Shown: positions 1 through 64,000 of the stretch, in pieces
Numbering within the stretch: the first letter of the stretch is position 1
How the letters are laid out: each line of letters begins with the position of its first letter
DNA from: Nitrospirota bacterium
GTDB lineage: Bacteria; Nitrospirota; UBA9217
Direction: 5' to 3'
Assembly: GCA_963737155.1 (NCBI GenBank)
Contig: CAVTRN010000001.1
Span: forward strand, 256,001-320,000
DNA length: 64,000 nt
Notes under the pieces: model-generated
The model's input: the letters and a program-made list of their open reading frames with translations, nothing else
Told to the model about the DNA's origin: nothing
The model's database searches: none
Made by a program: the position numbers and the translations under genes

Positions 1-44
1 TTGAAGATTCTGGCTTTGCAGGGATACCGCTTGGTTTCATCCAT
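1..44 (-). CDS. Possible 5' end of an unidentified gene running off the left edge
   Basis: ATG at 44 (MDETKRYPCKARIF...) open to the edge; TTGACA-N16-TATTTT upstream on the minus strand. Too short to identify. Confidence 0.25.
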   Translation of the reverse strand, partial: MDETKRYPCKARIF

Positions 45-610
45 GCAGAATGAGCTTCCGGACGGCCTTGATCTAGGCGAGGAAAATATTTTCCCTGCCT
101 TGCCTGTCAATATACCGTTCCTGAAAACATGGCATTTTATTACAAACAGCAATGACGGCAATCGACCAGTGCTACTGCCGGTTAACGTCAGGGATTTTTG
201 CCCTGATTCTGCCCAAATACCGTTGTTTGGTAACCGGAATCGCTCCCGGAGCCTTTTCAGTTCCAACTATAACTGGCATGAAGCCGTAAAGATAACGCTG
301 TCGGCATGGATGATGACCTCTTTTGCAATTCAGCACAGCATGGGATCAAGGGCAATAAACTGGGTGCGATGTGGGTTGTGCAACCCAACAGTCGTGCGAG
401 CTTCTCTATTTTTATATAGTGTTTAGGGCGCGAATTTTTGATTGCAATTCTAACAAAGGGACCTGCACAAAAACAAAGCACCGTTGCCGGCGCGGAACTA
501 CGCAATTATGCTTCGGCAGATCCTCCTCTCCGCGCCTGACAGCTGCCTTTTTGCTCTTGAATTCGCTATGGCATTCTGCTACTATATCCCGCACTAGGTC
601 AGGAGGCTTC

Positions 611-1099
611 TTGCAACGGGCGGACTTAACAACCAGAGCAGTTGCGAGCTTTGTGGATTTTCTGCTCATCGTCGGCTTGTCCCGGCTGCCTGATGTACTT
701 GGTATTCTGTCCGCCACGGGATATATTCTTATTCGTGACGGCCTGTTTGAACGCCAGAGCGTCGGGAAAAAACTGATCGGAATCCGCGTAATGACGTCGG
801 AGCCCTCCGGTCCATCCGTTACATACCGAGAATCTATCATAAGAAATGTAACATTTGCCGCGGCCTATCTTCTCTTCTTGATTCCCTATGCAGGATGGGT
901 TCTCGGCCCACTAGTTGTCGGCGCCGAGTGTCTTGCCACCATCGGCGACGAGCGTGGCATGCGCGTCGGGGACCTGATCGCGCGAACGGTTGTGATCCAG
1001 GAATCCCCTGTTACAACACGGACGCCTGAGGAACCGAAGCAACAACCCGCCGCAAACCCATCCGGCGCAGCATCAACGCTTGATACGTATCAGCCCTGA
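611..1099 (+). CDS. RDD-family membrane protein
   Basis: AGGAGG at 601-606 then TTG at 611, in frame with ORF 371..1099; R..A..VD, RDG..QSVGKKLIGIRV and GMRVGDLIARTVV are RDD-type motifs. Confidence 0.8.
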   Translation: MQRADLTTRAVASFVDFLLIVGLSRLPDVLGILSATGYILIRDGLFERQSVGKKLIGIRVMTSEPSGPSVTYRESIIRNVTFAAAYLLFLIPYAGWVLGPLVVGAECLATIGDERGMRVGDLIARTVVIQESPVTTRTPEEPKQQPAANPSGAASTLDTYQP

Positions 1100-1226
1100 A
1101 GAACAGCATCACGAAACCGGGTTATCCGGCGGCATGGATTGCACTGACACCAGTCCTCTCAAACATGCCCGTATGCTTCGCAGGCGCGGGTAGTGAAGGT
1201 TTTTCTAAAAGGAGCTTCTGAAGACT

Positions 1227-2252
1227 ATGTTTATCAATTCTATCATGGGCTGGTTCTCGAACGATATGGCCATTGATCTCGGCACCGCGAACACGCTGGT
1301 GTACGTCAAGGGCAAGGGAATCGTATGCAATGAGCCTTCCGTAATCGCCATATCGCTCAAAACAGGAAAGGTGCTTGCCGTCGGCTCCGAGGCAAAAAAG
1401 ATGCTCGGTCGGACGCCCGGCGACGTTAAAACAATCCGCCCTATCAAGGACGGGGTCATTTCAGACTTTGACTATACCGGGGAAATGCTCAAATATTTTA
1501 TTCAGCGCGTGCACAACCGGAAAGCCTTCATGCGGCCGCGTATCGTCATCGGAGTCCCCTCCGGCATTACCCAGGTGGAGCAGCGTGCCGTAAAGGACGC
1601 TGCGGTTTCCTCAGGCGGACGCGATGTCTACCTTATCGAAGAGCCCGTGGCTGCGGCCATTGGGACGGGCCTGCCCATATCGGAACCGTCGGGGAACATG
1701 ATTGTCGACATCGGGGGCGGGACAACGGACATCGCCGTCATTTCAATGGACGGCGTAGTCTACAGCAAGGCCATCCGCGTGGGCGGCGACAAAATGGATG
1801 AATCTATCATCAACTACATCAAGCGGAAATACAACCTGCTCATTGGTGAGATGATGGCAGAGCATATCAAGATTGAGCTGGGATCTGCCTGTAAGACAGA
1901 CAATGAACGGCACACCATGGAGATCAAGGGCCGCGACCTCGTATCGGGCATCCCCAAGACACTTATCCTCGATGGCGACGAGGTGCGTGAAGCACTCGCG
2001 GAGCCGGTTAGCCAGATCCTGAACGGCATCAAGATGGCCCTTGAAAACACGCCGCCGGAGCTTTCGGCCGACATCGTGGACAAGGGGATCGTGCTGGCGG
2101 GGGGCGGCGCACTGCTCAAAGGACTGGACGTCTTTCTGCGCGATGAAACATCGCTCCCGATCATCATCGCCGAGGATCCGCTGACTTGCGTGGCGCTCGG
2201 AGCCGGCAAGGTCCTTGATGACGAGCAGATCCTGAAAAAGGTCATGATGTAG
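1227..2252 (+). CDS. mreB: Rod shape-determining actin homolog MreB
   Basis: DLGTANT, EPSV, DIGGGTT and LAGGGALL motifs; first gene of mreBCD-mrdA-rodA. Confidence 0.98.
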   Translation: MFINSIMGWFSNDMAIDLGTANTLVYVKGKGIVCNEPSVIAISLKTGKVLAVGSEAKKMLGRTPGDVKTIRPIKDGVISDFDYTGEMLKYFIQRVHNRKAFMRPRIVIGVPSGITQVEQRAVKDAAVSSGGRDVYLIEEPVAAAIGTGLPISEPSGNMIVDIGGGTTDIAVISMDGVVYSKAIRVGGDKMDESIINYIKRKYNLLIGEMMAEHIKIELGSACKTDNERHTMEIKGRDLVSGIPKTLILDGDEVREALAEPVSQILNGIKMALENTPPELSADIVDKGIVLAGGGALLKGLDVFLRDETSLPIIIAEDPLTCVALGAGKVLDDEQILKKVMM

Positions 2253-2271
2253 TGTGGGAACGGCCTGCGGG

Positions 2272-3078
2272 ATGAATGGGTTTATCGTAAAAAGCAAAAA
2301 AAGCATTATTATTCTTCTTCTCTTCGCGACCTTGTTCTGGATTGTAACCGTGCAGATCAAGAAGGGACGGTTCACGATCCTGGAAAAGCCGGTCCTCGCT
2401 GTCTCGGGAGTCCTCGAACGCATTATAGCCTGGCCGATTAATACCGTCGTGTCGATCGGCAGGGGTTATATTTTTCTTGTCAACACTGAGCAGGAGAACC
2501 AGAGGCTCGAGAGGGAGATCGGCCGCCTAAAAATAGGAACCGGAGTGACCAGCGAACTCATACTCGAGAATGATCGGCTCAGGGAGATGCTTAACTTCAA
2601 GAAATTGCAGCCGCCCTCCACGATCGCGGTTCAAGTCATCGGGAAGGAACTGTCGCCCGCCTCGAACACCATCACCATCAATAAAGGTTCCAAAGACCAA
2701 ATCCATGAGGATATGGCCGTAATTTCGGCTGATGGCGTAGTCGGCAGGGTCCAAACGGTTCTGCCCGACACCTCAAAAGTATTTCTCCTTACTGACCCCG
2801 GGAGCACAATTGCCGTCATGGTTCAACGGAACCGAGAGGAAGGCCTGCTCGAAGGCAAGCTGGTCAAATGCGCCATGAAATACGTCTCTTACTATGCCGA
2901 CGTCCAGGAAGGCGACCTCGTGGTCACCTCAGGACTCGATGGTATTTACCCGAAAGGCCTTGCCGTCGGGACAGTCACCAAGGTGGTTAAACAGGAAGCC
3001 GTGGCTTTCCAGACCGTCGTAGTAGAACCTGCTGTCCGGTTTTCCCGCCTGGAAGAAGCGCTGGTACTCGCGAAATGA
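2272..3078 (+). CDS. mreC: Rod shape-determining protein MreC
   Basis: N-terminal TM, coiled coil (ENQRL, ENDRLREML), GVVGRV, VVTSGLDGIYPKGL; follows mreB. Start could be GTG at 2254. Confidence 0.95.
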   Translation: MNGFIVKSKKSIIILLLFATLFWIVTVQIKKGRFTILEKPVLAVSGVLERIIAWPINTVVSIGRGYIFLVNTEQENQRLEREIGRLKIGTGVTSELILENDRLREMLNFKKLQPPSTIAVQVIGKELSPASNTITINKGSKDQIHEDMAVISADGVVGRVQTVLPDTSKVFLLTDPGSTIAVMVQRNREEGLLEGKLVKCAMKYVSYYADVQEGDLVVTSGLDGIYPKGLAVGTVTKVVKQEAVAFQTVVVEPAVRFSRLEEALVLAK

Positions 3079-3587
3079 AACCGTACGTATACGCCCTTAT
3101 CCTCGTTTTGATCATTCCGCTCCAATCCACCCTCCTCAATACCGTCTCGGTGTTCGGCATAAAGCCGGACCTTGCCCTCGTCGTCCTGTTCATCATCGGA
3201 ATGTTAACCAGCCCTGTTGAGGCTGCACTAGCGGGGATGAGCATCGGCCTGGTGCAGGACATCGGATCCGCGAGTCTTTTCGGGTTTTCGGGACTGACAC
3301 GGGGACTCGTGGGTCTTGGCGCGGGCCTGCTAGGCTCACGGGTGCTCGATATTTCCAATCCCGTTATCGTGCTCTTCCCGGCCGTCTTCAGCCTGGCCGA
3401 GGGTATTCTTATCATGCTCTTCCTGCAGGTGAACTATGGAGCGGTCCCCATGGTCGCCATGATCACGGGCCGCCTGATTCCCCAGGCGATCTATACAAGT
3501 GTGCTTGGCTTCTTTTTGCTTCGCCTTGTCAACAGGCGCGACATCCTCCGCCTGTTGAAACGAAGAAATATCCAGAAGGAGTTGTAA
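3075..3587 (+). CDS. mreD: Rod shape-determining protein MreD
   Basis: Hydrophobic 170 aa with KPDL and GLVQD motifs; ATGA overlap with mreC. Confidence 0.92.
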   Translation: MKPYVYALILVLIIPLQSTLLNTVSVFGIKPDLALVVLFIIGMLTSPVEAALAGMSIGLVQDIGSASLFGFSGLTRGLVGLGAGLLGSRVLDISNPVIVLFPAVFSLAEGILIMLFLQVNYGAVPMVAMITGRLIPQAIYTSVLGFFLLRLVNRRDILRLLKRRNIQKEL

Positions 3588-5399
3588 ATGCTGCACCAGC
3601 ACGATAATCCAGCGGACATTCAGAGAAGGCTCCCCCTGCTCGCCGTATTCGTCGCCATCTTTACGCTTGCCCTGTTCGCTCGTCTCTGGTACCTGCAGGC
3701 CGTCAGAGGCAACTACTATTACGAGCAGGCGGAGAACAACCGCATCAGGCCTTTAAAGCTCCGTCCGCCGCGGGGCATCATCTACGACCGTTACGGCAGG
3801 CCACTCGTGGAGAACGTTCTCACCTTCGACATTTCGCTCGTTCCGGAAGACGCAAAGAATCTCGAGAGCACGGTCGGGAAGATATCCTCGATTCTGAAAA
3901 TCGACGATGCTTCCATCCGCGAGGCGCTCGACGAAGCGACTCCTGTACGGACCAATTATGAACCTGTCAAGATCAGGGAGGACGCGTCCTGGAATGAAGT
4001 CGCCCTCGTCGAGTCGCACCAGGAGGATCTTCCGGGGACCATCATCGAGCCGGAGCACCTCAGGCATTACCCCTATGGAGGTCTTGCATCGCATCAGCTG
4101 GGTTATATCGGCAAAATCACGCAAACCGAGCTGAAGAAGAACCCAGCCGAGTTCGGCCTCCTCACGGGCCAGGCAGGCCTTGAAAAGATATACGACAAAT
4201 ATCTTCGCGGAATACCAGGACAGCGCATGATCCAGGTAAATGCGGCGGGGAGGAAAGTGAAGGACCTGGGAATCAAAGAGCCCCGGCCCGGCTTGGACCT
4301 GTACCTCACAATCGACCTCGATGCTCAAAAGGCGGCCGAGGAGGGGCTTGGTGACCGGTCGGGCGCCGTGGTGGCAATGGACCCCAACACCGGTGAAATC
4401 CTGGCCATTGCCAGTCACCCCAACTACGATCCCAACCTGTTCCCGCGGGGAATTTCAGCGGAAGACTGGGTCCGCTTTTCCCACGATCCCGCGCATCCCA
4501 TGTACGATCGCGCGATTCAGAGCGTCTATCCTCCTGGTTCAACCTTTAAGATTATCGTTGCGCTTGCAGGTCTTGAGTACGGAATAATCAAGCCCGATGA
4601 TACTGTCACTTGCCGGGGGGCGCTCTCTTCCGGTAAACACTCGTTCCGGTGCTGGAAAAAAGGTGGCCATGGCTTGATCTCGCTTCACCGAGCCCTTGTC
4701 GAGTCCTGCGACGTCTACTTCTATACCATGGGAGATCGGATCGGATGGGACCGCGTTGCCGCGTATGCGAAAAGGCTCGGGTTAGGGAGCCTCACGGGCA
4801 TTCCCTTACCCGGTGAGAAACCGGGACTGATCCCGACAACAGCCTGGAAGAAGAAACGAACCGGCGAAAATTGGTACGGCGGAGACACATTCATTAATTC
4901 CATAGGCCAGGGATATGACCTTGTAAGCCCGATCCAGGCATGCCAGCTGATGAGTCTTGTGTCAAACGGCGGATATTTCTATCGCCCCACGCTGCTAAAG
5001 GAAACGCGAAACCGTGAGACCGGGGTGGTTAAAACATTTTCTTCCGACATAAGGGGCAAAACGATTATTGATCCCGCAGCGCTGGAACTGGTGCGTCAGG
5101 CCCTCGCCGGCGTCGTAGTCGAGCCTGGAGGCACCGGCCACGCCGCCCAAACACCGCTGGCGACAGTGGCCGGAAAAACGGGAACGGCCCAGGTCATCGC
5201 GCAGAAAGTCGCGGGCCGGCAGCTTGCCGAAGAATCCAGGGACCATGCATGGTTCATTGCTTATGCGCCGGTGGAAGACCCTAAAATCGCAGTCGCCGTT
5301 CTTATCGAGCACGGGGTACATGGCGCTGCGGCAGCGCCAGTGGCGAAGCGAGTCATTGAGGAGTATTTGAAAAATGTTGCGTCAAAGATGGTTCACTAA
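3588..5399 (+). CDS. mrdA: Penicillin-binding protein 2
   Basis: PPRG dimerisation domain, YPPGSTFK (SxxK), SCD (SxN variant typical of PBP2), KTGTAQ. Confidence 0.96.
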   Translation: MLHQHDNPADIQRRLPLLAVFVAIFTLALFARLWYLQAVRGNYYYEQAENNRIRPLKLRPPRGIIYDRYGRPLVENVLTFDISLVPEDAKNLESTVGKISSILKIDDASIREALDEATPVRTNYEPVKIREDASWNEVALVESHQEDLPGTIIEPEHLRHYPYGGLASHQLGYIGKITQTELKKNPAEFGLLTGQAGLEKIYDKYLRGIPGQRMIQVNAAGRKVKDLGIKEPRPGLDLYLTIDLDAQKAAEEGLGDRSGAVVAMDPNTGEILAIASHPNYDPNLFPRGISAEDWVRFSHDPAHPMYDRAIQSVYPPGSTFKIIVALAGLEYGIIKPDDTVTCRGALSSGKHSFRCWKKGGHGLISLHRALVESCDVYFYTMGDRIGWDRVAAYAKRLGLGSLTGIPLPGEKPGLIPTTAWKKKRTGENWYGGDTFINSIGQGYDLVSPIQACQLMSLVSNGGYFYRPTLLKETRNRETGVVKTFSSDIRGKTIIDPAALELVRQALAGVVVEPGGTGHAAQTPLATVAGKTGTAQVIAQKVAGRQLAEESRDHAWFIAYAPVEDPKIAVAVLIEHGVHGAAAAPVAKRVIEEYLKNVASKMVH

Positions 5400-6504
5400 T
5401 CTACCCTGGGGCATGGTCGTTCTCGTGCTCACCATCGCGGCATTCGGGCTTGCCGCAGTGTACAGCGCAACTTACACCGTGCGCGGTCCATCGCCCCTTT
5501 TTTTTAAGCAGGCTGTCTGGATCTCCATCGGCATCATCATCATGTTTCTCATGCTCATACCGGATTATCATTCCATTGGCCGCTACGCGTACATTTTCTA
5601 TGCCATCTCGGTCTTCCTTTTGCTTCTCGTCATGATCTTCGGGAGAACCGGGATGGGAGCGCAGCGGTGGCTCGCCATCGGCTCCTTCGTTTTCCAGCCG
5701 TCGGAATTCGCGAAACTTTCCGTTACGCTGGCCCTCGCGCGGTTCTTCGCAGAGGACCCGAAGCGCGGCGGCTACAAGCTGAAAGAATTGGCCATCCCGG
5801 GGGCCATGGTTTTCGTCCCCCTGTTACTCGTGCTCAAACAGCCCGACCTCGGTACGGCGCTCATGCTGCTGCTTACCGCATCGTTGATCGTTATCCTGGC
5901 TGGCATCCACCTGCGTACCGTCATGGTCATTCTGCTGACTATGGCTCTTGTAGGATCGCTGTTTTTTTTCGTGTCGCCTGTCCGGAACAAGATCTGGAGC
6001 TCGCTGAAGCCCTACCAGCAGAACAGGATCAAGGCATTTATCGACCCGAGCTCCGATCCGCTCGGAAGCGGGTATCATGCAATCCAATCAAAGATAGCCG
6101 TGGGATCGGGCCAGATCACGGGCAAGGGGTATCGCAAGGGCACGCAGAGCCAGATGGCTTTCCTGCCCGACCGGCATACGGACTTCATCTTCGCCGTTAT
6201 CGCCGAGGAAACGGGCCTGGTCGGCTCTAGTGTGCTGATCATGCTGTACCTGGCCCTTCTCCTGGTCGGCGTGGATACGGCTAAGAATGCCAAGGACCGT
6301 CTCGGCGTTCTCATGGCCGGAGGCATTGTCTCCATGATTTCGATCTATGTGTTCATCAATGTCGGCATGGCGGTGGGCATCGTACCCGTTGTTGGCGTGC
6401 CGCTCCCTCTCGTGAGTTACGGCGGAACATCCGTAATCACGACCTTCCTCGCACTTGGATTGCTCTTGAATATCCAGACAAGACGGTTTATGCTATTCTA
6501 CTAA
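5374..6504 (+). CDS. rodA: SEDS glycosyltransferase RodA
   Basis: GAQRW, FQPSEFAK, QPDLGT, HTDFIF, PLVSYGG motifs; follows PBP2. Confidence 0.96.
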   Translation: MLRQRWFTNLPWGMVVLVLTIAAFGLAAVYSATYTVRGPSPLFFKQAVWISIGIIIMFLMLIPDYHSIGRYAYIFYAISVFLLLLVMIFGRTGMGAQRWLAIGSFVFQPSEFAKLSVTLALARFFAEDPKRGGYKLKELAIPGAMVFVPLLLVLKQPDLGTALMLLLTASLIVILAGIHLRTVMVILLTMALVGSLFFFVSPVRNKIWSSLKPYQQNRIKAFIDPSSDPLGSGYHAIQSKIAVGSGQITGKGYRKGTQSQMAFLPDRHTDFIFAVIAEETGLVGSSVLIMLYLALLLVGVDTAKNAKDRLGVLMAGGIVSMISIYVFINVGMAVGIVPVVGVPLPLVSYGGTSVITTFLALGLLLNIQTRRFMLFY

Positions 6505-6594
6505 TGCGTGGGCGACGGCGCATGTCGCAAAGTGCACTGATCGACGGGCTGTCCCCTGCAGCCCCATGCTCTCTGCGTCCTCAAAGGAGTTTAC

Positions 6595-9096
6595 TTGTAC
6601 GAAGATTTCCTCCCCCTCATTTCCAAGCCGGGCAGATACATCAACAATGAGATCAACGCCGTTCACAAGGATCTTTCCCGGATCAAAACCAAGGTTTGCC
6701 TCTTCTTTCCCGATGCCTACGAAGTCGGCATGTCGCATATCGGGCTGCGCGTACTCTACGACATTTTGAACAGCAGGCCTGACACGGCTTGCGAGCGGGT
6801 ATTTTCACCCTGGCTAGATTATGAGGCCCGACTTCGCGCTGCAGGCAGGCCACTCCGGAGCCTTGAGTCGAACCTTCCCCTCACCGCGTTCGACATCATT
6901 GGGATCACGCTCCAGTACGAGCTGTCCTATTCCAATATTCTGGCCGGCCTTGAGCTTGCCGGCATCCCCTTGCGCAGAGAAAATCGGCTTGAGGGACATC
7001 CAGTCGTCATGGCAGGCGGTCCATGCGCGGTAAATCCCGGTCCGCTATCGGACTTTATCGACGTTTTCTTCATTGGTGAGGCGGAAGAGGATCTGCACTC
7101 CATCATCGAACTTCACCAGCAGCATCGGAGTAAGGCGGAATATCTTGAGGCGCTTTCTCAGCGCCCCGGATTTTATGTTCCGTCGCTCGGTGAAAAGATC
7201 GTCCGTAGACGCTTCATTAAGGACCTCGAATCAGCATCCTATCCCGACAAGCCTCTCGTTCCGCTCATGAAGCCTATTCATGACCGCGTCACCGTTGAGG
7301 TCGCGCGCGGATGCATTCGCGGGTGCCGCTTCTGCCAAGCGGGCATTATTTACCGCCCTTACCGGGAGCGAAGTAGCCAGAGGGTCAAGGATCTCCTGAG
7401 CGAGTCGCTTCGCTGTACCGGGTACGACGAACTATCACTCGCTTCCCTCAGTGCCGGCGACTACTCCGGAATCCAGACGCTGATGAGAGACCTTGTCGAT
7501 ACCTACCGGGACGACCGCATTTCCCTGTCGCTCCCGTCGTTGCGCATCGGCACGCTCACTCCCGAAATGATCCGAGCCGTGGCCGGAGTGCGCAAAGCGG
7601 GATTCACGCTCGCGCCCGAGGCAGGGACAGAGCGGCTAAGGCGCGTGATCAACAAGCCCGTTACCGATGGAGACCTCATGAGCGCGGCGCGGACGATCTT
7701 CGCGACCGGATGGAGCGTTCTGAAACTCTATTTCATGATCGGCCTCCCGACAGAAACAGAGAAGGACCTCGACGGCATTATCAGGCTGGCGCAGGAGCTT
7801 CTGGCACTCGGAAAAATCACTTCCAAACGCCATATCCAGATCAACATCACGGTCTCAACATTCGTTCCAAAACCCCACACCCCATTCCAGTGGTTTGGCC
7901 AGGCGACGCGTGATGAGATCAAAGCGAAGCATGCCTATCTCGCAAAAAGCCTTAGGAAGAAAGGCATTTCGCTGAAGCCCCACAACCCGGAGACCAGCCT
8001 GATCGAGGGCGCTTTTGCCCGCGGCGACAGCAGTCTCGGCAGGGTCATCGAGGAAGCAGTGCGCCTCGGCTGCCGGTTCGACGGCTGGTCCGAGTGTTTT
8101 AATTTTACGAAATGGGAACAGGCGTTCCAAGCATGCGGACTGGACCCGGTTGCATATGCATGCCGGACGTTTGGCCAGGATGAGCCGTTGCCCTGGGATT
8201 TCATTCATACCGGCGTGACGAAAAATTTTCTTCAGCAGGAATACCGGCGTGCAGTATCGGAAACTGTTACGGAGAACTGCCGCGTCCAATGCGAGGCTTG
8301 CGGAATCGGGTGTCGGGAGGGTGGTACACAGCAGTTCGGCATGCCAACGAGTTCAGCAGAGAAAATTCAACAGGCGGACTGCACCCTTGATGCCCGCCGC
8401 ATCCGTGTGGCGGAGGTCAAGCCGGCTCCCCGCATACGGTTGAAATTTTCAAAAACAGGCCGTCTCCGTTTTTTATCCCACCTCGACCTCATAACCCTCT
8501 TCCAGCGGGCTGCAGCGCGGGCCGGCGTGCCGATCTCCTTTACTCAGGGTTTTAACCCTCATCCGAGGATCGCATTCGGTCCCGCAATTGCCGTAGGAAT
8601 GGAAAGCACCTCGGAATATCTCGATATGGAAACCTCGGTATTCATCGATCTGCTGTCGACCACACAAGCGCTGAACAGCGCCCTGCCGGATGGATTTCGG
8701 ATCCTGGAGTCGCGGATTATCCCTCCGAAGGCGCCCTCGCTCTCGGACAGCATCAGCCGTTATCGTTATGAAATCGATGTCCCGAGAACCAGCGCGGATA
8801 GGCTTCAAGAGCGGCTGATCTCGTTCCTGTCGCGAACATCGGTGATTGTTTCGAGAAACGAAAAACAGAAAGACATCCGGCCGTGCATTGAATCGGCAAC
8901 CATAAAATCATTGGATAATCCTCGTGAAATTGAAGTCACACTTATCGACCACGATCAGCTCAAGCCCCGCGTGCAGGATGTCATCGCCCAGCTCTTTTCT
9001 TTGGAAGCTGAGCAAGCATCGTTGATCAGGATCACGCGGACCGGCATGTTTTCCCGTGATGGGGACAGGTGGCGGGATCCTATGGATGCTCGTTAA
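6595..9096 (+). CDS. Radical SAM protein (TIGR03960-like) fused to a C-terminal TIGR03936/DUF2344-like domain
   Basis: RGCIRGCRFC (CxxxCxxC), FVPKPHTPFQ, C-terminal RFLSHLDL..GFNPHPRI; usual position between rodA and rng. Confidence 0.88.
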   Translation: MYEDFLPLISKPGRYINNEINAVHKDLSRIKTKVCLFFPDAYEVGMSHIGLRVLYDILNSRPDTACERVFSPWLDYEARLRAAGRPLRSLESNLPLTAFDIIGITLQYELSYSNILAGLELAGIPLRRENRLEGHPVVMAGGPCAVNPGPLSDFIDVFFIGEAEEDLHSIIELHQQHRSKAEYLEALSQRPGFYVPSLGEKIVRRRFIKDLESASYPDKPLVPLMKPIHDRVTVEVARGCIRGCRFCQAGIIYRPYRERSSQRVKDLLSESLRCTGYDELSLASLSAGDYSGIQTLMRDLVDTYRDDRISLSLPSLRIGTLTPEMIRAVAGVRKAGFTLAPEAGTERLRRVINKPVTDGDLMSAARTIFATGWSVLKLYFMIGLPTETEKDLDGIIRLAQELLALGKITSKRHIQINITVSTFVPKPHTPFQWFGQATRDEIKAKHAYLAKSLRKKGISLKPHNPETSLIEGAFARGDSSLGRVIEEAVRLGCRFDGWSECFNFTKWEQAFQACGLDPVAYACRTFGQDEPLPWDFIHTGVTKNFLQQEYRRAVSETVTENCRVQCEACGIGCREGGTQQFGMPTSSAEKIQQADCTLDARRIRVAEVKPAPRIRLKFSKTGRLRFLSHLDLITLFQRAAARAGVPISFTQGFNPHPRIAFGPAIAVGMESTSEYLDMETSVFIDLLSTTQALNSALPDGFRILESRIIPPKAPSLSDSISRYRYEIDVPRTSADRLQERLISFLSRTSVIVSRNEKQKDIRPCIESATIKSLDNPREIEVTLIDHDQLKPRVQDVIAQLFSLEAEQASLIRITRTGMFSRDGDRWRDPMDAR

Positions 9097-9443
9097 ATGC
9101 CGGCGTATAGGAAAATACTGCCCCGCGTGGAATTTATTTCCTTACTTTCAGCATGAAAGGGACTCTTAGCTGCAATGGACAAGGTTTGGGTGGACAAAGC
9201 TTGAACGGAGATAATTGTAAATGAATGGCCGCCTGCGGATTACTCTCTCTTCTTAACAAAGATATACATCAATTTTTCATCATCTGCCAGGTGTGAATTT
9301 AAATTGCTCTGCAGTTGCAATAACGTGCGATAATATATTGCATTAAAAAGATTAATTCGATTTTCGACTGCAGAATTTGGGTTATTAATTATTGTTTTTC
9401 AGCTTATAGCGTCTTTGTCCATGGTTCCAACTACTGCCAATAA

Positions 9444-10550
9444 TCAGGCCATTTGGGCAAGCGTGCATTTCCGCGCAAAATTTCCAGCAACAAATTTCCG
9501 GTCTGCGAAACAGGGCAGCAGGCTCGGAACTACGGTGTTTTTCCCGTTTGCTTTGGCTTGATACAGCCGTTCATCGGCCTCTTGCAGAAGGCTTTCGCTG
9601 TCCTGCTTATCGTCCAGGCTCCCAACGCCCAAACTCGCCGATACGGTTAAATTCGTATCACCAACCTTGACTAGATGCTCCGAGATCGCCTGGCGGAGCT
9701 TATGCGCGAGTTGTACGGCATGGTATAGCGGCGTATCGGGAAGAACCAGTAGAAATTCCTCGCCGCCATATCGCACAAAATAATCCGACTTCCGAACCAT
9801 AGCCCGTATCACAGTCGCCATCTCTTTGAGCACCGCATCGCCAGCCAAATGGCCGTGCACATCATTGATTCCCTTGAAATTATCCATGTCAAACATGATC
9901 ACCGAAAGATCGTTTTTGTATCTTCGGGCATATGCTACAGCGTTATCGAGGAACGTGCCGAGCGCACGACGATTGTAGCAGCTAGTCAGAGGATCGATCG
10001 CTGCCGCGCTTTCGAGTTGCTTAATACTGAGGTTCTTTTCCAGAGCTATGCTGATGGAGTTGATGATTGTGCCGATTATTGCATCATGGTGATAGAGCAT
10101 CCTTCTTTTCGGCGAAATATACAACCGTGCAGAATAAATTCCCTCGATAACTTTGTAAGATATAATGTTATTTGTGTCTATAATGTCATTAATATGACGT
10201 TCTTCTGGTGTTTTGTTCTCAAAATACCTCATGGTATAGTCAATTTTTTGACTGTTGAAATCTCTCTGCACAAATGCGGAAAATTCTTCACTATATACAC
10301 GGGGATCGATCCACAGATCCATCGAACTTCCTTTCAGAAGTGCAAATCCGAAAAGCTCATAATCCAGGATATCCTTCAAACAATGCGAAACTTCATAAAG
10401 AATCGCATCTACTTCCTTATGCGTATTTATCTTGAGAATATACTGGCTCAAGGTCTGATAATCGAATCCGCGAACGATGCGGTACCAGAATTCAACGGCC
10501 ATTTTAGCATTATTTAAGAGTTTCTTTATGGAATGATTCATAGTTCTCAT
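9444..10550 (-). CDS. Diguanylate cyclase (GGDEF) with an uncharacterised N-terminal input domain
   Basis: DPLT..NRR, DMDNFKGINDVHGHLAGD, RKSD I-site and RYGGEEF; AGGAGG RBS. Confidence 0.92.
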   Translation of the reverse strand: MRTMNHSIKKLLNNAKMAVEFWYRIVRGFDYQTLSQYILKINTHKEVDAILYEVSHCLKDILDYELFGFALLKGSSMDLWIDPRVYSEEFSAFVQRDFNSQKIDYTMRYFENKTPEERHINDIIDTNNIISYKVIEGIYSARLYISPKRRMLYHHDAIIGTIINSISIALEKNLSIKQLESAAAIDPLTSCYNRRALGTFLDNAVAYARRYKNDLSVIMFDMDNFKGINDVHGHLAGDAVLKEMATVIRAMVRKSDYFVRYGGEEFLLVLPDTPLYHAVQLAHKLRQAISEHLVKVGDTNLTVSASLGVGSLDDKQDSESLLQEADERLYQAKANGKNTVVPSLLPCFADRKFVAGNFARKCTLAQMA

Positions 10551-10569
10551 CCTCCTGCAGACTTAATAA

Positions 10570-10585
10570 AGCAATTCTTATGCCA
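10570..10585 (-). promoter_or_regulatory. sigma54 (-24/-12) promoter of the GGDEF gene
   Basis: Minus strand TGGCATAAGAATTGCT = GG-N10-GC, close to TGGCACG-N4-TTGCW, 20 nt upstream of the ATG. Confidence 0.75.
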
Positions 10586-10909
10586 GAAATTTCTTTACAA
10601 AGTTTTATATGCCATAAAAGAATTGAATCGGCCCTATCCGGTTCTTCCTAAAAAGAAAAAAGTTCTTTTTGTCCTTGTATAAATGGGGCGACTTATTATA
10701 AAATAGCCGCAGAACCTTGGACGGACCGTATATGTTGAGAACCACAACTGGAAATAAAGCGAATTATGGAATAACATTGATGGTATATCCGGTTTTTTTG
10801 TAGTCTTCGTATCATTCTTGACATTGGAGAGAGAGACACTCCAAAAAATTTTGTCTTTTTTGACCGCGTGGTCATTCTAAACGTATCTTCATAACTTCAA
10901 GGAGACAGC

Positions 10910-12415
10910 ATGACATCTGAGATCATCGTTAACGCCGGTCGCGAAGAAACCCGTGTAGCTCTTCTTGAGAACGCGCTTGTCACTGAAATTTACATAGACC
11001 GGAAGAAGGACCGCGGCATTGCAGGAAACGTATATAAAGGACGGGTCATGAAGGTCCTGCCTGGCATGCAGGCAGCCTTCGTCGATATCGGTCTCGAAAA
11101 ATCGGCCTTTCTCTATGTTGGCGATGTTTTCGACAGCACCTCTGAATACACACCCATGATGGATGACGAGGGACTGGAACTCGAAGTCGAAACAAAGCGC
11201 AAACGTTCACACTCCAACCAAATCGAGGACTTGCTCCAGGAAGGGCAGGAAATTCTCGTCCAGGTCTCGAAAGAGCCGATCAGCACCAAAGGCGCCCGAG
11301 TCACGACCTATATCAGCATCCCCGGCCGATACCTCGTCATGATGCCGGGTGTGAACCACATAGGTGTTTCCCGCCGCATCGAGAACGGCGAAGAGCGGAA
11401 ACGTCTCCGTGAGATCGTGAGCCGTCTCCGGAAGCCGAATACCGGCTACATCATACGGACTGCCAGCCAGGGGAGGAGCGAGGAAGAATTTATCGCGGAC
11501 ATCGAGTTTCTCGGCAGGCTCTGGGAGAACATACACAAAAAAAGGGAGCGAACCTCGGCGCCGGCACTGATGCACAACGAGCTCGATCTCGTTTTCCGCG
11601 TCATCCGCGACGTTTTCACCAGCGATGTGGACAAAATGATCATTGATTCTCCCGATGAATACCAGCGGGTCAGGGAGTTTGTCGACTCATATATCCCCCA
11701 GCTCGGCCGGCGCGTAAAACCCTTCGACGGCGACGATCCGATCTTCGACCATTATGGAGTGGAAATAGAAATATCGAGGGCACTCGGCAGGAAAGTATGG
11801 CTCAAGTCGGGCGGCTACATCATCGTGGACCAGACCGAAGCGCTTACGGCGATCGACGTGAATACGGGCAGGTACGTAGGCAAACGGACGCTCGAGGACA
11901 CGATTTTGAAGACTAACCTCGAGGCCTTGCGCGAGATCGCCTATCAACTCCGCTTGAGAAACATCGGGGGCATCATCATCCTGGACTTCATTGACATGGA
12001 GCGGGAAGATAACCGCCGCAAGGTCTACTCGGCTCTCCAGGAGGCGCTCTCGAGCGACAAGGCGAAGACAACGATCTCTCATATCTCCCCTATTGGCCTC
12101 ATTGAAATGACGCGCAAGCGAATCCGGGAGAGCCTCGGCCGAACCCTGTGCGAACCCTGTCCGTACTGCGACGGCCGCGGATATGTCAAGTCTAGCCGCA
12201 CCGTTTGTTACGAGGTGCTGCGAGAACTGCGGAGAGCATTCACGAACGCGGAGGAAAAAAAAGCGCTGGTCACCGTCAATTCGGTGGTCGCCGACATGCT
12301 GTATGATGAGGAGCGGCAGGGCGTTGAGGAATTGGAAAAGGTATTTCTGAAAAAGATCGTGATCAAGGCGGATCCCAATCTGCATCAGGAGCAGTATGAG
12401 GTGGTGATCGTGTAG
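10910..12415 (+). CDS. rng: Ribonuclease G (Rne/Rng family)
   Basis: ETRVA, GNVYKGRV..VLPGMQAAFVDIG, IDVNTG, DFIDM, CPYCDG Zn link; no long RNase E tail. Confidence 0.93.
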   Translation: MTSEIIVNAGREETRVALLENALVTEIYIDRKKDRGIAGNVYKGRVMKVLPGMQAAFVDIGLEKSAFLYVGDVFDSTSEYTPMMDDEGLELEVETKRKRSHSNQIEDLLQEGQEILVQVSKEPISTKGARVTTYISIPGRYLVMMPGVNHIGVSRRIENGEERKRLREIVSRLRKPNTGYIIRTASQGRSEEEFIADIEFLGRLWENIHKKRERTSAPALMHNELDLVFRVIRDVFTSDVDKMIIDSPDEYQRVREFVDSYIPQLGRRVKPFDGDDPIFDHYGVEIEISRALGRKVWLKSGGYIIVDQTEALTAIDVNTGRYVGKRTLEDTILKTNLEALREIAYQLRLRNIGGIIILDFIDMEREDNRRKVYSALQEALSSDKAKTTISHISPIGLIEMTRKRIRESLGRTLCEPCPYCDGRGYVKSSRTVCYEVLRELRRAFTNAEEKKALVTVNSVVADMLYDEERQGVEELEKVFLKKIVIKADPNLHQEQYEVVIV

Positions 12416-12479
12416 GACGGTATTAATATCCTATACACGAAACAGCGCGCCGTTCGAGCAAGACCACGGACAGCGAACT

Positions 12480-13319
12480 CTACAGTACACAATTGTCAAT
12501 CAGTCTCGTCCGCCCAAGCCGGACGGCAACAAGAATGACAGCACTCTCTTTCATGCTCGCGAGCGGCTCAAGGCTTTCCTGACCGGCTAATTCAACATAG
12601 TCAATCACGATCCCCCGCTCTTCCCGCAGCACAGCGAGAACCTTGTTCTTGACCTTCTCGGGCTCCCTCACTCCAGCCCTGACTAGCCGCTCTGCTGATG
12701 AGAGGGCGCGATGGATTACCGCTGCCGCACGCCGTTCCTCTGGGTTCAGGTAGCTGTTGCGCGAGCTCATGGCGAGACCGTCCTCCTCGCGCACTGTGGG
12801 GAATACGACAATATCCACATCCATGTTCAACCCCGCCACCATGCGTTTGATCACGACGCACTGCTGATAATCCTTCTGCCCGAAAAAAGCCTTATGCGGT
12901 TTTACAATGTTGAAAAGCTTGGCTACAACCGTGGCAACACCGCGAAAGTGACCAGGCCGGATCGCTCCTTCCAGAAGATCAGATATCCCTTCTACCGTCA
13001 CGAACACCGTGGGCTTTGACGGGTACATCTCAGCGGAAGCAGGCATGAACAGGACATCAACGCCCGCTGACTCGCATTTCCGGCGGTCGCCATCCTCGTC
13101 GCGTGGATAGCGGTCAAAATCTTCGGCCGGCCCGAACTGGGCGGGGTTAACAAAGATACTGACCGTGACAACCTCGCACTCCTGCCGTGCTCGCCGTATG
13201 AGCGAAAGGTGGCCCTCATGCAGGAAACCCATAGTGGGGACACACCCGATGGTTCTGCCCTCGTTCCTGATCGAATCGGCCAGAGACTGCATTTCAGAGA
13301 TTCGGGTTATGATGCGCAT
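12480..13319 (-). CDS. panC: Pantoate--beta-alanine ligase
   Basis: PTMGFLHEGH, FVNPAQF, RPGHFRGV, FGQKDYQQ, GLAMSSRN, RLIDN. Confidence 0.97.
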   Translation of the reverse strand: MRIITRISEMQSLADSIRNEGRTIGCVPTMGFLHEGHLSLIRRARQECEVVTVSIFVNPAQFGPAEDFDRYPRDEDGDRRKCESAGVDVLFMPASAEMYPSKPTVFVTVEGISDLLEGAIRPGHFRGVATVVAKLFNIVKPHKAFFGQKDYQQCVVIKRMVAGLNMDVDIVVFPTVREEDGLAMSSRNSYLNPEERRAAAVIHRALSSAERLVRAGVREPEKVKNKVLAVLREERGIVIDYVELAGQESLEPLASMKESAVILVAVRLGRTRLIDNCVL

Positions 13320-13403
13320 AGGCAAAAAAGGGAGCTTCTCGCTTGGCCACGCTCACGATAATGGTTCGATGACACGTAAACAAGGAGATACGGCCGTACG
13401 CTC

Positions 13404-13829
13404 CTACTTACCGAGCAGAGTCGTGAAAGTATCGTGATGGCCTTCTTCCTCCGCGAGAATTTCCTCAAAAAGAAGCCTCGTCGTAGTATCCCCCTCCGAC
13501 GCCGCTTGCTTGATGATTCTCTTGTATAGGTCGATTGCTTCCTCCTCGGCCTTTGCGTCGGTAGCGAGCATCTCCGTCAGTGTCCCACCTACCGTGAGGT
13601 GGGTCGGCTTGGTCGTGGGGACGATGTCGAAGTAGAAAAGCCGCTCGGCGATCTTTTCCGCGTGCTTCATCTCCGTAATCGCGACATCCTCAAATACATC
13701 GGCAATCTCGGCTGATTCAAGCCCTTTTGCCATGACATGCTGCCACATATACTGCACGCTTACCTGAATCTCTCGCGCGATCGCCTGGTTCAACAGGTCC
13801 GTCAGTGTACTGCTCGCTTTCTGTACCAT
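13404..13829 (-). CDS. Short bacterioferritin/ferritin-like di-iron protein
   Basis: Ferroxidase ligand pattern E(REIQ), Y, EMKH, E(AEEEA), EEGH; 141 aa; AAGGGAG RBS. Confidence 0.85.
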   Translation of the reverse strand: MVQKASSTLTDLLNQAIAREIQVSVQYMWQHVMAKGLESAEIADVFEDVAITEMKHAEKIAERLFYFDIVPTTKPTHLTVGGTLTEMLATDAKAEEEAIDLYKRIIKQAASEGDTTTRLLFEEILAEEEGHHDTFTTLLGK

Positions 13830-13950
13830 AGGTTCTCCCTTCGTGATGGAAAATGCACTTCCCCAATTATACGATGAAAATAGTATCAGAAATGCCCGAA
13901 AATGGAAAGCGTTGTCTGCATGCCCAGTTAGGAGCAGAAAAGGTCTCGTT

Positions 13951-14300
13951 TCATGACGCGGGGCCGGTAGATTCCCCTGGTCGTGATAAATTCCCCTTCG
14001 GCCCCTCCGGGTCTTCGGCCTTGCTGATAATAAACTGTTGAATGTGATGACAACTGTTCAAGTCGACTTCCGCGAACTCAACTGCCAGACGCCTGGAACC
14101 GGAATGGTTATTTTCCCCTCTCCTTCAATGGCCACGCGGCTTTAGGAGAGCTGATGCTGCCTGCCGCAGGTGACGTCTCCTCGGTTGAGATGCGAAATCC
14201 GCTCATGCTGATATAATTCCAGAATCGAACTCGATTAACGAGTTTCTACGAGGACATTAACATGTGTTGCAAACAGGATACGCATACCCCCTATCGGTTT
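13951..14300 (-). pseudogene. Decayed PilZ-domain gene remnant
   Basis: Fragments across frames: MRILFATHV, YISMSGFRISTE (14198-14212, DxSxxG-like), VAIEGEGKIT, RRLAVEFAEVDLNSCHHIQQFI..AEDPE (from 14085), separated by stops and frameshifts. Confidence 0.5.
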
Positions 14301-14522
14301 TATTAAGTATAACAGTTGGACTCAGCCAGGGTCAATGGCTCCTCAATTTTTTCCGGCATCCTCCGGGCTCGCAGAACATGGCGAGAAAGGCCTCCTGGGC
14401 AGGATAAACAGGTGCAAGCCTCTGGTTTCGTTTGACATATTGCCGGCTTTCTGGTAAAACTGTACATCTAAGTATATAATAAGAAAATTCAATCTCATTT
14501 GGCGCAAGGAGGCTCCTGTTTT

Positions 14523-15116
14523 ATGAAAAGAATCATTATTGGTCTTATGATCATAGCGATCGGGGTGTCCGGCGCTCTGCAATCGTTCGCCCAGCAATCA
14601 CCAAAAAAATTCACCAAAGGGGAGATTAAAAAAATGTCGGAAACGAGCGCCATAATTGAAACCAAGTTCGGTAACATAACCCTGAAGTTCTTCCCCGATG
14701 TTGCACCGGGGCATGTGCAAAATTTCATCAACCTGGCAAAAAAGGGATTTTACGACGGGACCACGTTCCACCGCGTGATTCCCGGATTCATGATCCAGGG
14801 CGGCGATCCCAATTCGAAGAATCCGGACAAAAGTACCCACGGCATGGGCGGTCCGGGGTACACTATCAAGGCCGAATTTAACAACAAGCCGCATAAACGC
14901 GGAATCCTTTCGATGGCGCGCGCGGCGAATCCCGACAGCGCCGGATCGCAGTTTTTCATCTGCGTGAAGGACTCGCCCTTCCTTGATGGGCAATATACCG
15001 TTTTCGGCGAAGTCGTGAGTGGAATGGATGTCGTGGACAAGATCGTGTCCCAGCCCCGGGACCAGAACGACAATCCCAACGACCGCATTGAGATGAAGGT
15101 CAAAATTTCGGAATAA
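14523..15116 (+). CDS. Cyclophilin-type peptidyl-prolyl isomerase with signal peptide
   Basis: FYDGTTFHRVIPGFMIQGGDP, SAGSQFFI, YTVFGEV; Sec signal ending SFA; AGGAGG RBS; TTGACA-N17-TAAAAC promoter upstream. Confidence 0.95.
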   Translation: MKRIIIGLMIIAIGVSGALQSFAQQSPKKFTKGEIKKMSETSAIIETKFGNITLKFFPDVAPGHVQNFINLAKKGFYDGTTFHRVIPGFMIQGGDPNSKNPDKSTHGMGGPGYTIKAEFNNKPHKRGILSMARAANPDSAGSQFFICVKDSPFLDGQYTVFGEVVSGMDVVDKIVSQPRDQNDNPNDRIEMKVKISE

Positions 15117-15198
15117 ACGGGTCCAAAGGCATGAGACCAGTGTCAAGCAGCTTATATTCCTTTGTCCTCTGCCCGGCCCCCCTACTCTGGAGCTTTAA

Positions 15199-16404
15199 TT
15201 GGCGCAGACAATCAAGAAAATCGTCGTTGCCTATTCCGGCGGGCTAGATACGTCGGTCATCATCACGTGGCTAAAGGAAACCTATGGCTGCGATGTCATC
15301 GCCTTTACCGCCGACATCGGCCAGGGCGAAGAGCTTGAACCACTCCGTGAAAAAGCAATAAAGACCGGTGCAAGCAAGATCTATATCGATGATCTTCGCG
15401 AGGAATTCGTCAGGGACTTTGTATTCCCCATGCTCCGGGCGAATGCAGTGTACGAAGGACGCTATCTCTTGGGGACGTCGATCGCCCGGCCGCTCATTGC
15501 GAAGCGGCAGATCGAGATCGCGATGAAGGAAGGCGCTGATTCGGTTTGCCACGGAGCGACGGGAAAAGGCAATGACCAGGTGCGTTTTGAACTCACCTAT
15601 TTTGCGCTCAATCCGGACGTGAAGATCATCGCCCCCTGGCGCGAATGGACCATGAAGGGACGCGAGGAACTCATCGCCTATGCCGGAAAACGCGGGATCC
15701 CGGTGACGGCAACCAAATCCAAGCCCTATTCCACAGACCGGAACCTGCTTCATATCAGCTATGAAGGCGGCATTCTCGAAGATCCCTGGAGGGAATCGAC
15801 GGACGATATGTACACCATGGCAGTCCCCGTCGAGAAGGCGCCTGATAAAGCTGAGTACGTCGAGATCGCCTATGAGACGGGCAATCCCGTTGCCATCAAC
15901 GGGAAAGGCTTCGGTCCTGCGGATCTCCTGGCTGAAGCAAACCAGATTGCTGGCGCTCATGGCATAGGGCGAGTCGATCTTGTCGAAAACAGGTATGTCG
16001 GCATGAAATCCCGCGGCGTGTACGAAACTCCCGGTGGCGCGCTTTTGCACGCAGCTCATCGCGCCGTCGAGTCAATCACGATGGATCGCGAGGCAATGCA
16101 TTTGAGAGACAGCCTGATCTCACGCTACGCAGAACTCGTGTATTACGGGTACTGGTTCGCGCCCGAGCGATTGATGCTCCAGGCTGCGATCGATGAGTCT
16201 CAGAAAAACGTAACCGGCACGGCGCGGGTAAAACTGTACAAGGGGAACTGCGATACCGTCGGCCGGAAATCTCCGATATCGCTCTATAATCCCGAGCTTG
16301 CCACCTTCGAGGCCGACCGGGTTTATAATCAGAAGGACGCCGAGGGCTTCATCCGTTTAAATGCGCTGCGCCTCCGCATCGAGAGCAAGGTGGCGGCGAA
16401 ATAG
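15199..16404 (+). CDS. argG: Argininosuccinate synthase
   Basis: [33 protein letters not shown]. Confidence 0.98.
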
Positions 16405-16457
16405 TTTAACAGCAGAAAGGTTAGCAGTTACCACGGAACGGGGAGCGATTACTCAGA

Positions 16458-17879
16458 ATGGCGAAGAAAACCACGGTAATGAAAAAAGGCAAAAAGGCCG
16501 CAGCGAAAGCAAAGCCATGGGGCGGACGATTCACCGAGGCAACCAACAAACTCGTGGAAAAGTTTACCTCTTCTATCGCCTACGACTGGCGCCTCTATCC
16601 CTATGACATCGCCGGCAGCATGGCACATGCGACGATGCTGGCCAAAACAGGCATCATCACGAAGAAAGAAGCTTCCCAGATCGTCAGGGGCCTGGAAGAG
16701 ATCCTGAGAGAAATCGCCAAAGGGACCTTCTCCTTCAGCGTCGAGCTCGAGGACATCCATATGAACATCGAGAGTCGGCTGATTGAAAAAATTGGCCCCG
16801 TGGGGGGCAAGCTGCACACCGCGCGAAGCCGGAATGACCAGGTGGCCCTTGATATACGCATGTACCTGCGCGATGAGATATCCACGATCCATGATCTTCT
16901 GAAGTCGCTCCAGAAGGTTTTCGTAGACATGGCGGAACGGAACCATGATGTAGTTCTTCCCGGCTATACCCATGTGCAGCGTGCGCAGCCTGTGCTCTTC
17001 GGGCATCACTTGCTGGCTTATTACGAGATGTTCGAACGGGATCGTGGAAGACTCACGGATTGTTTCCGCCGAACGAACATGCTCCCCTTGGGCGCGGGGG
17101 CGCTTGCTGGCACCGTGCTGCCCATCGATCGCCCCTATGTTGCAAAGCAGCTCGGCTTCAGTGGCCTCTGCGAGAACAGCATGGATGCGGTGTCTGATCG
17201 TGATTTCGCGATTGAATTCGTTGCGGCCTGCGCCCAGATCATGATGCACCTCTCGCGCCTGTCCGAGGAGCTCGTTATCTGGTCGTCTTCGGAGTTTGGC
17301 TTCATCACCATCTCCGACGCGTTCACGACCGGCTCGTCAATCATGCCGCAAAAGAAAAATCCCGATGTTGCAGAACTTGTGCGCGGAAAAACCGGAAGGG
17401 TCTACGGAAGTCTCACTGCGCTCCTGACGCTCATGAAGGGACTGCCGCTGGCGTATAACCGCGACATGCAGGAGGACAAGGAGCCGCTCTTTGATACTTC
17501 TGATACCGTCTCCCTTTCCCTCTCGGTGTTTACCGAGATGCTGAAGGACATCACGGTGCACAAGGAAACGATGCACCGGGCCGCAGAGGACGGGTTCATC
17601 ACTGCCACGGACCTGGCCGACTACTTAGTGAAAAAAGGCATGCCTTTCCGCCAGGCCCACGAAACCGTCGGCCGAGCGGTTCTGCACGCTACCAAGTTGG
17701 GATGCGGGCTTGCCAACATGCCATTGGCGGAATATAAAAAGCTCTCACCGCAGATCGGCGAAGACGTGTACACCGCCATATCCGTCGAGGCTTCCGTCGG
17801 GAGAAGGACATCGCTCGGAGGCACCGCACCCCGTAATCTGCATAAACGGGTGGCGGCGCTCAAAAAGAAACTGAAATGA
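16458..17879 (+). CDS. argH: Argininosuccinate lyase
   Basis: [35 protein letters not shown]. Confidence 0.98.
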
Positions 17880-19339
17880 CCGCGTATTCACGGCTACGTA
17901 TCGCAGCCAGCCTGGTGCTCATGCTGGCCATCACTGCCGCTTGTGGCTTTAAAACGGCCCCCATCATTCCCCCGAGCCCGAGACCCGAATCGGTCAAGGA
18001 CATTAAAGCAGAAACACGGGGCGCCACCGCGTATTTATCCTGGCCCATACCGGCCCGGAATGTTGAAGGCAAAAGCATAAAACCCGCTGATATCGTGCGG
18101 TTCCGCATCTACCGCGCAGAACTCGGGCGGAGTAAAAGGATGGGCCGCTACCGGCAATACGCTGAAATAAAAATGTCGAACCCCGGACCGGCTACAGTGG
18201 CCAACGGCATTGTAACCTGGAGCGACGAGCATTTAAAATACGGGCAGACCTACGGTTACCTGATCAGAGCAGTGAGCGCGCGCGGGGGCATCAGTCCTCA
18301 GTCAGAAGAGATCCGCCTGCTGCCGCTCCTCCCTCTGGATATTCCGCACGGCGTCGTGGGGGTCGGCCTTGATGGCTATGTCGACCTCACCTGGGCGCCG
18401 GTGACGACATGGCTCGACGGCGAACCTGCCACAGGATTTATCGGATACAATGTCTACCGCGGCACCGACAGAGGCCGCCATGATGAGACGCCGCTGAATA
18501 AAGAGCCGCTGAGGGACGCTGCCTACAAAGACTCGGCGGTCTTGAATAATCATACTTATTATTACATCGTACGATCCGTGGCGAACCCGGTTGCACCGTG
18601 GAACGAAAGCCCGGACTCCGCAGAAACCTCGGCAACGCCCAAGAACCTGATGCCACCTCACAGGCCGACGGGGTTGACTGTGGTTCCGGGAGTGAACCGG
18701 GTCTTCCTGACCTGGATCGATAACAAGGAAGCTGATCTTGCGGGATATTATGTATACCGGTCGACCGGGAGCAGTGAACCATATAAACGGCTGACGGACA
18801 AGATCATCGACCAAACAACGTTTTCCGATGATACGGTCAAGGGCGGCGTCACGTATTATTATGTTGTCACCGCTTTAAATCAAGCAGGGAGCGAAAGCGA
18901 ACCGTCTGTCCGGCTGAAAGCACGTGTTGAAAAAATTTCTGAGCATCCCCGTGTACCTTCCATAGTAAAACCGGCTATCCCGAGGAATGCGACCCCAGGT
19001 TCAGCAGAAACCTCGACAATACCGGGGAACCTGACGCCGCCTCACAGGCCGACGGGATTGACTGTGGTCCCCGGAGTGAACCGGGTCTTCCTGACCTGGA
19101 ACGAAAACAAGGAAGCTGATCTTGCGGGATATTATGTATACCGGTCGACCGGGAGCACTAAGAAATATAAGCGGCTGACGAGCAAGATTATCGACCACGC
19201 AACGTATTCTGATGAGACGGTCGAGAACGACGTCACCTATTATTATTTTGTCACCGCCGTGAATCAAGCGGGAAAAGAAAGCAAGCCGTCTGTCAGGGAA
19301 AAAGTATATGTTGAAAAATTTTCATTGCATAACCGTTAA
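17876..19339 (+). CDS. Lipoprotein with an LptM/YifL-like N-terminal motif and multiple fibronectin type III domains
   Basis: Lipobox TAAC followed by [10 protein letters not shown]; FN3 signatures (LTW, GYxVYR, D..V..G.TY.Y.VTA) four times; sits between argH and lysA. Confidence 0.75.
18620..19323 (+). repeat. Intragenic direct repeat of ~320 bp (18620-18939 and 19004-19323, offset 384 nt) encoding a duplicated FN3 domain
   Basis: Long identical runs in both copies, e.g. aacaaggaagctgatcttgcgggatattatgtataccggtcgaccgggagca. Confidence 0.95.
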
Positions 19340-19407
19340 TATCGAAATACCGAACAGAGATCGTTACCCGGTTGCCGCATGCCATTTCCTATGGATCAGG
19401 ATCAACC

Positions 19408-20670
19408 ATGCATGACTTCCAATACAAGAACGGGCAACTTCACTGCGAAGGTGTGTCCGTAAAAGACGTGGCCCAGCGAGTGGGCACACCGTTCTACCTG
19501 TACAGCAGCAATACTTTGACAAATCACTTTCAGGCCTTTAACCGGGCCTTCGACGGGATTCCGCACATCATCTGCTACGCCCTAAAGTCCAACTCGAACA
19601 GCGCAGTGCTTCGGGCGCTCGTGGGGGAGGGAGCAGGCGCGGACATTGTGTCGGGAGGGGAGTTGTACCGCGCGCTTCGGGCCGGGATAGACCCCAAGAA
19701 GATCGTATACGCCGGCGTGGGCAAACGGCGGGACGAAATCGAATATGCTCTCAAGATTGGGATTCTCATGTTCAACGTCGAGTCCGGTGACGAGCTTCGG
19801 GCACTGGATCGGGCCGCGGGCGAGATGCACGCTACGGCCAGGATTGCGCTCCGCGTCAACCCCAACATCGATCCCAGAACTCATGAGTATATTTCAACCG
19901 GTCTTAAGGAAAACAAGTTCGGAATCCCCATCGAGCGGGCACTGGAGTACTACCAATTGGCACAGTCCCTGCCGAACATCGAGATTATCGGCGTACATCA
20001 GCATATCGGCTCCCAGATCACCGAAATCCAACCCTTCGTGGATGCTTTGGAGAAAGTGATCGCGTTCGTAAAAGATCTTCGGGCTGCCGGTATCGGCATC
20101 CAGTATATTGATATCGGTGGTGGACTCGGCATAACGTACAAGGATGAAACACCTCCGCTTCCCCGGGAACTCGCGCAGGCTGTGCAGCCGTTGTTACAGG
20201 AATGCGGCTGCACGCTGGTGCTGGAACCCGGCAGGGCGATCGTTGGCAATGCGGGCATCCTCGTTACCAGCGCCATGTACCATAAGGACAGCGGGGAAAA
20301 GAAGTTTCTGATCGTGGACGCAGGGATGAACGACTTGATCCGGCCCAGCCTGTACGAAGCTTATCACGATATCCGACCGGTTGTGAAGCCCACTTCCGCG
20401 GAGAAGGCGGTATTCGATGTCGTCGGACCGATCTGTGAATCGGGAGATTTCCTCGCAAAAGACCGCGAATTGCCCCTGGTACAGCAGGGAGATCTTCTTG
20501 CCGTGATGAGCGCAGGCGCATATGGATTTTCCATGTCGTCAAATTATAATTCCCGCCCGCGTGCTGCGGAGGTTTTAGTAAAGGGAAGCGAATATTGCAT
20601 CGTCCGGGAGCGCGAGACCTACATCGATCTTGTCAAAGGCGAAAAGATCCCGCAGTGGCTTGAAGGATAG
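19408..20670 (+). CDS. lysA: Diaminopimelate decarboxylase
   Basis: YALKSN (PLP Lys), HIGSQ, DIGGG, EPGR, GPICESGD, GAYG..MSSNYN. Confidence 0.97.
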   Translation: MHDFQYKNGQLHCEGVSVKDVAQRVGTPFYLYSSNTLTNHFQAFNRAFDGIPHIICYALKSNSNSAVLRALVGEGAGADIVSGGELYRALRAGIDPKKIVYAGVGKRRDEIEYALKIGILMFNVESGDELRALDRAAGEMHATARIALRVNPNIDPRTHEYISTGLKENKFGIPIERALEYYQLAQSLPNIEIIGVHQHIGSQITEIQPFVDALEKVIAFVKDLRAAGIGIQYIDIGGGLGITYKDETPPLPRELAQAVQPLLQECGCTLVLEPGRAIVGNAGILVTSAMYHKDSGEKKFLIVDAGMNDLIRPSLYEAYHDIRPVVKPTSAEKAVFDVVGPICESGDFLAKDRELPLVQQGDLLAVMSAGAYGFSMSSNYNSRPRAAEVLVKGSEYCIVRERETYIDLVKGEKIPQWLEG

Positions 20671-20696
20671 CATCGGGGAGGCATGGCAATCTTCCT

Positions 20697-21509
20697 ATGA
20701 AAAAGGTACCTTTTTACAAAATGCAGGGAAGCGGGAATGATTTTCTGTTGATCGACAACCGTCGGGGAATCCTGAAAGGGAAGAATCTAAAGAAGCTCGC
20801 GATCACCCTCTGTCACCGGCGCTATTCGGTCGGCGCCGACGGTTTAATCGTGATAGTCCCCTCCAGGAAAGCCGATTTCAAGTGGCGTTTTTTCAATGCC
20901 GACGGAAGTGAGGCGGAGATGTGCGGCAATGGTTCGCGTTGCGCCGCTCGTTTCGCGTATCTTAAAAAAATAGCGAAAAAGAACCTGTCTTTTGAAACGC
21001 TCTCGGGTATCATCCGCGCCGAGGTGCGAAAAAATGTCGTTGAAGTCCAGCTCACGGGCGCCTCGGGTCTGCGCATGAACATCGCGGTTCCGCTCGACAG
21101 CGGCCTGCGCATGGGTCACTATATCAATACGGGCGTGCCGCACCTCGTCTATCTTTCGAAGAACCTCGAAAGCGAGGATGTAGACCGCATCGGGAGGACC
21201 ACCCGCTTCCACGATTTATTCAAGCCAGCCGGCACTAACGTAAATTTTCTCCAGATCCGGGACAGGCATACGATACGAATACGGACGTACGAACGTGGCG
21301 TAGAGGGCGAAACGCTTGCTTGCGGCACTGGCTCCGTTGCCGCCGCGCTCGTGGCTGGCGCGCTAGGTGCGGTTGTCTCTCCCGTCGATGTGCTGACCTG
21401 GGGGGGCGAAAAGCTTGTCATTTCCTTCGAGCGGACTGCGGAAGGGTTCGGCAATATCCACCTTGCGGGAACGGCCGAGGTGATCTGCGAAGGAGTGGTT
21501 TATCTTTAG
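20697..21509 (+). CDS. dapF: Diaminopimelate epimerase
   Basis: GSGNDF, NADGSEAEMCGNG, ERGV..ETLACGTG. Confidence 0.97.
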   Translation: MKKVPFYKMQGSGNDFLLIDNRRGILKGKNLKKLAITLCHRRYSVGADGLIVIVPSRKADFKWRFFNADGSEAEMCGNGSRCAARFAYLKKIAKKNLSFETLSGIIRAEVRKNVVEVQLTGASGLRMNIAVPLDSGLRMGHYINTGVPHLVYLSKNLESEDVDRIGRTTRFHDLFKPAGTNVNFLQIRDRHTIRIRTYERGVEGETLACGTGSVAAALVAGALGAVVSPVDVLTWGGEKLVISFERTAEGFGNIHLAGTAEVICEGVVYL

Positions 21510-21593
21510 TTTCGGGCTTCGGATTGCGGGTTGAGCGGATGCAACTTAAATCCCGAGACTCGCGGTTCATCAACTGTTTTTAAGGGAGGCTGT

Positions 21594-22466
21594 ATGTTTA
21601 AAGGTTCTATGGTTGCAATAGTAACCCCGTTTAGAAACGGGAAGATCGATGAAAAAGGACTCGGCGATTTGATCGAGTTTCAAATCAAGAACGGCACGGA
21701 TGTACTGGTGCCCTGCGGCACTACTGGTGAGTCAGCAACCCTGTCTCACGAGGAGCATCATCAGGTTGTGGAATTCACGGTTAGGACGGTAAACAGGAGA
21801 GTGCCCGTGATCGCGGGCGCCGGTTCGAACTCGACGTCTGAGACGCTGGAGCTGACGAAATACGCGAAAAAGGCCGGCGCCGACGGCGTGCTGCTTATCA
21901 CACCCTATTACAACAAGCCCACGCAGGAAGGACTCTATCAACACTTTGAGACCGTGGCGGACTCCGCAGACATCCCGATAATCCTTTACAACGTCCCGGG
22001 AAGAACAAGCGTCAATATGCTTCCCGCGACAGTGGCCCGCCTTCGGAAAAAGAAGAACATCGTCGGCATCAAGGAAGCTTCAGGCGACATGAAGCAGGTA
22101 AGTGAAATCATCCGGCTGTGCGGACGGGACTTTGACGTGATTTCCGGCGACGATTTTACGACACTGCCGCTTCTCTGCCTGGGAGGCGTCGGCGCCATCT
22201 CGGTGACGGCCAATATCGCCCCTGCCGACTGCGCCGCCCTGTTTGACGCCTTCTTTACTGGAAAGCGGGATGAAGCCCTCAAACTTCACTATAAGCTTGA
22301 GCCTCTTCATGGCCCGATGTTCATCGAGACCAATCCGATCCCGGTCAAGACTGCACTCGCACTCATGGGCAAAATTGCAGAAGAGTTCCGGCTCCCGCTC
22401 TGTCCCATGGCGGATGCAAACAAGGAAAAGCTGAAGAATGCATTAAGGGATTACGGATTGATCTGA
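21594..22466 (+). CDS. dapA: 4-hydroxy-tetrahydrodipicolinate synthase
   Basis: GTTGES, PYYNKP, YNVPGRT, GIKEASG, ETNPIPVK; AAGGGAGG RBS. Confidence 0.97.
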   Translation: MFKGSMVAIVTPFRNGKIDEKGLGDLIEFQIKNGTDVLVPCGTTGESATLSHEEHHQVVEFTVRTVNRRVPVIAGAGSNSTSETLELTKYAKKAGADGVLLITPYYNKPTQEGLYQHFETVADSADIPIILYNVPGRTSVNMLPATVARLRKKKNIVGIKEASGDMKQVSEIIRLCGRDFDVISGDDFTTLPLLCLGGVGAISVTANIAPADCAALFDAFFTGKRDEALKLHYKLEPLHGPMFIETNPIPVKTALALMGKIAEEFRLPLCPMADANKEKLKNALRDYGLI

Positions 22467-22578
22467 CCGATCGACAGCGCCCGTGGCCGCGGAAGAACAC
22501 GGTAAAATCTGGGTTACGCGCTTTCGGACATTAATCAACGTCCGTCCGTATCACTCCATGGTAAAAAGGAGTTTTTTC

Positions 22579-23382
22579 ATGATCAAGGCTATCGTGACCG
22601 GCGCAGCCGGCCGAATGGGATCGCGCATCATCAACATTCTCTCCTCGTCAGAGGGCATCGCTCTTGGTGGGGCGCTGGAGAAAAAAGGACACCCTCTGAC
22701 TGGCCAGGACGCCGGCGGGCCTGCGGGAATCGCCGCAACCGGCGTCAGGATTGTCGATGATCTTTTCACCGCCCTCGAGTTCGGCGAGGTGCTCATTGAT
22801 TTTACATTTCCCGAGGTGAGCCTGCAGCACATCCGTTCCTGCAGCGCCCGGGGTAAGGCCATGGTCATCGGTTCGACTGGCTTTTCCAAGGAACAACTCG
22901 GAGAAATCGGGGAATTAGTGCAGAATACCCCCTGCGTGCTCTCTCCGAACATGAGCGTCGGTGTGAACGTCTGCTTTAAAATTCTTGCCGATCTTGCGAA
23001 GACACTGGGGCCGGATTTCGACGTGGAAATAGTTGAAGCCCATCACCGGCTGAAGAAAGACGCACCGTCCGGTACCGCTGTGCACATGGGTGAGGTTGTG
23101 GCCAGGGCCCTCGGCCGCGACTATCGTCAAGTGGCTAATTTTCATCGTGAGGGTATCACCGGCGAGCGATCGAAGGAGGAGATCGGGATGCAGACGATCC
23201 GCGGCGGCGACATTGTCGGCGAGCATACGGCATATTTCATCGGAATGGGAGAGCGGATAGAGCTGACGCACCGCGCCCATACCCGGGACATGTTCGCTCG
23301 CGGAGCCGTACGAGCGGCGAAATGGGTCGTGGGCAAAAAGCCCGGATTATACGATATGCAGGATGTACTGGGCTTGAAATAG
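22579..23382 (+). CDS. dapB: 4-hydroxy-tetrahydrodipicolinate reductase
   Basis: GAAGRMG, EAHHRLKKDAPSGTA, RGGDIVGEH. Confidence 0.97.
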   Translation: MIKAIVTGAAGRMGSRIINILSSSEGIALGGALEKKGHPLTGQDAGGPAGIAATGVRIVDDLFTALEFGEVLIDFTFPEVSLQHIRSCSARGKAMVIGSTGFSKEQLGEIGELVQNTPCVLSPNMSVGVNVCFKILADLAKTLGPDFDVEIVEAHHRLKKDAPSGTAVHMGEVVARALGRDYRQVANFHREGITGERSKEEIGMQTIRGGDIVGEHTAYFIGMGERIELTHRAHTRDMFARGAVRAAKWVVGKKPGLYDMQDVLGLK

Positions 23383-23433
23383 CGTTTTTTAGTTCAAAGA
23401 AGCAATCATCTAATATCTGGAAGGGAGTTCTCA

Positions 23434-24210
23434 ATGAAAAGACTTCAGGTTCTTGCAATTGTTCCCGCTGTGTTACTCATGTTTTTTTTCGCGTCCGCAT
23501 CGCAGGCTGCGGACAAAAGCGATAACAACGTCGCCGAATGCCCCCAGCTTGATAATAAAGAGGCTGACGTCATCATCAAAAAAATCATCCCCGACGCAAA
23601 CACTGTGGATGTCAAACAGTCGCCAATCAAGGGTGTATGGCAGATCGATGTTGAAAAAGGCGGGCAAAGGGGGGCGATATATCTCGACTGCTCGAGAAAA
23701 TACCTTATCCAGCTTATATCGCTCGAGGACTATCTCAAGCGGATGCAGGCTCAGCAGCCCCCGGCGAAAGTTGATGTTTCGAAGATTCCCCTCGGCGATT
23801 CTATTACCTTGGGCTCAAAGACCGCCGCGAAAAAAGTGATTGTGTTCAGCGATCCGGACTGCCCTTATTGCAGGAAGCTGCATGAAATCATAAAGCAGGT
23901 CATCGCCCAGAGGCCCGATATCGCATTTGTCGAAATTCTGCATCCCCTGCCGATGCACAAGGATTCTCCCAAAAAAGTCCAGGCAATCCTGTGCTCGAAA
24001 TCGGTGAAGATGCTCGATGAAGCTTTTTCGGGGAAGCCGGTGCCGGAGCCGCCCGCAAACTGCACTGCCGCTGCGATGGAACGGAACATAGCCCTGGCCC
24101 ACTCGTTAAATTTCAACGGCACGCCGACGTTGGTGCGCGACGACGGGACTGTGCTTTCTGGCTTTCTTCCGGAAGACAAACTTCTCGAATGGATCGATAA
24201 GAAGCAGTAA
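23434..24210 (+). CDS. dsbC: DsbC/DsbG-family disulfide isomerase
   Basis: Signal peptide, N-terminal dimerisation region (SPIKGVWQI), FSDPDCPYC, cis-Pro GTP. Confidence 0.85.
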   Translation: MKRLQVLAIVPAVLLMFFFASASQAADKSDNNVAECPQLDNKEADVIIKKIIPDANTVDVKQSPIKGVWQIDVEKGGQRGAIYLDCSRKYLIQLISLEDYLKRMQAQQPPAKVDVSKIPLGDSITLGSKTAAKKVIVFSDPDCPYCRKLHEIIKQVIAQRPDIAFVEILHPLPMHKDSPKKVQAILCSKSVKMLDEAFSGKPVPEPPANCTAAAMERNIALAHSLNFNGTPTLVRDDGTVLSGFLPEDKLLEWIDKKQ

Positions 24211-24224
24211 ACCCGGAGGTCCCG

Positions 24225-24977
24225 GTGAGATTGGTGCGGTTTGAGGTCGAAGGAAGAGCGGCATCCGGGATTCTGGCCGGTGAGGAAATCGCGGAAGTGG
24301 ACGGCGATTTTTACCGCGCCCTAAAAACCACCGGAAGATTTCATGTTTCACAAGTAAAACTTCTGGCACCGTGCATGCCAGGTAAAATTGTTGCGGTCGG
24401 ACTGAACTACCGCGACCACGCTGCAGAGATGAGGCTCGCCGTCCCCGGCGAGCCGGTCGTTTTTCTCAAGCCTCCTACATCAGTAATCGGTCCCGGCGGG
24501 ACCATTGTCTATCCCGCGATGAGCGAACAGGTGGACTACGAGGCCGAGCTCGGGGTGGTCATCAAGGACCGGATTCACAGCATCAACCCTGATCAGGCAA
24601 AAGACCATATCCTGGGTTATACCTGCGCCAACGACGTAACGGCCCGCGATCTGCAGAGAAAGGACGGTCAGTGGACCCGCGCTAAGTCTTTTGATACGTT
24701 CTGCCCAATCGGGCCCTGGATAGAGAGCGAGCTTGATGCAAGGGACCTGCTCATCGAATCGTATCTGAACGGAGAGCGGCGTCAGTCGTCGCGGACATCG
24801 CAGCTCATTTTCCCGGTGAGCTATCTCATAAGCTTCATTTCGAAGATCATGACCCTCGCTCCCGGCGACCTCATAATAACCGGGACACCTGCAGGCATCG
24901 GTTCGATGAATCCCGGTGACGAAATCGAAGTGCGGATAGAAGGGCTCGGCAGTTTAAAAAATACGGTTGCAGGATGA
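24225..24977 (+). CDS. Fumarylacetoacetate hydrolase family protein
   Basis: GLNYRDH, DYEAEL, NDVTARD, KSFDTFCPIGP, TGTP. Confidence 0.92.
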   Translation: MRLVRFEVEGRAASGILAGEEIAEVDGDFYRALKTTGRFHVSQVKLLAPCMPGKIVAVGLNYRDHAAEMRLAVPGEPVVFLKPPTSVIGPGGTIVYPAMSEQVDYEAELGVVIKDRIHSINPDQAKDHILGYTCANDVTARDLQRKDGQWTRAKSFDTFCPIGPWIESELDARDLLIESYLNGERRQSSRTSQLIFPVSYLISFISKIMTLAPGDLIITGTPAGIGSMNPGDEIEVRIEGLGSLKNTVAG

Positions 24978-25098
24978 CCTTTTGAAACACAGACAGACGA
25001 GGAGACCGTGGCTTGAGGGCAGCAACGAATCTGTGTTCATGTGCAGGCTTAAGCGTCCGGAAATTATAGACCATCCAGGACAGGAGGACTGACAGGCC

Positions 25099-26343
25099 GT
25101 GCGGACATCGAATGAAAACTTTATCCAATCTCTTTTTGCTGAGCGTATCGGGGGAAACATGTTCGGCAAAGAGCAGAAAATCTATAAATTCGAGAAAATC
25201 AAACGCGCCAAGCGAGCCGCATTAGCGGCAAACCCGGGCGCCGAACTCATCGACTTTGGCGTAGGCGAACCTGATGAGATGGCCTTTCCCGGCGTTGTCC
25301 AATCTCTTCAGAAAGAGGTGGAAAAACCCGAGAACCGCGGCTATGCCGACAACGGCATCCCGGAATTCAAGGAGGCCGCCGCCCGCTATATGCAGACAGT
25401 CTACGGCGTAAACAATCTCAATCCTGAAACAGAATTGCTGCACGGCATCGGGAGCAAACCGGTCCTCGCCATGTTCCCGGCAGTTTTCATCAATCCCGGA
25501 GATGTCACGCTCATGACCGTCCCGGGTTATCCGGTGATGGGGACACATACGCGCTGGTGCGGTGGCGAAGTGATCAATCTGCCCCTTTTGGAAGAGAATA
25601 ACTTTCTACCGGACCTCCATGCTGTTCCTGCCAGTGTCCGGAAGCGCGCAAAGCTCATCTATATCAATTATCCGAACAATCCGACCGGCGCGGGAGCAAC
25701 AGCTGAGTTCTTCGCCACGGTGGTGAGATTCGCGAAGGAGAACAATATCGTCGTGGTGCACGACGCTGCCTATGCGGCGCTCACCTATGGTTCCAAGCCT
25801 CTTTCCTTCCTTTCCGTTGCGGGAGCAAAGGACGTGGGCGTGGAGATTCATTCGCTTTCCAAGGCGTATAATATGACGGGCTGGCGTCTTGCATTCGTTG
25901 CGGGTAACGAGCGGGTCATTGCTGGCTACGGAAACGTCAAGGACAACTATGATTCTGGTCAGTTCAAGGCAATCCAGAAAGCGGGTGTATACGCCCTCAA
26001 CCATCCCGAGATCACCGCAGAGATTACGGCCAAGTACGGGCGCAGACTCAGGGCCATGGCAGACGCTCTTGCGGAACTGGGATTCAACGCAAAAGCACCG
26101 GCTGGAACGTTTTATCTTTATGTGAAAATTCCTGCCGGCATCAAGGGGGGAAAACGCTTCGCAACCGCTGAGGAATTCTCGGAGTTTCTTATCACTGAAA
26201 AACTCATCAGCACCGTCCCTTGGGATGATGCGGGATCTTATATCCGGTTTTCGGCGACATTCGAATCAAAAGGAAGAGCGGACGAGCAGCGGGTTCTCGA
26301 TGAATTTAAAAAGAGGATGGCTGGCCTTCAGTTCGAGTTTTAG
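25099..26343 (+). CDS. dapL: LL-diaminopimelate aminotransferase
   Basis: Class I PLP aminotransferase (NYPNNPTG, DAAY, SLSKAYNMTGWR); FAERIGG..FGK..YKFEKIKRAK N-terminus; completes the dap/lys operon. Confidence 0.85.
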   Translation: MRTSNENFIQSLFAERIGGNMFGKEQKIYKFEKIKRAKRAALAANPGAELIDFGVGEPDEMAFPGVVQSLQKEVEKPENRGYADNGIPEFKEAAARYMQTVYGVNNLNPETELLHGIGSKPVLAMFPAVFINPGDVTLMTVPGYPVMGTHTRWCGGEVINLPLLEENNFLPDLHAVPASVRKRAKLIYINYPNNPTGAGATAEFFATVVRFAKENNIVVVHDAAYAALTYGSKPLSFLSVAGAKDVGVEIHSLSKAYNMTGWRLAFVAGNERVIAGYGNVKDNYDSGQFKAIQKAGVYALNHPEITAEITAKYGRRLRAMADALAELGFNAKAPAGTFYLYVKIPAGIKGGKRFATAEEFSEFLITEKLISTVPWDDAGSYIRFSATFESKGRADEQRVLDEFKKRMAGLQFEF

Positions 26344-26418
26344 GCATCCATAGCCGGTAGCAGACGAACGCTGAAAGACCGCTCCATCATCGGGGTCAAT
26401 TCGCGCCTGAAAGTATTT

Positions 26419-26904
26419 ATGTCAATTATCGCATATATCGCCCTCGGCTCAAACTTGGGAGACAAAATGACAGTCTGCCGGCAGGCAATCGGCCTCCTGA
26501 ATAAAAGCGGCCGGGTAAAACGTGTTTCCTCCTTTTACTGCACGGAACCAGTCGGGTATCCGAACCAGGAAGACTTTGTGAACGCCGTAGTCGAGATGGA
26601 AACCAATCTATCTCCGCTGGCATTGCTGGCGGCGTGTCATGTGGTGGAAGATGCCCTGGGCCGGAACAGGCTGATCCACTGGGGTCCCCGCACCATCGAT
26701 CTCGACATTTTATTGTACGGCAAAAAAGTTATTGATACCGCCGAACTATCCATCCCTCACCCCCTGATGTCGACGCGTGGATTCGTGCTGGTGCCGCTCT
26801 GCGAGATTGCATCTCAAGCAGTGCATCCGGTATTGCTGAAATCCATTGGTCAGTTACTGCGCGAACTCCAGGATCCTCACCGGGTCAGGAAATGCGATTC
26901 ATAA
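26419..26904 (+). CDS. folK: Hydroxymethyldihydropteridine pyrophosphokinase
   Basis: ALGSNLG, WGPRTIDLDIL, IPHP..RGFVLVPL. Confidence 0.96.
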   Translation: MSIIAYIALGSNLGDKMTVCRQAIGLLNKSGRVKRVSSFYCTEPVGYPNQEDFVNAVVEMETNLSPLALLAACHVVEDALGRNRLIHWGPRTIDLDILLYGKKVIDTAELSIPHPLMSTRGFVLVPLCEIASQAVHPVLLKSIGQLLRELQDPHRVRKCDS

Positions 26905-26914
26905 GGCACGCCCT

Positions 26915-27580
26915 ATGAACAGACAAACAGACTCCGTTCTCCATACGAAGTATCTCGTAACCGAAGGTCCTATAGGCGTGGGTAAAACGAGCCTGACTTC
27001 CCTCCTTGCCGACGAGCTTGGCGCCCGGCTGATCCTCGAGCGGGCAGAAGAGAACCCGTTCCTGTCAGATTTTTATAAGAATGCCGAGCGGTACCGGTTC
27101 CAGACGCAGATGTTCTTTCTCCTCAGCCGGTTCAGCCAGCAGATGGAAGTGTTTCAACCCGACCTCTTTACGCGAATAACGATCAGTGATTATCTGTTCG
27201 ACAAGGACCGCATTTTTGCCTATCTCACGCTCGACGAGCACGAGCTTCCCATTTACGAGCAGGTATACAAAATCCTAGAGCCTAAAATTCTAAAACCCGA
27301 TCTCGTGATTTTTCTTCAGGCTGACACCGATACGCTGCTGCGCCGCATCAAGCAGCGCGGAAGGTCTTTTGAAAAGGAAATCAACCACGATTACATTGCG
27401 GCCGTGAATGAGGCATACAACAGCTTCTTCTTTCGCTACAGCGACACACCGCTCCTCGTCATCAACACTTCGGACATCGATTTTGTCCATCACAGAGAAG
27501 ACCTCGACGATCTGCTCAAGCAGATTCTAAGCATGAAGCAGGGCACGCAGTACTACGTTCCGGCTTCTCGGAAACGATAG
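26915..27580 (+). CDS. Deoxynucleoside kinase
   Basis: EGPIGVGKT P-loop, NPFL.DFY, RGRSFE; usual folK neighbour. Confidence 0.92.
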   Translation: MNRQTDSVLHTKYLVTEGPIGVGKTSLTSLLADELGARLILERAEENPFLSDFYKNAERYRFQTQMFFLLSRFSQQMEVFQPDLFTRITISDYLFDKDRIFAYLTLDEHELPIYEQVYKILEPKILKPDLVIFLQADTDTLLRRIKQRGRSFEKEINHDYIAAVNEAYNSFFFRYSDTPLLVINTSDIDFVHHREDLDDLLKQILSMKQGTQYYVPASRKR

Positions 27581-27776
27581 CTGAGCACGCTGCATCTCTC
27601 CGTCGAAATTTTTCACCTCAAACAATTTCATTGAGTCATGTGAACATCATGATGCTGTCCTCCCTCACTGATTTCCTTTGCTGCTCATATAAATGTCACG
27701 GCTTATGCCGCGATTTGCCGTAAAAACGGTTTTACCATTGCGGTTTTTCCGGGAATTGTGTAAGATTCATCCAGCC

Positions 27777-28712
27777 ATGGCGTTTTATATTTTTAAAAGA
27801 CTCCTCCTGTTCATCCCGACACTCCTCGGCATTACCCTCATTACTTTCTTCCTGATGCATTCCCTGCCCGGCGACCCGGCAACAAGTATGCTCGGGGAAC
27901 GGGCTTCGCCGGAAACTGTCGCACGCATTCGCGCCGAACTGGGTCATGATAAACCCTTGGCTCGCCAATATTTCGGATATCTGAAGCTTATAGCAGCCGG
28001 CGAACTCGGACGATCATTGCACACCCAGCGAAAAGTCGCCGATGATCTATTGCAAAAATTTCCGAACACCCTCAAGCTCGCCCTGGCAGCCATGCTCTTT
28101 GCATCGTTTTTCGGCATTGCCATAGGCATCTTTTCAGCAACCCATCGCGGTTCTGCGTGGGACCGGATTTTAACGCTCCTCTGTGTGGGCGGCATTTCCA
28201 TCCCCGTTTTCTGGCTGGGGCTGGCTCTCATGCTCGTCTTCGCTTTTTATTTTCGGTGGTTTCCACCAGCCGGTATGGGCAACGGCAATCTGAACTATAT
28301 CGTACTGCCCGCGATCACACTCGGCACCTTTTCCCTGGCCTACATAGCACGCGTGACCCGCTCGTCCATGCTTGAGTCGCTGTCCCAACCCTACATCGCA
28401 GCGGCCCGGGCCAAGGGGTTACCGGAAGGCGTTGTCGTGTTAAAACACGCGCTGAAGAATTCCATGATCCCCGTTGTCACTCTCATCGGCCTTGACCTCG
28501 GATCCTATTTAAACGGTGCAGTGCTCACAGAAACCATATTCGGATGGGACGGGCTCGGGCGTTATGCGCTCGACGGAATCACCAAGCGGGATTACCCGGT
28601 GATCATGGGCGTTGTGCTCTTCAGTGCGGTCCTGTTCGTAACTCTGAACCTGCTTGTAGACATCTCATATACGTTCCTTGATCCGCGGGTTCGCGTGAAG
28701 GAGGAACAGTAG
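27777..28712 (+). CDS. Peptide/nickel ABC transporter permease (DppB/OppB-like)
   Basis: LPGDPA, ARAKGL..HALKN, ETIF.WDGLG, RDYPVI, LDPR. Confidence 0.92.
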   Translation: MAFYIFKRLLLFIPTLLGITLITFFLMHSLPGDPATSMLGERASPETVARIRAELGHDKPLARQYFGYLKLIAAGELGRSLHTQRKVADDLLQKFPNTLKLALAAMLFASFFGIAIGIFSATHRGSAWDRILTLLCVGGISIPVFWLGLALMLVFAFYFRWFPPAGMGNGNLNYIVLPAITLGTFSLAYIARVTRSSMLESLSQPYIAAARAKGLPEGVVVLKHALKNSMIPVVTLIGLDLGSYLNGAVLTETIFGWDGLGRYALDGITKRDYPVIMGVVLFSAVLFVTLNLLVDISYTFLDPRVRVKEEQ

Positions 28713-28732
28713 GAACACGGCACTGACAAGTT

Positions 28733-29578
28733 ATGGTGAATACTCTATCTCTCAAAGACCTGATTGGCAATAAACCGGCATTGACCGCGGCGATTCTGCT
28801 CCTTATTCTAACATTCACCGCGCTCGTCGGGCCGGCCCTTATCAAGTACGCAAAACTGGACCCTCTTGCCATGGACCTGGACAGTCTCAAGCAGCCTCCT
28901 AGCTGGCATCACCTCCTCGGCACGGACAGCACGGGTAGAGATATTCTGGCCCGGCTCGTGTACGGCGCCCGCATATCACTCTCCGTCGGCGTGCTGGCTT
29001 CCATTCTTTCGCTCGTCATTGGAATCTTTTTCGGACTCATCGCTGGTTATTTTGGCGGCAGGGTAGACACCGTCCTGTCGCAGCTTTTCGACATCTTCCT
29101 GGCCTTTCCGAGTCTTTTGCTCGCTATCGGCATCAGCGCGGTAATGTCTCCGGGGCTCACTTCCGCCATGCTCGCGATTACGCTGGTGGGATGGGCCGGT
29201 TTCGCGCGGCTTGTCCGGGGCGTTACCCTCTCGCTCAAGAAGCAAACTTACGTGGAAGCGTCCCGGGCAATGGGCGCATCCCCGGCAAGAATCTTGTACA
29301 AGCACATCCTGCCGAACACACTTCCCCTTCTGCTCGTGGCAGGCAGCTTGCGGGTGGGCGGGTTCATTCTCCTTGAAGCCGCGCTTTCATTCCTCGGACT
29401 CGGCATCCAGCCTCCTACCCCCACGTGGGGGTCGATGATCAGTCTGAGCCGCGCGTACGTCACCTCGTCGCCGTGGATGGTAATCTTTCCCGGCCTTGCC
29501 ATCAGCATCACCGTGATTAGCTTTAACATTCTCGGCGACTACCTGCGGGACAGGCTTGACCCGAGAATGCAGATTTAA
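28733..29578 (+). CDS. Peptide/nickel ABC transporter permease (DppC/OppC-like)
   Basis: HLLGTD.TGRD, EAS..GA..HILPN, LSFLGLG..PP.P.WG, GD.LRD.LDP. Confidence 0.92.
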   Translation: MVNTLSLKDLIGNKPALTAAILLLILTFTALVGPALIKYAKLDPLAMDLDSLKQPPSWHHLLGTDSTGRDILARLVYGARISLSVGVLASILSLVIGIFFGLIAGYFGGRVDTVLSQLFDIFLAFPSLLLAIGISAVMSPGLTSAMLAITLVGWAGFARLVRGVTLSLKKQTYVEASRAMGASPARILYKHILPNTLPLLLVAGSLRVGGFILLEAALSFLGLGIQPPTPTWGSMISLSRAYVTSSPWMVIFPGLAISITVISFNILGDYLRDRLDPRMQI

Positions 29579-29623
29579 AGACAAACATTTTTTTCGCAAG
29601 CGAGCGGCAGCACGGATATTACC

Positions 29624-32050
29624 ATGAAACTCGTCACTATCGCGATCCGCGATTTCGCGCTGCCGGTTCCCAAGACCGGCAGCATTGAGGCTCATTCGGG
29701 CTACGGCCGCGCGGCCATAGAGGGCCGTGAAATTCATACCCGCGTTCAGCGCCATCGAGCAAAGTCCGATCCTTCCTACGAATCGGAAGTTCCGATCAAC
29801 GGCTCTTTCGACAGAGAGGGGTACCGCTTCCTGATCGAGGGGAGGATGGACGGGATTTTCCGGCACGAACTTCCGAGGATTGAGGAAATTAAATCGGGTT
29901 TTGATATCCGACAGCTTGCGGGCCGGCTTTCCGCTGACCCGATGGGCCACCCTTATTGCCTGCAGCTCCGGACCTATGGCTACTTATACTGGATCGAACA
30001 CAAGATTGTGCCCAAGCTGTCCTTTCATCTTGTATCATCCCGCAATGGAGCATCAAAGAATATCGAGCAAACACTCGATCTCGTGGTTTATGAGAATTGG
30101 CTGGAGGCGCGGCTTGGCGAGCTTGCTGAGGAAGCCAGAAAAGCCGAAAAGCGCGCCAGCCGCCGAAAAAAAATTGCATCTGCTTTTGCTTTCCCCTTTG
30201 AAAACCCCCGGCCGGGCCAGACCGAGCTCATCAATGCGATTGAACAGGGAATGAGCGAAAAAAGCAGGATGCTGTTTCAAGCCCCCACCGGGCTCGGGAA
30301 GACCGCAGGAGTCCTCTATCCCGTACTCAAGGAGGCATTAAGCCGCGGACAGACAGTCTTCTATGTTACGCCGAAAAACAGCCAACACTCTGTTGCTGAA
30401 GACGTTGTAAAGCGGTTCCACAAAACAGGCGCAAACGTCAAATCCCTCTCCATCACTGCAAAAGGCAAGATCTGCTTCAAGAACGAACCGCTCTGCAATC
30501 CAGAATACTGCGAATACAGCCGCGATTACTATGCCAAAGTACACAAGCATGGGATTCTGGACATGCTCGCGAAGAAGAGAAAGCTGACGGCGCGCATCTT
30601 TCGCGAGCTGGCTGAAATATATGAGGTCTGCCCTTTTGAGCTCCAACTCGACGGGGCGCGGGAAGCGGACACCGTGATCTGCGATTATAACTACGTTTTT
30701 GCTCCACGGTCGGCCTTGAGACGATTGCCAATGATCACTATCGACCAGTCGGGAAAACCCAACCTCCTGATCGATGAATTTCATAATCTTCCTTCTCGCG
30801 CCATGGACTACTATTCCCCTTCGGTCTCAAGTATCACCCTCGAATTGATGCGGGGCGAGATCGGCAAGATCGCTCCCCGGTTTCGAATCGAGGCCGAAGA
30901 GCTACTCGACGGCTGTATTCAGTCCATTAGTTTCTGCAAGCCTTATGCATGTTCCAAGCCGGTCCAGATCAATCCGCCGGCGGACACCTTTCTTGAGCAG
31001 GACTCAAAACTCCATGCGTTTCTTTCCCGTTACCTCGAATCGGACGCCGAGATCAAACCGCACGATGTTGTTCTCAGGCTGTCCTTTTACTGGTCCGAAT
31101 TCACCGAAGCACTTAAGTACACCGAAGATCCCGATGTCCGTGAATTTTTTGTTACGTTTCACCCCCATCCGACCGGCGGCATCGTAAAGATTACATGCTG
31201 CGACGCTTCCACCATGCTGAAGGATTGCTATGGCGAGTACGAGCACACTGTGGGCTTCTCGGCAACACTAAAACCCTTTGACTACTACGCGAGGCTGTCC
31301 GGACTAGATCTAGCTGCCGTGCGAACAGCCGAATTCCCGAGCCCTTTTCCCCGCGAGCAGCGCAAACTTCTGATTATCCCTCAGATTTCGACGAAATATA
31401 CGGATCGCGAATGCAATTACGCCAGGATTTCCGATGCTATCCAGAAAATAACCGCATTACAGCGGGGGAATTATTTTGCCTTCTTCCCGAGTTTCGCGTT
31501 CCTGGAAAGGATTCATGAAATATTCCGACCGCCTGTTGGATTTGTTGTTCTAAAGCAGGAACGGGAAATGAAGGTTTCCCGCGTTGAGGCTATACTGGCT
31601 CATCTCCATGGCCGGACATCCCCCACAATCCTTTTCGCGGTACAGGGGGGCATTTTTTCGGAGGGAATGGACTATCCGGGGGAGATTATAATAGGCGCGT
31701 TCGTAATCGGGCCTCCGCTTCCGAATTACGATCTTGAACGCGAACTGATGCGGCAGTATTACCAGCAGCGTTACAGCGCGGGCTTTGATTATGCTTATAC
31801 GTTTCCTGCAATGGCAAAAGCCGTTCAGGCAGCGGGAAGAGTCATTCGTTCCGAAACGGACCGCGGCCTTATCGTTTTGATGGATGGTCGTTTTATACAA
31901 CCGGGGTATGCTCGCTCCCTGCCCGCGGACTGGTTCGAATCGCGTATAAGCGAACTGCTTTCAAACAGTATTTTGAAAGATATATCAGAATTCTGGCAGC
32001 GCAGCCTGATTCAAAAAGAAGGAAGTGCATTTGATGGCGTAGTCGTGTAA
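29624..32050 (+). CDS. DinG/XPD(Rad3)-family Fe-S helicase with an N-terminal PD-(D/E)XK nuclease domain
   Basis: N-terminal G..IH, E, GRMDG, EEIKS, QL..Y; Q motif RPGQ; APTGLGKT; four Cys in the Fe-S region; DEFH; SATL; QAAGRVIRSETDRG. Confidence 0.88.
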   Translation: MKLVTIAIRDFALPVPKTGSIEAHSGYGRAAIEGREIHTRVQRHRAKSDPSYESEVPINGSFDREGYRFLIEGRMDGIFRHELPRIEEIKSGFDIRQLAGRLSADPMGHPYCLQLRTYGYLYWIEHKIVPKLSFHLVSSRNGASKNIEQTLDLVVYENWLEARLGELAEEARKAEKRASRRKKIASAFAFPFENPRPGQTELINAIEQGMSEKSRMLFQAPTGLGKTAGVLYPVLKEALSRGQTVFYVTPKNSQHSVAEDVVKRFHKTGANVKSLSITAKGKICFKNEPLCNPEYCEYSRDYYAKVHKHGILDMLAKKRKLTARIFRELAEIYEVCPFELQLDGAREADTVICDYNYVFAPRSALRRLPMITIDQSGKPNLLIDEFHNLPSRAMDYYSPSVSSITLELMRGEIGKIAPRFRIEAEELLDGCIQSISFCKPYACSKPVQINPPADTFLEQDSKLHAFLSRYLESDAEIKPHDVVLRLSFYWSEFTEALKYTEDPDVREFFVTFHPHPTGGIVKITCCDASTMLKDCYGEYEHTVGFSATLKPFDYYARLSGLDLAAVRTAEFPSPFPREQRKLLIIPQISTKYTDRECNYARISDAIQKITALQRGNYFAFFPSFAFLERIHEIFRPPVGFVVLKQEREMKVSRVEAILAHLHGRTSPTILFAVQGGIFSEGMDYPGEIIIGAFVIGPPLPNYDLERELMRQYYQQRYSAGFDYAYTFPAMAKAVQAAGRVIRSETDRGLIVLMDGRFIQPGYARSLPADWFESRISELLSNSILKDISEFWQRSLIQKEGSAFDGVVV

Positions 32051-32747
32051 AAAAAAAGATGCTTGAGAGTGGCCTTGACCATCGCTGTTCCGTATAATAC
32101 ATACTTCACTTTTCTGAAACCGTTCCTAAACATGGTCATTTATTACCACGTGACAAGTACGGCGGGCCGACCAGTACTGCCGCCGATTAACGTCAGGGGT
32201 TCTCGCCCTGATTAACCTAAGCCTCCGCTAAGATGCCTGAAAAGGGAAACACGCCAGACGCCGTATCGATCTCTTTAAGCATCGGTCGGTGGCCGGGGGG
32301 GTTGCGCAGTTACTCCATGAAAAGATTCTTATTGTGCCGCGCAGCCTGAGGAACCCTGTAAGAGCCGTTTATTGTTACTACAAGGTTTGTGGTCGTGTTC
32401 GCATGCCTTATCATTCCTAGACACTCTGTTCCAGTATCTCCCAACATGCTCTCCCCGATACCTTGCAGGTAGAGGTTCAGCACGAGCGCTTGTCACAGGT
32501 GCCTCCGAATATCCTTGTATTCGTCTCGCGATTGCGAGCGCCGAAGCTTCATGCTAATAGATCCCATAGCGAGACGCATAATTTCCATAATAGTCAACGC
32601 TTAATAGTACAGTAAGCCACCCATTGAAGGGACCGAAAAAAAATATTCCCCCGTCGATTGGGGGTAAAATTATAAAGACAGACAATGCTGGTTCTTTGAG
32701 TCCTGGCTGGAACCATCGGTGTATCGGAAAAGGAGGAGGTTGGACTT

Positions 32748-34094
32748 ATGGCCCTCGATCGCAAACTCACTATGGAAAACAAACTCCAAAAGCAATTATC
32801 AGAATTCCTCGGGCTCAGTCGCGCAGTTGCCCTGTACACCAGTATTCTGATAGTCCTGGTCACGATTTCGGCGGTTTACTGGGTCATTCATCTGGCCCCG
32901 CCCAAAATCATTACCATCACAAGCGGTCCTCATGACAGCATCTTCTACCAGAATGCCGAGAAATACCAGAAAATACTGGCTCGCAGCAGAGTAACATTGA
33001 AAATCCTGCCATCCGAAGGGTCGCTTGAGAACCTGAAAAGGCTGAGTGATCCCTCTTTCCATGTGGACCTCGGCTTTGTTCAAGGCGGGGTTGCAGCAGG
33101 CATGAAGATTGACAACCTCCAGTCGCTCGGCAGTCTCTACTCTTCGCCGATCCTCCTTTTCTACCGAAGCCCTGCTCCTCTTGAGCTGCTTTCTCAATTT
33201 AAGGGCAAAAGACTGGCCATCGGGCCTGTGGGCAGCGGATCGCACGACCTAGCACTATCTCTGCTTGCCGCGAACGGCATCGAACCTGGCGGATCGACCG
33301 TTCTGGAGAACCAGGATGCTGAAGATGCGTCAAAAACCCTGCTTGCGGGAAAAGTTGATGTGGTGTTCCTGATGGGGGAATCAGCGCCGCCGCAGGTAAT
33401 ACGGTCACTTCTGCGGACTCCCGGGATCAGGCTCTACAATTTCGTCCAGGCCGACGCTTATGTGCGGCGCATGGTGTTTTTGAACAAGCTCGACCTTCCC
33501 CGGGGATCGATCGACTTTGGAATGGACATTCCCTCACGAGATGTCAGCCTTGTGGGCCCCACAGTCGAGCTTATTGCCCGGTCAGGCCTCCATCCTGCAC
33601 TCTCCGATTTGCTGCTTGAAGCCGCGCGTGAAGTGCACGGGGCGGCCGGAGTATTCAAACACCAGGGTGAATTTCCGGCGCCATTGGAGCATGAGTTTCG
33701 TCTGAGTGCTGATGCGCTCCGTTTCTATCAATCCGGTAAAAGTTTCCTCTATCGTTCTCTTCCCTTCTGGATAGCGAGCTTGGTAAACCGCATCCTCGTG
33801 GTGGTCGTTCCGATGGTTTTGGTATTGATCCCGGCGTTGAAAAGCATTCCCGCGCTTTACCGCTGGCGGATTCGCCTGAACATTTATCGATGGTACCGAG
33901 CGTTGCTTGACCTTGAACGCGACATGATCGGACTGAAGGCGGGCGGGGGCGGGGTAGAATTGCTTGACAGACTCGACCACATCCAGCAGGCGGTGAACAG
34001 TATGAAAGTGCCCGCGACTTTCGCCGATCAATTCTATGTGCTTCGAGGGAATATCGACTTCGTACGCGGGCGGCTTAAGGAAAAACAAGCTTAA
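32748..34094 (+). CDS. TAXI-family solute-binding protein with N- and C-terminal TM anchors
   Basis: ITSG, SEGSLENL, VDLGFVQGG, GKRLAIGPVGSG; second TM at ~340-365 followed by a cytoplasmic helical tail. Confidence 0.78.
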   Translation: MALDRKLTMENKLQKQLSEFLGLSRAVALYTSILIVLVTISAVYWVIHLAPPKIITITSGPHDSIFYQNAEKYQKILARSRVTLKILPSEGSLENLKRLSDPSFHVDLGFVQGGVAAGMKIDNLQSLGSLYSSPILLFYRSPAPLELLSQFKGKRLAIGPVGSGSHDLALSLLAANGIEPGGSTVLENQDAEDASKTLLAGKVDVVFLMGESAPPQVIRSLLRTPGIRLYNFVQADAYVRRMVFLNKLDLPRGSIDFGMDIPSRDVSLVGPTVELIARSGLHPALSDLLLEAAREVHGAAGVFKHQGEFPAPLEHEFRLSADALRFYQSGKSFLYRSLPFWIASLVNRILVVVVPMVLVLIPALKSIPALYRWRIRLNIYRWYRALLDLERDMIGLKAGGGGVELLDRLDHIQQAVNSMKVPATFADQFYVLRGNIDFVRGRLKEKQA

Positions 34095-34220
34095 GGGCTT
34101 CTCGACGTTATGAAAGGGCGTTTGTTATCTGCATTGTGACTACAGATATACTTTTATGCTCATCCGACATCGTTCCAGCGAACTCGTTAAACCATCATCG
34201 CCGAAAGGAGTCTCATTTAT

Positions 34221-34758
34221 CAAATGGCTCCGTAAAATCCGTGCGTTCAGACGGGGGATATAAAGCGTTGACACGAAGCAATCAGGCGGAAATTTCTTGC
34301 TGTTCGATGTATCGTTTAATGCTATGGAGTGGAGCGCCTCCGCAAGATGCAGCAAAATAGCTAGGAGACCATAAGGCGTCTTTCCAATAATGTTTGCGCA
34401 GATCGTTGTGCGCTCTTTTCATTAATCTTGCAGATACTCCTTTGAGGCTATTTACTATTTTAGCGACCGGCGTTTTAGGTTGATAGTTAATCAGCAGGTG
34501 GACATGATCTCGCTCACCATCTATTCCCACCAGTTCAGCCTCGAAATCCCGGCAAACTTCGGCGAAAATAGTTTTCATGGAGTCGTAATGCTTTTTCTGG
34601 AATATTTGCCGCCGGTATTTGGTGACAAAGACCAAATGCACGTGTAAATTGAATACACAATGCCTGCCGTGTCTAATATCGGTTGACTTTTTCATAGACC
34701 AATGATATCATAGCGCATGATAGTTTGCAAGATCTTTGCGTGCCGGATAAGTGGCTAA
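34221..34758. mobile_element. Truncated IS200/IS605-family element (left end + tnpA + tnpB stub)
   Basis: TTAT target (34217-34220) then CAAATGGCTCCGTAAAATCCGTGCG-TTCA-GACGGGGGATATAAAG subterminal hairpin; intact tnpA; divergent 13-aa stub; no right end seen. Confidence 0.7.
34282..34695 (-). CDS. tnpA: IS200/IS605 Y1 (HUH) transposase TnpA
   Basis: HLVFVTKYRR, DHVHLL (HUH), SLKGVSAR, LWSPSYF, YIEQQ. Confidence 0.95.
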   Translation of the reverse strand: MKKSTDIRHGRHCVFNLHVHLVFVTKYRRQIFQKKHYDSMKTIFAEVCRDFEAELVGIDGERDHVHLLINYQPKTPVAKIVNSLKGVSARLMKRAHNDLRKHYWKDALWSPSYFAASCGGAPLHSIKRYIEQQEISA

Positions 34759-34906
34759 GCCCAAGATTAGCGTGACTCACTTCGTTGAACTACGCGAAAT
34801 GTCGGAAAGAAAGTTGAATGTTTCGCAGACTGCAATGAACAACCCAGCCGATAAGTCAGAGCGATAAAAAGTTTTCCTAATTCGTTCATGACAAAAAGGA
34901 GAAAAC

Positions 34907-35209
34907 ATGAAAAGAACACTTATTGCTGCAGCAATTCTGTCATTCGTGTTTGCACTGTCAGCGTTCGCGGCTGAAGACGGACAGCAGCCGAATGCACCGG
35001 CTGCCACTTTTGCACAAAGACAGGCCCACATTTTAAAAATATTCGACGATCGGATGGCCGCCCTTCAGGCGGCAAAAATCTGCGTGCAAACGGCAACGGA
35101 TGACAACGATCTCAAGGCTTGCAGGAAAAAGTATATGGGCGAGATGAGAGAGCGGCGCGGTGAAACACAGCAGAGTCGTGGCATGACGGGTGGTCCGCAA
35201 GGGCAGTGA
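34907..35209 (+). CDS. Small secreted helical protein with two Cys
   Basis: AAAGGAG RBS, Sec signal ending AFA, C-x12-C pair, Gly/Gln-rich tail. Confidence 0.75.
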   Translation: MKRTLIAAAILSFVFALSAFAAEDGQQPNAPAATFAQRQAHILKIFDDRMAALQAAKICVQTATDDNDLKACRKKYMGEMRERRGETQQSRGMTGGPQGQ

Positions 35210-35297
35210 TTCACGTCGTAATAGCAACCTGTTGAACAGCTGTACCGTTTCGCTTTTTATTTTAGTCTCTATCTTCACCGATAAATGTTGTAAATTT

Positions 35298-35569
35298 TTA
35301 GCACGCCGGCCGGCTTATATTTCCTTTCGCCGTATTTTGCTTATTGCTTCCCGCTGAGTATTGTGCCAGCGCCCGTTTGCGCTCATCTTTGTGGTTTCGT
35401 TCCCGATTGCACTATGGGGGTTGCCGAAATCTTTACTTATCTTCACTCAGGATCAACTTTGCCCGGTTGCCCTTTCGTCCCATGGTTACACCCTTCCTTT
35501 TGGTTTAGATTAACCATATCATGGTATCCCGCCGATAAAGTAAATGTTTTATTTGAAACGTTATACCAG
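35298..35569 (-). pseudogene. Decayed IS630-family left end and transposase N-terminus
   Basis: Terminal-repeat-like CTGGTATAACGTTTCAAA (35552-35569), RBS + ATG at 35483, fragments MGRKGNRAKLILSED*, IVQSGTKPQR*, ALAQYSAG..NISRPA. Confidence 0.5.
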
Positions 35570-35844
35570 GATTCGCGAATCAGGCTTTGTTGCTACTAAG
35601 AGCTACGCCTGATTCTATTCGCGGATGCTGCAGAATTGTCTGTGCGTGGCTGGTTTACGGGTTGTATGGGAACAGCCATTTGTTCCGGAAGACACGTCTT
35701 GATGCGAATTGCACCTTCACAGCGGAATTAACTACAGTTCCGAACAAAGTACAGAATAATCAGACAATACGCCCTTTTATTGCTCACAGAAATATTCATC
35801 TTTTGTCCCGCCGCGACAATGATGGGGGACGTTCAAAAAGAATC

Positions 35845-36951
35845 TTATGAGCGGCACCGGCCCTTGAATGTCCAGTACGAATTCAGAAAATAATTGACGA
35901 GGGTGGCGGGCACGATGCCCACGGCTTGGTGCACTTGCGGAATGCCGCGGGGATTAAGTGCGCTCAGCAGCAGAAAGGTCGTATAGCTCATACCGAGCGC
36001 GGCGAATGAAATAATATTGAATTTAAGACCGCGAATATGAATCTTGTCGTTCATTTCCTGCTTGGAGAACGTCCAGTAATTGTTCAGCAGGAAATTGGTG
36101 ATGATTGAAATTTCTATCGCGATAGGTGATGCGATAAATTTGTTCAACCCTGCGTTCATCAGTATCGTGAAGAAAACCAGGTTCACCGCCACGCCGCTCG
36201 CTCCGACCACCAGGAATTTCAGGAAGGTCTTGCTCCGCTCGAACCGGATCCACCAAGCGTTCAGCATAAATTCGCCGATATCTGAAATCCCCATTTTCGT
36301 GTTTCCTCGTTTCCTGTCCACGAAATGGACCGGGATTTCACTCACCTTCGCGCCATTCACGATCGCCTCATGAAGAAGCGATATTTGGAACGCGTAGCCC
36401 CGAACCCGGAACGCATCGAGATCGATCCGTTTGATAATGTCCGCACGGATCGCGCGAAAACCCGCGGTGCAGTCCCGCACCCGATAGACGCCGGCAACAT
36501 ACCGCGCGAAAACGTTCCCCCACTTGGAGATCATCCTGCGCAGCAGCCCCCAATCTTTAGGAATCCGGCCGCCCGGAACATACCTGCTGCCGATAACAAA
36601 ATCGGCACCCTGGTCGATGGCCTCGATCAGCCGCGGCACATCCTCGGGCTTGTGCGAGAAGTCGGAGTCCATTTCCATAACCACGTCGGCATGCAGCACG
36701 TCGATCGCGTGCTTCATGCCCCTGATATACGCCGCTCCCAGCCCGCACTTTTCCCCGGTCAGCAGGAACACATTGGGCGCCTTGCTGCTTGCGGCTCTGA
36801 CAATATCAGCGGTACCGTCCGGAGAATTGTCATCAACGACCAGAATGCTCATATGATGCGAAATCCTTTTAAATTGCAGCATGAGCGAGTCGATCATGAG
36901 CGATATGTTTTCTTTTTCGTTGTAAGTCGGAAGAATAACTACGATTTTCAT
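35845..36951 (-). CDS. Polyprenol-phosphate glycosyltransferase (GT2, DPM1-like) fused to a GtrA flippase domain
   Basis: PTYNEKENI, VDDNSPDGT, MDSDFSH, GSRY, DCTAGFR; C-terminal KFLVVG..VNL..NFLLNNYWTF; ATGA overlap with the upstream gene. Confidence 0.9.
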   Translation of the reverse strand: MKIVVILPTYNEKENISLMIDSLMLQFKRISHHMSILVVDDNSPDGTADIVRAASSKAPNVFLLTGEKCGLGAAYIRGMKHAIDVLHADVVMEMDSDFSHKPEDVPRLIEAIDQGADFVIGSRYVPGGRIPKDWGLLRRMISKWGNVFARYVAGVYRVRDCTAGFRAIRADIIKRIDLDAFRVRGYAFQISLLHEAIVNGAKVSEIPVHFVDRKRGNTKMGISDIGEFMLNAWWIRFERSKTFLKFLVVGASGVAVNLVFFTILMNAGLNKFIASPIAIEISIITNFLLNNYWTFSKQEMNDKIHIRGLKFNIISFAALGMSYTTFLLLSALNPRGIPQVHQAVGIVPATLVNYFLNSYWTFKGRCRS

Positions 36952-38219
36952 GAAACCCCTGAACGCGGAACGTTTCCCCCGGCTAACGGATTTGCCACGT
37001 CCGTAAACAGCCGGAAAAGCGTGTATGCGGCGAAGAACACAGCAACGAATGGGGGCAACCATATCGGTTCAGCGTGCGGGGCAAGTAACCGCTCGATAAA
37101 CCTGGTAGCGATGAGCAAAATGACCATGCCGACAAGCAGCATGCCTTGCTCCCTCCTTTGTTCAATCAGGAATGCGGAGGCAAGAAAGGCGGCAATTGCG
37201 GGACTAAGCATGGCATAAGTGTTGTTTTCGGTTCTTGGACTGAACAGCATAAGGTACAATGACGCAAGCGTGAAAAGGTAGAGCGCTGCGCGGGAAGGTT
37301 CCAGGCGCCGTTTCATGAACAAACAAAGAAGCAGCGTGGCAATCGCACCGGCAATTCGTATGGCGGTCTGAATGTTCTCCGGCACCTCAGCAATACCAAG
37401 CGCGCGCAACGCGGTGAATGGAGTCGTCCATCCCCAGACTGAGACCCCAACATGCGCGGCAGTGATCATGTTCTGCACGCATGCGATATATTGCTGCACG
37501 ACATAGCTCGGCGCTTGTGTGAGAAAAGGCGCCATCGCCGTCACTCCCATGCCCACGAGCAGCCGCCAACTCATCCTTCGGTCAATCGCCATGACCAGCA
37601 GTACGAGCACCAGGACCAGCGGCTTGATCGCAACGCCGAGCGACAGCCAGAGCGTCGCCCTCCACCAGCGGGCGTGTGCTATGTCCGAAACCGCAAGCAG
37701 CATCAAGCCAGTAATGATCAGCGTAGCCTGTCCGTTGCGCGCGCAGTCCCAGACCAACGGAATAGTCACAAGCGACAACAGAGGGAAAAACTCCCCTGCT
37801 GAGCGCTCTCCCGCGAGCCTGCCTAACCGGTAGAGGCCTGCAGCAAATACGGCGACCATGGTCATCCGCCACAGGATCTCCCCGGCAGTCGTTGGAAAAA
37901 GCGCGTACGGAACGAACAGAACTGCCGCTTGCGGCAGATACACGAAGCCGCCCACGCCTTTGAGATCGTACAGGGGCTGTCCGCTGATCCAACTCAGCGC
38001 ACCGGTCCGGTATGATGGAACGACGGACCGTTTTCCGACAACAGCGACAATCGCAGATACCGCAAGAAACAGAACAATCCATCCTGCCACCGCGATCCGC
38101 ATCGCCTGTTTGTTGCTCACCATCGACATGATTGACTCCGCTTCCGATCGAACCACCACAGGCACATTATCCGGCCGGTTGATCTCCATAAATATATCAG
38201 AATCGCACCATCCTATCAA
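36948..38219 (-). CDS. GT87/DUF2029-like multi-pass glycosyltransferase (start uncertain, possibly 38189 or 38129)
   Basis: FVYLPQAAVLFVPY, RNGQ, IKPL; many TM helices. Confidence 0.75.
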   Translation of the reverse strand: MIGWCDSDIFMEINRPDNVPVVVRSEAESIMSMVSNKQAMRIAVAGWIVLFLAVSAIVAVVGKRSVVPSYRTGALSWISGQPLYDLKGVGGFVYLPQAAVLFVPYALFPTTAGEILWRMTMVAVFAAGLYRLGRLAGERSAGEFFPLLSLVTIPLVWDCARNGQATLIITGLMLLAVSDIAHARWWRATLWLSLGVAIKPLVLVLVLLVMAIDRRMSWRLLVGMGVTAMAPFLTQAPSYVVQQYIACVQNMITAAHVGVSVWGWTTPFTALRALGIAEVPENIQTAIRIAGAIATLLLCLFMKRRLEPSRAALYLFTLASLYLMLFSPRTENNTYAMLSPAIAAFLASAFLIEQRREQGMLLVGMVILLIATRFIERLLAPHAEPIWLPPFVAVFFAAYTLFRLFTDVANPLAGGNVPRSGVS

Positions 38220-38427
38220 ATACTATTTGCGGTAATTGCCGTGTTCAATCTCACAAGGCGCGCCTCCTCAGCACATTTACATTTACGTATGTGCGTTCGC
38301 AGCAATCTGCCAATTGGCGACCAGTTTCGATGTCCGAATTGTCTCATGGGGTAATGATTTTCCTTGTAAATTCTTGTATAATACGATACTTTTAATATTT
38401 AAATACCCTGGTAATTGGCTGGAACCT

Positions 38428-40131
38428 GTGAAGAACAACATTTATTCCGCATCAGCATTGATACTTCTATTTGTGTTCTGGATGACGCCCGGTCTTATCG
38501 GCCGCGAGCCTTGGAAGGCAGACGAACCCCTCAACTTTGGAATCGCTGATGAAATGATGCGGTCCGGTGATTGGATTGTCCCCCGGTTGACCGGTGAAAC
38601 CTTCCTTGAAAAACCTCCCCTCTATTATGCGACCGCCGCGGTATGCGGCAGGCTGTTTTCTCCGCCACTCCAATTGTACGACGCCTGCCGCATTGCCACT
38701 GCTTTTTATATGTTTCTTGCCGTCCTTTTTTTCGCGCTCACGGCGCGGGAGTTATACGGGCCGGAATTCGGGGGCAGTGCCGTATTTCTGCTGATCAGCT
38801 GTGTTGCGCTTCAGGTAGCCGGCCATAAAATAATTCCCGATGTCGGCCTCTTTGCCGGATTTTCCATCGCTATCTACGGTCTCGCGCTCTGCAGAAGAAG
38901 GAAAACATTGGGCGGATTCTGGATTGGAACGGGAACCGGAATAGGATTTCTGACAAAAGGGCTGCTCGCACCGGGCATATTGGGTATTATCGCCGTCCTT
39001 CTTCCCCTGTTTTTCCCCGCGTGGCGACGAAAGGACTACCGTCATTCCCTCTTGGTAGCCTTTGCGGCCGCCCTGCCCTGGCTCACGATCTGGCCTTTTG
39101 CGCTTTTCCACCGGTCTCCCGATTTTTTCATGCAATGGCTCGTACACGAGAACTTCGGACGTTTTTTGGGGAACAACTACGGCGGAACTGTGGGATTCGA
39201 CGAGCACAAACTGAATTCCCACGCTTATTTTTTGACGAGCCTGATCTGGCTTGCATGGCCAGCCGTGCTTCCGGCTGCATGGTCACTCTGGCATTTCCGG
39301 CAGACACGCCGAGACCACCCCGTTTATCAAGTTCCTGTTCTCGTATTCGTGGTGATGCTTGCAACGCTCTGCATATCTGCGACGAGCCGTTCGATCTATG
39401 CCATGCCGATACTGCTGCCGATATCCCTGATTGCGCTCCCGGTAATACCAAAGATCCCGGCTCGCATGACCAGGTTCGGAAATTGGTTCAGCATTCTGTT
39501 CTCCGGCGGCCTCGCACTCGTATTGTGGTTCGGCTGGCTGGCCATGATAACCGGCAGTCCGGCGGTCATCGCGCAAAAGCTGCACTATTTCCTGCCGGAT
39601 TATATCCCTGCAGTAAAAGGGATATTGCTGGTTGCAGCGCTCTGCTACTCCCTTGTGTGGCTATTCATGGTTGTCGCGATTACCCGCGTAGATAAGGATT
39701 TTATCGTAAACTGGACACTCGGCGTACTGCTGATTTGGGGGCTTCTCATGACGCTCTGGCTTCCGGCCCTGAATTCGGGCTCAAGCTACCGCGCTGCCTT
39801 CACGGACCTGAAGAAGTCCTTACCGCAGGAATATTCCTGTATTGCAAGCCGCGGCCTTGGTGAATCGGAGAGGGCCATGCTCAAATACTTTACCGGTCTG
39901 CAAACACTCAGGGTTGAGACAGCCGGATCACCGGGAAATTGCGACCTGCTACTCGAAGAGCAGAGCGGAGACGACGTCAGAAAACCGCAAGCCGGCATGC
40001 AACTCATATGGGAATTCGACCATCCAAGCAGCAGACCCAAGAACATCTTCACCCTTTTCCGGATAAACACCGCAAAAACGTCGAGTAGAGTAAAAGCTTA
40101 CCATGCAACGTCAGATGTGAAGCACAGTTGA
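38428..40131 (+). CDS. ArnT/GT83-like lipid-linked glycosyltransferase
   Basis: PWKADEP, GDWIVPRL.GE.FLEKPPLYY, GFLTKG, ENFGRF; many TM helices. Confidence 0.85.
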   Translation: MKNNIYSASALILLFVFWMTPGLIGREPWKADEPLNFGIADEMMRSGDWIVPRLTGETFLEKPPLYYATAAVCGRLFSPPLQLYDACRIATAFYMFLAVLFFALTARELYGPEFGGSAVFLLISCVALQVAGHKIIPDVGLFAGFSIAIYGLALCRRRKTLGGFWIGTGTGIGFLTKGLLAPGILGIIAVLLPLFFPAWRRKDYRHSLLVAFAAALPWLTIWPFALFHRSPDFFMQWLVHENFGRFLGNNYGGTVGFDEHKLNSHAYFLTSLIWLAWPAVLPAAWSLWHFRQTRRDHPVYQVPVLVFVVMLATLCISATSRSIYAMPILLPISLIALPVIPKIPARMTRFGNWFSILFSGGLALVLWFGWLAMITGSPAVIAQKLHYFLPDYIPAVKGILLVAALCYSLVWLFMVVAITRVDKDFIVNWTLGVLLIWGLLMTLWLPALNSGSSYRAAFTDLKKSLPQEYSCIASRGLGESERAMLKYFTGLQTLRVETAGSPGNCDLLLEEQSGDDVRKPQAGMQLIWEFDHPSSRPKNIFTLFRINTAKTSSRVKAYHATSDVKHS

Positions 40132-40283
40132 ATGATCAATAAAATGCTTTAATTTTTCATCAACCCAATTGCCGATTTAGGATATTTGATTCGCCAACTT
40201 ACCATTCGTTGATAATCCTCCCCCCATGAAGAGCGTGGTACAAGTCCTTTTTCTTTGCATTCTTGATATAATGCACGCCTCAT

Positions 40284-40360
40284 TTTCTCACATCTGCCAA
40301 ATAGGAGCAGGACTGGTCTTGCGTGAATTCAAGCAGTTATATTTTGGCATGCGAACTGCA
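40284..40360 (+). promoter_or_regulatory. sigma54 promoter (40345-40360) with IHF-like site (40327-40339) and palindromic upstream motif (40284-40301)
   Basis: TGGCATGCGAACTGCA (GG-N10-GC); ATTCAAGCAGTTA (one mismatch to WATCAAN4TTR); TTTCTCA-CATC-TGCCAAA. Confidence 0.72.
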
Positions 40361-40399
40361 ATAACACTGGCAAGACTGAACGAAAAGGGGGACACAAAA

Positions 40400-40705
40400 A
40401 TGAATACCACTCTCTCAAGAAAAACAGCATACATCGGGGCAGGCGCAGGGCTGGTGATCTTTGCTCTCTTCGGACTCCTTCCTGGCAGTCTTCTGGGCGG
40501 CGCCGCGGGAATCAAAGTAGCGGGGCTGTTCTTCGGGCTTCCCCTCGATCCAGGCATCTTGTCACGGGCGATCGTGCTCTCTTCCATGCTCGTGGGCGTC
40601 GTGGTCGCGGGGATCACGATCGTTACCGCCACGGCCACCCTGGGATGGCTCGGGGGCAGAGTGCTTGAGGGATCGGCAGAGAAGAAGACCTCGGAAGTTG
40701 CATAA
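40400..40705 (+). CDS. Uncharacterised Gly-rich small membrane protein, subunit A copy 1
   Basis: AAGGGGG RBS; 101 aa, hydrophobic; clear paralog of 62718..63062. Confidence 0.85.
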   Translation: MNTTLSRKTAYIGAGAGLVIFALFGLLPGSLLGGAAGIKVAGLFFGLPLDPGILSRAIVLSSMLVGVVVAGITIVTATATLGWLGGRVLEGSAEKKTSEVA

Positions 40706-40770
40706 CTTAACAATCACAGGTGCGAAGGCACATCAAATTTCTATGGCTGCGGCCAAGAGGAGACACTATC

Positions 40771-41088
40771 ATGAAGAACGAGACGGTAAAATCAGGTATG
40801 AAGATTGGTGCAACAATAGGCGGTTTGGTATTCCTGGTGTTCGGCATCATGCCGGGGTTCTATTTCGGGAGCTACGGGACTCTGATCCTGCTTCAGAAGC
40901 TGATGGGCGGTCCGGTTGAGCCGACGCTCGTCGTCAGGGCGGCGATTGTGATAGGGATCATGGTTGGCATTTCCTGCGCGGCCGCGGTGAGCATTGTGGT
41001 GGGCGGCCTTCTGGGCACGGTGGCCGGACTTGTAGTCTCCACCCCCGAAGCTCTGCGCAACAAGCAGGCTGCTGCCGAAAAGGCGTAA
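40771..41088 (+). CDS. Uncharacterised Gly-rich small membrane protein, subunit B copy 1
   Basis: GAGGAG RBS; 105 aa, hydrophobic; clear paralog of 62414..62728. Confidence 0.85.
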   Translation: MKNETVKSGMKIGATIGGLVFLVFGIMPGFYFGSYGTLILLQKLMGGPVEPTLVVRAAIVIGIMVGISCAAAVSIVVGGLLGTVAGLVVSTPEALRNKQAAAEKA

Positions 41089-41143
41089 GGAAACGCCCGT
41101 CACCAAACGACGGAAAATCTCAAGCTTTTAGAATGCAAATGCC

Positions 41144-41174
41144 AGGGCGGTGAGAAATCACCGCCCTCTGTTGT
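41144..41174 (+). terminator. Hairpin closing the A1-B1 cassette
   Basis: AGGGCGGTGA-GAAA-TCACCGCCCT perfect 10-bp stem; weak U tract. Confidence 0.6.
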
Positions 41175-41437
41175 GGCCGTCTTTAGCAGTATTATCTGAT
41201 TGTGAAATATAGAGGAACACCAAGGGTAAACAAGTTAAGTTTGTTTCTGCCCCACCAGGCTCTCGCTGATCTCGCGCCGGGACCGAAATGGAAACGCTGA
41301 GGGGAATTAACCGATGGCCAGGCAGGAATCCTCCACTCTTTCCTAACCTACGAAGTATTTTCTCTTTCACACTTCATACAGAAATGAATGACATTTTCAT
41401 GCAAGTGCGCTATCATGAGCAGACATACTAAACCATT

Positions 41438-42226
41438 ATGCCCACCATTCGAGCAAAAAAATCGCTAGGTCAAAATTTTTTGAACGATCCACACTATCTT
41501 GAAAAGATCGTAGCCAGCGCCCGGATCACGTCCAGCGATCTCGTACTCGAAATCGGACCGGGGCTCGGTCATCTCACGCGTGTTCTCGCGGCGCGGGCCG
41601 GAAAGGTCCTTGCCCTCGAGCTGGATGAACGCCTCATCCCCCTTCTCCGGAAGGAATTCGCTGAATGCCGGAATGTCGAGATTATGCAGGCCGATGCTCT
41701 AACATTTCCTTACACCGCATTACCCGATAAATGGAAAGTAGTGGCGAATCTGCCTTATTACATTTCCACACCTATCATCCAGAAACTGCTCAGCCATCGG
41801 GACCGGTTCGACACATTCACCCTCATGCTCCAGAAAGAAGTTGCCGACCGAATCGCCTCCCCGCCGGGCAATAAAGAATACGGCTATCTTTCCGTGATCG
41901 TCCAGCTCCATGCTGTGCCGCGCATTGAGTTCGCGGTGCCTGCGGGAGCCTTCACCCCGAAGCCTAAAGTGGACTCGGCCGTTATAACGCTCGCACTGCG
42001 AGGTTCTCCCGCAGTTTTCATGAGGGATGAAAGCTCTTTTGTTCGTGTTGTCAAGGCGGCATTTTCTTGCCGAAGAAAAACCCTCAGAAACTCACTGAAG
42101 CAGCTCGACGCGCCAAAAGAAAAAATGGATGCCGTGCTCGATAGAACTGGCATCGATCTCGGCCGCAGGGCTGAGACATTGAGCGTCGAGGAATTCGCAC
42201 GTCTTGCCGACTTTCTGCTTTCCTGA
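41438..42226 (+). CDS. rsmA: 16S rRNA adenine dimethyltransferase
   Basis: KKSLGQNFL, EIGPGLG, VANLPYYIS, MLQKEVA, RRAETL. Confidence 0.97.
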   Translation: MPTIRAKKSLGQNFLNDPHYLEKIVASARITSSDLVLEIGPGLGHLTRVLAARAGKVLALELDERLIPLLRKEFAECRNVEIMQADALTFPYTALPDKWKVVANLPYYISTPIIQKLLSHRDRFDTFTLMLQKEVADRIASPPGNKEYGYLSVIVQLHAVPRIEFAVPAGAFTPKPKVDSAVITLALRGSPAVFMRDESSFVRVVKAAFSCRRKTLRNSLKQLDAPKEKMDAVLDRTGIDLGRRAETLSVEEFARLADFLLS

Positions 42227-42279
42227 ACCGGAGAGACCGCGAAAGCTGCCCCCCTGCCCGGCAAAAAAGCAATAAATCC

Positions 42280-42308
42280 TTGACTTTTACGCTTCTAATT
42301 GCTAAAGT
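42280..42308 (+). promoter_or_regulatory. sigma70 promoter of prfC
   Basis: TTGACT-N17-TAAAGT, 12 nt before the ATG. Confidence 0.6.
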
Positions 42309-42320
42309 ACCAAGTTCACC

Positions 42321-43922
42321 ATGAGTTACGAAGACGAAATAAACAAACGGCGCACCTTTGCCATCATCAGCCATCCCGACGCAGGCAAGACCACGCTTAC
42401 CGAGAAGTTCCTGCTTTTTGGCGGTGCGATCCAGGTGGCAGGCGCAGTTAAGTCAAACAAAATCAGGAAGAGTACTGCCTCTGACTTCATGGATATCGAG
42501 CGCCAGCGCGGCATTTCCGTTGCCACGTCAGTCATGGGCTTTGATTACAGCGGCCTCAAGATAAACCTGCTCGATACCCCGGGCCACAAGGATTTTGCCG
42601 AGGACACCTACCGCACTCTTACAGCCGTTGACAGCGTCATCCTCGTCGTCGATTGCGTCAAAGGCGTGGAGGAGCAGACCGAGAAGCTTATGCAGGTTTG
42701 CCGAATGCGGAACACTCCGGTCATCATCTTCGTGAATAAGCTGGATCGGGAGGGGAAAATTCCCTTCGAACTGCTGGACGAGTTGGAGATCAAACTGAAC
42801 ATCCACGTGCAGCCACTCTCCTGGCCCATCAGCATGGGGACTTCATTCAAGGGCGTGTACAATCTTTACAATCACAGCCTTTACCTCTTCCGTCCCGGCG
42901 GGGCCACTGTTGCAGACGACGTGATTGCCATAAAGGGCCTCGACGATCGTATCCTTGACCAGCAGCTCGGCGACTATGCGGTAAAACTCCGCGAGGATGT
43001 GGAATTGATCGAAGGTACCCACAATCCTTTTGACGTCGGCGCCTATCTTCGCGGCGGACTTGCGCCGGTGTTCTTCGGCAGTGCGATCAACAACTTCGGC
43101 GTAAAGGAGCTTTTGGACACCTTTATTGAGATCGCACCCACTCCCGGAAGCCGTCCCACGGACCTGCGTGTGGTCGGTTCTGACGAAAAAAATTTCACCG
43201 GTTTTGTCTTCAAAATTCACGCGAACCTCGATCCGCGCCACCGCGACCGTATCGCCTTTATCCGTATCTGCTCAGGCAAGTTCGAACGTAACAAGATGTT
43301 TTATCATGTACGGATGAACAAGAGCATCCGTTTCACCAGCCCGGCCAGTTTCTTGGGAGCGCGCAAGAGCATCATCGACGAGGCCTATCCCGGCGACGTC
43401 ATCGGGTTATACGATACGGGAAATTTCAAGATCGGCGACACACTTACCGAAGGCGAGAGGATCATGTTCCAGGGAATCCCAACTTTTTCGCCCGAAGTAT
43501 TCAAGGAATTGATAAACTTGGACCCGTCGAAGTCCAAGCAGCTTTCCAAGGGCATAACGCAACTGACGGACGAGGGCGTGGCGCAGCTTTTCACGCAGCA
43601 ACAGGGAAATCGGAGGATCATCGGTACCGTGGGAGTGCTTCAATTCGACGTACTGCAATATCGACTGGAGCATGAATACGGAGCGAAATGCAGGTTTGAC
43701 CAAATGGCCACTTACAAAGCCTGCTGGATCACGGCGACAGATGAAAAGGAAATGAGTAAGTTTTGCAGGTTCAAGGCGGAACGTATCGCCATCGACAAGG
43801 ATGGCAACATTGTTTTTCTCGCCGAATCGGAATGGGTACTCCGGAACATGATCGAAGCCTACCCTGGGATCAAATTCCACTTCACTTCCGAGTTCAAGCG
43901 TGAAATGCAGGAAGTGAAATAG
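42321..43922 (+). CDS. prfC: Peptide chain release factor 3
   Basis: [32 protein letters not shown]. Confidence 0.97.
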
Positions 43923-44153
43923 CCGGCATTCTCCCCGTTTTCACGATTCCAACGCTTTCTCTCCCAGTTCTAACTCTTTCTTTCGTATTTAGACCCACTA
44001 GCGCCCCAAACGTTTTTCACCGGGAGGCATCTCATCGAATAATGGAAGCCCACGGCAATTTCCTGATGTCCGTAATGCGCTGATACGCCTTAAAAACGCC
44101 GGGATGGTGTAATTTCCCTCCCAAGCCCTGCTCGATCCCCTCAGGCACGATGC

Positions 44154-44185
44154 AAAAATAGCCCCTACCAGTACGGCAGGGGCTA
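44154..44185 (-). terminator. Rho-independent terminator after trpB2
   Basis: Minus strand TAGCCCCT..AGGGGCTA stem followed by TTTTT. Confidence 0.65.
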
Positions 44186-44248
44186 AAAAAATTCTGTTTT
44201 TTCTGCTCCAATTTCCTTGGTACAATCCTTCGCCTGAATCGGCTGCCG

Positions 44249-45607
44249 CTATAATTTCGGCAGCTTCTCCAGAGCCTTTTTGATGTCCTCTTCCGGATGC
44301 TCGTGGTCGAATAGCTTTCCTTCGCGGTAATCGGCATAGGCCTGCAGATCCAGATACCCGTGTCCGCTCAGGTTGAAGAGGATGGTCGTCTGCTTGCCCT
44401 CTTCTTTTGCGCGGAGCGCCTCGTCGATCGCGGCACGGACCGCGTGGCTGCTTTCAGGCGCCGGGATGATTGATTCGGTTCCGGCGAATAGGACTGCAGC
44501 TTCAAAGACCTTCGTCTGTGGATAGGCTTTTGCTTCGATGATCTTGTCGTGGTAGAGTTGGGAAACAAGCGGCGAGTCTCCATGGTATCGGAGTCCTCCG
44601 GCATGAATGCCCGCCGGCATGAAATCGTGGCCGAGGGTGTACATGGTCATGAGCGGCGTCATCCCCGCAACATCGCCGAAGTCATAACAGAATGCGCCTT
44701 TGGTCAGGGTGGGGCAGGAGGTTGGCTCCACGGCTATAGCGCGGAGATCCTTCTTCTTGCCTGAAAGTTTGTCATGAAGGAAGGGGAAGGATATTCCCGC
44801 GAAATTGCTCCCGCCTCCGCAGCATCCGATCACGATGTCGGGATAATCGCCGGCGATCTCCATCTGTTTCTTGGCCTCCTGTCCGATGACAGTCTGGTGC
44901 AAACACACATGGTTCAGCACCGATCCCAGCGCATAGTTCGTATCATCGTGCGTTGCAGCGTCTTCGACCGCTTCGGAGATGGCAATGCCGAGGCTGCCGG
45001 TACTGTTGGGATCAGCTTCGAGGATCTTTCGTCCCGCATTGGTGGCCGTTGACGGGCTCGCATGCACGGAAGCGCCCCACGTTTCCATCATCATCCTGCG
45101 GTATGGTTTCTGCCCGAAGCTCACCTTTACCATGTAAACCGTGACGTCGAGGCCAAAGAGCTTGCCTGCAAGCGCCATCGCCGAACCCCATTGTCCCGCG
45201 CCTGTCTCGGTGGCAATGCGCTTGATGCCCGCCTTCTTGTTGTAGTAAGCCTGTGGAATGGATGTGTTCGGCTTGTGGCTGCCCGCAGGACTTACGCCTT
45301 CATACTTGTAGTAGATCTTCGCCGGCGTGTTAAGTGCTTTTTCGAGCCGGTGCGCGCGATACAGCGGCGATGGCCTCCAGAGCGAGTAAATGTCAATAAC
45401 CTCTTCGGGAATATCAATCCACCGATCCTGGCTTACCTCCTGCAGAATGAGATCCATGGGGAAGATGGGCTTCAGGTCGTCGGGACCGATGGGCTGCTTG
45501 GTCCCCGGATGGAGCGGCGGCTTGGGCAAGTTCGGCATGTCCGCCATGATATTGTACCACTTTGTCGGTATTTCCTTATCAGAGAGTAAAATTTTGGTCT
45601 GCCTCAT
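44249..45607 (-). CDS. trpB2: Type 2 tryptophan synthase beta (TrpB2)
   Basis: IPTKWYN N-terminus, SPAGSHKPN (PLP Lys), [30 protein letters not shown]; stand-alone. Confidence 0.93.
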
Positions 45608-46128
45608 TTACATCCTCCTGCTCAGTAGAGTCGTTTGCGGATAATGCGCCACCGTCTTTTTTTATACTGTTCCCACGGCTTTCTCAATGGTTTTTTTTCA
45701 CACAGAATCGGATGAACCCGAGTTAATGTAGTCATAGATGACTATGGATTTACAGGGATAGGGAGAACATAAGAAAAAGAATCCATTATTCCCTGGGTGA
45801 AGCCCTATCGCGGATTAGGTCTTGTTTTTGGGTTACAGCTTAACGACTGAGAAACACGTTTTCATACAGAATTATAATAAAAATCATTATTCCGCCGACC
45901 CTTGCTTTTTTTGGCAACAGCCGAGGGCTTGTCCCGACTCGTCTCCTTCCCCACGAGCAATAACGCCACGATTTCCGGCAAGCGGAAACCACATCAAAGG
46001 CTTACAGCCTGAAAGTTACGGTGTTCACGTTGGAAAAAGGAATCATTCATCGAATGAAATTCGTTCTCCACAAACCCTGCTGCCAGATTCCCACTGAGCT
46101 CATCAATGGTTCTAACCAAGTTTCCGGT

Positions 46129-46404
46129 TCACAGGCCGATGGTAAACATGCTTTCCAGATCGTGCCGGGAGTATACGCGAAAGGCTATGAGCGTTTCCGA
46201 TTTTAGGATCCCTTCCACCTTCAGCATGTGGTTTGTTACAAGCTCCGCCAGTTGTTCGTTGTCCTTTGCCCGGATGATCACCACGAGATCGTACCTGCCT
46301 GCTATGGAATAGACTTCCGAAATGCCTTCCATATCGGCAAGCGATTCCGCCACTGTATTCACCCTGTCCCGCGAAACATTCAAAAGTACCATGGCGGTAA
46401 CCAT
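46129..46404 (-). CDS. Stand-alone Lrp/AsnC ligand-binding (RAM) domain protein
   Basis: EVYSIAGRYDL, ETLIAF.YSRHDLE..F.IG; 91 aa without HTH; GAGGAGG RBS. Confidence 0.88.
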   Translation of the reverse strand: MVTAMVLLNVSRDRVNTVAESLADMEGISEVYSIAGRYDLVVIIRAKDNEQLAELVTNHMLKVEGILKSETLIAFRVYSRHDLESMFTIGL

Positions 46405-46472
46405 GAGTAGCCTCCTCGTCTGTAATAATGCGTAATTATATCAGATTTATTTGTAAAGCGGCAACAAACAAA

Positions 46473-47387
46473 TCAGCGGTTGTCACATCGGGGATCAGGA
46501 GCTTCCAGGTTACCGCATATTTGAAGGGCCTGTGCAGGGCAGCCGCCATGGCATTGTGTATGAAGGCGGCAAGAGAGCTGCCTGCACGCATTCCCCTGTG
46601 CGGTGCGGAAAAAGGAAAGTGCAGGGTGGTTCCATATCCTTGTGAAGGAATCATGCAGGATGTTTCCCAAGAAAAATTCTTTTCTGCCGAAGAAAAGATT
46701 GCAGGGGTAGGTTGCGCCGTCCGGCATCACGCCCAGCTTTGTGGTCCCTGCAGGGCATCGGACCAGTGAGAGCTCCCTGGCATTTCCAAAATCGGGCAGG
46801 AAACCCGAGCAGTACACCGCACCAACTTGTCGGGGATCATAATGCTGTTGCACGGCCAAGGCGAACCGATGAAAGGGGACTGTATTGCTCAGATCACCCG
46901 CTTCCGTCGCTTCGCGGTAAATCAGGTAGAATCTGCTCGGCTTGAGCGAGAGAATGGTTTGTATCATAGTTGCGTCCAGATCACCGGTGAACACGGTTTT
47001 AACAATAGGCTTGCGAAGCCAGATAAATTCACTAGTCTGATTTAACGTCTCACTATCATTGATAGAGATGCCGACAGTAACCTGTCTCCCCACCGCCATA
47101 ATTTTTTCTAGTACGGCGAGATTCGATCCGTTCGAGCTGACATTCGCGGAAAAACCTGATTGCACAGCCTTGCGAATGAAGTAGACAATGTCAGGATGCA
47201 AAGTCGGCTCACCGCCAATGACGTCAATGGTTTTTACGGAAGCTCTTTTGAGCGCCACTATCATGGCATTGAACGAATCAGGCGACATGTCCTGGCCAGC
47301 CGTCATGAATCGATTAAAGCAGAATTTACAGGACCGGTTGCACCGGAGGGTAGGATAGAATTGTATGTAGTCCGGACCTTTTCTCAT
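46473..47387 (-). CDS. Radical SAM/SPASM domain protein
   Basis: CNRSCKFC, GGEP, SNG, CPAG..PDG.TYPC, C..C..CHGGCPA..DPRC. Confidence 0.88.
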   Translation of the reverse strand: MRKGPDYIQFYPTLRCNRSCKFCFNRFMTAGQDMSPDSFNAMIVALKRASVKTIDVIGGEPTLHPDIVYFIRKAVQSGFSANVSSNGSNLAVLEKIMAVGRQVTVGISINDSETLNQTSEFIWLRKPIVKTVFTGDLDATMIQTILSLKPSRFYLIYREATEAGDLSNTVPFHRFALAVQQHYDPRQVGAVYCSGFLPDFGNARELSLVRCPAGTTKLGVMPDGATYPCNLFFGRKEFFLGNILHDSFTRIWNHPALSFFRTAQGNACRQLSCRLHTQCHGGCPAQALQICGNLEAPDPRCDNR

Positions 47388-47614
47388 GATTCGAATTCGT
47401 ATTTCGGCCTAATGACACAAGGTTCGCCAACGGTCCCTTTTAAGTTATGATTTTACGGCTAAAGAATCAAATTCTCATAAAAAAAGGGAAGTTCCCCATA
47501 GAGTGCACGGCGAGCACAGCGAGAGAATAAGGCAGCTTAAGGGTAAATTTGTTTATTGTAAAATTCTCTTTTGCCTCTGGACCAAGAGCCTCTTCCGGTT
47601 CCTAGTTGCTCGGG

Positions 47615-48505
47615 TCAGGAAATACTGTACGATCTACCGGTCTTTTTTATGAACCCTTCTTTCGCTAGTTGTGCCAGGTTCTTCTGGACCCGTTCCCGTT
47701 CCATGCCAGTCGCCGTCACAATCTGCGCTGTTGTGAGCGGAGATTGCGCAACGAGCGCCTTCACAATCTTCCCCCGTACCTGACGGTTAGAATTCTCAAA
47801 AGGGGCCTGTCGAATATAATGCGCGCTCTTCCTGTTGGGATTCACATGTTTATTCTTCAGCATGGAACCATAATCCATCAGGGCATTGTACCATCTGCGC
47901 GGACTCAACCTGTCCATCGTCTGCTCGACAATCGGAATAAGCTCGTTGTCATGGATGTTCTCGCGGTCTTGTAAAAACTCATGGATGTAAACTCGCCTGA
48001 TGTTCGTGTCCATAAACACCACGGGCTTGTTGAACGCAAAAGCGCTGACAGCCCCGGCAGTGTACTTTCCAATTCCGGGAAGACCGATTAGTTTCTCAGG
48101 ATCTGAGGGGAGCCTGCCACGATGGTCTTCCATGACTTTCTCCGCCAGCGCCTTGAGCGCCAGGGCGCGGCGATTGTATCCCATACCGGACCAGATTGCG
48201 AGGAGTTCCGGAAGCTCCGCTTTCGCGAGCGCGGGAAAATCGGGGAACACCCCGAGAAACTCCTGGTACTTCTCGATTACCCGCTCGACCTGGGTCTGCT
48301 GGAGCATGATCTCGGAGACCAGAACGCGATAGGGGTTGAGGCGTTTGCGCCAGGGCAGGCTGCGGCCTTCGGCTTCAAAATAATCGTATATTTTTTTTTG
48401 GAATTTTCGGATCTGCGATACAGTCAAGGCTTTCAAGTCCTTTTTTGGGATTTCACGGCTGCTGAAGCGTTCATCGAGCCTATCCGGAATACTGGAGCAA
48501 ATCAT
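47615..48505 (-). CDS. mutY: MutY-like HhH-GPD adenine glycosylase lacking the Fe-S motif
   Basis: LPWR, VSEIMLQQTQV, WSGMGYNRRA, LPGIGKYTA, DTNIRRV, ALMDYG; no C-x6-C-x2-C-x5-C; C-terminal HTH-like tail. Confidence 0.85.
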   Translation of the reverse strand: MICSSIPDRLDERFSSREIPKKDLKALTVSQIRKFQKKIYDYFEAEGRSLPWRKRLNPYRVLVSEIMLQQTQVERVIEKYQEFLGVFPDFPALAKAELPELLAIWSGMGYNRRALALKALAEKVMEDHRGRLPSDPEKLIGLPGIGKYTAGAVSAFAFNKPVVFMDTNIRRVYIHEFLQDRENIHDNELIPIVEQTMDRLSPRRWYNALMDYGSMLKNKHVNPNRKSAHYIRQAPFENSNRQVRGKIVKALVAQSPLTTAQIVTATGMERERVQKNLAQLAKEGFIKKTGRSYSIS

Positions 48506-49149
48506 TTCTTCCTGAGCAGTACATACAGCGCGCCGAGTCCACCATCGCACTGACGTGCGGTGACGTAAGCGAGGATGTCTTTCCTAAAATGTCCGGAAAG
48601 CCGTTTGATCACCGAGTACTTGATGCGGGGTCCCATGACAGAACGAAGTCCCCTGCCGTGGATTATCTTTATACAGCGGTGCCCCTTCCTAAATGAGTCA
48701 AGTATAAATTGATCAAGTTCTTCTTCTGCCTCAGGAACGGTACAGCCATGCAGATCGAGAAAAGCCTGGACCGCGAACTGCCCTTCATGCAGCTTCGGAA
48801 TAACCGAATCATGATGATCCGGATTCACCCATTCCACGTACTCCTGCGTATCAGGGAGATTGATCGGCCGGTGCCCTGCTGCGATCTCTACAAAGGCATC
48901 GAGTGCTTCTTTGTCAGGATCGCATCGCGGTGGTCTTGATTTGGCGCTCTTCCGCTGACGACGAGCGCAGACGAGTGAGCGAAATTCCAGGATCTCCTGA
49001 ACGTCATTCATTTCGCGGTCAAACAACTCTTCAGCAGTGTATTCTTTTTTTACCTTTGGGCGGGGAGGCAGGGGTGCGGCAGTATCCTGTGCGGCAATCT
49101 TTTTTCCCAGCTTCTCAAAAGGGCGGCTGGCAAAGGTCTTATTGCTCAT
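48502..49149 (-). CDS. Smr-domain endonuclease (SmrA-like)
   Basis: LDLHG, IIHGRG, DGGLGALYVLL. Confidence 0.88.
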   Translation of the reverse strand: MSNKTFASRPFEKLGKKIAAQDTAAPLPPRPKVKKEYTAEELFDREMNDVQEILEFRSLVCARRQRKSAKSRPPRCDPDKEALDAFVEIAAGHRPINLPDTQEYVEWVNPDHHDSVIPKLHEGQFAVQAFLDLHGCTVPEAEEELDQFILDSFRKGHRCIKIIHGRGLRSVMGPRIKYSVIKRLSGHFRKDILAYVTARQCDGGLGALYVLLRKK

Positions 49150-49290
49150 GGAGAACCTCTGATGCTACGAGAAATCCGATCCGAATCAGAAGGGCGTCTC
49201 TCGCAGAGGGGGAAAGCTGAAGTCCACGTCGGATGTGTCGAGCATCCGCGTTCATGTGCGAAACTGCCGCCACGAACTTTTATAAAAAAA

Positions 49291-49660
49291 TCAGAGCGGG
49301 CCGTAAGCCGAGTTCTGTGCCCCGGTTGCCCGGGTGATGGTCATTTATCTGGGCCGTCGATTGCTCGAAGGCACGAGCGACCTACCCGGAAGTCTCGGAC
49401 GGGCCGTCCTTACCCCCTTGCGGGGGATGCTTCCCTATGTGGTCTTGCTCCAGGCGGGGTTTTCCAAGTACTCCCGGTCACCCGGGAATCTGGTGGGTTC
49501 TTACCCCACCGTTTCACCCTTACCCCTGCGCGGGGCGGTTTTCTTTTCTGTGGCACTATCCATGGGGTCGCCCCCTGTCCCGTTTCGGGACCGCCTTGCC
49601 CTGCGGAGCTCGGACTTTCCTCCCCCCGTTGCCGGAGAGCGATCATCTCACCCACTCTGA
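49291..49660 (-). ncRNA. rnpB: RNase P RNA (bacterial type A)
   Basis: Minus strand GAGGAAAGTCCGAGCT, AGTGCCACAGAAA, GGGTGAAACGGTGGGGTAAGA.CCCACC, GGAGCAAG, ACAGAACTCGGCTTAC; ends pair as P1. Confidence 0.96.
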
Positions 49661-49756
49661 TACCATAATTTTACTGCAAAAGTCGCTGAGACTACGGCAA
49701 AACTTAATGCTTGCCGCGATAAAATATTATTTATTCCTCCTCTATGCGCCCTTGGG

Positions 49757-50176
49757 TTAAACTATTTTTTCATCAATTGCCTTGTTCGCCAGCGCGTCGG
49801 CTTCCTTGTTCTGCGCCCTCGGAATATATTGTACCTCAACATTGGCGATCTTTGCAATAAGTTCCTTGGCCCTGTGGTGGAGCGGCTTCAGGCCTTCATT
49901 TTTCACTTTATACTGACCATTCAGCTGCTTTACAAGCAGCTCCGAATCCGCAAAGAGTCTGACGCTCGAAGCACCGAGTTTCACGGCATGCTCTATCCCC
50001 ATGATCGCGGCGGTATATTCGGCAATATTGTTCGTTGTCGTCCCCAGATACCTTGCCAGCTTCGCCACAGGCTTGTTGCCCTGGAGGATCAGTACGCCAG
50101 CCCCTGCCTCGCCCGGATTGTTCCTTGAGGCGCCGTCCGTAAAGATGGTCAGTTCATTGGCGTCTGGTGTAGTCAA
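49757..50176 (-). CDS. rnhA: Ribonuclease HI (single-domain)
   Basis: DGASRNNPG, TNNIAEY, DSEL, N..AD.LA. Confidence 0.9.
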   Translation of the reverse strand: MTTPDANELTIFTDGASRNNPGEAGAGVLILQGNKPVAKLARYLGTTTNNIAEYTAAIMGIEHAVKLGASSVRLFADSELLVKQLNGQYKVKNEGLKPLHHRAKELIAKIANVEVQYIPRAQNKEADALANKAIDEKIV

Positions 50177-50279
50177 GATTCGTCCCTTTCTGCAATTTCA
50201 AAAAAGCGTGAATAACACGGAGGAAAAACGGAAAATGCGGCTCTTTTCGAAGTGCTTCGAATCGAGTTTTTCGTCCCAC

Positions 50280-51005
50280 TCAGCTGTTTTTCTGGACAAT
50301 CGATTCTTTATAGTAGAGAATGCGCCCGCACTGAGGACAGGTAATGATGCTTTCGTTTTTCTTAACGTTCACGAACACCTGCGGCGGAATGCTCATGTAA
50401 CAGCCGGAACATGCCTCTCCCCGGGCTTCGGCAATGGCGATGCCTGCTTTGCTGAGGAGGAGCTTCTGGTATTGAGCAAGTACGGCGGGTTGTATCCGGG
50501 ATATGTGTTCCTGACGGCCCTGTACCACCTTGGTTATTTCCTTTTCAATCTTGCTGAATGTTGTCTCCAACTCCGTCTTTTCGGCATGTATTGCCGCTTC
50601 ATCGTCCTTCGCCTTCTGCTCCATATCAGTAATCGCCGCGGAAGCCGCGTCGATCTTCTCCATCAACGAGAGAATATCGTCTTCGATGGCTTTGTTCTCC
50701 AGCTCAGCGGCCTCAATTTCTTTCAGCAACGCCTGATATTCTTTGTTGTTCTTGATCTCCGAAGAACGGGTCTTCAGTTTTTCGACTTTTTGGATACCCA
50801 CTTCAAGGTCCTTGTCCCGGTCACGTTTGTTCTTCTGCGCTGCCAAAAGGTTCCCTCTGGTCTTTTCGAGGTCCTCCTGGATTACAGCATGTTTGTTTTC
50901 CAGGTTCGCCAGTGCGTCGGGCATCCGATCTTTTTGTTCGACAAGAGCGCGGATCTTCCCGTCGATTTCCTGTAGTTGAATGAGCAGGTTAAGCTGGTCG
51001 TCCAT
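50280..51005 (-). CDS. Coiled-coil protein with C4 zinc ribbon (DUF164/CT398-like)
   Basis: LQEID, long coiled coil, CSGC...CPQCGRIL; GGAGG RBS. Confidence 0.9.
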   Translation of the reverse strand: MDDQLNLLIQLQEIDGKIRALVEQKDRMPDALANLENKHAVIQEDLEKTRGNLLAAQKNKRDRDKDLEVGIQKVEKLKTRSSEIKNNKEYQALLKEIEAAELENKAIEDDILSLMEKIDAASAAITDMEQKAKDDEAAIHAEKTELETTFSKIEKEITKVVQGRQEHISRIQPAVLAQYQKLLLSKAGIAIAEARGEACSGCYMSIPPQVFVNVKKNESIITCPQCGRILYYKESIVQKNS

Positions 51006-51020
51006 CAATCCTCCAAAAAT

Positions 51021-51046
51021 AAAAATGCGCCTTGCGGCGCATTTTT
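51021..51046 (-). terminator. Hairpin terminator downstream of the tRNA
   Basis: AAAAATGCGCC-(4 nt loop)-GGCGCATTTTT. Confidence 0.65.
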
Positions 51047-51144
51047 CTTAAAAGGTGATCGGCTCTGTTGAATGCCGTCCATAACGCTGTATGTTGTTGC
51101 CGATAAAGTCGACTGCATGTGCATCATACCCTTCCGTCAGAGAG

Positions 51145-51220
51145 TGGTGGGCCCACCAGGACTCGAACCTGGGACCAACCGGTTATGAGCCGGTAGCTCT
51201 ACCAACTGAGCTATGGGCCC
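51145..51220 (-). tRNA. tRNA with CAT anticodon, most likely tRNA-Ile2 (lysidine-modified)
   Basis: GGGCCCA-TAGCTCAGTTGGTAGAGC-TACCGG-CTCATAA-CCGGT..GGTTCGAGTCC-TGGGCCC-ACCA; paired G1-C72 and no GGG/CCC anticodon stem, so not the initiator; follows rpoD. Confidence 0.92.
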
Positions 51221-51380
51221 TGCGGATATTCTTAAAAAATTGCCTTCGCGAAACGATTTCCCCCGTCCTGAGCATGCACCTTGTCCCTTGCGAAGATGAT
51301 CTTGTCAGGCACGCTGGAACGACGCACATATTGACATAAAGCCTGGCAAATGTCAAGGTAAGGCACCGCAAAACAGCAGG

Positions 51381-53186
51381 TTACTCCATAAAACTCTTTA
51401 GCTGTTTGCTGCGACTCGGGTGGCGCAGTTTCCTGAGCGCCTTGGCCTCGATCTGACGGATACGTTCGCGAGTGACGTCGAACTCCTGCCCGACTTCCTC
51501 AAGCGTGTGGTCCGTCTGCTCGCCGATTCCGAACCGCCACCGCAGCACTTTTTCCTCACGCTCCGTCAGCGTGTTCAGGACCTTGCGGACCTGCTGATGG
51601 AGATTCCTGCGTATGGCGGATTCGAGCGGTGACGCCACCTTCTTGTCTTCGATGAAATCCCCCAGATGGCTGTCTTCTTCCTCGCCAATGGGCGTTTCGA
51701 GGGAGATCGGCTCTTTCGCGATCTTCATGATTTTACGCACCTTCTCGACCGGCAGCTTCATGGATGAGGCGATTTCTTCTGTTGTCGGTTCTCTTCCGAG
51801 ATCCTGCACGAGGCTGCGGGACGTCCTGATAAGTTTGTTCATGGTCTCGATCATATGCACAGGAATGCGGATCGTGCGCGCCTGGTCAGCGATCGCCCTA
51901 GTGATGGCTTGCCGGATCCACCACGTGGCATAGGTGCTGAATTTATATCCTCGCTGCCATTCAAACTTATCCACGGCTTTCATGAGGCCAATATTCCCTT
52001 CCTGGATAAGGTCCAGGAACTGCAGGCCCCGATTGGTATACTTCTTAGCGATGGAAACCACGAGCCTAAGGTTCGCTTCCACCAGCTCGCTCTTGGCTAC
52101 CTTTGCCCGCTCCTCCGCCCGTTCGTAGGAGCGAAGGGCTTTTTTGAGCTCTTCGGCCGAAACACCGCAGTCTTCCTCGATCTTTTTCACACGCTTGACG
52201 ACGTTGCGGTATGTTTTCTCGATCCCGAGCAGCGTCTCCTGCTTAGTCTCGAGCCTGCGCGCCGCATTCTTCAGCTCGCGCTGGCCCTGGCGCATCTTCC
52301 TGAAAACGTCCTTGAGCCCGTCTATGGTCAGCCCTGACTTCCGCTCGAGGCCATGGATCTCCCGTTCTGCCATGAGCACCTCGCTCACCGTCTCGCGAAG
52401 TTTCATGACCAACCGGTCCGTCTGGCGGCAGTGGATGTTGAGCGCCTCGAGCTTGTCAAAAAGCGCGTGCCGTGTCGTCTGCATCTTGTCCCGGACGGAC
52501 TTCTTCCGGGCTTCGCTTCCCCGGTTGCTGTTGATATGATTCGTCAGCGTATTGAGTTCCTTGCTGTGACGTTCGATTTCGACAATCAGCTTCAGGACCC
52601 GGGCATGAAGTTCTTCCTCATTCTGCGTTTGAAGGTCTTCAAAATCGTCATCGCCTGCGTGGACGATTTCATTTATGCTGATTTTCCCCTTCCGTAGCTT
52701 GTCCCCCATATCTCGCACGTCCTGAAGCGAGAACGGTAGGCTGTATAAAATCTGAGCGGCTTCGCGCTTGCCATCTTCGATCCTCTTGGCGATAGACACT
52801 TCGCCTTCCTTGGAAAGGAGCGGAACGGTGCCCATTTCCTTAAGGTAAAGGCGGACGGGATCGTCTGTTTTTCCAACACCAACATCGACCTCTTCCTCCT
52901 CTACTTCCTCCTCAGTTGCTTCCTCGAGGCCCACTTCTTCGGGCTCGACACCGTCTTCCAACTCGTCGTCGGCCGCCTGGCGCACCTTGCCGTCATGGCG
53001 AGAATCTGAGATGTCCATGTCCATTTCGCCGTCTCCGAACAGCGAGATGATACTGTCAAGCTGTTCCGTGGAAACGTCTTCATGGGGGATAGACTCGCCC
53101 CCCCCTTCATCGAAAGGAACATAATTCCTTTCTTTCCCCCCTGTCCCCGCTTTTTTCGAATCGTCTGCCTTACCCTTCTTAGACAT
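51381..53186 (-). CDS. rpoD: Primary sigma factor sigma70
   Basis: [52 protein letters not shown]; AAGGAG RBS. Confidence 0.97.
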
Positions 53187-53275
53187 ACTCTGGTGCTCCT
53201 TTTTGCGATGTGGTCTTACCTGCTGCCGCTGCAATTACCTGCCAATTGAACCGGCTCCGTTGTCCCGATCACCTT

Positions 53276-55048
53276 CTACAAGCCGGGAATGCGGCGTCCC
53301 GGCCTTCTGCATAGCTGCTGCTGCATCTCAAGCAGCCGCTTGTACTCCTCAGTGTTGCCTTGCTCCTCTGCTTCTTTGAGCGCTTTCACAATCTGTTTCA
53401 TCTGCTTCTCGGGATCCTGCTGTTTAAGCAACTCCATGCAGTCCCGGCAGTGCTTTTGGGGGTCTTCGTACACCATCTCCAGCACCGCATAGTGCGAAAA
53501 AAGTGCGTTGAGCTCCTCATCCCCCTCCCGCAGAAGGGCGTGATAGTCGAGTGTATTTTTCCCCTTCATGACCTCGAAAATTCTTTCCGCCGCCCTTCGG
53601 AATAAAGGGTCGGTAAAATCCTGCGGCCGTATTTGTTCCTCCAGGCTTTTCGCAATCCCCTCGTCCCTGATCATGAGGTGAAGCAAGGTCTCCTCAGCCT
53701 TGGGTCGGCGATTCAGCATCATCGAGATTCCCCGGCCCTGAGAAGGAACGGTCTGCGGCCGCTTCGGATCCTTCGGCATTTCTTGGCGGAGCAGCGCCTC
53801 GTTAAGGTCAAGCGCCTCAGCGGTCTTCTTCAGATAGTAATCTCGCTCAATGCCGCTCGGAAGCCTGGTAATGATCCCGAGCATCTCTCCCGCTTTCGTT
53901 ACTTTTTCGTCAATCGATGTAACCGGTCCACCCTTTACCGCCTGGTCAAGCACAAAATCCATAAACTTCACGGATTTCCTGAGGCAGGTCGCAAATTCCT
54001 CGTAGCCTTTCTTGTTCAGAAACGTATCAGGATCGTCGCCGTCGGGAAGCGACACTACATTCACTTTCATTCCGCTCGTGATGAACAAGTCGAGGCCGCG
54101 TAAAGTCGCTTTCACGCCCGCCGGATCGGGATCGAATATAAGCACAAGGTTCTGCGCGAACCGCCGCAGGAGTCTCAAATGGCCGTCGGTAAGAGCCGTT
54201 CCCAGCGTTGCCACTGCATTCTTCACGCCGTATTGGTGGCAGGCAAGAGCATCGAGATAACCCTCGACAATGATAAAGTATCCCTGCCGCCGTCCTGGTT
54301 CCTTGGCCCTATCCAGGCAATAAAGCACATTGCTCTTGCTGTAAAGAGGCGTCTCAGGGGAGTTCAGGTACTTCGGCAAAGAGTCGTCCATGACTCGTCC
54401 GCCGAAGGCGATCACATTGCCGCTGAGATCGCGGATTGGGAAAATGATCCTCCCCCGAAACCGGTCATAGTATCCTTCGCCCTCGCTCCGTTTTACAATA
54501 AGCCCAGCCTTCTCCATCAGACCCGGCGCATAATCCCTTTGCTTGAGATGGCGGAGCAGGCCATCCCACTCAGGCCTTGCAAAGCCGAGACCTTGATCCT
54601 CTATAATCGTTTCGCTGACTCCCCGCTTGTCGAGGTATGCCCGTGCCGCATGGCCGGCGGGCCCTTCAAGTTCAGTTCGAAAATAATCGGCGGCCTGGGC
54701 AACGACTTTCAAGAGGGCGGCGCGTTCGTCCTCATTTTTTTTATCCTTGCGCGGGCTGTTCTCTGGCAGCGAGATCCCCGACATCCCCGCGAGATTGCGG
54801 ACCGCGTCGGGGAAGTTCATACCTTCCTGCAACTCCAGAAACTTAAACACATCCCCGCCCACGCCGCAGCCGAAGCAGTGAAAAATCTGTTTGTCCGGAT
54901 TGACGCTGAACGAAGGTGTTTTCTCAGCATGAAACGGGCAGAGTCCCACATGGTTCTTTCCGGTTTTCTTCAGGGAAACATATCCGGCTACAAGGTCGAC
55001 AATATCAACACTGTCCCGAACCCGGCTTATGATATCATCGGAAAACAT
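53276..55048 (-). CDS. dnaG: DNA primase
   Basis: CPFH..CFGC Zn finger, DRFRGR, KYLNSPET, EGYLD, DPD TOPRIM. Confidence 0.97.
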   Translation of the reverse strand: MFSDDIISRVRDSVDIVDLVAGYVSLKKTGKNHVGLCPFHAEKTPSFSVNPDKQIFHCFGCGVGGDVFKFLELQEGMNFPDAVRNLAGMSGISLPENSPRKDKKNEDERAALLKVVAQAADYFRTELEGPAGHAARAYLDKRGVSETIIEDQGLGFARPEWDGLLRHLKQRDYAPGLMEKAGLIVKRSEGEGYYDRFRGRIIFPIRDLSGNVIAFGGRVMDDSLPKYLNSPETPLYSKSNVLYCLDRAKEPGRRQGYFIIVEGYLDALACHQYGVKNAVATLGTALTDGHLRLLRRFAQNLVLIFDPDPAGVKATLRGLDLFITSGMKVNVVSLPDGDDPDTFLNKKGYEEFATCLRKSVKFMDFVLDQAVKGGPVTSIDEKVTKAGEMLGIITRLPSGIERDYYLKKTAEALDLNEALLRQEMPKDPKRPQTVPSQGRGISMMLNRRPKAEETLLHLMIRDEGIAKSLEEQIRPQDFTDPLFRRAAERIFEVMKGKNTLDYHALLREGDEELNALFSHYAVLEMVYEDPQKHCRDCMELLKQQDPEKQMKQIVKALKEAEEQGNTEEYKRLLEMQQQLCRRPGRRIPGL

Positions 55049-55049
55049 A

Positions 55050-57431
55050 TTATTTTTTCAGCTCCGCCACCGTTACGCCTGCTCCACCCTCAGCCGGAGT
55101 TCCAGTCCTTATGGCTGCGATCAGGGGGTTGTTCTTCAGGTAGCCCTCCACTGCCGACTTGAGCGCGCCGGTACCCATGCCGTGAATGACCGTCACTAGC
55201 GACAAGCCGTTTACGCCGGCCCGGTCGATAAAACGCTCTACCTCGGCCAGTCCTTCATCAACCCGAAGTCCAATGATGTTCAAGCGATTGGACGAGCCCT
55301 CATCCTCTCCAAAATTGGCGCTCCAGCCCGGCAAGTGGGAGGAGTTCTGCGGTCCGCTCAGAGGCTTGATCGGCCAGACTTCCATCGCCGGCAATTTAAG
55401 TTTTTTGCCGTCCACCTCAAGCTCGAGCAGGCCTCGGTGTGAAGCCAGCACCGTCGCCGGCCTGTTCCACCGTGAGATCCGAACCCGGTCGCCTGGATGA
55501 AGGTCAAGAAGCGGACCGGTAGGGTGATGGGCCTGATCCGAAACAGCTGGCTCAAGTTTTCTGCTGAGCGCTTCGATCTCTGCAACCGTTTTCTTGTGCT
55601 CCGCCTGAGCAAGAGTCGTTGCCTGGGACAGCTCGCGAAGTTTCCGGCGTAGCGACGCAACTACCTCTTTTGCTTCCATCCTGGCTTTCGCCTTTATATC
55701 CCGCGCTTCATCCGCCACCGTCCTGAGCGTCGCTTCACTCTGAAGGCGTTCCCGCTGAACAGCAGCCTGCTCCCGCTCGAGTATCTCGCGCTCCTTGGTA
55801 AGCCGTAGAGCGTCCGTCTCCACCTGTTTCAACAGGTGTTCGAGCCGGATATCATCTTCACTAATCCGGGTGCGTGCCTTCCGGATCACCTCATCAGGAA
55901 TACCCATCCTGGCCGCCATATCCAGCCCATAGCTTCTGCCCGGCCTCCCCGGGATCAACCGGTACGTCGGCTTCAACGTTGAGGGATCAAATTCCATGGA
56001 AGCGTTCACTGCGCCGGCCGTCTGGGAGCCGAAGAGCTTAAGCGTGTTGTGGTGCGTCGTCACCAAGGTCACGCATCCGCGCTCGATCAAATTCTCTAAA
56101 ACAGCGGCGCCCAGTCCGGCTCCCTCACCGGGATCCGTCCCGGCTCCGAGTTCATCGAGCAAAACGAGAGAGTACCGATCCGCTTGGCGGAGAGTTCCGG
56201 CAATATGGCCCACATGAGATGAAAATGTGCTCAGGTCCTGCTCAAGGCTTTGCTCGTCGCCGATATCTGCAAAGACATCATGGAAGCACGGCAGTACGCT
56301 CCCTTCCGCCGCTGTCACCGGTAGACCAGCCTGGGCCATGAGCGAAAGAAGACCCACCGTCTTGAGAATCACCGTCTTGCCGCCGGCGTTCGGGCCGCTA
56401 AGAATCAACACCCGTTCATGATCGCTCAGTTCGATGTCGTTCGGCAATACCTCCCCGCTGCCCGCGTTTTTTTGCTTCCAGGCGAGTAAAGGATGCCGCG
56501 CCCTGCGAAGTCTGACACGCCCGTCCATGGAGAACTCCGGGATTGTCCCATCCAACTCCATCCCGAGCCGGGCCCGAGCGTATACGGCATCGATTGACGC
56601 AAGAGCATTGATCGTTTCCCCAATTGCATCGCGCTCCTGGGAAAGAAGAGCTGTCAATTCCCGAAGAATGCGTTCAACTTCATCCCGTTCTTCCAGACGA
56701 AGTTCCGCGAGGCGATTGTTCTGCTCTAGTACCTCAAGAGGCTCCACGAAAAGCGTTGCCCGGGACCCCGACTGCCCGTGAACTATGCCTTTCAGGTTTT
56801 GTCTGAAGTTCGGTTTGAGCGGCAGAACATACCGGTCATCACGAATCGTTATCACCGGCTCCTGGACGATTTTTTGAAAACTGCTGTCCTGCAGCATATC
56901 GGACAACCGTCCTAGAATATCGTCCCGCGTCCGACCGAGCTGTTTACGGATCTTCCGGAGGTTCGGGCTGGCCGAATCCCTTACCTCGGCCCGCTCGTCG
57001 ATGGCGCTAAAGATCGCATCTTCGACCTGTTTAAGCGGACGAATAGAAGCAGCTCGCAAGCAGAGTAGCGGAGCCGAAAACGCCGGATCGCCGTTCCTTT
57101 CGAAGCGCTGAAAAAAAATCCTTACCCGCCTGCCAGCGGAAAGTGTAGTAGCTATATCCAGCAGTTCCGCGGAGGAGAGCATGCTGCCGGCGACTTCCAG
57201 CTTCGCAACCGCCTGCTCCACGTCAACGATTCCGTCGAGCGGCGGACTTTCCCCCCGCCGGAGGATATTCATGAATTCACGCGTTTCCCGGAGACATCCC
57301 GCTGCCGTCTCCCGGTCGGCAACAGGCATCATGCTTCGCACGGATTTTCTGCCGGGTACCGAAGCTGCGTATCCGGCGACAATGTCGATTACCTTGTCAA
57401 ACTCCAGCACCCGAAGGGAATGCTCATTCAT
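55050..57431 (-). CDS. mutS2: MutS2 (ATPase + Smr)
   Basis: LRVLEF, ARHPLL, GPNAGGKT, DIGDEQS..LSTFS, DELGAGTDP, IHGMGTG, GGAGVT. Confidence 0.95.
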   Translation of the reverse strand: MNEHSLRVLEFDKVIDIVAGYAASVPGRKSVRSMMPVADRETAAGCLRETREFMNILRRGESPPLDGIVDVEQAVAKLEVAGSMLSSAELLDIATTLSAGRRVRIFFQRFERNGDPAFSAPLLCLRAASIRPLKQVEDAIFSAIDERAEVRDSASPNLRKIRKQLGRTRDDILGRLSDMLQDSSFQKIVQEPVITIRDDRYVLPLKPNFRQNLKGIVHGQSGSRATLFVEPLEVLEQNNRLAELRLEERDEVERILRELTALLSQERDAIGETINALASIDAVYARARLGMELDGTIPEFSMDGRVRLRRARHPLLAWKQKNAGSGEVLPNDIELSDHERVLILSGPNAGGKTVILKTVGLLSLMAQAGLPVTAAEGSVLPCFHDVFADIGDEQSLEQDLSTFSSHVGHIAGTLRQADRYSLVLLDELGAGTDPGEGAGLGAAVLENLIERGCVTLVTTHHNTLKLFGSQTAGAVNASMEFDPSTLKPTYRLIPGRPGRSYGLDMAARMGIPDEVIRKARTRISEDDIRLEHLLKQVETDALRLTKEREILEREQAAVQRERLQSEATLRTVADEARDIKAKARMEAKEVVASLRRKLRELSQATTLAQAEHKKTVAEIEALSRKLEPAVSDQAHHPTGPLLDLHPGDRVRISRWNRPATVLASHRGLLELEVDGKKLKLPAMEVWPIKPLSGPQNSSHLPGWSANFGEDEGSSNRLNIIGLRVDEGLAEVERFIDRAGVNGLSLVTVIHGMGTGALKSAVEGYLKNNPLIAAIRTGTPAEGGAGVTVAELKK

Positions 57432-57632
57432 AACTTGTACCGAGGAACATCCGCTTGCGGCAAGCAGCGTTTTTCCTGCACTCTGAACGATCCGCGGCAT
57501 GGGACGCTTCGCGTATCCGGGAACCGTCATGACGCTCTTTGACTATGCAGCTGTTGTCTTTCTCTGGTACAAGCCAGGGTCCCTCTCGGATTAAAGGGAG
57601 GACCAGGGATTCCCGGGATCGTTCATGATATG

Positions 57633-57670
57633 AAAAAAAATCAGGGGGCCTCGGTCTACCTGGCCCCCTG
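57633..57670 (-). terminator. Rho-independent terminator after yqeY
   Basis: Minus strand CAGGGGGCC..GGCCCCCTG then ATTTTTTTT. Confidence 0.7.
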
Positions 57671-57719
57671 TTCCGTCCCGTTGTCAGAGAATCGCACGTT
57701 GAATGCGTTACTCATATCA

Positions 57720-58163
57720 TTACCCTAGCGATTTTTTCACTAGATCGCTGATCAATTTTCCGTCAGCCCTTCCGCCGACCATAGGTATGAGCGCCTTCAT
57801 GACCTTCCCCATATCCTTTGAGCCCTGCGCCCCTGTCTGGACAACGGCTTCACGAACCATTGACTCGAGCTCTTCATGTGATAACGGCTGGGGAAGATAT
57901 ACTTCCAGCACCGCTACTTCGGCAGTTTCCTTGTCCACGAGATCCTGACGGCCGCCTTTTGCAAACTGCTCGATTGAATCTTTCCGCTGCTTTATGAGGG
58001 AACGAACGGTCTCGACAACCTCCTCTTCAATGAGTGGCCGCCGCTTGTCGATCTGCTTGTTCTTAAGAGCGGCATTCAGCATCCGCAAAGTGGAAAGTTT
58101 GTCTTTAGCTCCGGACTTGAGGGCTTCTTTTGTATCCGAATCAACTCTCTCCCGTAAACCCAT
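57720..58163 (-). CDS. yqeY: GatB/YqeY domain protein
   Basis: KQRKDSIEQF..GGRQDL, YLPQPL, KDMGKVM, RADGK; follows rpsU. Confidence 0.93.
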   Translation of the reverse strand: MGLRERVDSDTKEALKSGAKDKLSTLRMLNAALKNKQIDKRRPLIEEEVVETVRSLIKQRKDSIEQFAKGGRQDLVDKETAEVAVLEVYLPQPLSHEELESMVREAVVQTGAQGSKDMGKVMKALIPMVGGRADGKLISDLVKKSLG

Positions 58164-58245
58164 TCCGTCCCTCTTCTCTCCCCACAACACAGCCGCTCGC
58201 AGATAGCCAATGAAGTCGAGAACCTGCACGACGGTGCGATGCTGA

Positions 58246-58446
58246 TTAACTCTGCCGGAAAATACGCGCGGTCTTGGCTGCTTTTTTTCTCGCGGCTATT
58301 GCTTTCTTCTTGCGCTTTACGCTCGGCTTTTCGTAATGCTCTCTTTTTTTGACTTCAGAAAGCACGCCTTCCTTTTCGATGCTTTTTTTAAACCTCCGGA
58401 GCGCGGCCTCAAAGGGTTCGTTCTCCCGTAATCTTATACTCGGCAC
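58246..58446 (-). CDS. rpsU: 30S ribosomal protein S21
   Basis: [20 protein letters not shown]; GTG start after GGAGGG. Confidence 0.95.
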
Positions 58447-58569
58447 TCTCGCTACACCCCCCTCCGGTTGCATCTGATAGAAACAGCCGTATAACTTACG
58501 GTTTTTATTATATAAATAATGTGTAAAAGAAATTTCACTCGGCAATTTTTTATTATGGCATAATCATTA

Positions 58570-58598
58570 AAAATAACAACTCCCCTCTTGAATGTCAA
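58570..58598 (-). promoter_or_regulatory. sigma70 promoter of rpsU
   Basis: TTGACA-N17-TATTTT. Confidence 0.6.
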
Positions 58599-58680
58599 GA
58601 AGAATTTTCGTTAAATTTTAAGCACTTTTTCGTGGTCCCGTCGTCCGGAACTGCCCCGTGGATATATACCTTTCGTACTA

Positions 58681-59886
58681 TCAACTTCTATACGCCGCAT
58701 TGATCTTCACATATTCGTATGACAGGTCACAAGTCCAAACGGTTGCCCTCCCTTTTCCCTTGTGAAGATCAATCACAATCTGCACTTCGCGCTGTTTAAG
58801 CGCAAGTGCAGCTTCACGCTCGGCGGCCTTGCCCATGCCGAGGCCTTTTTCGACGATCTTGGCCTTGCCGATCATTATGTCCGTTCTAGCCTCATCCATC
58901 TCCACATCAGCATACCCCAACGCGGCCATGATCCTGCCCCAGTTGGCGTCTTCACCGAAGATAGCGGTTTTCACAAGGCTGGACTTTGCAACGGTCATCG
59001 CTGCACGCTTGGCTTCAACAGGACTCCTTGCATTCCGAACTTCGATCTCAACAAATTTGGTCGCGCCCTCTCCATCACGGACGACTCGCCGAGCCAGTGT
59101 CCCTGCTACCGTGTCGAGACAGGTCTGGAACTTTTTGAACTCCTTGCTGGCCGGCGCTATCCTCCTGTTTCCCGCTGCACCGTTCGCCATGCTAAGGATC
59201 ATGTCATTCGTGCTCATGTCGCCGTCCACGGTGATCAAGTTAAACGATTTTTCCGCAGATGCCAACAGGGCTTTCTTCAGGACAGGTGCTGATAGAACGG
59301 CATCCGTCACGATAAAGCAAAGCATCGTAGCCATGTTCGGATGAATCATCCCCGACCCTTTAGCAATGCCGGCAACGGTGATCGTCTTGCCACCTATCTC
59401 TTCCTGGACGATTGAGAGTTTCGGATACATGTCCGTGGTCATGATAGCTTCCGCAGCCTGTTCCCAGCCGGCGCCCGACAAGAGACCAATAGCAGTGGCA
59501 ATGCCGGTGCCAACCCTCGCCATCGGAAGATACTCGCCAATCACACCGGTTGACGATACCAATACAGCATCGGGTTTGATGCCGAGCGCACGCGCCGCAA
59601 TCTCCGCCGTGGCACGGGCATCTGCGAGACCACGTTTTCCCGTACAGGCGTTGGCGCACCCGCTGTTGGCGACAATTGCCTGCCCTTTTCCGGATTTTAC
59701 CCTCGTCAAATCCAGCAAAACCGGTGCCGCCTTAACCCGGTTCCTGGTGAATACGCCGGCGACCGAAGCCTCCCGATCGGAGAAGATGATCGCAAGATCT
59801 TTCTTCTCATTCTTTTTTATGCCACTCGCAATGCCCCATGCCTTGTAACCAGGAATGGAAAAGTTCTTTGTATCGAGAATCCTCAT
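58681..59886 (-). CDS. argJ: Ornithine acetyltransferase / N-acetylglutamate synthase
   Basis: NSGCANACTG, AIMTTD, KGSGMIHPNMATML, DGDMSTND, DGEGATK, CDLSYEYVKINA.YRS. Confidence 0.97.
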   Translation of the reverse strand: MRILDTKNFSIPGYKAWGIASGIKKNEKKDLAIIFSDREASVAGVFTRNRVKAAPVLLDLTRVKSGKGQAIVANSGCANACTGKRGLADARATAEIAARALGIKPDAVLVSSTGVIGEYLPMARVGTGIATAIGLLSGAGWEQAAEAIMTTDMYPKLSIVQEEIGGKTITVAGIAKGSGMIHPNMATMLCFIVTDAVLSAPVLKKALLASAEKSFNLITVDGDMSTNDMILSMANGAAGNRRIAPASKEFKKFQTCLDTVAGTLARRVVRDGEGATKFVEIEVRNARSPVEAKRAAMTVAKSSLVKTAIFGEDANWGRIMAALGYADVEMDEARTDIMIGKAKIVEKGLGMGKAAEREAALALKQREVQIVIDLHKGKGRATVWTCDLSYEYVKINAAYRS

Positions 59887-60001
59887 GATTCTACCCCTGT
59901 CTCATTAGGATATTTATTGTCCTCATCCTGTAGGGGAGAGGAAGCAACAAAATTGTATTGTTGCCGGAACCCGCCACGCATCCGCCGGCATACTCTGCAA
60001 T

Positions 60002-61054
60002 TCAGGGAAACAGTCCAGCAATCCGGAGACCGTCCATTTCATCAAAACCCGCCATAAGGTTCATGTTCTGGATGGCCTGACCAGACGCACCCTTGACGAG
60101 GTTGTCGATGGCTGTAACAACTACGATCCTGCCTGTCCGAGGATCAGCGTACATACCGATGTCACAAAAATTGGAACCTCGTACATTCCGCACGTTTGGA
60201 AGCTGGCCGGCTGCAAGGACCCTGACGAATGGTTCGTTTCGGTAAAACTCCCGGTACATCGCGCAAAGCCGGTCTGTGTCAGCTCCGACGTTAAGCGTGG
60301 CATAGATCGTTGTCAGGATTCCCCGATTCATGGGTACAAGATGGGGCGTGAACAAGAGGGTGATCGATTGCCCTGCCAGTGCCCCCAGCTCCTGCTCTAT
60401 CTCCGGCGTATGGCGATGCGTCCCGATTTTGTACGCCATAAAGCCTTCGTTCACTTCAGGATAGTGGTACGCGATCGACGGGCTGCGTCCGGCGCCGGAC
60501 ACTCCTGATTTGGAATCGATGATGATTGTCTTGAGGTCTATAGCTTCTTTTTTCACTAACGGCGCCAGTCCCAGAATCGCACTGGTTGGATAACAGCCCG
60601 GATTCGCAATAAGCGACGCTTTTCGGATCTTCTCTCGGTGCAGTTCCGGCAGGCCATACACTGCTTGCTTTAAAAGCTCGGGGAACTGGTGACCGTGCTC
60701 GTACCACGTTTCATACACAGCCGGATCGGCAAGTCGGTAGTCGGCCGACAGGTCGATGACTTTTTTCCCAAGCTGATGGAACCGGAAAGCGGCTGCCTGT
60801 GCTGTGACGTGGGGAAGCGCAAGAAATATATAATCCGCTTTTTTGGCGATGATGTCCGGATCAAGCGTTTCACAAACCAGCCCTGTTAAACCGGCAAGGT
60901 GCGGGAAAATACTGGTAAGAGGCTGACCAGCGGATTTCTCCGAGGTGACTGCGGTGACCGTTGCCCGGGGATGATGCAGGAGTAGCCGGTAGAGTTCACC
61001 GCCGGTATATCCGCTCGACCCCACGATTGCTATCTTCAGGTTATTCTCTATCAT
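60002..61054 (-). CDS. argC: N-acetyl-gamma-glutamyl-phosphate reductase
   Basis: [47 protein letters not shown]. Confidence 0.97.
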
Positions 61055-61114
61055 TTCATTTCCAGATTCCATGCCCTGCGAAATTACAATGCCTGTCGCA
61101 CGGCGCAAAATAAG

Positions 61115-61148
61115 CAAAACAAAAGGGAAGGCATCTCTACCTTCCCTT
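61115..61148 (-). terminator. Terminator after rpsI
   Basis: AAGGGAAGG/CCTTCCCTT stem followed by a T-rich run on the minus strand. Confidence 0.6.
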
Positions 61149-61195
61149 GATCTGAACGGGATCTGCAAAGCAAGAAAACAGATAGGTATGATCCC

Positions 61196-61597
61196 TTATC
61201 TCTTGGAGAACTGGAAGCGGGCACGCGCCCCTTTCTGGCCGTACTTCTTGCGCTCTTTGGCGCGGGGGTCGCGGGTGAGAAGGCCTTCCTTGCGGAGTTT
61301 GACGCGTGATTCGGCATCCACCGCGAGAAGCGCCTTGGAAATCCCATGCCTGATGGCGCCAGCCTGGCCGGAGTTGCCCCCGCCGAGAACGCTGACGAGT
61401 ACATCGAATTTATCGATAGTTCCAGTAACCTCAAAAGGTTGGCGAATGATCATCTTGAGCACATCTCTGCCAAAGTACTGATCCATGGGCTTGTCGTTGA
61501 TGGTTATCTTGCCACTGCCAGGCATCATCCATATTCTGGCGATAGAATTCTTGCGCTTGCCTGTTGCGTAGTATCTCGATACCGTTGCCGCTGACAT
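61196..61597 (-). CDS. rpsI: 30S ribosomal protein S9
   Basis: [41 protein letters not shown]. Confidence 0.98.
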
Positions 61598-61630
61598 TAC
61601 TTCCTCCTAACGAATATTCCAACTACTTGA

Positions 61631-62062
61631 TTATTTGATTTTCATTTCCGCCGGCTGCTGGGCGCTGTGCGGATGAGTCTCCCCTGCGTAAATCTTGAGT
61701 TTGGTAAGCATCTGTTTGCCGAGCTGTGTTTTCGGAAGCATCCCCTGGACCGCCATCTTCAGAACTTCCTCGGGTCTGGTTTTCATAAGCTTGCCTGCCG
61801 TGATGGATTTAAGACCGCCGGGGTACCCGGAGTGGCTATAGTAGACTTTCTGATCCAGTTTTTTGCCAGTCAGGTGGATTCTCTCGGCATTAACAACGAT
61901 CACGAAATCACCGGTATCCACATGTTTCGTAAAAATAGGTTTGTGCTTGCCTTTGAGCACCGACGCAACGACCGTTGCGATCCTGCCAAGTGTTTTTCCG
62001 TTCGCATCAACGACATGCCAGCTTCTATTGACATCCTCTTTTTTTGCTGAATAGGTCCCCAT
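61631..62062 (-). CDS. rplM: 50S ribosomal protein L13
   Basis: [44 protein letters not shown]. Confidence 0.98.
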
Positions 62063-62104
62063 AATTACCGCCTTGCAGATTTATGAATTTTATCAAGAAA
62101 CGTG

Positions 62105-62133
62105 AATATAATTAATTTCATCTATTTTGTCAA
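62105..62133 (-). promoter_or_regulatory. sigma70 promoter of rplM
   Basis: TTGACA-N17-TATATT. Confidence 0.7.
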
Positions 62134-62413
62134 GCATTTTGTGCACAAGGTCATAGAGATGACATTATTTTGCACTTAGTTATTGTTTATACATTACACA
62201 AAAAACCATTAAAATCATTTAGTTACGTAATTGGTTTGAATAAAAAAACAGCCTGAAGAAAATGAAGGTCTGAATGGCTTTTGATGAGTATCGGAGCGGG
62301 AACTGCAATTTACATTGGTTTCATTTGCGGAGTACTGTTTCTTTCACAAAACGGGCGAGAGCGGTAATTTATTTTGTCCCCTCTCGCCTCAAATGGCATT
62401 TCACATGTTTAGG

Positions 62414-62728
62414 TCATTTTTCAGGAATTGCCTGATTCTCTCTCTGCGCTGTCGGAGCGGAGACAACATAACCAAATGCCGTACCAACAAGACCGCCAAT
62501 CACCAAACTTGCAGTCGCCGCACAGGTGATCCCTATTACGATTCCCATTACGATTGCGGCGCGCACGAACAGTGTCGGTTCCACCGTACCGCCCATAAAC
62601 TTCTGGAGCAGGATTAGGGTCCCGAAGCCCCCGAAATAGAAACCAGGTATGACGCCGAATAGCAGGAATACCAGCCCGCCGATTGTTGCCCCTATTTTCA
62701 TGCCCGCTTTGATCGCATTATCCTTCAT
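62414..62728 (-). CDS. Uncharacterised Gly-rich small membrane protein, subunit B copy 2
   Basis: Paralog of 40771..41088 (GMKIGATIGGLVFL.FG..PGFYFG..GTLILLQK.MGG.VEPTL.VRAAIV); AAGGAG RBS. Confidence 0.85.
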   Translation of the reverse strand: MKDNAIKAGMKIGATIGGLVFLLFGVIPGFYFGGFGTLILLQKFMGGTVEPTLFVRAAIVMGIVIGITCAATASLVIGGLVGTAFGYVVSAPTAQRENQAIPEK

Positions 62729-63062
62729 TGCTATCTCTCCTTGTCTTGGATAATCCTTGTTCTTCCCCAGCTTCTTTCGCGTGCGCTCCTGACTCTAGGA
62801 CTTTGCCGACAAGCCATCCCACGGTTGATGTAGCCGTCACAATCACGATGCCTGACACAAGAATCCCCACGAGCATTGAAGACAGCACGATAATTCTCGA
62901 TATAAGACCGGGCTGAAGCGGAAGGCCAAAAAACCAGCCTGCTATACTGATACCGGCTGCTCCTCCCATAAGGCTTCCCAGAAGCAGTCCGAATAATGCA
63001 AACAAAACGAGACCTGCACCTGCACCGATATACGCTGTCTTTCTTGAAATTGTCGTCTTCAT
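62718..63062 (-). CDS. Uncharacterised Gly-rich small membrane protein, subunit A copy 2
   Basis: Paralog of 40400..40705 (SRKTAYIGAGAGLV.FALFGLL.GS..GGAAGI..FFGLPL.PG..SR.IVLSSMLVG); TAAGGAGG RBS. Confidence 0.85.
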   Translation of the reverse strand: MKTTISRKTAYIGAGAGLVLFALFGLLLGSLMGGAAGISIAGWFFGLPLQPGLISRIIVLSSMLVGILVSGIVIVTATSTVGWLVGKVLESGAHAKEAGEEQGLSKTRRDSNEG

Positions 63063-63099
63063 GGTAGTTTCCTCCTTAGTTGTAAATTACTTGATAATT

Positions 63100-63175
63100 T
63101 GCATCAAGCATGCCAGAATATAAGTAATTGATTTATTAAAATATATCTAGGATTTTCTTTCGCAAAAATGAGAAA
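63100..63175 (-). promoter_or_regulatory. sigma54 promoter (63100-63115) with IHF site (63121-63133) and palindromic upstream motif (63158-63175)
   Basis: Minus strand TGGCATGCTTGATGCA (GG-N10-GC); AATCAATTACTTA (exact WATCAAN4TTR); TTTCTCA-TTTT-TGCGAAA. Confidence 0.75.
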
Positions 63176-63430
63176 AGAATGCGTTTAATTATATGATTGC
63201 GAAACGATACAGCTGAAATTAAAAGCAGTCACTGGTCCTCGGATAACTAAAGAAAGCTCCTCCGGGCTACGACACGAAAGTTAAAACACTTGTGCTATAT
63301 CTGCATTACATTCATGGTATGATCTCCTGCTATGTCTTACTATTTTTGAATTAATCATTTTCATCGATGGTTGACTATTTTCTCTAACTGAACTATCGTG
63401 AGAAAAAATGTCGGTAACTGAACATTTTCC

Positions 63431-63592
63431 TTGAAACCTTCCGCTATAAGTGGTATTTTATTGATCGCCTTTTTAAAAGGCTATCCCACATTCCACACGC
63501 GTCATGACTCCCGGCAGGGTGCCCCGATAGTAATCAGAAGGTCTGCAGGGGGGATGAACGGCGCGGCGGTAAAAACCCGAAGGAGAAACGTT
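63431..63592 (+). promoter_or_regulatory. rpsB promoter and structured 5' leader
   Basis: TTGAAA-N17-TATTTT with extended -10 TG; leader containing CCACACGC...AAAAACCCGAAGGAG resembles rpsB (S2) leaders. Confidence 0.55.
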
Positions 63593-64000
63593 ATGTCCAC
63601 GATCACGATGAAGGAGTTGCTGGAAGCGGGGGTGCACTTCGGCCACCAAGCGAAGAGATGGAACCCCAAGATGAAGAAGTACATATTCGGAGAGCGCAAC
63701 GGGATCTATATTATTGATCTACAAAAAACGCTCAAGCTGTTCAAGGAATCCTACGATTTTGTGCGCACCTCCGCTGCCGAAGGAAAGGACATTCTTTTCG
63801 TCGGTACGAAGAAACAGGCCCAGGACGCCATCACCGAGGAAGCCAAGCGATGCGGCATGTATTACGTTTCCAGCCGCTGGCTCGGCGGGATGCTCACGAA
63901 TTTCACTACTATCCGCAAGAGCATCGACCGACTCAAAAAAATCGAAAAAATGAAAGAGGATGGCACCTACGACAAGCTGACGAAAAAGGAGGTCGCCGGA
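63593..64000 (+). CDS. rpsB: 30S ribosomal protein S2 (5' part, runs off the window)
   Basis: [61 protein letters not shown]; missing from the ORF track because it has no stop in the window. Confidence 0.97.

Follow-up and report, generated by a model that had tools for sequence, protein, structure and literature searches.

Paired cassettes of glycine-rich small membrane proteins with putative sigma-54 promoters in a Nitrospirota genome, and relatives of these proteins at the head of multihaem cytochrome operons

According to the accessible text of its description, the cbcBA (Cbc5) operon in Geobacter sulfurreducens has a sigma-54 promoter at its start, needs the receiver/sigma-54/HTH activator BccR, is induced at low redox potential and is proposed to provide a non-energy-conserving route (bioRxiv 10.1101/2021.04.15.440034). 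As laid out in the same text, the promoter is followed by genes for two small hypothetical proteins, a C-terminally anchored seven-haem cytochrome c and a cytochrome b, with the activator encoded alongside; low-potential induction is known only for Geobacter, and the accessible parts of the literature name GSU0597 and GSU3489 only as hypothetical proteins. Here, we describe paired genes, A and B, from a Nitrospirota genome for which the gene order in relatives and the putative regulation suggest a parallel to such an arrangement. Escherichia coli pspG offers a further parallel: this orphan gene, which encodes a small integral membrane protein, has its own sigma-54 promoter with activator and IHF sites and is co-regulated with a distant operon. 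By analogy, the A-B cassettes resemble pspG as apparent orphan units for small membrane proteins with a sigma-54 and an IHF-like site and a distant, putatively co-regulated operon, but they show no sequence relation to it, as no Pfam match of any kind scored above threshold, and their regulon partner is a cytochrome operon, not pspA. HIG1/Rcf1-type proteins, which are hypoxia-induced two-helix hairpins of ~100 aa that bind respiratory complexes, are alike in logic only, and no sequence or fold match between them and A or B was found.

The window, a 64-kb stretch of the source genome, contains two cassettes with the same A-then-B gene order, at 40400-41088 (+) and 63062-62414 (-), as determined from the open reading frames and the sequence (Table 1). 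The first-pass annotation had described these two pairs as stand-alone units among housekeeping genes, and both parts of that description hold: around them lie a GT-like gene, rsmA, prfC, rplM and rpsI, and no cytochrome or regulator gene adjoins either cassette in the window. The start proposed for cassette 1 (40284) has to be revised, however, as it falls within the enhancer upstream of A1; a second copy elsewhere in the genome, 99.8% identical, corresponds to 40247-41167. The hairpin closing cassette 1 has a predicted folding energy of -22.5 kcal/mol (z -3.8) and that closing cassette 2 of -21.2 kcal/mol (z -4.3), with equally stable shuffles in 0/200 for each; the former was missing from a consensus terminator scan because its T run is weak.

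Table 1. Predicted genes and candidate regulatory elements of the two A-B cassettes in the window
Feature	Cassette	Position	Strand	Description	Basis
Upstream enhancer	1	40254..40300	+	Two degenerate TTYGCA-N4-TGCRAA palindromes: distal 40254-40269, proximal 40284-40300	
IHF-like site	1	40326..40339	+	AATTCAAGCAGTTA; one mismatch to the IHF consensus WATCAANNNNTTR	Consensus comparison
Sigma-54 (-24/-12) promoter, putative	1	40345..40360	+	TGGCATGCGAACTGCA	Motif match, conservation
Gene A1	1	40400..40705	+	101 aa, Gly-rich, predicted two-helix membrane protein	ORF, identity to A2, AlphaFold2, hydropathy
Gene B1	1	40771..41088	+	105 aa, A1 paralogue	ORF, alignments
Terminator-like hairpin	1	41144..41167	+	GC-rich, closes the cassette; right end of the 921-bp duplicated unit	
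Distal enhancer element	2	63188..63204	-	TTCGCA-ATCA-TATAAT region	Aligned by eye with other cassettes
Proximal enhancer element	2	63159..63175	-	TTTCTCATTTTTGCGAA	Enhancer spacing search
IHF-like site	2	63121..63133	-	AATCAATTACTTA; full match to the IHF consensus	Consensus comparison
Sigma-54 promoter, putative	2	63100..63115	-	TGGCATGCTTGATGCA	Motif match
Gene A2	2	62718..63062	-	114 aa	ORF, identity to A1
Gene B2	2	62414..62728	-	104 aa; start overlaps the A2 end by 11 bases	ORF, identity to B1
Terminator-like hairpin	2	62354..62388	-	Hairpin, then GTTTTGTG; closes the cassette	Fold

The A1 and A2 proteins are 73% identical (72/98, E 2e-36) and B1 and B2 are 69% identical (72/104, E 4e-52), close to the 70-75% that had been estimated by eye. 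A and B had also been proposed to be homologous to each other, in agreement with a gap-free A1-B1 alignment with 24/101 identical residues (24%, E 4e-8). Nine A and nine B proteins align essentially without gaps over the core, and the invariant columns besides M1 (G13, A14, G17, F21, G25, G29, G33, R56, G66, G82 and G86) match the glycine-rich motif reported for both proteins in the first pass. Glycine accounts for 15-17% of the residues, and small-xxx-small ladders are present in both hydrophobic stretches. The AlphaFold2 model of A1 (pLDDT 82.6) has helices at residues 5-45 and 53-100, in line with the membrane hairpin initially suggested, and each A or B protein is predicted to be a hairpin of two long hydrophobic helices with Gly, Ala or Ser at every fourth residue and, by hydropathy, very short soluble tails. 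Both termini most likely lie on the cytoplasmic side of the membrane and the short conserved P-x-(D/E)-P...R loop on the periplasmic side; a cytoplasmic C-terminus is supported by the model, by hydropathy and by natural fusions, in which a B-like domain precedes a nucleotidyltransferase (5/5 tested) or an A-like domain precedes PilZ (3/3 tested). Natural tandem fusions with two and three family domains exist as well; the possibility that they are A-then-B fusions was rejected, as both domains belong to a third subgroup. Nothing in the analysis points to a surface structure, which had been offered as one interpretation.

The family was not recognised in the first pass, nor did the A and B proteins have a significant match in Pfam, NCBIfam, PADLOC, PHROGs, PDB sequences or Foldseek. 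No Pfam domain was found in the four window proteins and none is recorded among the 120 homologues listed, and PHROGs and PADLOC assigned the four window proteins to 0 families, with no membership in a phage or anti-phage defence family. The best E-value of the A1 model against the PDB in Foldseek was 0.8, with rows corresponding to generic helical hairpins; the best hit of the PDB sequence-profile search was NuoK (E 0.11); and the ESM Atlas matches were only unnamed clusters, from Nitrospirota and Myxococcota. The Pfam glycine-zipper families Gly-zipper_YMGG, Gly-zipper_OmpA and Romo1 are similar to A and B in having repeated small-xxx-small motifs and in being short hydrophobic proteins, but differ in length and from the two-long-helix architecture; Romo1 gave the best glycine-zipper-type score, 17.8 bits, below its 27.6-bit Pfam cut-off, and Gly-zipper_YMGG scored 9 bits against a cut-off of 28.9. 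The name MscS, given by one source to some homologues, was rejected: the domain is absent, and the proteins have 101-114 aa compared with ~280 aa or more. Class IIb (two-peptide) bacteriocins are short secreted peptides with a double-glycine leader and with adjacent immunity and ABC-transporter genes. This assignment, too, was rejected (Bacteriocin_IIc, E 1.4, 9.4 bits against a 27.1-bit cut-off) and is also contradicted by the housekeeping neighbours and by the C-terminal fusions to cytoplasmic domains. A search of the literature on Nitrospirota sigma-54 small membrane proteins returned nothing relevant by title.

The window contains exactly two copies of the sigma-54-like motif TGGCAYGNNNNNTGCA (TGGCAYG-N5-TGCA), at 40345-40360 (+) and 63115-63100 (-), each 53-55 bases ahead of the A start and with the canonical -24 GG/-12 GC spacing; 0.02 matches are expected by chance, and two matches were obtained in 0/100 shuffles. 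The sigma-54 control proposed in the first-pass annotation is therefore well supported at the level of motifs, which are unique to the two A genes in the window and present in 29/29 upstream regions examined, with the enhancer elements conserved in the same 29. In five distant genomes, the strict motif was found at 5/7 loci and variants were recognised by eye at the other two. The source genome encodes rpoN (C2:1434445-1434921) and has 19 Sigma54_activat matches. Furthermore, AATCAAnnnnTTA is kept at the position of the IHF-like site in the upstream regions of most relatives, and two clean tandem TTYGCA-N4-TGCRAA palindromes lie upstream in distant Nitrospirota. This palindrome is not universal, because a divergent non-Nitrospirota subgroup has another enhancer, with GTCGG-N6-CCGAC-like repeats. 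In peat and soil RNA libraries from three studies, the span covered by contigs assembled from relatives is 40381-41089, with the flanks left uncovered, a weak hint of a discrete A-B transcript; the runs contain 0.04-0.07 of the sampled words of the stretch, the contigs, coming from relatives, are uninformative on strand and level, and uncovered flanks are not evidence. These contigs start at 40381-40399, downstream of the sigma-54 motif, although contigs cannot define RNA ends.

The cassette had been reported as present twice, which is correct for the window but not for the genome, which holds five: three intact, one with a decayed B and one broken. A 921-bp copy of 40247-41167 is located at C1:1406177-1407097, with 2 mismatches (99.8% identity); it runs exactly from enhancer to terminator and adjoins a Tn5-type transposase gene. 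The surroundings of cassette 4 include copper, LTXXQ and ferritin genes. Equal-scoring duplicate pairs were found in several related genomes, and the spacing of the two window cassettes is kept in a relative, where the loci L017 and L019 lie ~21-27 kb apart on one contig.

The genome contains 91 sigma-54-like motifs. For six of them, the proximal enhancer element is placed at -57 to -59 of the motif, namely for those of four A-B cassettes and those at C2:437347 and C2:2164346. The former of these two leads to a gene for a 138-aa STAS-fold protein. The latter leads to a gene for a cytochrome c in which seven CXXCH motifs are combined with a C-terminal membrane helix, and the next gene encodes a Ni_hydr_CYTB cytochrome b; the CbcA/CbcB-like operon is located at C2:2.163 Mb. 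In sequence terms, the same enhancer, IHF-like site and sigma-54 promoter are thus common to the cassettes, the CbcA/CbcB-like operon and the STAS-fold gene. The earlier view of a stand-alone inducible unit holds as far as the unit is concerned, but it overlooked this common regulon with a CbcBA-like cytochrome operon, which gives the cassettes a respiratory or redox context. The case for co-regulation through the shared enhancer, which is the sole link between cassettes and cytochrome operon in the source genome, applies to the source lineage only, because the sigma-54 module was found upstream of the cytochrome orthologue in 1/16 other genomes checked (G005). As in cbcBA, every part is found in the source genome, with a single type of enhancer; unlike in cbcBA, A-B is detached from the cytochromes and stands alone, five times, and the Nitrospirota activator gene, instead of being divergent, is convergent or lies at a distance. 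A receiver-only gene comparable to GSU0596 was not observed, and the STAS-fold gene has the enhancer instead; the STAS-fold protein as a receiver like GSU0596 was rejected on examination. The parallel to the Geobacter operon with GSU0597 and GSU3489 concerns gene order and regulation only.

A candidate activator of the cassettes is encoded at C2:2301599-2302951, far from them, within a kinase and activator gene pair of the source genome (G000:C2:2299337-2302951). The activator adjacent to A-B in the relative G068 has its best match at C2:2301605-2302948 (54% identity, others at most 48%). In the reverse search, the top match of the source activator had 53-56% identity (E 1e-155 to 1e-161) in each of five genomes, compared with at most 47% and E 1e-124 for the next match, and this top match adjoins an A-B operon in three of the five (G068, G013 and G256). 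The adjacent kinase has two membrane segments with a CXXCH motif between them, and the motif is kept in G013 and G256. The 13 GAFTGA proteins listed for the genome do not include the activator candidate because it reads GSFTSA. None of the 16 near-perfect palindromes in the genome lies near an activator gene.

In relatives, the family heads operons of three types: CbcA/CbcB; NrfD with an Fe-S protein and a cytochrome c; and molybdopterin oxidoreductase with a multihaem cytochrome. The loci of G256 and G013, which represent two other Nitrospirota families, encode A, B, a CbcA-like and a CbcB-like protein, then a convergent activator and a kinase, a make-up like that of cbcBA as far as the accessible description of the latter goes. 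In G256, A-B heads a heptahaem cytochrome c/cytochrome b operon, with ~15 bases between the B stop and the cytochrome start, and in G013 the genes are adjacent. The NrfD type is seen in G068 (NrfD, Fer4, cytochrome c7) and G321 (NrfD, Fer4, 9-haem cytochrome), and the molybdopterin oxidoreductase type in G030 and G021, with a 15- or 12-haem cytochrome. Family-headed operons are usually accompanied by a sensor kinase and a receiver/sigma-54 activator, and their gene content predicts electron transfer from the quinone pool to multihaem cytochromes in the periplasm. Within 3 kb on either side of the 25 loci of close relatives, neither this cytochrome gene nor the STAS gene was found. Loci of the divergent subgroup were obtained from metagenome contigs, using a 5-sequence alignment for the scan. 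At L078/L079, L083 and L088, the family gene is followed by a gene for a cytochrome c of 517-581 aa that contains seven CXXCH motifs (complete in L079, L083 and L088; interrupted by the contig end in L078), and a Ni_hydr_CYTB cytochrome b domain scored in the L083 and L088 proteins and not in that of L079. Further downstream, L079 and L088 have a 12-haem cytochrome, a kinase and a receiver/sigma-54 activator; at L083, the kinase is present, and the 12-haem cytochrome and the activator were not seen.

The family comprises 1254 proteins at E 0.01 or better, in 399 clusters at 50% identity, and is found in 131/401 sampled Nitrospirota genomes and, outside this phylum, in Myxococcota and in 'Deltaproteobacteria' MAGs; the named matches outside Nitrospirota are 'Deltaproteobacteria bacterium' MAGs and an Anaeromyxobacter MAG. 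Within Nitrospirota, the pair is the rule: both genes are full-length at 19/25 close loci (with the A frame broken in one of the 19, L041), and adjacent A-B pairs are present at 7/7 loci in five distant genomes; arrays of 3-4 family genes and single genes also occur. Homologues that are mostly singletons, which the first pass had named as evidence against its reading, were found only outside the phylum, where 10/12 metagenome loci of the divergent subgroup have a single family gene. Among the 401 genomes, 93 have both the family and a CbcA-like cytochrome and 260 have neither; 38 of the 131 family-positive genomes have no CbcA-like orthologue (E 1e-30), and 10 genomes have the cytochrome without the family. 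This co-occurrence largely tracks one clade and is not independent evidence.

We consider it rather probable that A and B are abundant inner-membrane hairpin proteins that belong to the output of a BccR/CbcBA-like respiratory regulon and have become uncoupled and amplified in the source genome. As the family leads membrane-cytochrome operons in related bacteria, the two proteins seem to belong to a respiratory switch that senses redox state. Each cassette would be a bicistronic, sigma-54-dependent operon for two paralogous inner-membrane proteins of ~100 aa, and an ancestral locus would have been dismantled in the source genome, leaving the kinase/activator and the CbcA/CbcB-like operon apart and the A-B unit at five sites. 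The activator would be paired with a kinase bearing one CXXCH haem motif in its periplasmic part. As the enhancer, IHF-like site and sigma-54 promoter are common to all intact units, one signal should induce all of them together, and this signal would probably be the periplasmic redox state or acceptor limitation. A and B may self-associate via their glycine faces, and they may serve to support or organise the quinol:cytochrome modules that would be induced along with them. With five cassettes and a single cytochrome operon, a simple 1:1 subunit role is less likely. A bolder version, to which we assign a low probability, is that A and B form an abundant glycine-zipper inner-membrane hetero-oligomer, induced via a periplasmic haem-sensing kinase, that would represent an unrecognised component of low-energy respiration common to Nitrospirota, Myxococcota and possibly Geobacter.

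Alternatively, A and B together could form a hetero-oligomeric ion-conducting ring or pore, in one version a regulated proton or ion leak that lowers the membrane potential and sustains respiration at very low acceptor potential. The glycine-zipper ladders on both helices and the high gene dosage would fit such a structure, the A2/B2 translational overlap and the tandem fusions suggest several hairpins acting together, and Geobacter CbcBA is proposed to be non-energy-conserving in the accessible text of its description (bioRxiv 10.1101/2021.04.15.440034). The hairpin is only loosely like ring-formers; among the Foldseek rows, ATP-synthase c subunits and KcsA occur with E-values of 2 or more. 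We nevertheless regard a ring or pore as unlikely, given that neither the structure nor the sequence searches gave a significant match to any channel, that no conserved polar or charged residue lies within the hydrophobic helices, the sole invariant charged residue, R56, being beside the loop, and that abundant constitutive leaks would be costly. Quite unlikely, in our view, is a role as general membrane- or energy-stress protectants, induced through sigma-54 with Psp-like logic and with no specific tie to a cytochrome: the stand-alone sigma-54 and IHF-like units recall E. coli pspG, and the many copies per genome, the 38/131 family-positive genomes without a CbcA-like orthologue and the metal-related neighbours of cassette 4 are compatible with it, but there is no Pfam match to any Psp family, the enhancer is common to the cytochrome operon, and the family heads three respiratory operon designs in several Nitrospirota families and on divergent metagenome contigs from outside the phylum.

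In the way that MgrB acts on PhoQ, A and B might instead be small membrane feedback regulators of the haem-sensor kinase that tune their own two-component inducer. Such regulators could be expected among proteins that come first among the products of the regulon and are the most conserved of these, are co-located with the kinase/activator pair in G013, G256, G068, L079 and L088, and are predicted to be wholly membrane-embedded, their soluble tails being very short. The amplification to five copies and the strong ribosome-binding sites point to bulk protein, however, and the PilZ and nucleotidyltransferase fusions suggest a membrane-anchor role, so that we give feedback regulation very little weight. 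Finally, the near-identical enhancer-to-terminator copy next to a Tn5-type transposase gene, along with the equal-scoring duplicate pairs in related genomes, could be taken to mean that the cassette is a mobile or selfish unit, with a copy number that reflects transposition and not function. This is extremely improbable: the borders of the 921-bp unit have no terminal repeats or target duplications, no recombinase is encoded inside it, the spacing of the window cassettes is kept at L017/L019, the proteins are conserved across the phylum, and identity between the duplicates that ends where the homology of the paralogues ends would be expected of gene conversion between older cassettes.

A and B belong to a large family for which no curated model or characterised member was found and which is repeatedly first in sigma-54-switched quinol-to-cytochrome operons, the type of module that gives Geobacter very-low-potential respiration. 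If they are needed for the function or assembly of such modules, they would supply the missing component of a respiratory switch with importance for the cycling of metals and sulfur in soils and sediments, and the enhancer and promoter signature would be a handy marker of the regulon in uncultured bacteria. In that case, the dispersed, amplified cassettes, which separate the small proteins from the cytochromes, would make the independent contribution of A and B testable.

Both A-then-B pairs of the first-pass annotation are real: each was recovered as open reading frames in the same order, one pair on either strand of the window (see the table). By pairwise comparison, A1 and A2 are 73% identical (72/98, E 2e-36) and B1 and B2 69% (72/104, E 4e-52), close to the 70-75% estimated by eye, and A1 aligns with B1 without gaps over all 101 residues (24% identity, E 4e-8), which bears out the proposed homology between A and B. 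When nine A and nine B proteins are aligned, the invariant columns, namely a glycine ladder, F21 and R56, correspond to the Gly-rich motif originally read from the sequence, and glycine makes up 15-17% of the proteins. The A2 and B2 frames share 11 bases; a gap of 65 bases separates A1 from B1, which carries a Shine-Dalgarno sequence of its own. A stable GC hairpin closes each cassette (z -3.8 and -4.3), and a consensus terminator scan called neither of these hairpins on the cassette's own strand. Peat and soil RNA libraries prepared in three studies contain contigs of relatives, 85-92% alike, that cover window positions 40381-41089 and stop there; several of these contigs carry adapter sequence at the 5' side. 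As RNA ends and levels cannot be read from contigs, this hints only weakly at a discrete, bicistronic A-B transcript.

Cassettes of the source genome and associated features (C1 and C2, its two contigs; L numbers, extracted loci)
Feature	Position	Strand	Remarks
Gene A1	window 40400-40705	+	ORF
Gene B1	window 40771-41088	+	ORF
Gene A2	window 63062-62718	-	ORF
Gene B2	window 62728-62414	-	ORF
Third cassette	C1:1406177-1407097		921-bp copy of window 40247-41167, two mismatches
Fourth cassette	C2:800833		A intact; B an 81-aa remnant
Fifth cassette	C2:1328521-1329003		broken by stop codons
IS200-like (Y1_Tnp) transposase gene	window 34282-34695	-	some 6 kb 5' of cassette 1
GT87 glycosyltransferase	window 36948-38219		adjoins the 631-aa ORF
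631-aa ORF	window 38236-40131	+	directly upstream of cassette 1; multi-pass membrane; no Pfam match at E 1e-5
775-aa open frame	L042:9192-11519		beside third cassette; DruA-like region, Tn5-type transposase DNA-binding and dimerisation domains
LigD 3'-phosphoesterase gene, stand-alone			flanks third cassette on the side opposite the 775-aa frame
Neighbourhood of fourth cassette	L043; C2:792000-809000		metal and envelope-stress-type: CopC, CopD, LTXXQ/heavy-metal-resistance protein, glycine-zipper lipoprotein-like and ferritin-like genes
138-aa protein gene	L045:2929-3345; C2:437428-437844		outside the window
Candidate cassette regulators	L112:338-3952; C2:2299337-2302951		outside the window; sensor kinase, then receiver/sigma-54 activator
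Candidate activator gene	C2:2301599-2302951		loop motif GSFTSA, not GAFTGA

The A/B family is uncharacterised, as had been supposed: significant matches were absent from Pfam (no family at its cut-off; top Romo1, 17.8 versus 27.6 bits), NCBIfam (none below E 0.4), PADLOC, PHROGs, a profile search of PDB sequences (best E 0.11) and Foldseek with the A1 model (best E 0.8). The AlphaFold2 model of A1 (mean pLDDT 82.6) predicts two long helices, 5-45 and 53-100. In a word-indexed search, 1254 proteins scored E 0.01 or lower, with no recorded Pfam domain for any of 120 homologues among the matches listed, and an exhaustive profile search yielded 399 clusters at 50% identity; scoring of the best 150 of these gave 85 A-like, 52 B-like and 13 neither. 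Names that one source gives to some homologues, such as "small-conductance mechanosensitive channel," "pheromone shutdown protein TraB," and "O-antigen/teichoic acid export membrane protein" (homologues P0010, P0018, P0064 and P0081, for example) lack domain support. Named close relatives are Nitrospirota MAGs in 24 of 25 loci, the remaining one being a 4.4-kb contig binned as Betaproteobacteria. Among 401 sampled Nitrospirota genomes, 131 carry the family, including 57 of 63 in the window's own taxonomic family, and three large Nitrospirota families are negative (0/76, 0/28 and 0/40 genomes). A third, divergent subgroup comes from "Deltaproteobacteria" and Anaeromyxobacter MAGs, and its structural neighbours are Myxococcota.

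Pairing of A with B is the rule in Nitrospirota; homologues that are mostly singletons, named in the first-pass annotation as a refuting outcome, occur only outside the phylum. A and B are both full length in 19 of 25 close loci (one of them, L041, with a broken A frame), the rest comprising two decayed B genes, three contig-end cuts and one A without detectable B; A is followed directly by B in all seven loci of five distant Nitrospirota genomes. Five further genomes show pairs alongside three- and four-gene arrays and two genes that occur singly. In the divergent subgroup, 10 of 12 metagenome loci contain just one gene. Tandem fusions of two and three family domains also occur naturally. The 4.84-Mb source genome carries five cassettes on its two contigs, two of them in the window. 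The identity between cassette 1 and its C1 copy spans exactly the stretch from enhancer to terminator hairpin; the copy adjoins a Tn5-type transposase gene, and no repeats were found at the borders of the duplicated unit. We consider this copy no less likely to stem from gene conversion among older paralogous cassettes than from transposition.

Sigma-54 control of the cassettes, proposed at the outset, is well supported. The pattern TGGCAYG-N5-TGCA has exactly two sites in the 64 kb, 53-55 bases 5' of the A starts, against 0.02 expected by chance, and each of the 29 upstream regions in the close set has the sigma-54 motif. Upstream of it in this set lies a conserved AATCAAnnnnTTA, which we take to be a match to the IHF consensus, preceded by two further elements that appear in distant Nitrospirota as clean tandem palindromes, TTYGCA-N4-TGCRAA. 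In the divergent subgroup (L077-L088), GTCGG-N6-CCGAC-like repeats replace this palindrome upstream of the sigma-54 motif. The source genome encodes rpoN and 19 sigma-54 activators. A genome-wide screen for sigma-54 motifs accompanied, at the spacing seen in the cassettes, by the proximal enhancer element retained 6 of 91 motifs: those of the four cassettes with intact A, C2:437347 and C2:2164346. The gene behind C2:437347, with enhancer, IHF-like site and sigma-54 promoter as in the cassettes, encodes a 138-aa protein that has no Pfam family and 89 homologues, all in Nitrospirota, and whose model (pLDDT 89.3) matches the SpoIIAA/STAS fold (1thn_B, E 3e-5). The C2:2164346 motif precedes a seven-CXXCH cytochrome c with a C-terminal hydrophobic helix, followed by a Ni_hydr_CYTB cytochrome b; the sigma-54 module was found 5' of the cytochrome orthologue in only 1 of 16 other genomes checked.

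Elsewhere, the family heads respiratory operons. Two genomes from other Nitrospirota families, G256 and G013, have the order A, B, heptahaem cytochrome c, cytochrome b, with about 15 bases between B and the cytochrome gene in G256 and, beyond cytochrome b on the opposite strand, a sigma-54 activator and a sensor kinase. In further Nitrospirota genomes, the family gene or genes are followed by NrfD, an Fe-S protein and cytochrome c7, with a kinase and an activator alongside (G068); NrfD, an Fe-S protein and a nine-haem cytochrome (G321); an Fe-S protein, NrfD, a molybdopterin oxidoreductase and a 15-haem cytochrome (G030); or a molybdopterin oxidoreductase and a 12-haem cytochrome (G021). In the divergent-subgroup loci L078/L079, L083 and L088, the family gene precedes a cytochrome c with seven CXXCH motifs, 517-581 aa long in L079, L083 and L088 and truncated by the contig end in L078; Pfam scores a Ni_hydr_CYTB cytochrome b domain in L083 and L088, not in L079. 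A sigma-54 motif lies ahead of the family gene in L078/L079 and L083, and in L088 the pattern used gave no match on the strand of the gene. A kinase is present in L079, L083 and L088, and a 12-haem cytochrome and a receiver/sigma-54 activator in L079 and L088; on four other long divergent-subgroup contigs the family gene stands alone. Family and CbcA-like orthologue are both present in 93 of 401 genomes, the family only in 38, the orthologue only in 10 and neither in 260, a co-occurrence that mostly tracks a single clade and adds no independent support.

A preprint (bioRxiv 10.1101/2021.04.15.440034) describes the Geobacter sulfurreducens cbcBA operon as beginning at a sigma-54 promoter, requiring the activator BccR and being strongly induced by falling redox potential. 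The G256 and G013 loci match its gene make-up, and A/B may belong to the family of its leader proteins GSU0597/GSU3489. In three other papers, GSU0597 or GSU3489 appears as a hypothetical protein only, and one of the three predicts an inner-membrane location for GSU3489.

The activator beside the G068 operon has its best source-genome match, at 54% identity, in the protein of C2:2301599-2302951 (others at most 48%), and the best match of the kinase fragment is encoded just upstream. In the reverse search of five genomes, the top match to this protein had 53-56% identity (next at most 47%) and adjoins an A-B operon in three of the five. These sequence matches make it a likely candidate activator of the cassettes. 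The 750-aa kinase has two membrane segments around about 270 residues with one CXXCH, kept in G013 and G256, so a haem-binding periplasmic sensor is plausible.

A and B carry two or three basic residues at the N-terminus and have hydrophobic stretches at about 10-46 and 53-88; the loop contains R56, which is invariant, and an acidic residue that is conserved. B-like domains are fused to a C-terminal nucleotidyltransferase (5/5 scanned) and A-like domains to PilZ (3/3 scanned); since both are cytoplasmic domains, the A/B C-terminus would lie inside the cell. The nucleotidyltransferase fusions are about 410 aa long, with the family domain as N-terminal membrane part and a Cys-rich C-terminal half, and the PilZ fusions about 190 aa (fusion proteins on record: P0186, P0206, P0216, P0226, P0256; P0203, P0236, P0238). 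With almost no soluble part, A and B must act within the membrane, and our reading is that they are self-associating hairpins accompanying the co-induced quinol:cytochrome modules. A simple 1:1 subunit role is argued against, as cassettes outnumber cytochrome operons; possible roles are a scaffold, a leak or pore, or feedback on the kinase. The initial reading as a channel or surface structure is unproven, and we rank it below the regulatory context in support. The better-supported reading places the cassettes in a respiratory regulon of BccR/CbcBA-like type that is switched by redox state; its small membrane "leader" proteins would, in this lineage, have turned into amplified cassettes that stand alone.
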